From Candidatus Thorarchaeota archaeon (lineage in GTDB: Archaea > Asgardarchaeota > Thorarchaeia > Thorarchaeales > Thorarchaeaceae), in the NCBI GenBank assembly GCA_016839605.1, contig JAEOTX010000127.1:1-25580 (forward strand): a stretch of 25,580 nucleotides of DNA. Direction: 5' to 3'. The translations under genes and the position numbers were made by a program. Of the stretch, positions 1 to 25,580 are shown piece after piece. Below the pieces are notes generated by a model. It did not search any database, was not told the origin of the DNA, and was given only the letters and a program-made list of their open reading frames with translations. Position 1 is the first letter of the stretch. Each line of letters begins with the position of its first letter.

Positions 1-2
1 TA

Positions 3-920
3 ATTGAGAATGAAGGCTGCGATGTGGTCTTTACGACATCATTTGGCTTCATGGATGCGACAATTGCAGCTGGAGCTCGACATACCGACAAGATATTCTT
101 CCACTGTTCAGGATTTCTGAGGAGTGAAAACGTAGGCACCTACTTTGCAGACTTCTACCAGCTGTATTATCTGAATGGATTGATGGCTGGTGCGCTCACC
201 CAGACTGGAAAGATAGGTTACGTTGCAGCATTCCCGATTCCAGAACTTGTCAGGCACATCAACGCATTTGCGATTGGCGCCAACGAGGTCAATGCATCAG
301 TCACTACTGATGTACGTTGGCTTCAGACAGATTGGTTTGATCCTCCTGCAGCCACAACTGCGGCTAACGCTCTGATAGCAACAGGAGTCGACATGCTTGC
401 CTTTACAGAAGACTCTACAGCTGTACCACTTGTAGCAAACAGCACGGATGACGTGTATGTCTTTAGTCATTATTCACCCATGCAGTCCTACGCCCCAACT
501 AGCACCATTAGCGGACAGTTGGCAGACTGGGGTGTGATCTATGATGACATAATCCAGAAGATCTACCTTGGCCAGTATACAAACACAAACCTTGAGGACG
601 TTGATTATCTTTGGCTATTGCAAGAGGGCGGAATCGAGCTTGGCGGTGAGTTTGGCGTGCAAATTAACCCCCTCTTCGAGGATGACCTTAAGGCAATTGA
701 TGTAACAGATCCACTTCTAGGCACCTTAAGTGTCTACGATTTGATAATGACGAGAATAGCACAGATGAGTATGCCAAATGTAATCTTTGATCCATTCTCT
801 GGACCATTGGACTTCAAGAATGGAACGCAGTGGTTGGCAGATGGTGAACGTGCTGACATTGGGACACTGTTGAGTATAGACTGGTTTGTCGAAGGAATCA
901 TTGCAGACATACCCACATGA
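3..920 (+). CDS. BMP family ABC transporter substrate-binding protein (nucleoside/purine type), 5'-truncated
   Basis: Frame is open from the window edge (IENEGCDVVFTTSFGFMD). BMP/PnrA-like motifs TTSFGF, YLNGLMAGALTQTGKIGYVAAFPIPELVRHINAFAIGA and WFDP. Followed by an ATPase and two permeases. Confidence 0.9.
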   Translation: MENEGCDVVFTTSFGFMDATIAAGARHTDKIFFHCSGFLRSENVGTYFADFYQLYYLNGLMAGALTQTGKIGYVAAFPIPELVRHINAFAIGANEVNASVTTDVRWLQTDWFDPPAATTAANALIATGVDMLAFTEDSTAVPLVANSTDDVYVFSHYSPMQSYAPTSTISGQLADWGVIYDDIIQKIYLGQYTNTNLEDVDYLWLLQEGGIELGGEFGVQINPLFEDDLKAIDVTDPLLGTLSVYDLIMTRIAQMSMPNVIFDPFSGPLDFKNGTQWLADGERADIGTLLSIDWFVEGIIADIPT

Positions 921-930
921 CCCAATCTAA

Positions 931-963
931 GGGGGATTATCACTCCCCCACCCCTTTCTTTTT
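931..963 (+). terminator. GC-rich hairpin plus U-rich tract after the binding-protein gene
   Basis: GGGGGA (931-936) pairs with TCCCCC (944-949) around a 7-nt loop, followed by TTTCTTTTT (955-963). It starts 10 nt after the stop codon. Confidence 0.6.
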
Positions 964-1048
964 GTGTTGTAGGTTTTCCTCTAGAAGCCTACTATTGAAA
1001 TACTACAAGTCCCCGTAAAGAAAACCTAAGAATGCAGGGGAATCTTAC

Positions 1049-2635
1049 ATGGAAACTGCACTAGAGATGCGAGAGGTCTGCAAGACCTTCTATGGAGAAG
1101 GCGAAGTTGAGATTCGTGCAAATGACCATGTCAACTTCACACTCAAGAAAGGGGAGATTCATGCCTTGCTTGGAGAGAATGGGGCAGGTAAGAGTACTCT
1201 TGTCATGAATCTGTGTCGAAGACCTGATAGTGGATCTGTAATCATAGAGGGAAAAGAACTCGAACTGAAAACACCCCGAGATGCTCTTGAGCATGGGATT
1301 GGAATAGCCCACCAAGACCTGTCTCGCACACTTATTGAGAGACATACTGTTGCAGAGAATGTTCTAAGCTTGACAAAGGGCTTCCTTCTATCCATTGACA
1401 CGGTAGAGGAGGCAGTTAGAGAGGCGGTTCAGAAGTTTGACTTGGGTGATATCGACCCGAAAATGAAAGTATGGAAACTGTCTGGTGGAGAGAAACAGCG
1501 TGTAGAGATACTAAAAGCGCTCATCACCGACCCAGGAATAATCATTCTTGATGAACCTACTTCTATGCTAACCCCCCCTGAGGTCGATGATCTATTTGCT
1601 CTTCTCGAATCATTGAAAGCTGAGGGAAAAGCCATAGTCATAATCACTCATCATCTTGAAGAAGCAATTCAGATAAGCGACAGGATAACGGTCCTGCGAA
1701 GGGGTCAAGTTGTCGACACGCTTGACGAAGGCAGAGTTCAGAAGTTGAAGTCCAATCCCCAGCAGGGCGTCCGAGAGCTCGCTCGTTTGATGGTCGGAAA
1801 AGAAACATTGTACGACCTGAAACGGCAGGAGTTGAAACCTGGTCAGATAGTTTTGGAAACTCAAGATTTGTGCGTCGAAAATGACATGGGGATTCAAGTT
1901 GTAACTAATGTCAATCTCGGTGCAAGAGCGGGTGAGATTCTAGGCATTGCTGGAATTGCAGGGAATGGTCAGCGGGAATTGCTCGAGTCGATAGTACATT
2001 TCCGGGTAGCGAGGACGGGAAAGATACTGTGGCACTCTGACGCAGGTGAATTGAATATCACGAACATGTCTGTTGGTGCAATCAGAGATTTAGGCGTATC
2101 ATATATTCCTGAGAATAGAAGGAAAGCAATGGTATTGGATCTCACTGTGAGAGAGAACCTAATGATGAGCTACTACTCTGATTCGAAAGGCCTTTTGATT
2201 GACCGGGACGCCATGATTCAGCTAACAGATGAACTCATAGAACAGTTTTCGGTGGACACTCCGAGTCCTTTGGCACCTATGAGAAGCATGTCAGGGGGCA
2301 ATAAGCAGAAAATTGTAGTAGCTAGAGAGATTTCACGTAAGCCAGCACAAGGCTCAAGACGGCTTCTCATTGCTGAGAATCCAACATTTGGACTAGACGT
2401 TGCAACAACACAATTCGTTCGTGAAGAGCTTCTAAAACAACGTGACTCAGGTGCAGCTGTTCTATTGGTGTCTAGCGATCTCACTGAAATTCTCACCTTG
2501 TGTGACAGAATCAGCGTAATTTACAATGGCGAGATTATTGGGACTTTGACCTCTGAAGAGGCAACCAGAGAATCTGTCGGTCTCATGATGGGAGGATTCG
2601 TTTCAGATTCAATTGGTTCTGAGGAGGGGAACTAA
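1049..2635 (+). CDS. ABC transporter ATP-binding protein with tandem nucleotide-binding domains (CUT2/nucleoside type)
   Basis: Walker A GENGAGKST, signature LSGGEKQRVEILKAL, Walker B IILDEPT. Second degenerate domain with GIAGNGQ, MSGGNKQK and PTFGLDV. Confidence 0.95.
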   Translation: METALEMREVCKTFYGEGEVEIRANDHVNFTLKKGEIHALLGENGAGKSTLVMNLCRRPDSGSVIIEGKELELKTPRDALEHGIGIAHQDLSRTLIERHTVAENVLSLTKGFLLSIDTVEEAVREAVQKFDLGDIDPKMKVWKLSGGEKQRVEILKALITDPGIIILDEPTSMLTPPEVDDLFALLESLKAEGKAIVIITHHLEEAIQISDRITVLRRGQVVDTLDEGRVQKLKSNPQQGVRELARLMVGKETLYDLKRQELKPGQIVLETQDLCVENDMGIQVVTNVNLGARAGEILGIAGIAGNGQRELLESIVHFRVARTGKILWHSDAGELNITNMSVGAIRDLGVSYIPENRRKAMVLDLTVRENLMMSYYSDSKGLLIDRDAMIQLTDELIEQFSVDTPSPLAPMRSMSGGNKQKIVVAREISRKPAQGSRRLLIAENPTFGLDVATTQFVREELLKQRDSGAAVLLVSSDLTEILTLCDRISVIYNGEIIGTLTSEEATRESVGLMMGGFVSDSIGSEEGN

Positions 2636-2636
2636 T

Positions 2637-3827
2637 ATGAATTTGGAGAGTTTCGGTACCTCACTCACCCGACTCAAGACCATGGTTGAAAGGGGTTTTG
2701 GATATCTAAAGAGAAAACTATGGCCCTTTGAGATTACTTTCCGAAAGAGATCTTCGAAACTTACATTTGAACAGTCTATCCGAACAAGGATCCTCGCGTT
2801 GCTTCTTGGCCTTGCAGTAGTTGCCGTCATATTTCTTGCCTATGGGATAAACCCTTTGGTGCTCTACTTGGACATATTCAGGGTTGCATTCTTCACTAGG
2901 TATGGAATTATTGAAACTCTTTCGCGTTTCATTCCTCTACTATTGGTTGCAATAGGGCTTGCAATACCGTTTCGAGCAAAGATTGACAACATTGGTGCTG
3001 AAGGTCAGCTCATAGTTGGTGCAATTGCAGCTACTGGAGTAGCTTTTTCTCTTCAACACCTCCCAAGTGGGATTCTGATTCCAATCATGTTTTTGGCAGG
3101 ATTTGCTGCAGGTGCACTTTGGGCCTTGCCTATAGCAATTTTCAGAGTAAAGAGCCAGTTCAAGGGCTCAGATGTGGTGATTAGCTTCCTTCTCTTCTTT
3201 CCCGCCCTCTATCTCGTGGAATATCTTGTCACAGGACCGTGGCAAGACCCAGCAGGCTGGGGCTTTCCTCAATCGCCATTGATTCCAGAATCAGCACGGA
3301 TCCCCCTGTTTCCCACAACAAGAGTCCATCTGACAATCATCCTAGCAGTTGGATTGACCTTACTCATTCATCAGTATCTAGTCAGAACCAAGGATGGCAT
3401 CACAGAAACGAAGTTGGGCTACGAAATCAATGTGATGGGAGAGAACCCAGAGGCCGGGGAGGCTATGGGTATGAGTTTCCTCAAGGTAGCAATAATTACA
3501 GTGCTACTCTCTGGCGGCTTAGCGGGTCTTGCTGGGGTAAGTGAAGTCGCAGGCAACCCCAATCTATACCGCTTACGGATGGAGATTTCAACAGGATTAG
3601 GATTCACAGGCATTGCTGTTGCATGGCTTGGCGGACTCAATCCAATAGGAGTCATTGTCAGTTCGCTCTTCTTTGCTGGCCTGTTGGCCGGAGGGGTTGA
3701 GATACAATCCGCTGGACTGCCCTTTGGTGTCGTGAATCTCTTCAATGGTGCCATTCTCTTCTTTGTACTCGTGACTGAGTTCTTCCTGCGACACACAGCT
3801 GAATGGAGGTTACGTCGTGACAATTGA
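2637..3827 (+). CDS. ABC transporter permease (nucleoside type)
   Basis: Multiple transmembrane segments; NIGAEGQ, GGLAGLAG and GFTGIAVAWLG motifs. ATG at 2637 follows the RBS GAGGAGGGG. Confidence 0.9.
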   Translation: MNLESFGTSLTRLKTMVERGFGYLKRKLWPFEITFRKRSSKLTFEQSIRTRILALLLGLAVVAVIFLAYGINPLVLYLDIFRVAFFTRYGIIETLSRFIPLLLVAIGLAIPFRAKIDNIGAEGQLIVGAIAATGVAFSLQHLPSGILIPIMFLAGFAAGALWALPIAIFRVKSQFKGSDVVISFLLFFPALYLVEYLVTGPWQDPAGWGFPQSPLIPESARIPLFPTTRVHLTIILAVGLTLLIHQYLVRTKDGITETKLGYEINVMGENPEAGEAMGMSFLKVAIITVLLSGGLAGLAGVSEVAGNPNLYRLRMEISTGLGFTGIAVAWLGGLNPIGVIVSSLFFAGLLAGGVEIQSAGLPFGVVNLFNGAILFFVLVTEFFLRHTAEWRLRRDN

Positions 3828-4737
3828 GCAGACAGGATCCCAGATTGTGATTGCTGCCACGTTCTTCCTGATTCCCACTTTGGGTGAGATGGTGACAGAG
3901 CGATCTGGTATACTGAATCTGGGTATTGAAGGGATGGTCATCTCAGGAGCGGCGGGATCCTTCGCGGCGGCGCATATAACAGGCAACCTTTGGATTGGCG
4001 CATTTGTTGGGGCTCTGGTTGGGGGATTATTAGCTCTCATACATGCAATAGTGACGGTCACGTTCAACAGGAATCAGGTTGTTTCAGGTATATCGCTGAC
4101 CATACTTGGAACAGGATTGAGTAGTATTCTTGGTCTAGGTCTAATAGGTGTGCCAATAGTCCCATTTGGGCCTATAGCTATTCCAGGCCTCAGTGCAATC
4201 CCGATTATTGGTCCTATCTTCTTCGACAAGAACATGCTTGTCTACTTCTCATACGTAATGGTTCCGGCCCTCTGGTTTATTCTCTTCAAGACACGGTATG
4301 GGATAATGATACGGAGTGTTGGAGAGAATCCGATGGCGGCTTACACGCAGGGCGTTGATGTGGTTCGAATCAGATATCTAAGTGTGATATTTGGCGGGAT
4401 GATGGCTGGACTTGGCGGTGCATATCTGACTCTTGCATGGATTCCAATGTGGGTTGAAGGTATCACAACCGCTCGAGGATGGATTGTCATAGCCTTAGTG
4501 GTTGTTGGACTGTGGCACCCTGTGGGAGCTTTTGTAGGGAGTTACATCTTTGGAGCGTTCGACGTCCTTCGCTATGCTTTCCAGCCACTAGGCGTGCCGA
4601 CTGCCTTTCTGAACATGTTGCCTTCAATATCTACAATCCTATTCCTAGTCATCTGGGGAGTGTTATTGAACCTGCAAAAGGTAAAGAGTATCGTGGGAGC
4701 CCCCTCATCTCTCTGTGTGCCATTTGAAACTGAATGA
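3817..4737 (+). CDS. ABC transporter permease (nucleoside type)
   Basis: LGEMVTERSGILNLGIEG, IRSVGENP and RGWIVIALV motifs. GTG start overlaps the upstream permease and follows the RBS GGAGG. Confidence 0.92.
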   Translation: MTIEQTGSQIVIAATFFLIPTLGEMVTERSGILNLGIEGMVISGAAGSFAAAHITGNLWIGAFVGALVGGLLALIHAIVTVTFNRNQVVSGISLTILGTGLSSILGLGLIGVPIVPFGPIAIPGLSAIPIIGPIFFDKNMLVYFSYVMVPALWFILFKTRYGIMIRSVGENPMAAYTQGVDVVRIRYLSVIFGGMMAGLGGAYLTLAWIPMWVEGITTARGWIVIALVVVGLWHPVGAFVGSYIFGAFDVLRYAFQPLGVPTAFLNMLPSISTILFLVIWGVLLNLQKVKSIVGAPSSLCVPFETE

Positions 4738-4749
4738 GGAGGGTACTAT

Positions 4750-5121
4750 CTACTCCACTAACTCTTCAGACTCGGGAAACCATGGTGGGTCTACCATACA
4801 CAGGAACACTAGATCAGAATCGCCTGTATTCTCAATATGCTGAATCCCTTTTGGTGGGATGTAGACCACATCACCTGATGCAACCTCAGCAGTTTCGTCA
4901 TCAATATGCATGACTCCTGTGCCGTGAAGGATATAGTAGACCTCAGATGCCTCAAAGAATCTGTGTGGAAAGGATGCCTTGCCTGGTTTTACAATGGCAT
5001 GAGCAATACTATAGTCAAGCTTCAGATTCTCCTTGTCATGACGGGGATTCAGGAGTTCTCGAAGTATTGTGCCATCTAGAGCCACTATCTCCTCACAGTC
5101 ATCAAATCGTTTGATCCACAT
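4750..5121 (-). CDS. Cupin domain protein
   Basis: Cupin motifs HRFFEASEVYYILHGTG and GDVVYIPPKGIQH. Likely ATG at 5121 (MWIKRFDDC); the ORF track start is 5148. Confidence 0.85.
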   Translation of the reverse strand: MWIKRFDDCEEIVALDGTILRELLNPRHDKENLKLDYSIAHAIVKPGKASFPHRFFEASEVYYILHGTGVMHIDDETAEVASGDVVYIPPKGIQHIENTGDSDLVFLCMVDPPWFPESEELVE

Positions 5122-5194
5122 GCAATCCAACTCAATTGTTGGCTGCAAATTCAGACGTATTTGTTTTGTGCATCTCTACTGCAGCACAAGTCTT

Positions 5195-6394
5195 TCAAAA
5201 GTCTGGAGGACTATTGTTATACCACTTGGGAATCTTCTCCATCGCAGGTCTATAACCATCTAGCACATGTCGTGAGATTACGAGTCTTTGAATCTCACTT
5301 GTGCCCTCGTATATTTCGTAGAGTTTTGCGTCTCTGAACAGCTTCTCAACTGGATATTGATCGATGTATCCGTATCCTCCATGAACCTGTACTGCCTGAT
5401 GAGCTACTTCCATAGCGGTTTCTGTCGCCATGACTTTCGCAATACTAGCCGGAATTGTAGGGTCCATTTCGTTGTCGGCGGCCCAAGCAGCCTTTAGGTA
5501 TAGAAGTCGCGCAGCTTCGACCTTGGCATACATGTCACCCAGTTTGAAACTGACAACTTGAAAGTCCTTGAGTTTCTGATCGAATGCCTCTCTTCTCTGG
5601 ACATATTCTCTGGCGTATTCCATTGCCGCCCTAGCTAGACCCGTGGCAAAGGCTGCAATTGAAGGTCTAGTCATACTGAATGTCTGCATAGCAACCCTGA
5701 ACCCCTTACCCTCTTCACCTAGCAGATTCTCAGCAGGAACCTTCGCATCTCGAAAAACGACTGATGATGTGGTGGATGCTCTGTGCCCCATCTTCTCAAC
5801 CGGACGACCGGTCTTTACTCCAGGAGTGTCTGCGTCAACAATGAATGCACACAATGCCTTGTGTCTTTTACTTGGGTCAAGACTTGCAAAAACTGTGAAG
5901 TAGTCAGCATGAGGAGCATTTGTGATCCAGAACTTCGATCCATTGAGAACATAATGGTCGCCCTCTTTCTTCACACGTGTCTTTATTCCTGCTACATCGC
6001 TGCCCATTCCAGGCTCAGAACATGCAAAGCTCACAAATTTCAGGTCTTCTGTGAGTGGTCGCAGATATTTTTCCTTCTGTTCAGCGTTGCCAGCAATCAG
6101 GATTGGTTCAGCGCCAAGACTGTTGACATAGATACTAGTTGTCATTCCAGCACAGCCTGCAGCCAACTCTTCAACGGTTATGCACTGTTCAATGGACCCA
6201 AGACCCAGACCGCCATACTCATTTGGTATTGCCAAGTTCATTAGGCCCGCTTCCCAGCACTTCTTGATAATAGGAAGAGGGAACTCGCCGGTCTTGTCGT
6301 AATAGTGAGCGTATGGAATCATATACTCTTGAGCAAACTCGCGGGTCCTGTTCTGTAGATCAATCTGTTCTTTTGTAAGGCTGAAATCGACCAT
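5195..6394 (-). CDS. Acyl-CoA dehydrogenase
   Basis: FACSEPGMGSD, LNGSKFWITNA, KMGHRAS, QVHGGYGY and catalytic RDAKLYEIYEGTSEIQR motifs. Confidence 0.95.
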   Translation of the reverse strand: MVDFSLTKEQIDLQNRTREFAQEYMIPYAHYYDKTGEFPLPIIKKCWEAGLMNLAIPNEYGGLGLGSIEQCITVEELAAGCAGMTTSIYVNSLGAEPILIAGNAEQKEKYLRPLTEDLKFVSFACSEPGMGSDVAGIKTRVKKEGDHYVLNGSKFWITNAPHADYFTVFASLDPSKRHKALCAFIVDADTPGVKTGRPVEKMGHRASTTSSVVFRDAKVPAENLLGEEGKGFRVAMQTFSMTRPSIAAFATGLARAAMEYAREYVQRREAFDQKLKDFQVVSFKLGDMYAKVEAARLLYLKAAWAADNEMDPTIPASIAKVMATETAMEVAHQAVQVHGGYGYIDQYPVEKLFRDAKLYEIYEGTSEIQRLVISRHVLDGYRPAMEKIPKWYNNSPPDF

Positions 6395-6479
6395 AGTTCT
6401 CCCTCAAGGGATTCAACTAACAACTGGTAGAGCGTGGTGGTATAAGGCCATTACCAAATGACAAACACTGGATGAAGGA

Positions 6480-8744
6480 TTAGTTTTGGCTAGTAATCTG
6501 ACGAACTACCTCGGGAAGATTCCACTTGAGTTCCAGCTCCAGTGCACCCTCGTCAGGGCCGGGACAACGTCTTACACAGGTTCGACATGCCACGCACAGC
6601 CAGAGGTCAACCTCGACTGTTCCAAAACCAGGGGAGTCATCTGTTAAAACGATGTCACCTACGGGCTTCTGTGCTGCAAGACCTTTCACTGTTCTATAGA
6701 AGAGTGCTCTATTGACAGGTAGGCTATCGAGCTCCTCATCTGAAATGTCAAAGAACTTGGACACTTCAACCACTGGTTTCAGTTCGATTGCATCTTCAGG
6801 ACATGAAATCTCACAAGACTTACAGCCCAAACACTTGGAAAGGTTCCAATCGATTGTACCAAAGCCAAGCAAGGGAGCATAGCCCATCATTGCTTTGTAT
6901 TCATCAAGAACTGATGGTACGTCCACCTCTGCTAGGTCGTCTAGTGTGACTTTTGGTCGTGTGCTAGGAATCTTAGCACGTGTACGATAAGCCAACGACA
7001 CAGCGGATCTAATCTTTTCCTCTATTCCTGTGAGTATGTCTTCTCCAACGACATTTCCTTCAATCGTGATCTTGATCAGCGTGTCGCGACCCTTTGATAG
7101 GGTTTCTAACGCATTAGCCACCTTACCAATGTCTTCAGCCTTCAGATCTTGGAGAAGCGATTCAAACTCAGAAGATGCCTCAGTGAGTTGAAGTGCCAGT
7201 GAACTTGCAGTCTCAATTGTGAGTTCAGCTTCCGTAGGTGTCCTTGGAACATCATAGAGAAGATAACCATGGCTCTCGCCAGGAGAAGTGAGTAGCTCGT
7301 CCCTCTTCATACGAAGCAGATGTTGCAGAATCCGGTTCTTCGGGATGCTAGTCTTCTCTCCAAGGTCCTTTGCAGTCATTGCTCCTAGTTCGCGAATGAG
7401 TATGAGAATTGTTCCCCGTTCAAGCTCGTTGTCCAGATAGCTGGACATCATTCTCTCATAGACCTCTGGGTCCAGTTTCTCACCATAGACATTGGTTCCT
7501 GAAACCAGATTGGGTCCTTTTTCGAGGGTTATCTTCAGTCGGAATCTTGCAAAAGCCTCGAGCCCTGCAGAAACTAGTAAGCGTAAGTCTTCAGAGCTAT
7601 CAGCAGGTGAAGATTGCAGAACTGCTTCGGTTGCTTGGTCAACCGTTTCACGCAGATTGTTCATGGATTCGGCAAGGACTGTTTCATCATATTGACCAAT
7701 TTTCTGAAGCCTTCCTAGCAAGGGCTCCATTCTCTTGACTGAATCGACTACAGAAGATTTTGTATCACCTTCAAGCGATTTTCCCATTCCATTCAGCTGT
7801 TGTAGTATTCTCTTGAACACCAATGTGGAAGCAGGAATAGCCTCAAGAACGCGCGAGAACACCGGTGCATCCTCGTCAAGACCAACCATTTCAACCTCCC
7901 CTCTTTGAATCATGCTCACTATGGCGGTCTGTATATCGGAAGATCGTGCGTTCATCAGGTGGCTAATCTCTAAGACAGTACGTGAGCCCATCTTACCAAG
8001 GATAAAGATGATGACTCCGCGTCTGAGTTCAAGCATTATATTTTCGGATACTAGCTGCAAAGCTCGAGTTTCATCAATGCGACCCTCCCGAATCCCTCGC
8101 TTGACTTGAGCAGTCGTTCTAAGAAATGGGCCATATCTTGTCTTAGTACCTAGCTTCTGGAGGGCATCTAGGGCTGACGCGGGATCATCTTGAATTCCAG
8201 ATACAGCCTCTGATATTGACGCAACAAGAGTCTCTAGTTCAGAACTCGCCTCTTCTGCAGCAGATTTTGCATTGGTTTCATACCCTGTGATGACTGTTTC
8301 AATCTGTGTGATTAATTCTGATACAGGACTCAGGAGGGAATCTATGTCGACTGCAGTATCAATTTCTTCTATATCATCTGTGCCTTCCAAGGTTTCTGAT
8401 CTGGTGTTTATCGAAGTAAGAAGACCACGAGTGCTTTCTGTGTCACGGATGGAAACAGCTTCCTGAAGATGAGATATTGCTTGCTTTAGTAGCCCCCTAT
8501 CGGCTATTCGAGAAATGATATCAGAGCTTTCTGTGGCTTCTAAGAACTGCTCGAAATAAGCATCAGGGAATGCAAGAATCTCAGCTGCAAGTGGTTCTAG
8601 TTCCGTCTTGAGGTTGGCTATCTCTTCGCTAACTTTGCTTAGTGGAATGACAGCCTCTTCTTTCAGGCCACCAAGTGCTAAGACCATGTCCATCATGCGC
8701 CTTCGTTTCGGTGCCATATCAGACAGGCTCTTGGATTCGCTCAC
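6480..8744 (-). CDS. Uncharacterised ~754-aa protein: helical/coiled regions, two winged-helix-like repeats, C-terminal 2x[4Fe-4S] ferredoxin domain
   Basis: CLGCKSCEISCP (6798-6833) and CVACRTCVRRCP (6561-6596). Two 50-aa wHTH-like repeats at 7881-8030 and 7278-7427. GTG start at 8744 overlaps the upstream TGA (GTGA) after the RBS GGAGGTGA. Confidence 0.8.
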   Translation of the reverse strand: MSESKSLSDMAPKRRRMMDMVLALGGLKEEAVIPLSKVSEEIANLKTELEPLAAEILAFPDAYFEQFLEATESSDIISRIADRGLLKQAISHLQEAVSIRDTESTRGLLTSINTRSETLEGTDDIEEIDTAVDIDSLLSPVSELITQIETVITGYETNAKSAAEEASSELETLVASISEAVSGIQDDPASALDALQKLGTKTRYGPFLRTTAQVKRGIREGRIDETRALQLVSENIMLELRRGVIIFILGKMGSRTVLEISHLMNARSSDIQTAIVSMIQRGEVEMVGLDEDAPVFSRVLEAIPASTLVFKRILQQLNGMGKSLEGDTKSSVVDSVKRMEPLLGRLQKIGQYDETVLAESMNNLRETVDQATEAVLQSSPADSSEDLRLLVSAGLEAFARFRLKITLEKGPNLVSGTNVYGEKLDPEVYERMMSSYLDNELERGTILILIRELGAMTAKDLGEKTSIPKNRILQHLLRMKRDELLTSPGESHGYLLYDVPRTPTEAELTIETASSLALQLTEASSEFESLLQDLKAEDIGKVANALETLSKGRDTLIKITIEGNVVGEDILTGIEEKIRSAVSLAYRTRAKIPSTRPKVTLDDLAEVDVPSVLDEYKAMMGYAPLLGFGTIDWNLSKCLGCKSCEISCPEDAIELKPVVEVSKFFDISDEELDSLPVNRALFYRTVKGLAAQKPVGDIVLTDDSPGFGTVEVDLWLCVACRTCVRRCPGPDEGALELELKWNLPEVVRQITSQN

Positions 8745-10906
8745 TCGGTCACCTCCATCCACTTGCCGGCTGTCCCTTTATGCACTGGTGTCGGACCAAG
8801 CTCTTGAGCTCGTTTCACCATCTCACGAATCGCGCTTGTGAATCTGTCAGGTTCAGCACTGAACATCCGGAACATGTCAACTCGTTCGCCTTTCCAGCCA
8901 ATGGCATTCAGTATATCACGAGTGACATCTACTTGGACTTGGGCAATCTCATTGCCAGTTCCACCAATATGACATCGGTCCGTTTCACAGGCGGCAATCA
9001 TCACTGTGCTAGCCCCGTGCTCAAAGGCTTTCAGGATATCAATGATAGAAACTCTTCCTGCACAGGGAACTGGAATCAACCTAGAACTGGCAGGATATTC
9101 CATCTTTCGTGTACCAACAATGTCTATCGTTGAAACAGAACATTCCTCGCAATAGAAGCAAACAGTGATTGGATATTCAGAGTCAGCTTCGTTAAGAACT
9201 GCTTCTATTTCTGACCAGAGCTGGGAGTTTGATAGGAAGTTGAGCTGTGTCGCTCCGGAGGGGCATAGGCTTTGACAGACACCACAAGAATGGCAATTCA
9301 GAATGTCTATTGCTGCTTTGAAGAGGATCTTTTGTGCTTCGTCTTCTTCCTCTGCATCTGTCTGTTCTATCATTAGAGGAACACCGCGGGGACATTGCTG
9401 TGCACAAAGACTGCAACCTACACAGTCATCGACATCAAGGACTGCACCCCGCGCAACCTTCTCGATTTTACCTCCCTGAAGCTCGTTATGCAGGACAAGT
9501 GCTGCAGCTTGAGCATCTGTGACTGCTTCAAAGACAAATTGTGGTCGTGTGATTGCACCTACTGCAACTACACCACGTCTGCGTGTTTCAGTTCGTCTTA
9601 GCTTGCCATAGAGCTCTTTGATATGGCCATCTTCCTCAAGTGTATAACCAAGCGTTTCAGACAGCTCGGCTACACCATCTGACGGAAGAATTGCAGAAGA
9701 GAGAACTACAAGATCGGGGGTGCTTTCCAGATATTGGTTAAGAAGGGAGTCATAGATACGAACATGAGTTTCATCATCACTCTCCCAGACCATGCTGACT
9801 CTGCCACGTATGTAATCGACTCCCCGTTCTCGTGACTCCTTGTATATCATCTCATTCTCAAATGGCACACGAATATCCATGTATACAACCTGTACGTTTG
9901 TATCAGGATTTCTCTCAAGAATCTCTAATGAGTTATCAATTGCAAATGTGCAGCAGAGTTTGCTACAGTCACGTTTGTAGTCCTCTGACCTACTGCCAAC
10001 ACATTGAACCATTATTACCTCATTCACGGGTTTCCCGTCTGAAGGACGTACCATGTTGCCTTCTGTCAGCATGCGAGAGAGCTCGAGCTGTGTCACGACA
10101 TTCGGATTCTTCCCATATTGATACTCGTCCATCATGGTTGGTTTGAACTCTTGGAATCCTGTTGCTAGTACTACTGCTGAAGTCTGCAAAGTCTTCTCGT
10201 CTTCATCATCAGGAATGTTATAATGAAGTGTGAAACTGCCCAACTCGCCCTCAACAAACTTCACAGTTGTGTCTGTCATCACATCGATGTTCTTGTCGTT
10301 CTCAAGAGCGTTGAGTCGGCCACTGAAGACCTCTTTTCCAGACTTGCCAGTAGGAGCGACAACTGGCAATTGGACAACATGACCCCCAACACTCGATTCA
10401 CGCTCCACCAGGGTCACATGATAACCTAAGTTAGAAAGACTGAGCGCGGCTTCGACTCCAGCAATCCCACCCCCAATCACTGTCACATGCGCTGGGACTT
10501 CTTTCATTTCAGAAACAATGGATGTTGAATCAACGGAACGTGCTAATGCACCTCTGATCATGTCCAGTGATTTCTTGGATGCTTCTGAAGGATCGTTGTG
10601 GACCCATGCAGAATGCTCACGGATGTTAACATATGTGATTCTCGAGGGGTCTTTGCCTTGAGACTGCAGATATTGATCAATACGAGGTTGTATCTTCTGG
10701 CTTGTGCAGGCTGCGACCACAAGTCTGGCTTCATTCTCATCTATCAGCTTAGCTATGGCTTCAAGTCCGGAATCTTGGCAGCCAAGGTCGTGCAAAGTTA
10801 CTGAACCGGCTAAGTCCAGCTTCTTGACCTCTGCTTCCAAGAATTCGTAGTCTAACTTCAACTGTTTTCCACAAGTACAGAGGAGGACTGGCGATTTATT
10901 GCTCAC
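8741..10906 (-). CDS. hdrA: HdrA-family flavoprotein fused to a C-terminal ferredoxin and MvhD (QmoB-like architecture)
   Basis: HdrA N-terminal domain (CTCG, VVAACTS, VNIREH), FAD motif VIGGGIAG, QCVGSR...CSKLCC, two CxxCxxCxxxCP motifs, then an MvhD domain (CFYCEEC, VPCAGRV, AACETDRCH, ELGPTP). Confidence 0.88.
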   Translation of the reverse strand: MSNKSPVLLCTCGKQLKLDYEFLEAEVKKLDLAGSVTLHDLGCQDSGLEAIAKLIDENEARLVVAACTSQKIQPRIDQYLQSQGKDPSRITYVNIREHSAWVHNDPSEASKKSLDMIRGALARSVDSTSIVSEMKEVPAHVTVIGGGIAGVEAALSLSNLGYHVTLVERESSVGGHVVQLPVVAPTGKSGKEVFSGRLNALENDKNIDVMTDTTVKFVEGELGSFTLHYNIPDDEDEKTLQTSAVVLATGFQEFKPTMMDEYQYGKNPNVVTQLELSRMLTEGNMVRPSDGKPVNEVIMVQCVGSRSEDYKRDCSKLCCTFAIDNSLEILERNPDTNVQVVYMDIRVPFENEMIYKESRERGVDYIRGRVSMVWESDDETHVRIYDSLLNQYLESTPDLVVLSSAILPSDGVAELSETLGYTLEEDGHIKELYGKLRRTETRRRGVVAVGAITRPQFVFEAVTDAQAAALVLHNELQGGKIEKVARGAVLDVDDCVGCSLCAQQCPRGVPLMIEQTDAEEEDEAQKILFKAAIDILNCHSCGVCQSLCPSGATQLNFLSNSQLWSEIEAVLNEADSEYPITVCFYCEECSVSTIDIVGTRKMEYPASSRLIPVPCAGRVSIIDILKAFEHGASTVMIAACETDRCHIGGTGNEIAQVQVDVTRDILNAIGWKGERVDMFRMFSAEPDRFTSAIREMVKRAQELGPTPVHKGTAGKWMEVTE

Positions 10907-10912
10907 AATTCA

Positions 10913-12163
10913 TCACTTCCTTCCCTGGAGTATCTTGCTCACGACAGCCCTTGCTTGATTGACACTTTCAGGAACTTCTGCAGGACCCAATGCCCCACCG
11001 CAGGCATAGACGTGTTCTCCTGCCACTACTTCATTCTCAGAGATCGGGTCGGCAGGTCCAACATACCCGCTTGCTGAATTGAGGCCCAGTGAGCTGAGAA
11101 GCTCATCAGCGGCTTCTGGAGGTTCAAGTGCCGATGAAAGCACGAGAAGGTCCACTGTAAATTTGAGATATCTATTTAGTAGCGAGTCGTAGACATGAAC
11201 GTCCAATGTACCATCCTTTTGACTTTCCACTCGACTTACTCTACCCCGGACGAACTCCACTCCAGCATCACGTGTTTCGCGGTAATACCTCTCATGCTGG
11301 TCGTAGGTCCGAATATCCATGTAGACGACACTAACTCTCGAATCGTTACGTTCACTGGAGATGATGTTGGCATGTTTCAGAGCAAAGACACAACAAATCT
11401 TGGAACAGAATGGGTAGTAATTTTCGTCCCTGCTACCTACACACTGAATCATCATCACATTCTTGACTTGAGCCCCATCTGAAGGACGTACCAACGCTCC
11501 AGCGGATTCTCCATTAGGATCGAGCATCTGTGCAAGCTCAAGCTGTGTAATGACATTGGGTAGCTTCCCATAGCCATACTCATCCACCACTGAAGGCTTC
11601 ATCTCGTGATAACCAGTTGCAATGACAATATCTGAAACTGTGACTGTTTCTTCAGTTTGAATGGCACTCAGATTGATTGCTTGTGTTGGACACTCATCCT
11701 CCGCCTTTTTCGCACCATCGTCCGTTTTCTCAGGATCATAGCTCACAGCCTGCGGTTGACACTGGGGTGATGCCAAAAGAAATGCCTCTGAAACATTAGT
11801 GCAAAGACCACATAGAGTACATCTTTTGGGGTCCACATACTGAGGACCGAGGTCAAGAATAACTGAAAACTTGCCGGGCGTCCCAGAGATTCCTTTCACC
11901 CTTGTATCGGTCTTGAGGTCTATATTGGGCTGGTCAACCATTGCACTCCGGTAGAAACACTTTCGGATGCCCGGACGCCATCGATTACCCTCGAAACAAT
12001 AGAAACAGTCGTCTGTGGGAAATGCTTTGTATAATTCAAGCGCATTACCACCAATGGTTGACTTTCTGTCGATTAGGATGGTCTTGACACCGTTGTCTGC
12101 CAGCTCCACTGCTGCTGTCATTCCTGCCACACCGGCACCTATGACTAGAACTGGATCAGTCAA
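10913..12163 (-). CDS. hdrA: Short HdrA-family flavoprotein lacking the N-terminal domain (QmoA-like architecture)
   Basis: VLVIGAGVAG, KAFPTDDCFYC, partial inserted ferredoxin (CTLCGLC...CP), RPSDG, QCVGSRD...CSKICC, YMDIRT. Probable TTG start at 12163 after the RBS GAGGTGA (~416 aa). Confidence 0.88.
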   Translation of the reverse strand: MTDPVLVIGAGVAGMTAAVELADNGVKTILIDRKSTIGGNALELYKAFPTDDCFYCFEGNRWRPGIRKCFYRSAMVDQPNIDLKTDTRVKGISGTPGKFSVILDLGPQYVDPKRCTLCGLCTNVSEAFLLASPQCQPQAVSYDPEKTDDGAKKAEDECPTQAINLSAIQTEETVTVSDIVIATGYHEMKPSVVDEYGYGKLPNVITQLELAQMLDPNGESAGALVRPSDGAQVKNVMMIQCVGSRDENYYPFCSKICCVFALKHANIISSERNDSRVSVVYMDIRTYDQHERYYRETRDAGVEFVRGRVSRVESQKDGTLDVHVYDSLLNRYLKFTVDLLVLSSALEPPEAADELLSSLGLNSASGYVGPADPISENEVVAGEHVYACGGALGPAEVPESVNQARAVVSKILQGRK

Positions 12164-12176
12164 TGCTATGGTCACC

Positions 12177-13043
12177 TCAGCCGGACAGATGATCAAGGAT
12201 AGGGTCAGCAGGGACACGGTTCATGCTGAGACCTATCTCTTCCTCATTCATACCCATTGCCAAAGCCAAGATTTGCGGATACAAAAGAACTGGGAGATCA
12301 TAGACTTCTCCGTATGAGTCCTTCAAGCCCAGCTGCTGCAGATCAAGTTGGTTCCCACATGCAGGGCATACCACAGTGATGAAGACCGCACCGGCATCTT
12401 TCATTGATTTAAGTTTGTCTCGAGCAAGTCTGATGGCTAACTGCTCATTCACCGGTAGAACTGTGGCACCACAGCACTGCTTCCACAGGGGATAATCAAT
12501 TACCGTCGCACCCGTAGCATCAACCATCTCTTGTAGAATCTCAGGTCTGAATTCCGTCACGTCTAATGGACGCAAGAGATGACACCCATAATGAATAGCA
12601 ATTCCCACGCCGTCCAAAGGCTTTGTGACTCTCTTTTTGATTTCCTCGATTCCAATATCTGTGTACATTGCCTCGATAATGTGTCGAACATTGATGGAAC
12701 CCTTGAACTCTAGTCCCATCTTCTTTAGTTCGACGTTGATCTTCTTCAAATCGTCCTTGTGATGTGTGAGGTGATGGAGTACGTCTTTCAAAGATCCAAA
12801 ACAACCATTGCAAGGGGTCACAATATCATGACCGCTCTTCTCTGCGATTGCAATTGTGCGTGCATTGACTAAGAGCCAGCCAAAGGTGTCAATTGACCGA
12901 AGATTGGGGCTGCCACAGCATGCAACATCCTCAAGGTAATTGAGATTCATACCTAGAGCTTCAGCCACTTTGAACATTGCAGCCTCGTAATTGGGGTAAT
13001 TGGCTGGAACACTGCAGCCCATGTACAAGCTATAGACTGGCAT
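12177..13043 (-). CDS. hdrB: Heterodisulfide reductase subunit B
   Basis: Two CCG domains: YMGC...CCGS...TPCNGC and HYGCHLLRP...CCGA...CPAC. Start is ATG 13043 or 13055. Confidence 0.93.
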   Translation of the reverse strand: MPVYSLYMGCSVPANYPNYEAAMFKVAEALGMNLNYLEDVACCGSPNLRSIDTFGWLLVNARTIAIAEKSGHDIVTPCNGCFGSLKDVLHHLTHHKDDLKKINVELKKMGLEFKGSINVRHIIEAMYTDIGIEEIKKRVTKPLDGVGIAIHYGCHLLRPLDVTEFRPEILQEMVDATGATVIDYPLWKQCCGATVLPVNEQLAIRLARDKLKSMKDAGAVFITVVCPACGNQLDLQQLGLKDSYGEVYDLPVLLYPQILALAMGMNEEEIGLSMNRVPADPILDHLSG

Positions 13044-13044
13044 C

Positions 13045-13587
13045 TTATTCTCCATCCTCCACAAGTTTGCCTGTCCGAGTGCTTTTCAGAATCGACTGTA
13101 TGCCCTCTATAGATAGACCGGGCACTTCTGGCTCCAGGTCTAGATCCTCACGCTCCCAATCATTGATGACTTCATAGAGTTGTCCCTTGTCAACCAGTGT
13201 CTTTCCTAAGGCAAGAACGTTCTCAGGTACATGTCCCTCTTCAGCAGCTAAGTTTTTGCAGTCGAAGAATATGTCAGTAACGCGCACCTTCTGAGGACAA
13301 CGCTCTTGGCACTGGAAACATGTCAGACACTCCCAAATCTCCTTGCTGGAAAGAACTTCATCCCGCATACCAAGGAGAATCATACGAATCAGTTGGTGCG
13401 GCATGTAGTCCCATTGATTGGCAATGGGACATGCAGCAGTGCAAGTCGAACATGCAAAGCAAGCTGAAAGCTCCTCGCCGTTTGGCATACTGCTAATATC
13501 ATTGCGAAACTTAGGGTCCAGCTTAGTCATGTCAATAGGGTCAATCAGGGTAACTGGAGGACCAGTCTTTTCTTCAGTTTCTGTCAT
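13045..13587 (-). CDS. hdrC: Heterodisulfide reductase subunit C
   Basis: CFACSTCTAACP and IWECLTCFQCQERCPQKV; directly upstream of hdrB. Confidence 0.93.
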   Translation of the reverse strand: MTETEEKTGPPVTLIDPIDMTKLDPKFRNDISSMPNGEELSACFACSTCTAACPIANQWDYMPHQLIRMILLGMRDEVLSSKEIWECLTCFQCQERCPQKVRVTDIFFDCKNLAAEEGHVPENVLALGKTLVDKGQLYEVINDWEREDLDLEPEVPGLSIEGIQSILKSTRTGKLVEDGE

Positions 13588-13650
13588 GAGGGATACACCT
13601 CTAGGAAATGACCGATGCAGTGACTGAATGCGACAGCGGAATTAGGGACC

Positions 13651-13667
13651 TATATTAAAGGTTTGCA
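13651..13667 (-). promoter_or_regulatory. BRE/TATA promoter of the hdrCB-hdrA operon
   Basis: Minus strand reads GCAAAC-CTTTAATATA, about 65 nt upstream of the hdrC ATG. The RBS GAGGTG precedes the ATG. Confidence 0.55.
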
Positions 13668-13722
13668 GAAGGAACACGTTCGTGGGCGAATCAGAGGACA
13701 GGGTCTTGTAGAAAAAGATAGA

Positions 13723-13914
13723 TTATGTTTCAGGTAGACCTTTCTTATAGATAAGAAAAAGAAGCCCAAACGTGCCAAGAAGGACTACTGCTTCATACAT
13801 TATGATGTTCAAAAGATCTTGATCGAACAGAGGGTAGGACAGTGCTCCTACAAGAGCAAAGATGCAGCATGTAATGGCCACGAGATAGAGTATCCATTGT
13901 GATTGCAGACGCAT
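13723..13914 (-). CDS. Small two-helix membrane protein, unknown function
   Basis: 63 aa with two hydrophobic stretches and a basic C-terminus; fills the gap co-directionally with its neighbours. Confidence 0.6.
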   Translation of the reverse strand: MRLQSQWILYLVAITCCIFALVGALSYPLFDQDLLNIIMYEAVVLLGTFGLLFLIYKKGLPET

Positions 13915-13961
13915 GTCATCACTGATATGTGCGTCACTCTTAGGATTTTCTGTTACGAAGC

Positions 13962-14243
13962 TCAGGGCATGCTGAAGAGAATCTGTTCAATTTGTGCATG
14001 GAGGGATTCCCAGTGACTGATTGTTTCCATGCTTAGCTCAGTGACAAGTTTCAACACGTAGCCCTTTAGGTCATCGGGACTGCCTTGCAGTCTTTCGAGC
14101 ATTGAGTTATTGTCATCAAGAAGACGGAGTGCTCCAGAAATAGCAATCTGAAACTTCTCATGTCCTTTTTCAATTGATTCTCTAGATGATTCAATTTGCA
14201 GCAGTACTTCTCGTAATTGATTTGCTAGTGAATCATTCTCCAC
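13962..14243 (-). CDS. Small all-helical hypothetical protein coupled to gins15
   Basis: 93 aa with amphipathic helices. GTG start overlaps the gins15 TAG by one base, after the RBS GGAGGAGG. Confidence 0.7.
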   Translation of the reverse strand: MENDSLANQLREVLLQIESSRESIEKGHEKFQIAISGALRLLDDNNSMLERLQGSPDDLKGYVLKLVTELSMETISHWESLHAQIEQILFSMP

Positions 14244-14854
14244 TAGTCACTGCCTCCTCCATCAGTCGAGACTCTCACCACTGTACCATCAGTAAGCCAG
14301 ACCTTCGCATTAGCTGCGGGGATTGTTATCAGGTCCTCCTTCTTGAATGGGCCATATGTACGCTCATCAATTCCAATAATAGAATCATCTATCGAACGTA
14401 GGAATCTCACAATGACGTAATCCACCACATCGTCCTGAGAGGGCGCCTCGCTGTCTTCAGTAGGTTGAGTCAATGTTGAGGAAGGTATTCCTGTGAGAGT
14501 TTCTCTGATGAAGTTTGAATGCCCCTCAAAACCGCGGAGAAGTCTGTTGTAGAGTTCTTCTTCGGATAGAACCATGGCACCTAGAGGGCGTCTTTGTGCC
14601 ATTGCGGCTCGGATAATCTTTTTTCTACGTAACATCAAGAGATCCTTGAGCATGAACTCTAGATTTAGGGCCTCTTGTGTATACATGTCTGCTTGAAGCT
14701 GGTTCTCAGCAGGAGTTTCTGTTAAGGCGTATCGAATCTTGGACAGGTATTCTGTCATCTTACTGAGACGCAAGTCTTCAAGATTCTGAAGCTCTTCATT
14801 CGCCTTTTCAGTAGCCCAAGCAGCACTAATGTCCTTGTATAGCGTATTACTCAA
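14243..14854 (-). CDS. gins15: GINS complex subunit Gins15/Gins51
   Basis: LYKDISAAWATEK...ELQNL, LRRKKII, LSEEELY and B-domain IVRFLR...IIGIDERTYGPFKKEDLITIPAANA. Located downstream of priS; probable TTG start at 14854. Confidence 0.9.
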   Translation of the reverse strand: MSNTLYKDISAAWATEKANEELQNLEDLRLSKMTEYLSKIRYALTETPAENQLQADMYTQEALNLEFMLKDLLMLRRKKIIRAAMAQRRPLGAMVLSEEELYNRLLRGFEGHSNFIRETLTGIPSSTLTQPTEDSEAPSQDDVVDYVIVRFLRSIDDSIIGIDERTYGPFKKEDLITIPAANAKVWLTDGTVVRVSTDGGGSD

Positions 14855-16265
14855 TCGTCGCCACTCCCTTACACAACATGAATACTGCCACTTCCATTGG
14901 TAACTCCACGCTTTCCTTATGAAATGGACCATAAGTGTCATCGCCAATTCGGATTTCCGGGACGGGGAGTACACTCTCGAATCGTAGCTTCAGATTGCCA
15001 TTTCTCACTGCAAGTGCGTCGCTGAACGGGTCAAATTGATCAATCTCATCACGAGTCAGAAGCTTTACTGAAAACCCAGTCTTTCCATTAAGACTGCCAA
15101 TAAGACGAATTACCCGTCCTATGTCATGGGTCACTGGAAGATCGATTTCTCCACCAAATGACTCTACTGCCTTGATTGCAATCTCCTGCCAGAACTTATC
15201 CCCCACGCCTTTCACCTTGGGGCTCAAAATAGGCGGCTCTCTCAAGAGACCCTTGATTGCAGATTCTTTGTGTGCCTTGAGCAGACGAACCCATCGCTCC
15301 GTTCCATTGTAAGATTCAATATTTTGGATAAACTTGATTATGGCCTCTGCTACCCGATTACCCCAGCCAGGCACATCAAGCTGTGGATTGCTCCTTGTAG
15401 GTAGAGGTACATTCTTGGAAACTACGATCACTCTGTGTCTGTCCATTGGAGAAGTCTCTTTTGCTGGGGTAATTCTGAACCCCATTCCAGTGATATAATG
15501 TGCAATTTCTGTACGACCATCTGAATCAAGGTGGAAGACTCGGGGGTCACGGACTCTCATATGGTATCCTCTGTGACCGCTGAAATTCAGCTGGATATGT
15601 TCAGAATCAATTCCAAAGTCTTGGACCAAGAACCCATCAAGGACCTTTATCGTTTCTTTCTTGGCATCCTCTAAACACTTGTCACATAGCCATTTGCGAC
15701 TAATGAAACTCTGCCCTCCACACTTTGGACAGCCTGTATTAGGAGCAGGGCCCGTGCCCGCTTCAAGACAGCTTGAGTCATTGCATCTCCAAGAGTCATG
15801 TTCCTTGGTGCAAGGGGAATTGAGATGATCTGCATCGATATCAAAGATAAGCTCAGCACCCTGCCATCCCTTATCTCGAGCAACCGGGATGTTGTAGAAG
15901 GCTGCAGAGTGATAGACACTATGAGGAGCTACTTCCACTAACTCTTTGAGCAATGCTTTCTGTGTGCGAAATCCTATGTGACGTATCCAATTGGTCACTG
16001 ATATGTCAGTAGAGCCGCAGAATGGACAAGAGGGATATCTATTGAATGCGATACCTGAACGGTCGCAGCCATAGGCCACTTCATTTCCCGAATCATCCGT
16101 CTTAGTTCCTGATGGACAGCTCCAAGCATATTCCCAATCCTCAAAGGCGAACTCGCGAGTGTGGATCTTGTTTGGTTCATCCACATTGGCATGATTTGAC
16201 TGATAGTAGTTTTGAAATGTCAGGCGTAGGAATTTGCTTCTTGTTTCCCAAGTACGATCTGACAT
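14847..16265 (-). CDS. priS: DNA primase small (catalytic) subunit with two zinc-ribbon insertions
   Basis: REFAF, catalytic ELIFDIDAD, FSGHRGYH, IDLPVTHDIGRVIRLIGSLNGKTG; C-terminal GINS-B-like domain (TYGPF). Confidence 0.95.
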   Translation of the reverse strand: MSDRTWETRSKFLRLTFQNYYQSNHANVDEPNKIHTREFAFEDWEYAWSCPSGTKTDDSGNEVAYGCDRSGIAFNRYPSCPFCGSTDISVTNWIRHIGFRTQKALLKELVEVAPHSVYHSAAFYNIPVARDKGWQGAELIFDIDADHLNSPCTKEHDSWRCNDSSCLEAGTGPAPNTGCPKCGGQSFISRKWLCDKCLEDAKKETIKVLDGFLVQDFGIDSEHIQLNFSGHRGYHMRVRDPRVFHLDSDGRTEIAHYITGMGFRITPAKETSPMDRHRVIVVSKNVPLPTRSNPQLDVPGWGNRVAEAIIKFIQNIESYNGTERWVRLLKAHKESAIKGLLREPPILSPKVKGVGDKFWQEIAIKAVESFGGEIDLPVTHDIGRVIRLIGSLNGKTGFSVKLLTRDEIDQFDPFSDALAVRNGNLKLRFESVLPVPEIRIGDDTYGPFHKESVELPMEVAVFMLCKGVATIE

Positions 16266-16290
16266 GCTTACAACCTCGTCATCGGCGACC

Positions 16291-16347
16291 TGGAATTGAA
16301 ATCTGTCTTCATTGATAGTTTGTTATGATTGAAGACATGATTCTCCA
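16291..16347. repeat. Imperfect inverted repeat between pcn and priS
   Basis: TGTCTTCA (16304-16311) and TGAAGACA (16330-16337), extended on the mRNA strand by GAAUC/GAUUU and UGGA/UCCA arms. Confidence 0.65.
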
Positions 16348-17115
16348 TCAAGTCGATCTCCGATCCCGCTCCACACGAGGTGCCAGAATGAAACTGATAC
16401 TGCCTATCTCTGCTATTGGAAACTCCAGTAACATGGGTTTGTTTTCACTAAACTGGAGCGTGAGACTATCTGTTGACATTGCTTTTGCGATTTCGGAAAG
16501 ATAGTTCAGTGCATACATAGCCGTGGGTTTGGCACTCACTTCGAGATGGAAAATCACTGATTCATCTCCGGCTGCCTTCATCGAGACCTCCGCCTCTCCA
16601 GTATCACCTTCACCTGTGAATGTCAGTGTCTTCCCACTGGCGGCTATCCGTAGATGACTAGACACTACTCCAATGTCTTTCACAGCCTGTTTGAACGCAT
16701 CAGCAAACATCTCAGCCTTTGCGTCAAACTCCAATGATGGTTTCTTGGTACGTTCATCCGGAGCAGTCAGGAGTTGAAGTTTGAACTGCCTCTGTGCTTG
16801 GCCAATCATCTTTATCTCAAATCGGTTATCGTCCTCGTCCAACCTGAACTCGAGTCGATCATCACCAGCCATTCGCTTGCTGATTTTATTGAGCTCGTCA
16901 ACTCCAAGGCATATATCGTAATTGCCATCGCAGTCATACTCTTGGAATATCTTGGCAGGCAGCACTAAATCTACCATTGCAGCTTTGGACGAGTCCAGCT
17001 GTCGTAAGATTATGCCACTTTTTGATACGATGAAGTGCACCTCTGTCAAGAGTGTTGCCAAGGCATCTACAATTTGCTTCCACGTACTAGTACTATCAAG
17101 AGTTGCATGAAACAT
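16348..17115 (-). CDS. pcn: DNA polymerase sliding clamp PCNA
   Basis: 255 aa; LDSSKAAMVDLVLP...FQEY, AMYALNYL, KPMLLEF...FILAPRVE. Confidence 0.96.
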   Translation of the reverse strand: MFHATLDSTSTWKQIVDALATLLTEVHFIVSKSGIILRQLDSSKAAMVDLVLPAKIFQEYDCDGNYDICLGVDELNKISKRMAGDDRLEFRLDEDDNRFEIKMIGQAQRQFKLQLLTAPDERTKKPSLEFDAKAEMFADAFKQAVKDIGVVSSHLRIAASGKTLTFTGEGDTGEAEVSMKAAGDESVIFHLEVSAKPTAMYALNYLSEIAKAMSTDSLTLQFSENKPMLLEFPIAEIGSISFILAPRVERDRRST

Positions 17116-17231
17116 CTCGACGCGCCTCCAGTTCTCTGGGACATATTGTCATTCGTGTTACCCATTAAAATCTACTCGTCTACCTGTGAACTTCACTCAT
17201 CAGCGGTTGAAGAGGTACAGAGCCTTTCCAT

Positions 17232-17603
17232 TCACCTAGACAGGGCTCGGACGACTTCATCTTCCATCTCAATTGCCTGTTTGTACATCTTTGTGTCAAG
17301 GTTATTGATGTTATATGCCAAAGAAGCAGCCAGTCTGAGTTCTTTTCCATCAGAACCGGTTTTTTCTGTGACCTCACCTATCAACAAGTACTTCTCAGCA
17401 ACATTGAGGGTCCCTTCTACAGTAACAATGATTTTCGCAGCATCATCTACATTGTCATAGATGTCTTGTACCAAGGAAACACCTGGATTGGATTCGATTA
17501 CAATGCCCATTATCCGCACGGGGCCTTCAGTATTAGCTGATAACGAACGGACAGTGACCATCTTAGCAGGTTTTCGGCGGGGGTATTTCTTTTCCTCAGT
17601 CAA
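17232..17603 (-). CDS. Replication protein A small subunit (RPA14/RPA3-like OB fold)
   Basis: N-terminal RRKPA, VRIMGIVI, LLIGEV and a C-terminal helix LDTKMYKQAIEME, resembling Thermococcales RPA14. Start is TTG 17603 or GTG 17612. Confidence 0.75.
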   Translation of the reverse strand: MTEEKKYPRRKPAKMVTVRSLSANTEGPVRIMGIVIESNPGVSLVQDIYDNVDDAAKIIVTVEGTLNVAEKYLLIGEVTEKTGSDGKELRLAASLAYNINNLDTKMYKQAIEMEDEVVRALSR

Positions 17604-17654
17604 GGTTATCACACTGTATTTAGTTCAGACAGAGTCTGATATTAAGTCCTCCAC

Positions 17655-17984
17655 TCAACCACCATAGTTGCGCCAAGTGTGTTTGCATTCAGTACATCTA
17701 TAGAACTCGGTGGCACCCTCATCACCACGTCTTGTCTGAACAGTCCAGTAGTATGCGTCATTGTGGCCGCATTTTGGACAACTCGCCTTGGTGATAGGCA
17801 TTGGAATAGAATCATCCTCAACTACCACAATCTTGTCGCGAGGTGTCTTCTCAAGACGATGAGAAACAGTAAGCCTGCCCTTGATTGGTTTGGAATGCCC
17901 ACAGCTTCGACATTTCAAGTGTCTTGATCCATCCTCTTCAGTTGCAGGGATCATCATTGCGCCACATTTGTCACAAAATTCCAT
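17655..17984 (-). CDS. tfs: Transcription factor S (TFS/RpoM family)
   Basis: MEFCDKCG...CRSCG and CPKCG...QTRRGDEG...FYRCTEC; the acidic DE hairpin is intact. ATG at 17984. Confidence 0.95.
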   Translation of the reverse strand: MEFCDKCGAMMIPATEEDGSRHLKCRSCGHSKPIKGRLTVSHRLEKTPRDKIVVVEDDSIPMPITKASCPKCGHNDAYYWTVQTRRGDEGATEFYRCTECKHTWRNYGG

Positions 17985-18062
17985 ATTTCGGCACTCCGAG
18001 TTCTCGATGGCACTGCGCCCTTTCAAATTAAGCCTTGCTGAAGGACAGTATACGGCAACGAA

Positions 18063-18488
18063 TCATTCTGATTGATCAGGAAGGAAGCTCATTACGCCAA
18101 GTAGTAGTTTCTGAAAGGCACGAGAAGCTATTTCACCCTCCTGCTTCCTATTTGTTTCCGGATCAATGTTAAGCTCCTTAACGAGATTCGAAACTATTGA
18201 CTCAATGGTAAGACTACCAGTAAGCCAAAGATAGGCCATTATCGCTTCATACGCGTCGGCAGCTACACCTGAGTCTGTTCTTCGTCCAATGTGAGTGTAA
18301 ACTGGTGTGTCACGAATAGCACGTGCAAGAACTGAATCACGTACTTTCTCTCCTGTGGGTCCCATTAGAACTTCGGACTTAGCCAGAGAATAGCAGAGGT
18401 TGACAAGGTTGTCACCTAGCTTCGCTAGACCTTTATTTCTCATGATAGCTTTTGTGTTTGGGTGTTCTTTGAGGAAACCCCACATCAT
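18063..18488 (-). CDS. Archaeal ribonuclease III-like (Mini-III-like) protein
   Basis: KGLAKLGDNLVNLCYSLA, KVRDSVLA and ADAYEAIMAYLWL resemble the RNase III signature; no dsRBD. Confidence 0.75.
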   Translation of the reverse strand: MMWGFLKEHPNTKAIMRNKGLAKLGDNLVNLCYSLAKSEVLMGPTGEKVRDSVLARAIRDTPVYTHIGRRTDSGVAADAYEAIMAYLWLTGSLTIESIVSNLVKELNIDPETNRKQEGEIASRAFQKLLLGVMSFLPDQSE

Positions 18489-18523
18489 TGATTCACCAAC
18501 GAAAGGGCTCCATATTCCCTGTT

Positions 18524-18823
18524 CTAGTCTACGCTATAGTCCGATACAGCCTGATTAACATCCTTGCGGAACTCTTCAGTGCGTGCCAGCATCTTCTCGA
18601 GAGCTTCTCTAAGGACCACCTTTGCCTGACGCTTTGAGGACTTCTTTGTCCTCACAGTGACTATAGGACTTGCAAGAAGTGGATGGTCGATATTATATCC
18701 AGCAAATTCCACTGCCGGTTCTTCGAGAAGGGTCTTGCGTAATAGATTGCAGAACCCATGGTCTTCTTCTTGGAACTCGATCTTCAGTTCATATCGTTCT
18801 TGCTCGATAACTCTTGGCTTCAT
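18524..18823 (-). CDS. rpoL: RNA polymerase subunit Rpo11 (RpoL)
   Basis: EEDHGFCNLLRKTL...VEFAGYNIDHPL; follows csl4. Confidence 0.95.
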   Translation of the reverse strand: MKPRVIEQERYELKIEFQEEDHGFCNLLRKTLLEEPAVEFAGYNIDHPLLASPIVTVRTKKSSKRQAKVVLREALEKMLARTEEFRKDVNQAVSDYSVD

Positions 18824-18829
18824 CTAGTG

Positions 18830-19570
18830 TCATCTCCGGTGTCTATCTCGACGGCCCCGACCTCTGCTGTCCCTTCTATCATCGAAACGTCTAGAGAATC
18901 GACCTCCATCTCTGTCACGGGGTCCGCCTCTGCGGTCATGTCGTCGATCGTCATAGGACCTCCTTCGGGGTGCAAGGTCCTGTCTTGTTTCAATTCCAAA
19001 CATTGCCCCATAGTCCTTTGCTACTTCACGTGTTTCACGATTTTCACAACGGAGACAAATGAGATTGTTGTAAGTGGTCAGTGTAAGTTCGTAGCCACAT
19101 TTCACACACTTGGCACCTAAAACACCTAATTCAGGACCCACGAGACTTAGTTGGACGGGTATCTCATGTGTATTGAGAACTGTTGCTCTAACAATGTCTC
19201 CCTTCCGTAACACATCTCCCATGGACTTCACAAAACGTCGGGTTACGTTGCTTATGTGAATCTCACCAATAAAGGTACTTAGAACGTCCTTGTCATTTCG
19301 TTTTACAATAGTGACTTCAGCACGTTGTTCCCAAGCATTGGTGACCTCTCCAATCACGATGTCGCCTCTCACTGGGAGTGCAAGCCTCATGCTTCCATCA
19401 CCCTCAAGTACTCTGATACTTCGGTCCTTGAGGTCGATGGAAACTCCACCGGAGGTTGCCGCATAGACGATTCCATCCTGTTCATATGTACCGAAACCAG
19501 GCATCAGCTCTTCAATAACACACAGCTGGTCTCCAGGGACTACGATATCCCCACTCTTTACATCAGCCAT
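18830..19570 (-). CDS. csl4: Exosome RNA-binding subunit Csl4 with an Arg/Asp/Gly-rich tail
   Basis: VVPGDQLCVIEE...PGFGTYE, S1 domain (GDIVIGEV, IHISNV, GDIVRA), zinc ribbon CVKCG...CLRC...ETREVA. Confidence 0.93.
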   Translation of the reverse strand: MADVKSGDIVVPGDQLCVIEELMPGFGTYEQDGIVYAATSGGVSIDLKDRSIRVLEGDGSMRLALPVRGDIVIGEVTNAWEQRAEVTIVKRNDKDVLSTFIGEIHISNVTRRFVKSMGDVLRKGDIVRATVLNTHEIPVQLSLVGPELGVLGAKCVKCGYELTLTTYNNLICLRCENRETREVAKDYGAMFGIETRQDLAPRRRSYDDRRHDRRGGPRDRDGGRFSRRFDDRRDSRGRGRRDRHRR

Positions 19571-19579
19571 TGTACTTCA

Positions 19580-20206
19580 TCATTCCTCTTGTCTGCATAT
19601 GCGATAAAGGTCCACTCCAACCAAATGCTTCTGTTTCCTATGAAATTTGTAGAGTCGAGGTATTGGAAACTCGAAAGTTTCGACCTGTGTTATCTTTCCT
19701 CCAAGATCTTCAATTTTGGAATCCAGGAAAGCCCTATTCTTTTCACCGGCCAAGTGCATGCTGTATGTGACTTTCGCGAGTGATATTGCCTTCCTCAGGA
19801 AGCTCAGGTCCGCACCTCTCTTCTTGACTCCGAAAGGTGGATTGGTCACCACAGTGTCAACGGGCCCTAGCACTTTAAATGAGGTAACATCCCCGAGGAC
19901 CCAATCTGTTGTGTTTTCAGTCCTGAGTGAGGCTGAATTCTTTTGAGAGACCTTTAAGGCTTTGGATTGCACATCAAGGCCGACAACGTGGGATGCTCCT
20001 AGAAGAGCAGCTCCAATGGCAAATATACCATCGCCACACCCAAGATCACAGACTTTCTTGTCCTTTATGTCATCGTGTTCCATGTGAGCGGCGAAGAGAA
20101 CGGCTGCTGCAATATTGGCTGGTGTAGGATATTGTTCCAAAGAGACCTCATACTCCCCCATTCTTTCGATTGACTGCAGCATGATTTCAAGATCTCTTAG
20201 GAGCAA
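19580..20206 (-). CDS. METTL5-family SAM-dependent (rRNA m6A-type) methyltransferase
   Basis: LEQYPTPANIAA, DLGCGDGIFAIGA, NPPFG, YSMH and FHRK motifs. TTG start after GGTGA. Confidence 0.9.
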   Translation of the reverse strand: MLLRDLEIMLQSIERMGEYEVSLEQYPTPANIAAAVLFAAHMEHDDIKDKKVCDLGCGDGIFAIGAALLGASHVVGLDVQSKALKVSQKNSASLRTENTTDWVLGDVTSFKVLGPVDTVVTNPPFGVKKRGADLSFLRKAISLAKVTYSMHLAGEKNRAFLDSKIEDLGGKITQVETFEFPIPRLYKFHRKQKHLVGVDLYRICRQEE

Positions 20207-20332
20207 TATTCAATCACCCAGCAATGCGAGATGTCCAGAAAACCAACCTTGATGAATCCTACGGACAGCAAGAAACTTGGTTCTGGTAATACGTACCTTT
20301 AACTGGACGATATCTCCATATGTTCCATAGGC

Positions 20333-20354
20333 TCCAGTGGAAATCCAGTGGAAC
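20333..20354 (+). promoter_or_regulatory. Tandem mini-ORB (Orc1/Cdc6-binding) boxes upstream of cdc6
   Basis: TCCAGTGGAA at 20333-20342 and 20344-20353 matches the archaeal ORB core TCCAGTGGAAA and lies 30-50 nt upstream of the cdc6 ATG. Confidence 0.75.
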
Positions 20355-20385
20355 TTGCCTCATCTTCTGATGGAGAGACGAGAGT

Positions 20386-21630
20386 ATGGAAAAACCTCTA
20401 GACAAGCTTTTCGACAAGTTCCTTCAAGGTCAGGCCATTTTCAGAGACAGAAATGCGCTAAGGCCAACGTATGTGCCTGATGAACTCCCCTACCGAAACG
20501 AACAGATGAATCGAATCGGTGCGATTCTAGGGCCTGCGCTCCGTGGAGCTCCGCCATCAAACATCCTGTGCTATGGTAAGACTGGTACAGGAAAGACGGT
20601 TGTGGCGCGTTACGTTCTAGATCTGCTGGTGAAGAAAGCTACGGAAAGCGGGGTCAGACCCCCACTTACTGCGCATATCAATTGCAGAATTGTTGGCACA
20701 AACTATAGAGTGCTGCGTCAATTATGTGAAGATATTGATGCAAGGATGCCAGATGGTTCTGAGGTGCCCTTCACAGGTCTGCCGACTGATGAGATTAGAT
20801 CCATCTTCAAGAAGAAGCTCGATTCGGATTCTAGCATAATGGTAGTTGTGCTTGATGAGGTGGACTCTCTTGTGAAACGTGATGTGGGTCAGGGTAATGA
20901 TATTCTCTACGGATTGACTAGAATGAACGGAGAACTGGAGAAGAGTCGAATCTCAATAATCGGGATAAGCAATGATTTGAAGTTTAAAGAGATGCTGGAT
21001 CCTAGAGTCCTCTCGACACTGGGAGAAGAAGAAGTCATATTTGCACCATATAATGCGGTCGAGCTGAAAGGAATCCTACAACAGAGAGTGGTAATCGCGT
21101 TCAACAAGAATGCAATTGGTGAGGAAGGTGTCATCAACCTCGTGGGGGCTCTTGCCGCCCAAGAGCACGGTGATGCAAGAAGAGCACTGGATCTTTTGAG
21201 GACCTCAGGCGAGCTTGCTGAACGCAACGGAGATGAGAAGGTAATTCAAGGACATGTTCGTGAGGCTCAGAAGATAATCGAACGGGACACAATAACAGAA
21301 ACTGTAAAGACGCTCCCCATGCAGTCAAAGGCAGTCCTCTTCTCAGTCTACGCATTAGCTAGCAAGGGGCAAAAGGACATCTTCACAGGTGAATGCTATA
21401 ACGTCTATTCGGAGATTGCACAGTCCTTGTCCTTAGACACACTCACACAGAGACGTGTTTCAGACTTAATCTCGGAGCTTGATATGCTAGGCCTCATCAA
21501 TACGTCTGTCATCTCAAAAGGACGATATGGCCGTACAAAGAAGATACGACTCGCTGTGAGTAAGAAACAGATTGGGATAATCCTTGATGAGGATGTGCGA
21601 CTTGGTAAGATAGCTGAAGAAGTTCTGTGA
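20386..21630 (+). CDS. cdc6: Orc1/Cdc6 replication initiator
   Basis: LRPTYVPDELPYR, Walker A GKTGTGKT, Walker B VVVLDEVD, HGDARRALDLLR and wHTH RRVSDLISELDMLGLI...GRYGRT. Confidence 0.97.
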   Translation: MEKPLDKLFDKFLQGQAIFRDRNALRPTYVPDELPYRNEQMNRIGAILGPALRGAPPSNILCYGKTGTGKTVVARYVLDLLVKKATESGVRPPLTAHINCRIVGTNYRVLRQLCEDIDARMPDGSEVPFTGLPTDEIRSIFKKKLDSDSSIMVVVLDEVDSLVKRDVGQGNDILYGLTRMNGELEKSRISIIGISNDLKFKEMLDPRVLSTLGEEEVIFAPYNAVELKGILQQRVVIAFNKNAIGEEGVINLVGALAAQEHGDARRALDLLRTSGELAERNGDEKVIQGHVREAQKIIERDTITETVKTLPMQSKAVLFSVYALASKGQKDIFTGECYNVYSEIAQSLSLDTLTQRRVSDLISELDMLGLINTSVISKGRYGRTKKIRLAVSKKQIGIILDEDVRLGKIAEEVL

Positions 21631-21643
21631 GCTCGCGTCCATT

Positions 21644-23293
21644 TTAGTATCCAATCATGTCGTAGAAGAGCTTGACTTCTGGTGCACCTGTACTCAAGTT
21701 AAGAAGGGTGACGATGCCAGGAGTGGGTTCGATTCCCTGTTTGCGCATGAACTCGGTCTGAGCTTGGAAAGTACCCGAGTTGATTATCTGGACTCTATGA
21801 CGAGTGCGTACCACAGCATTGTGGTGTGCATGTCCAAAATGGATTACATCTGGCGGTGTATCTATGACCATCCAGTCTCGATGAAGAGGGGCTAGCTCTG
21901 TCTTCCCACCGAAAAGAGGCGCTAGATGTCGTTTCTCAAGAAGTGACTTCATTGGAATGGCGGGTTTCTTGTATGATGCACTTGGGATGTTTGTCACGAG
22001 GTCATCTAACGAATCACCATGAGTAAGTATGAAATTAACTCCCTCCACAACTACTTGGCAAGGGTCTCCTAGCATGATGATGCTATCACCCAGGTCATAG
22101 AGGGGCTTTGCAAACTCCTCAGGAATTGGAGGTCTTGGAAGTGCCTGTCTACATGCATCATGATTTCCAGGTATGCACAAGATTTTGATTCTGTCAGGTA
22201 GATCACGAAGTTTGCTAGCCAGTAGAGCATATTGATCGTATATACTTGGTATTGCTAGGTCGCCTCGTTGCTCAGGATACACTCCAATGCCATCCACCAA
22301 GTCACCTGCAATGAAGAGATATTCGGTTCGTTCTACCATACGCTTTTCAGAATCGTCAACATCTTTTCCACTTAGCCATTGAATGAAACGGTCAAACTCG
22401 TCCTCTAGGAACTCGTTACTGCCACAATGTAAATCCGAAATGAAAGCCGCATAGACTTCGCGTTTTGCCCTTCCACTCTCTCTGATCATTGGAATGTCAG
22501 GGAAAATCACGTCATCTGCAATCATCCTTCCATCTTGATCGACAAATCCCGAAACGCATACAATTTCGTCCAAAAGGACTGAATTTGCCTTCACGGCTAG
22601 CTGTTGACCATTTCGTCCTTTCAGGCTTGTAGGAACTACACAGATTATGGACCCCTTCGAATCTTCGATATCGAGGATTATGTTGTCAGACTGAGAAGTC
22701 CTCTTGTTTCTCACAATACCAATCACTATCAGACTTGGTGGTCGGCTACCTCTGCGTCCCTCACTTTGCATCACCCTATATTGTCTTGAGTCAATCCCTC
22801 TCATTCGTGCATCTGCAGGAGAAATTGCACCTCGTGTGTCCATTCGACCTGCAAAGATGTTCTTGATTCGGCTATATCGGTCAGCAAACAAAGCTAAGAA
22901 ATCGTCTACAGTCCCCTCTGAACCAACTGAGTCCTTGTCAGGGCTCTTAAGAACCCGAATTGACCAGGTCGATGTTTCAATCGGTTCCAAATCTAGTGGA
23001 TCAGCGATTTCAACGGGTTTTTGAGTTTCAATTGGCTCGAGCGAGGCTTCTGATTCCGTGCTTTCGTTATTCAATAGGCGTTCTATGAACTCGCGCGATA
23101 AGACCGATGGGCATGACTTTTGCATGCAAGTAACGATTATAGAGTCTACTACATGACTTGGTGATTCCAGACTCAGGACATATTCTAATGCAGCAGGAGA
23201 TATCTGGAAACCCGAATTGATTAGCTTCTTTAGCACATTTTGTCGGTCAGATTGCGTCAATGGATACCGCATCGATGATACTTGCGTTTCCAT
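21644..23293 (-). CDS. polB: DNA polymerase D small subunit DP1 (3'-5' exonuclease)
   Basis: Phosphoesterase motifs SDLH, AGDLVDGIGVYP, PGNHD, THG, RHLAP, GHAH; OB fold; N-terminal GFQISPAALEY domain. Start uncertain (23260-23332). The symbol polB is the archaeal DP1 name, not a family-B polymerase. Confidence 0.95.
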   Translation of the reverse strand: METQVSSMRYPLTQSDRQNVLKKLINSGFQISPAALEYVLSLESPSHVVDSIIVTCMQKSCPSVLSREFIERLLNNESTESEASLEPIETQKPVEIADPLDLEPIETSTWSIRVLKSPDKDSVGSEGTVDDFLALFADRYSRIKNIFAGRMDTRGAISPADARMRGIDSRQYRVMQSEGRRGSRPPSLIVIGIVRNKRTSQSDNIILDIEDSKGSIICVVPTSLKGRNGQQLAVKANSVLLDEIVCVSGFVDQDGRMIADDVIFPDIPMIRESGRAKREVYAAFISDLHCGSNEFLEDEFDRFIQWLSGKDVDDSEKRMVERTEYLFIAGDLVDGIGVYPEQRGDLAIPSIYDQYALLASKLRDLPDRIKILCIPGNHDACRQALPRPPIPEEFAKPLYDLGDSIIMLGDPCQVVVEGVNFILTHGDSLDDLVTNIPSASYKKPAIPMKSLLEKRHLAPLFGGKTELAPLHRDWMVIDTPPDVIHFGHAHHNAVVRTRHRVQIINSGTFQAQTEFMRKQGIEPTPGIVTLLNLSTGAPEVKLFYDMIGY

Positions 23294-23439
23294 TTTAAAC
23301 GTCTGCTCTCGTACGTCCGCGCTTGGAATCAAGGCTAGGCTCTTACTTTATTCATGTCCTTGAAAAAAAGAAAAGCGGTAAGTGTAATAAGCCATCATTT
23401 CAACATTGATTTGGCGCCATCCGGCCCCAGGTGGAGCGA

Positions 23440-24432
23440 ATGGTCAATTATAGAAAACTCCAGCAGACAGGCGGAGAGAAGGGTAGTTCATTCTCGATAA
23501 TCCTCCCGAAAGACTGGGTAAAGAAGAGATGGGACCTCAGTAAGGGCGACAGTGTCGTTGTTGCTGAACGAGAAGACGGATGCCTCATAATAGATCCACG
23601 GCCTCAAAAACCCGGAGACACGAGAACAACGGTTATCCAAATCGAACATAATCTACGATGGGAGATAACTAGCAAGTACTTGTTAGGATTCGACGAGATT
23701 CGCGTCGTAAGTGGCACTCCGATAACAAACCTTCAAAGACTAGAATTGAAGAGAATGATTAGCAGGTTCGTGGCCTTGGAGATTACTGATGAGATAGAGG
23801 AGGACGACAGACATGAGATTGTGGTGAGATGCTTGGTTGATCCTTCAACTCTTCCTGTGCGCAAAGCTATGAGAAGAATGAACCTGATTGCATCTAGAAT
23901 GCTGGATGATGCATTGAGGGTTTACTTTGACGGCGCACAAGAGTCTGCAGAAGACATTATTCAAAGGGATGAGGAGGTAGATCGTCTATTCTTCCTGATT
24001 GTAAGAGAACTCAGGTCTGCTGTGCAGTATCCACGAATTTCAGAATTAATGAGCATCGCCCCCGTTGAGGCTCTGGATTTGAGGTTGGCTGCCCAGTATA
24101 TAGAACGCATTGCAGATTTATCGGTTGATATCGCTAGAACGACAGAAAATGCAGTGGAGAAGAGCCTCGTGAAGAAGATGGAACCAATCGCTAACAGGGT
24201 CAGAACGATGTTGGCGAAATCCGTAGAGAATCTCTTCAAATTCGACTCGAAAAAGGTGACATCTGTCATCAAAGGAGAGAAGGAACTGATTGAAGATATA
24301 GCGAAAATTCGCCAGTATCTCCTCTCAAAGTCAAATCGTGAACCACATACAGAACTGTTTGTAATAGACTGTCTATTGAGGATTGGAGAGGCTGCAAAAG
24401 ATATTGTGGATTTGGCATTGCCACAGAACTGA
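23440..24432 (+). CDS. AbrB-PhoU family phosphate uptake regulator
   Basis: N-terminal AbrB-like RKLQQTGG...ILPKDWVK, then PhoU repeats RDEEVDRLFFLIVR and YIERIAD. ATG at 23440 after AGGTGGAG. Confidence 0.88.
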   Translation: MVNYRKLQQTGGEKGSSFSIILPKDWVKKRWDLSKGDSVVVAEREDGCLIIDPRPQKPGDTRTTVIQIEHNLRWEITSKYLLGFDEIRVVSGTPITNLQRLELKRMISRFVALEITDEIEEDDRHEIVVRCLVDPSTLPVRKAMRRMNLIASRMLDDALRVYFDGAQESAEDIIQRDEEVDRLFFLIVRELRSAVQYPRISELMSIAPVEALDLRLAAQYIERIADLSVDIARTTENAVEKSLVKKMEPIANRVRTMLAKSVENLFKFDSKKVTSVIKGEKELIEDIAKIRQYLLSKSNREPHTELFVIDCLLRIGEAAKDIVDLALPQN

Positions 24433-24444
24433 GAGGTGTGTTCG

Positions 24445-25580
24445 ATGGGTCAGAAGCTATTTGGAACTAGTGGGATTCGCGGCGGAATAGACTCGAAAGT
24501 AACCGTGGATCTTGCTCTTGGACTTGGACGTGCATTAGGGTCTCTCTTGAAGGGCCGTGGAACCGTGGGCGTGGGTATTGATGCAAGAACTTCTAGAGAG
24601 ATGCTGAGAGGTGCCTTTGTTTCGGGCGTGTTATCGACTGGGGCGGATGTGATTGACCTAGGAATAGCTCCAATGCCTACTGTGGCATATCATAGCTCAG
24701 TCACCGGTGTATCTGCATCTGTGATAATCACAGCAAGTCATAACCCACCAACTGATAATGGTTTCAAGTTCTTCCTATCAGGCCGTGAGTTCATTCGATC
24801 CGAGGAAGAGTTTCTGGAAGCACGAGTTTCCGATCATAAATTCATCAAGGCTGATTGGCAAACCATTGGCAAGATACGACGTCTGGATATCAGGAGGCAA
24901 TATCTTGACAGGGTCAGAGAATTTGTCTTGAGTAGAGGAGGAACAAGCAAAGGAACGAAAATCTTGGTTGATGCCGCAAATGGAGCAGCCACAAACTACA
25001 CACCCCATCTTCTCAGGGAACTTGGATTCTCAGTTACAACAGTGAATGCTCATCAAGACGGCCACTTCCCTGGAAGACCAGCAGAACCTTCTCCAAAGAA
25101 TCTGAAAGACACGATGAAAATGACTGCTGACTCTGATTTCTCAGTGGCTCTGTGTCATGATGGGGATGGTGACCGCCTTGCTGCGATTGATGAGGATGGA
25201 AAATTCATAGACCAGAACAGGGTCATAGCACTGTTTGCTAGAGATGAAGTAAGACGCAGAGGAGGAGGCACCGTTGTGGTATCAATCGACACATCCAGTG
25301 TCATTGATGAAGTCGTTCGTGCTGAAGGCGGTGAGGTGGTAAGAGCGCCCCTTGGGTCGCTGCAGGAGATTCTTGCAGTCAAGACTGATGGCAGTGTTGT
25401 CTTTGCATCTGAGCCCTGGAAGCCTATTTTTGCAGAGCTTGGATGGTGGATGGATGGTGTGACGGGTGCTGCTAGGTTTGCTCAGATGATGGATGAAATG
25501 GGAGATGGCAGCTGTATCAAGTTGATGAAGTCAATTCCTGAGTATCCTATTCTCCGTGACCACATCCCTTGTCCAGATGA
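24445..25580 (+). CDS. Alpha-D-phosphohexomutase superfamily enzyme, probable archaeal phosphopentomutase; 3'-truncated
   Basis: Absent from the ORF track because it has no stop in the window. Manual translation gives MGQKLFGTSGIRG, ITASHNPPTDNG, DGHFPGR, HDGDGDR, GGGTVVVSIDT and FASEPWK. Confidence 0.88.
   Translation, partial: MGQKLFGTSGIRGGIDSKVTVDLALGLGRALGSLLKGRGTVGVGIDARTSREMLRGAFVSGVLSTGADVIDLGIAPMPTVAYHSSVTGVSASVIITASHNPPTDNGFKFFLSGREFIRSEEEFLEARVSDHKFIKADWQTIGKIRRLDIRRQYLDRVREFVLSRGGTSKGTKILVDAANGAATNYTPHLLRELGFSVTTVNAHQDGHFPGRPAEPSPKNLKDTMKMTADSDFSVALCHDGDGDRLAAIDEDGKFIDQNRVIALFARDEVRRRGGGTVVVSIDTSSVIDEVVRAEGGEVVRAPLGSLQEILAVKTDGSVVFASEPWKPIFAELGWWMDGVTGAARFAQMMDEMGDGSCIKLMKSIPEYPILRDHIPCPD

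Follow-up and report, generated by a model that had tools for sequence, protein, structure and literature searches.

A double winged-helix, split-ferredoxin protein of Asgard archaea as a probable docking and electron-relay subunit of an Hdr-type complex

Results

The locus and the distribution of gene X

The window analyzed here is a stretch of 25,580 nucleotides from a Candidatus Thorarchaeota archaeon (assembly GCA_016839605.1, contig JAEOTX010000127.1). Its minus strand carries an hdr-type operon in which the gene following hdrA::mvhD, here called X, encodes an iron-sulfur protein of 754 residues. The promoter and genes are listed in the order of reading.

13649..13669, minus strand: operon promoter, BRE/TATA TCTGCAAACCTTTAATATAGG, unique in the window, with about 72 nt from the TATA to the hdrC ATG
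13045..13587, minus strand: hdrC (2x[4Fe-4S]; Pfam Fer4_8, 3.4e-12)
12177..13064, minus strand: hdrB (two CCG domains; Pfam CCG, 3.1e-31)
10913..12217, minus strand: short hdrA' (QmoA-like, with the FAD domain alone, at most 434 aa; HdrA2 profile positions 134-556)
8741..10906, minus strand: hdrA::mvhD (QmoB-like, 721 aa; Pfam FlpD 3.7e-32, Pyr_redox_2 and Fer4_7; 478 bits on NCBIfam HdrA2, below the cut-off)
6480..8744, minus strand: gene X, double-eWH and split-ferredoxin protein of 754 aa (open reading frame, GTGA start overlap and homologues; stop codon 6480-6482)
5195..6394, minus strand: acyl-CoA dehydrogenase (ACAD), the downstream neighbour of X (Pfam Acyl-CoA_dh_1/N/M)

Gene X was translated from a 760-codon frame (6480-8762), and the 754-aa product is backed by database gene calls as well as by the N-termini of homologues (MSxxxx..APKR), more than 247 of which were found at about 754 aa. 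The start is a GTG at 8744-8742 that overlaps the TGA of hdrA::mvhD at 8743-8741 as GTGA. This overlap had already been pointed out in a sequence-only reading of the same DNA, and it was found to be kept as NTGA in 61 of 63 Thorarchaeota loci. The protein has a pI of 4.7 and a net charge of -41, and as no membrane-like segment was found in it, it appears to be soluble.

An exhaustive search, covering 1.84 billion representatives, placed the family members in Thorarchaeia and Helarchaeota only, that is, in Asgard archaea, with the Helarchaeota relatives at about 22% identity. Besides the two X subfamilies, that search returned only MvhD-tail and stand-alone module proteins, to which we return below. 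The source genome has no second copy, its other match being a generic ferredoxin-domain match only, and a PDB sequence search with the whole of X likewise gave only generic ferredoxin matches, at E 0.005 or worse. We found no paper on the family in the literature and no characterized family matching the full-length protein, in line with the earlier remark that no characterized protein with this architecture was known. Proteins of this type are currently labelled 'MarR/ArsR regulators' by JGI.

The order hdrC-hdrB-hdrA'-hdrA::mvhD-X was seen in about 55 Thorarchaeota species representatives, and the Helarchaeota relatives have hdrA'-hdrA::mvhD-X-hdrC-hdrB. In the loci of both lineages hdrA' always precedes hdrA::mvhD, with X always next and co-oriented, and the linkage of homologues to hdr and mvhD genes on which the sequence-only reading depended thus held. 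The adjacency of X and hdrA::mvhD survives rearrangement, since Helarchaeota keep hdrA'-hdrA::mvhD-X even though hdrCB has moved. Upstream of hdrC, the BRE/TATA core AAACTTTTAA was found in 35 of 54 regions, in which the only conserved elements were BRE/TATA and a Shine-Dalgarno-like GGTG; neither k-mer analysis nor TATA-anchored alignment of these 54 regions revealed any conserved dyad or palindrome beside BRE/TATA.

Domain architecture

The product of X could be divided into the following parts.

8643..8714, minus strand: N-terminal motif APKRxRMxDMxLxLGGLKEExxIP, residues 11-34 (invariant columns in the family alignment)
8088..8642, minus strand: helical region 1, residues 35-219, acidic with a net charge of -22 (AF2 helices, pLDDT 82-93)
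7845..8087, minus strand: eWH1 (extended winged helix 1), residues 220-300 (AF2 topology, VIA-align, hhalign against module 2)
7590..7844, minus strand: helical region 2, residues 301-385 (AF2)
7479..7589, minus strand: module 2 leader LRLLVSAGLEAFARFRLKITLEKGPNLVSGTNVYGE, residues 386-422 (common to long-MvhD tails; nearly invariant in the X family)
7245..7478, minus strand: eWH2, residues 423-500 (wHTH profile matches, Pfam HTH_5, AF2 topology)
6975..7244, minus strand: helical region 3, residues 501-590 (AF2 helices, pLDDT 80-93)
6846..6974, minus strand: pre-ferredoxin linker YRTRxKxPSTRPKV..DVPSVLDEY..MGYAPLLGFG, residues 591-633 (invariant columns)
6483..6845, minus strand: split 2x[4Fe-4S] ferredoxin domain, residues 634-754 (Pfam Fer4_7, eight invariant Cys)
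6798..6833, minus strand: ferredoxin motif 1
6597..6797, minus strand: ferredoxin insert
6561..6596, minus strand: ferredoxin motif 2

The N-terminal motif is kept as IPxKRK in the Helarchaeota relatives, which also retain the GFG motif of the pre-ferredoxin linker. Helical region 1 ends in a T-R-Y-G loop (8130-8141), and helical regions 2 and 3 are weakly alike (hhalign P 1.7e-4).

The only eight cysteines of X, at 638/641/644/648 and 717/720/723/727, all lie in CxxCxxCxxxCP motifs, which span C638..P649 and C717..P728 when numbered on the 754-aa product, and neither the eight cluster ligands nor the CP motifs vary between Thorarchaeota and Helarchaeota. That two such motifs stand at the C-terminus, split by an insert of about 65 aa, had been seen from the sequence and was confirmed: the insert comprises 67 residues (the cysteines on either side, C648 and C717, have 68 between them), an atypical spacing, and Pfam Fer4_7 scored 38.6 bits, with the cut-off at 27, as for a bacterial-type 2x[4Fe-4S] ferredoxin. 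By itself this domain was modelled poorly in AF2 (pLDDT 29-45).

The sequence-only reading had aligned two 50-aa segments, 201 residues apart, with 10/50 identities and a winged-helix-like pattern. We could reproduce this alignment, the segments lying at 245 and 446 in the numbering of the 760-aa frame; the identity is weak alone, with the best of 611 other ungapped registers also giving 10. As judged by comparison of profiles, the duplication is nevertheless real, because hhalign of the eWH1 and eWH2 family profiles gave Prob 98.2% and E 2.9e-14 over 79 columns, with controls of the eWH modules against helical blocks at P 0.1-0.4. Both modules also folded in AF2 with the helix-strand-helix-helix-hairpin topology of winged helices, and eWH1 could be superposed with VIA-align on ArsR, MarR and Z-alpha wHTH structures at Z 10-12.7 and rmsd 1.1-1.4 Å over 60-62 residues (the best at Z 12.7 and 1.2 Å over 62 residues). 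The module profile, built from eWH2 and long-MvhD tails, matched ArsR/HlyU wHTH structures at E 9e-6, and Pfam HTH_5 matched 10 of the 27 members of the module alignment. X alone stayed below the gathering thresholds of the Pfam wHTH families TrmB (18.0 vs 25.6), HTH_20 (13.7 vs 27) and HTH_9 (13.7 vs 23.4). With the full 754-aa model, Foldseek gave only marginal matches to RPC82/RPC62 (TM about 0.1) and residues 186-502 were therefore refolded alone; the RPC82/RPC62 fold matches lay at E 1e-3 to 1e-2 and TM 0.08-0.21, with Pfam HTH_9 at E 0.067.

Relation to long MvhD proteins

MvhD (FlpD) proteins that are extended at the C-terminus by a tail matched residues ~361-500 of X at E 4.5e-6 to 1.8e-4 in a whole-library phmmer search, which bears out the suggestion in the sequence-only reading that the RL...NVYGE-wHTH module resembles an MvhD C-terminal extension. 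A joint alignment showed that the module 2 leader and the tails have the pattern (F)RLR/K..GK...(G)NVYGEKL in common, and module 2 has the helix and RLR..GK..(G)NVYGEKL loop, then a winged helix, by which the long-MvhD tails are defined. A degenerate DNA pattern for GNVYGEKL hit 89 stretches, 14 of them true modules. The long MvhD proteins and the stand-alone modules are located in bacterial and archaeal hdr operons, beside HdrA, HdrBC, NfnB-fused HdrA or MetFV, and X, too, is encoded in an hdr-type operon, as the long MvhD adaptors always are. Unlike in these adaptors, the module of X is separate from MvhD, which ends the preceding gene (X has no FlpD domain), and it is duplicated, surrounded by some 400 helical residues and linked to a 2x[4Fe-4S] domain of its own.

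One such adaptor is BamF of the class II benzoyl-CoA reductase of Geobacter metallireducens, the winged helix-turn-helix of which 'interfaces with BamI' (bioRxiv 10.64898/2026.04.10.717634), and BamF itself is likened to X here through the description in that preprint. This link is literature-based, since none of the annotated bacterial module loci is a recognizable Bam cluster; neither was any BamF chain found among the PDB sequence matches of the module profile.

Variants with an NfnB-type module

Some Thorarchaeota have an NfnB-type NADPH flavoprotein module inside X at the TRYG loop, giving a protein of about 1219 aa (P0205; also L074), and others have such a module in place of eWH1, giving about 972 aa (about 40 clusters). 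The TRYG loop is the entry point in the variant forms, as seen at the junctions in P0129, P0205 and P0285, and the N-terminal motif of X is present in both. The inserted module matched NfnB, StnC and NfnA(Bfu) chains (PDB 4ylf_B, 5jca_L, 8oh5_C, 9n5u_A) at E 1e-88 to 1e-120. We considered whether the 972-aa form could be an assembly chimera and rejected this, given its clusters from many samples and the 1219-aa intermediate in a normal operon context. Insertion of an NfnB-type module into X, or replacement of eWH1 by it, may be a new observation, and these variants would make NAD(P)H one of the physiological partners of the family. The 754-aa X of the window, unlike the variants, has no NfnB-type module; it has two [4Fe-4S] motifs only and no substrate-oxidizing cofactor site. 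In the source genome, NfnB-like modules occur on another contig as fusions with HdrA paralogues, and the genome also has a free NfnB-like protein of 480 aa.

Predicted docking on HdrA::MvhD

Structure prediction in complex with HdrA::MvhD, a check named in the sequence-only reading, came out in favour of docking. The ferredoxin domain of X and the C-terminal part of HdrA::MvhD gave an ipSAE of 0.85 in three runs, the best of 3 controls giving 0.00, with at least 72% of contacts common to the runs and a partner pLDDT of at least 78. The mark used for ipSAE is reached by 58/80 solved complexes and 2/110 mismatched pairs, counts that are only rough here because self-made alignments were used, and the score is the model's own confidence.

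8747..9454, minus strand: predicted docking site for X, the C-terminal ferredoxin and MvhD domains of HdrA::MvhD (residues 485-720)

The predicted interface of X comprises residues 639-647, 659-707 and 722-729, and thus mainly the insert. Residues 659-707 are predicted to face residues 620-671 and 707-717 of HdrA::MvhD, and the two sets of cluster-binding loops touch in the predicted complex, with 638-648 of X next to 495-505 of the HdrA ferredoxin domain. Solved Hdr complexes have [4Fe-4S] subunits set against MvhD or the HdrA ferredoxin domain, and because they show that general arrangement, part of this result could be model memory. The predicted docking of a split ferredoxin on the HdrA-ferredoxin/MvhD domains may be new.

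Discussion

In the QmoABC complex of sulfate reducers, QmoA is a short HdrA-like flavoprotein and QmoB an HdrA-like protein with an MvhD-like C-terminus. The operon of X resembles QmoAB-HdrCB and QmoABC systems in pairing a short, FAD-only HdrA' with HdrA::MvhD and HdrCB, and in having products that appear soluble. It differs from them in that apr and sat genes are absent from the window and in the 754-aa extra subunit, which Qmo systems lack; X also has no membrane or haem part as QmoC does. In methanogens the donor modules and polyferredoxins of the Hdr supercomplexes are MvhAG, FdhAB and FmdF, known from the solved Mvh-Hdr and Fdh-Hdr-Fmd structures. Like these, X occupies the operon slot after mvhD and is predicted to set [4Fe-4S] clusters against the arm formed by MvhD and the HdrA C-terminal ferredoxin; unlike these, the 754-aa form has no catalytic site and is related to them in sequence only through the generic ferredoxin motif.

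The sequence-only reading had left two roles for X, that of a redox-sensing DNA-binding subunit and that of a scaffold or electron relay. As a transcription factor, X would sense through its [4Fe-4S] clusters how reduced or oxidized the Hdr chain is and bind DNA, such as the hdr promoter, with its ArsR-like winged helices. The modules are genuine ArsR/MarR-like wHTH folds, the recognition helix and wing of eWH2 carry several basic residues (net +1 in X), and Fe-S-containing wHTH regulators exist as a class (IscR, Rrf2- and ArsR-type sensors). Compared with ArsR/SmtB and MarR regulators, however, X has acidic surfaces, with a net charge of -3 on each eWH module (family means -2.4 and -5.2), no dimer-type regulator architecture and an enzyme-operon context. 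Next to the conserved BRE/TATA of the hdrC promoter no dyad is conserved, other members of the module family are fused to MvhD, an electron-transfer adaptor, or found beside HdrA/NfnB flavoproteins, an oxidoreductase domain can take the place of eWH1 with the rest retained, and the conserved NTGA overlap suits co-production of enzyme subunits better than a low-copy regulator. We therefore regard the DNA-binding role as improbable. A purely structural role, in which X would be an oligomerization or tethering scaffold of winged-helix repeats with clusters that only stabilize the fold, agrees with the long helical regions separating the modules, with the tandem eWH and helical linkers that X has in common with RPC62, and with RPC82/RPC62 and UFL1-DDRGK1, multi-winged-helix scaffolds, as the best whole-chain fold matches. 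The invariance of the eight ligands and CP motifs, the predicted apposition of cluster loops and the insertion of a redox module all point instead to electron transfer, and we hold this explanation to be very unlikely.

The downstream gene suggests yet another role, X as a dedicated connector of the Hdr-type complex to the ACAD, in which the platform would hold the ACAD and the ferredoxin would carry its electrons, for an ETF-independent and possibly bifurcating or confurcating acyl-CoA/enoyl-CoA oxidoreductase. In 65 Thorarchaeota loci an ACAD lies 56-163 nt behind X (median 88), the 972-aa NfnB form likewise has an ACAD after it, and conservation of the ACAD (71-93% identity) exceeds that of X. 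This adjacency carries little weight, however, because the entire region is syntenic across Thorarchaeota, including an unrelated GINS gene and a 93-aa ORF; the Helarchaeota relatives have no ACAD beside X, and in the 85-nt spacer between X and the ACAD a CTTATAC box is conserved some 50 nt ahead of the ACAD start, suggesting that the ACAD has its own promoter. The genome also encodes EtfAB and five other ACADs. The notion that this ACAD needs X as ETF is missing could be rejected, with EtfAB present on another contig. A functional link between X and the ACAD is thus weak, and as an account of X we consider it unlikely.

Of the two earlier roles, the scaffold and electron-relay one is that favoured by the results: linkage to hdrA::mvhD in two deeply diverged lineages, homology to long-MvhD tails, the NfnB variants, the predicted docking and a soluble, acidic protein. 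We conclude that X is probably a soluble, non-catalytic subunit for docking and electron relay in an Asgard-specific Hdr-type complex, with winged helices that hold protein and not DNA. That complex would consist of the short, QmoA-like HdrA', the QmoB-like HdrA::MvhD, HdrB, HdrC and X, the last produced in step with HdrA::MvhD by means of the conserved overlap. The split ferredoxin domain, mainly through the insert, would dock on HdrA::MvhD in the cleft that separates the C-terminal ferredoxin domain from the MvhD domain, and thereby lengthen the Fe-S wire of the mobile HdrA-ferredoxin/MvhD arm. The helical and winged-helix body could then serve as a platform on which electron donor or acceptor modules are exchanged, the module being linked to NAD(P)H in the forms that carry the NfnB insertion, with the winged helices binding protein, by analogy in the way that the BamF winged helix clips BamI onto class II benzoyl-CoA reductase.

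More tentatively, X may be a 'socket' for swapping electron-input modules, where either a separate donor is recruited by the winged-helix platform, as for the 754-aa form, or, in other lineages, a bifurcating flavoprotein of the NfnB type is built in. The low-potential [4Fe-4S] branches of two bifurcating flavins, NfnB-type and HdrA-type, would in the latter case be wired through the split ferredoxin, and the assembly might serve acyl-CoA/enoyl-CoA chemistry in Thorarchaeota. If this is true, Asgard Hdr complexes would have a coupled-bifurcation design, which to our knowledge has so far been described only for class II benzoyl-CoA reductase.

Asgard archaea are the closest known archaeal relatives of eukaryotes, and the energy metabolism that has been proposed for them relies centrally on flavin-based electron bifurcation of the Hdr type; we know of no identified electron donors or acceptors for their many Hdr paralogues. 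X is a conserved, lineage-specific extra subunit, by prediction located on the mobile HdrA-ferredoxin/MvhD arm, at which methanogens attach hydrogenase or formate dehydrogenase. It would also be a second independent case, after BamF, of an ArsR-like winged helix apparently recruited for docking in redox machines, and as such it cautions against annotating proteins of this kind as 'MarR/ArsR regulator'.

The hdr operon and its conservation

The window derives from a Thorarchaeota-type Asgard genome, with replication genes (cdc6, PolD small subunit, PCNA, primase and GINS) nearby. The last gene of its hdr operon encodes the 754-aa protein here called X, and the combination of a short hdrA' with a long hdrA::mvhD gives a domain split like that of QmoA and QmoB.

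Genes of the hdr operon and the gene that follows it
13045–13587, minus strand: hdrC
12177–13064, minus strand: hdrB
10913–12217, minus strand: hdrA', short, FAD-only (longest ORF)
8741–10906, minus strand: hdrA::mvhD
6480–8744, minus strand: X
5195–6394: acyl-CoA dehydrogenase (ACAD), 85 nt after X

The first 19 residues of the longest hdrA' ORF, which overlaps hdrB by 41 nt, form a hydrophobic stretch (KD19 2.05) preceding the GxGxxG motif; the true start probably lies further downstream. The start of X is coupled to the stop of hdrA::mvhD as the sequence-only reading had proposed, with a GTG at 8744 overlapping the TGA as GTGA, and such an NTGA overlap is kept in 61 of 63 Thorarchaeota loci. 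A synteny survey showed that the linkage to hdrA::mvhD is kept in both Thorarchaeota and Helarchaeota. The order was GINS, a 93-aa ORF, hdrC, hdrB, hdrA', hdrA::mvhD, X and ACAD in the approximately 55 Thorarchaeota species representatives having enough flank, and hdrA', hdrA::mvhD, X, hdrC and hdrB in Helarchaeota, where further giant HdrA paralogues precede. X is thus found directly behind hdrA::mvhD despite rearrangement and about 80% sequence divergence; among the genomic evidence, this speaks most strongly for X being part of the enzyme. The case for ACAD is weaker, because ACAD adjoins X in Thorarchaeota only, and GINS, an unrelated gene, is just as syntenic there. The spacer between X and ACAD (6395–6479, minus strand; across 65 loci its median length is 88 nt) contains a GAGGGAG motif and a conserved (A/G)CTTATAC box, the latter positioned about 50 nt upstream of the start of ACAD, suggesting that ACAD has its own promoter. 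The genome also encodes EtfAB and five further ACADs.

The database search gave more than 247 proteins of ~754 aa, all in Thorarchaeota-type bins, with 59–100% identity to X and annotated only as ‘4Fe-4S dicluster domain-containing’ or ‘ferredoxin/MarR’. An exhaustive HMMER pass with residues 7–632 over 1.84 billion cluster representatives gave just 39 matches, consisting of the Thorarchaeota family with its fragments, about ten full-length relatives of 734–747 aa with about 20% identity, these being Helarchaeota, and small proteins covering only residues ~361–500. A literature search found no paper describing X, which is best read as an undescribed protein. On two metagenome contigs encoding P0135, a distant relative of the Helarchaeota-type subfamily, the MvhD (FlpD) gene was called as fragments of 57 and 48 aa (L001, 3524–3904; L002, 2645–3025), with a single 128-aa ORF as its equivalent in locus L003. 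The split calls could reflect an in-frame UGA read as selenocysteine, of the kind described for Asgard MvhD/HdrA (PMC11227280).

Winged-helix modules and ferredoxin motifs

Two 50-residue segments of X, offset by 201 residues, indeed share 10/50 identities, a number not significant by itself since other registers also reach 10. Profile–profile comparison of modules 1 and 2, with profiles built from Thorarchaeota and Helarchaeota sequences, gave Prob 98.2% and E 2.9e-14 over 79 columns; the helical blocks gave P 0.1–0.4. Both modules took up the winged-helix topology in AlphaFold models (pLDDT 69 for whole X, 80.5 for residues 186–502 folded alone). Superposition of the first winged helix on ArsR, MarR and Z-alpha domains gave Z 10–12.7 and rmsd 1.1–1.4 Å, and the profile of module 2 matches HlyU and NmtR (E about 1e-5). 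The two CxxCxxCxxxCP motifs are likewise present, separated by 68 residues (earlier put at ~65), and their eight cysteines, all invariant, are the only ones in X. The best-conserved part of the N-terminal half is a basic motif, APKRRRMMDM..LGGLKEE (8643–8714, minus strand), shared even by the Helarchaeota relatives and the two NfnB forms described below; it lies outside the predicted interface with HdrA::MvhD.

The small HMMER matches were either MvhD (FlpD) proteins extended by a C-terminal tail (P0156, P0162 and P0163) or stand-alone proteins of ~115–185 aa. They have in common with module 2 of X a (F)RLR..GK...(G)NVYGEKL leader followed by a winged helix, so that the likeness to a C-terminal MvhD extension, as suggested by the sequence-only reading, is confirmed. 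Such proteins were found within hdr operons, one ahead of hdrCBA-mvhD-metVF in one bacterium and another ahead of genes for a 1003-aa HdrA, MvhD and an FrhB-like protein. Stand-alone copies of 125–184 aa occur at loci L090, L111, L166 and L168 (Syntrophorhabdaceae, Syntrophobacterales and Thermodesulfobacteriota). The module adjoins HdrA-NfnB-HdrA fusions of 1466–1484 aa at Syntrophorhabdaceae and Syntrophobacterales loci, HdrBC at a Syntrophorhabdus locus and an HdrA-GcvH fusion at a Thermodesulfobacteriota locus. In BamF, the long-MvhD adaptor of class II benzoyl-CoA reductase, a winged helix-turn-helix is reported to contact BamI (bioRxiv 10.64898/2026.04.10.717634), which by analogy provides a structural precedent for this type of module as a docking piece.

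Predicted docking onto HdrA::MvhD

One complex was predicted, between full-length X (family alignment A1) and residues 485–720 of HdrA::MvhD (partner alignment A4). The ipSAE, which is the model's own confidence, was 0.85 in three of three runs, whereas the highest-scoring of three controls reached 0.00. The ipSAE mark is reached by 58/80 solved complexes and 2/110 mismatched pairs, a guide that is rough here because of our own alignments. At least 72% of contacts were common to the runs, and partner pLDDT was at least 78. The confident interface of X is its split ferredoxin domain, involving cluster loops 639–647 and 722–729 and above all the insert 659–707. It faces cluster loops 494–504 and 547–551 of the C-terminal ferredoxin domain of HdrA, together with 620–629, 654–671 and the conserved C-terminal tail 707–717 of MvhD. 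An interface centred on the insert would account for the conservation of the latter, and the X clusters would be placed beside those of the HdrA arm. In solved Hdr supercomplexes, [4Fe-4S] subunits likewise sit at MvhD or HdrA-Fd, and some memory of this known arrangement could possibly contribute to the docking score.

NfnB-type variants and the function of X

The variant P0129 (972 aa), a form common to about 40 clusters from many samples, retains the N-terminal 160 residues of X and everything from the second winged helix on, with an NfnB/GltD-type Fer4_20 + Pyr_redox_2 domain replacing residues ~212–423 (first winged helix and helical region 2); the junctions are at the TRYG loop and immediately before VYG. 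In P0205 (1219 aa) and a gene at locus L074, both in the usual hdrCB-A'-A::mvhD context, the same module has been added after TR(Y/F)G with nothing replaced, leaving the ferredoxin domain and the two winged helices in place. For the inserted domain, matches were obtained to NfnB (4ylf_B, E 8e-98), Pyrococcus NfnI-L, StnC (8oh5_C) and the NfnA (9n5u_A) of the Bfu-type enzyme.

A redox module inside the body of X fits a subunit presenting an electron donor or acceptor, and is difficult to reconcile with X being a regulator with DNA-binding winged helices. X is a soluble, strongly acidic protein (pI 4.7, net charge −41), with a net charge of −3 for each winged-helix module. A strongly conserved BRE/TATA (TCTGCAAACYTTTAATAT / TCTGCAAACCTTTAATATAGG; 13649–13669, minus strand) lies in the hdrC promoter, about 72 nt upstream of the gene. 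Of 54 Thorarchaeota hdrC upstream regions, 35 contain its core, AAACTTTTAA, followed by a GGTG ribosome-binding-like motif; no conserved dyad was seen beside the BRE/TATA in these 54 regions. Acidity and the lack of a conserved dyad both weigh against a regulatory, DNA-binding role of X, short of proof. Of the two functions first proposed, a redox-sensing DNA-binding subunit is hence disfavored, and a scaffold or electron-relay subunit is favored by linkage, NfnB variants and predicted docking.

In the genome of the window, NfnB-like modules occur instead as fusions with HdrA paralogues, encoded by a second hdr/mvh cluster on another contig, C18. That locus (L088, 1–17001) encodes HdrA (660 aa), MvhD, a short HdrA', a 1129-aa HdrA-NfnB-like fusion, HdrC, HdrB, a 912-aa HdrA'-NfnB-like fusion, HdrA (588 aa), MvhD and a hydrogenase small-subunit-like protein. 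NfnB-type modules are thus recurrent Hdr partners in this organism. The best reading of X itself is that of an adaptor and electron-relay subunit in a QmoAB/HdrBC-type complex of Asgard archaea, and its winged helices most likely serve for protein docking.
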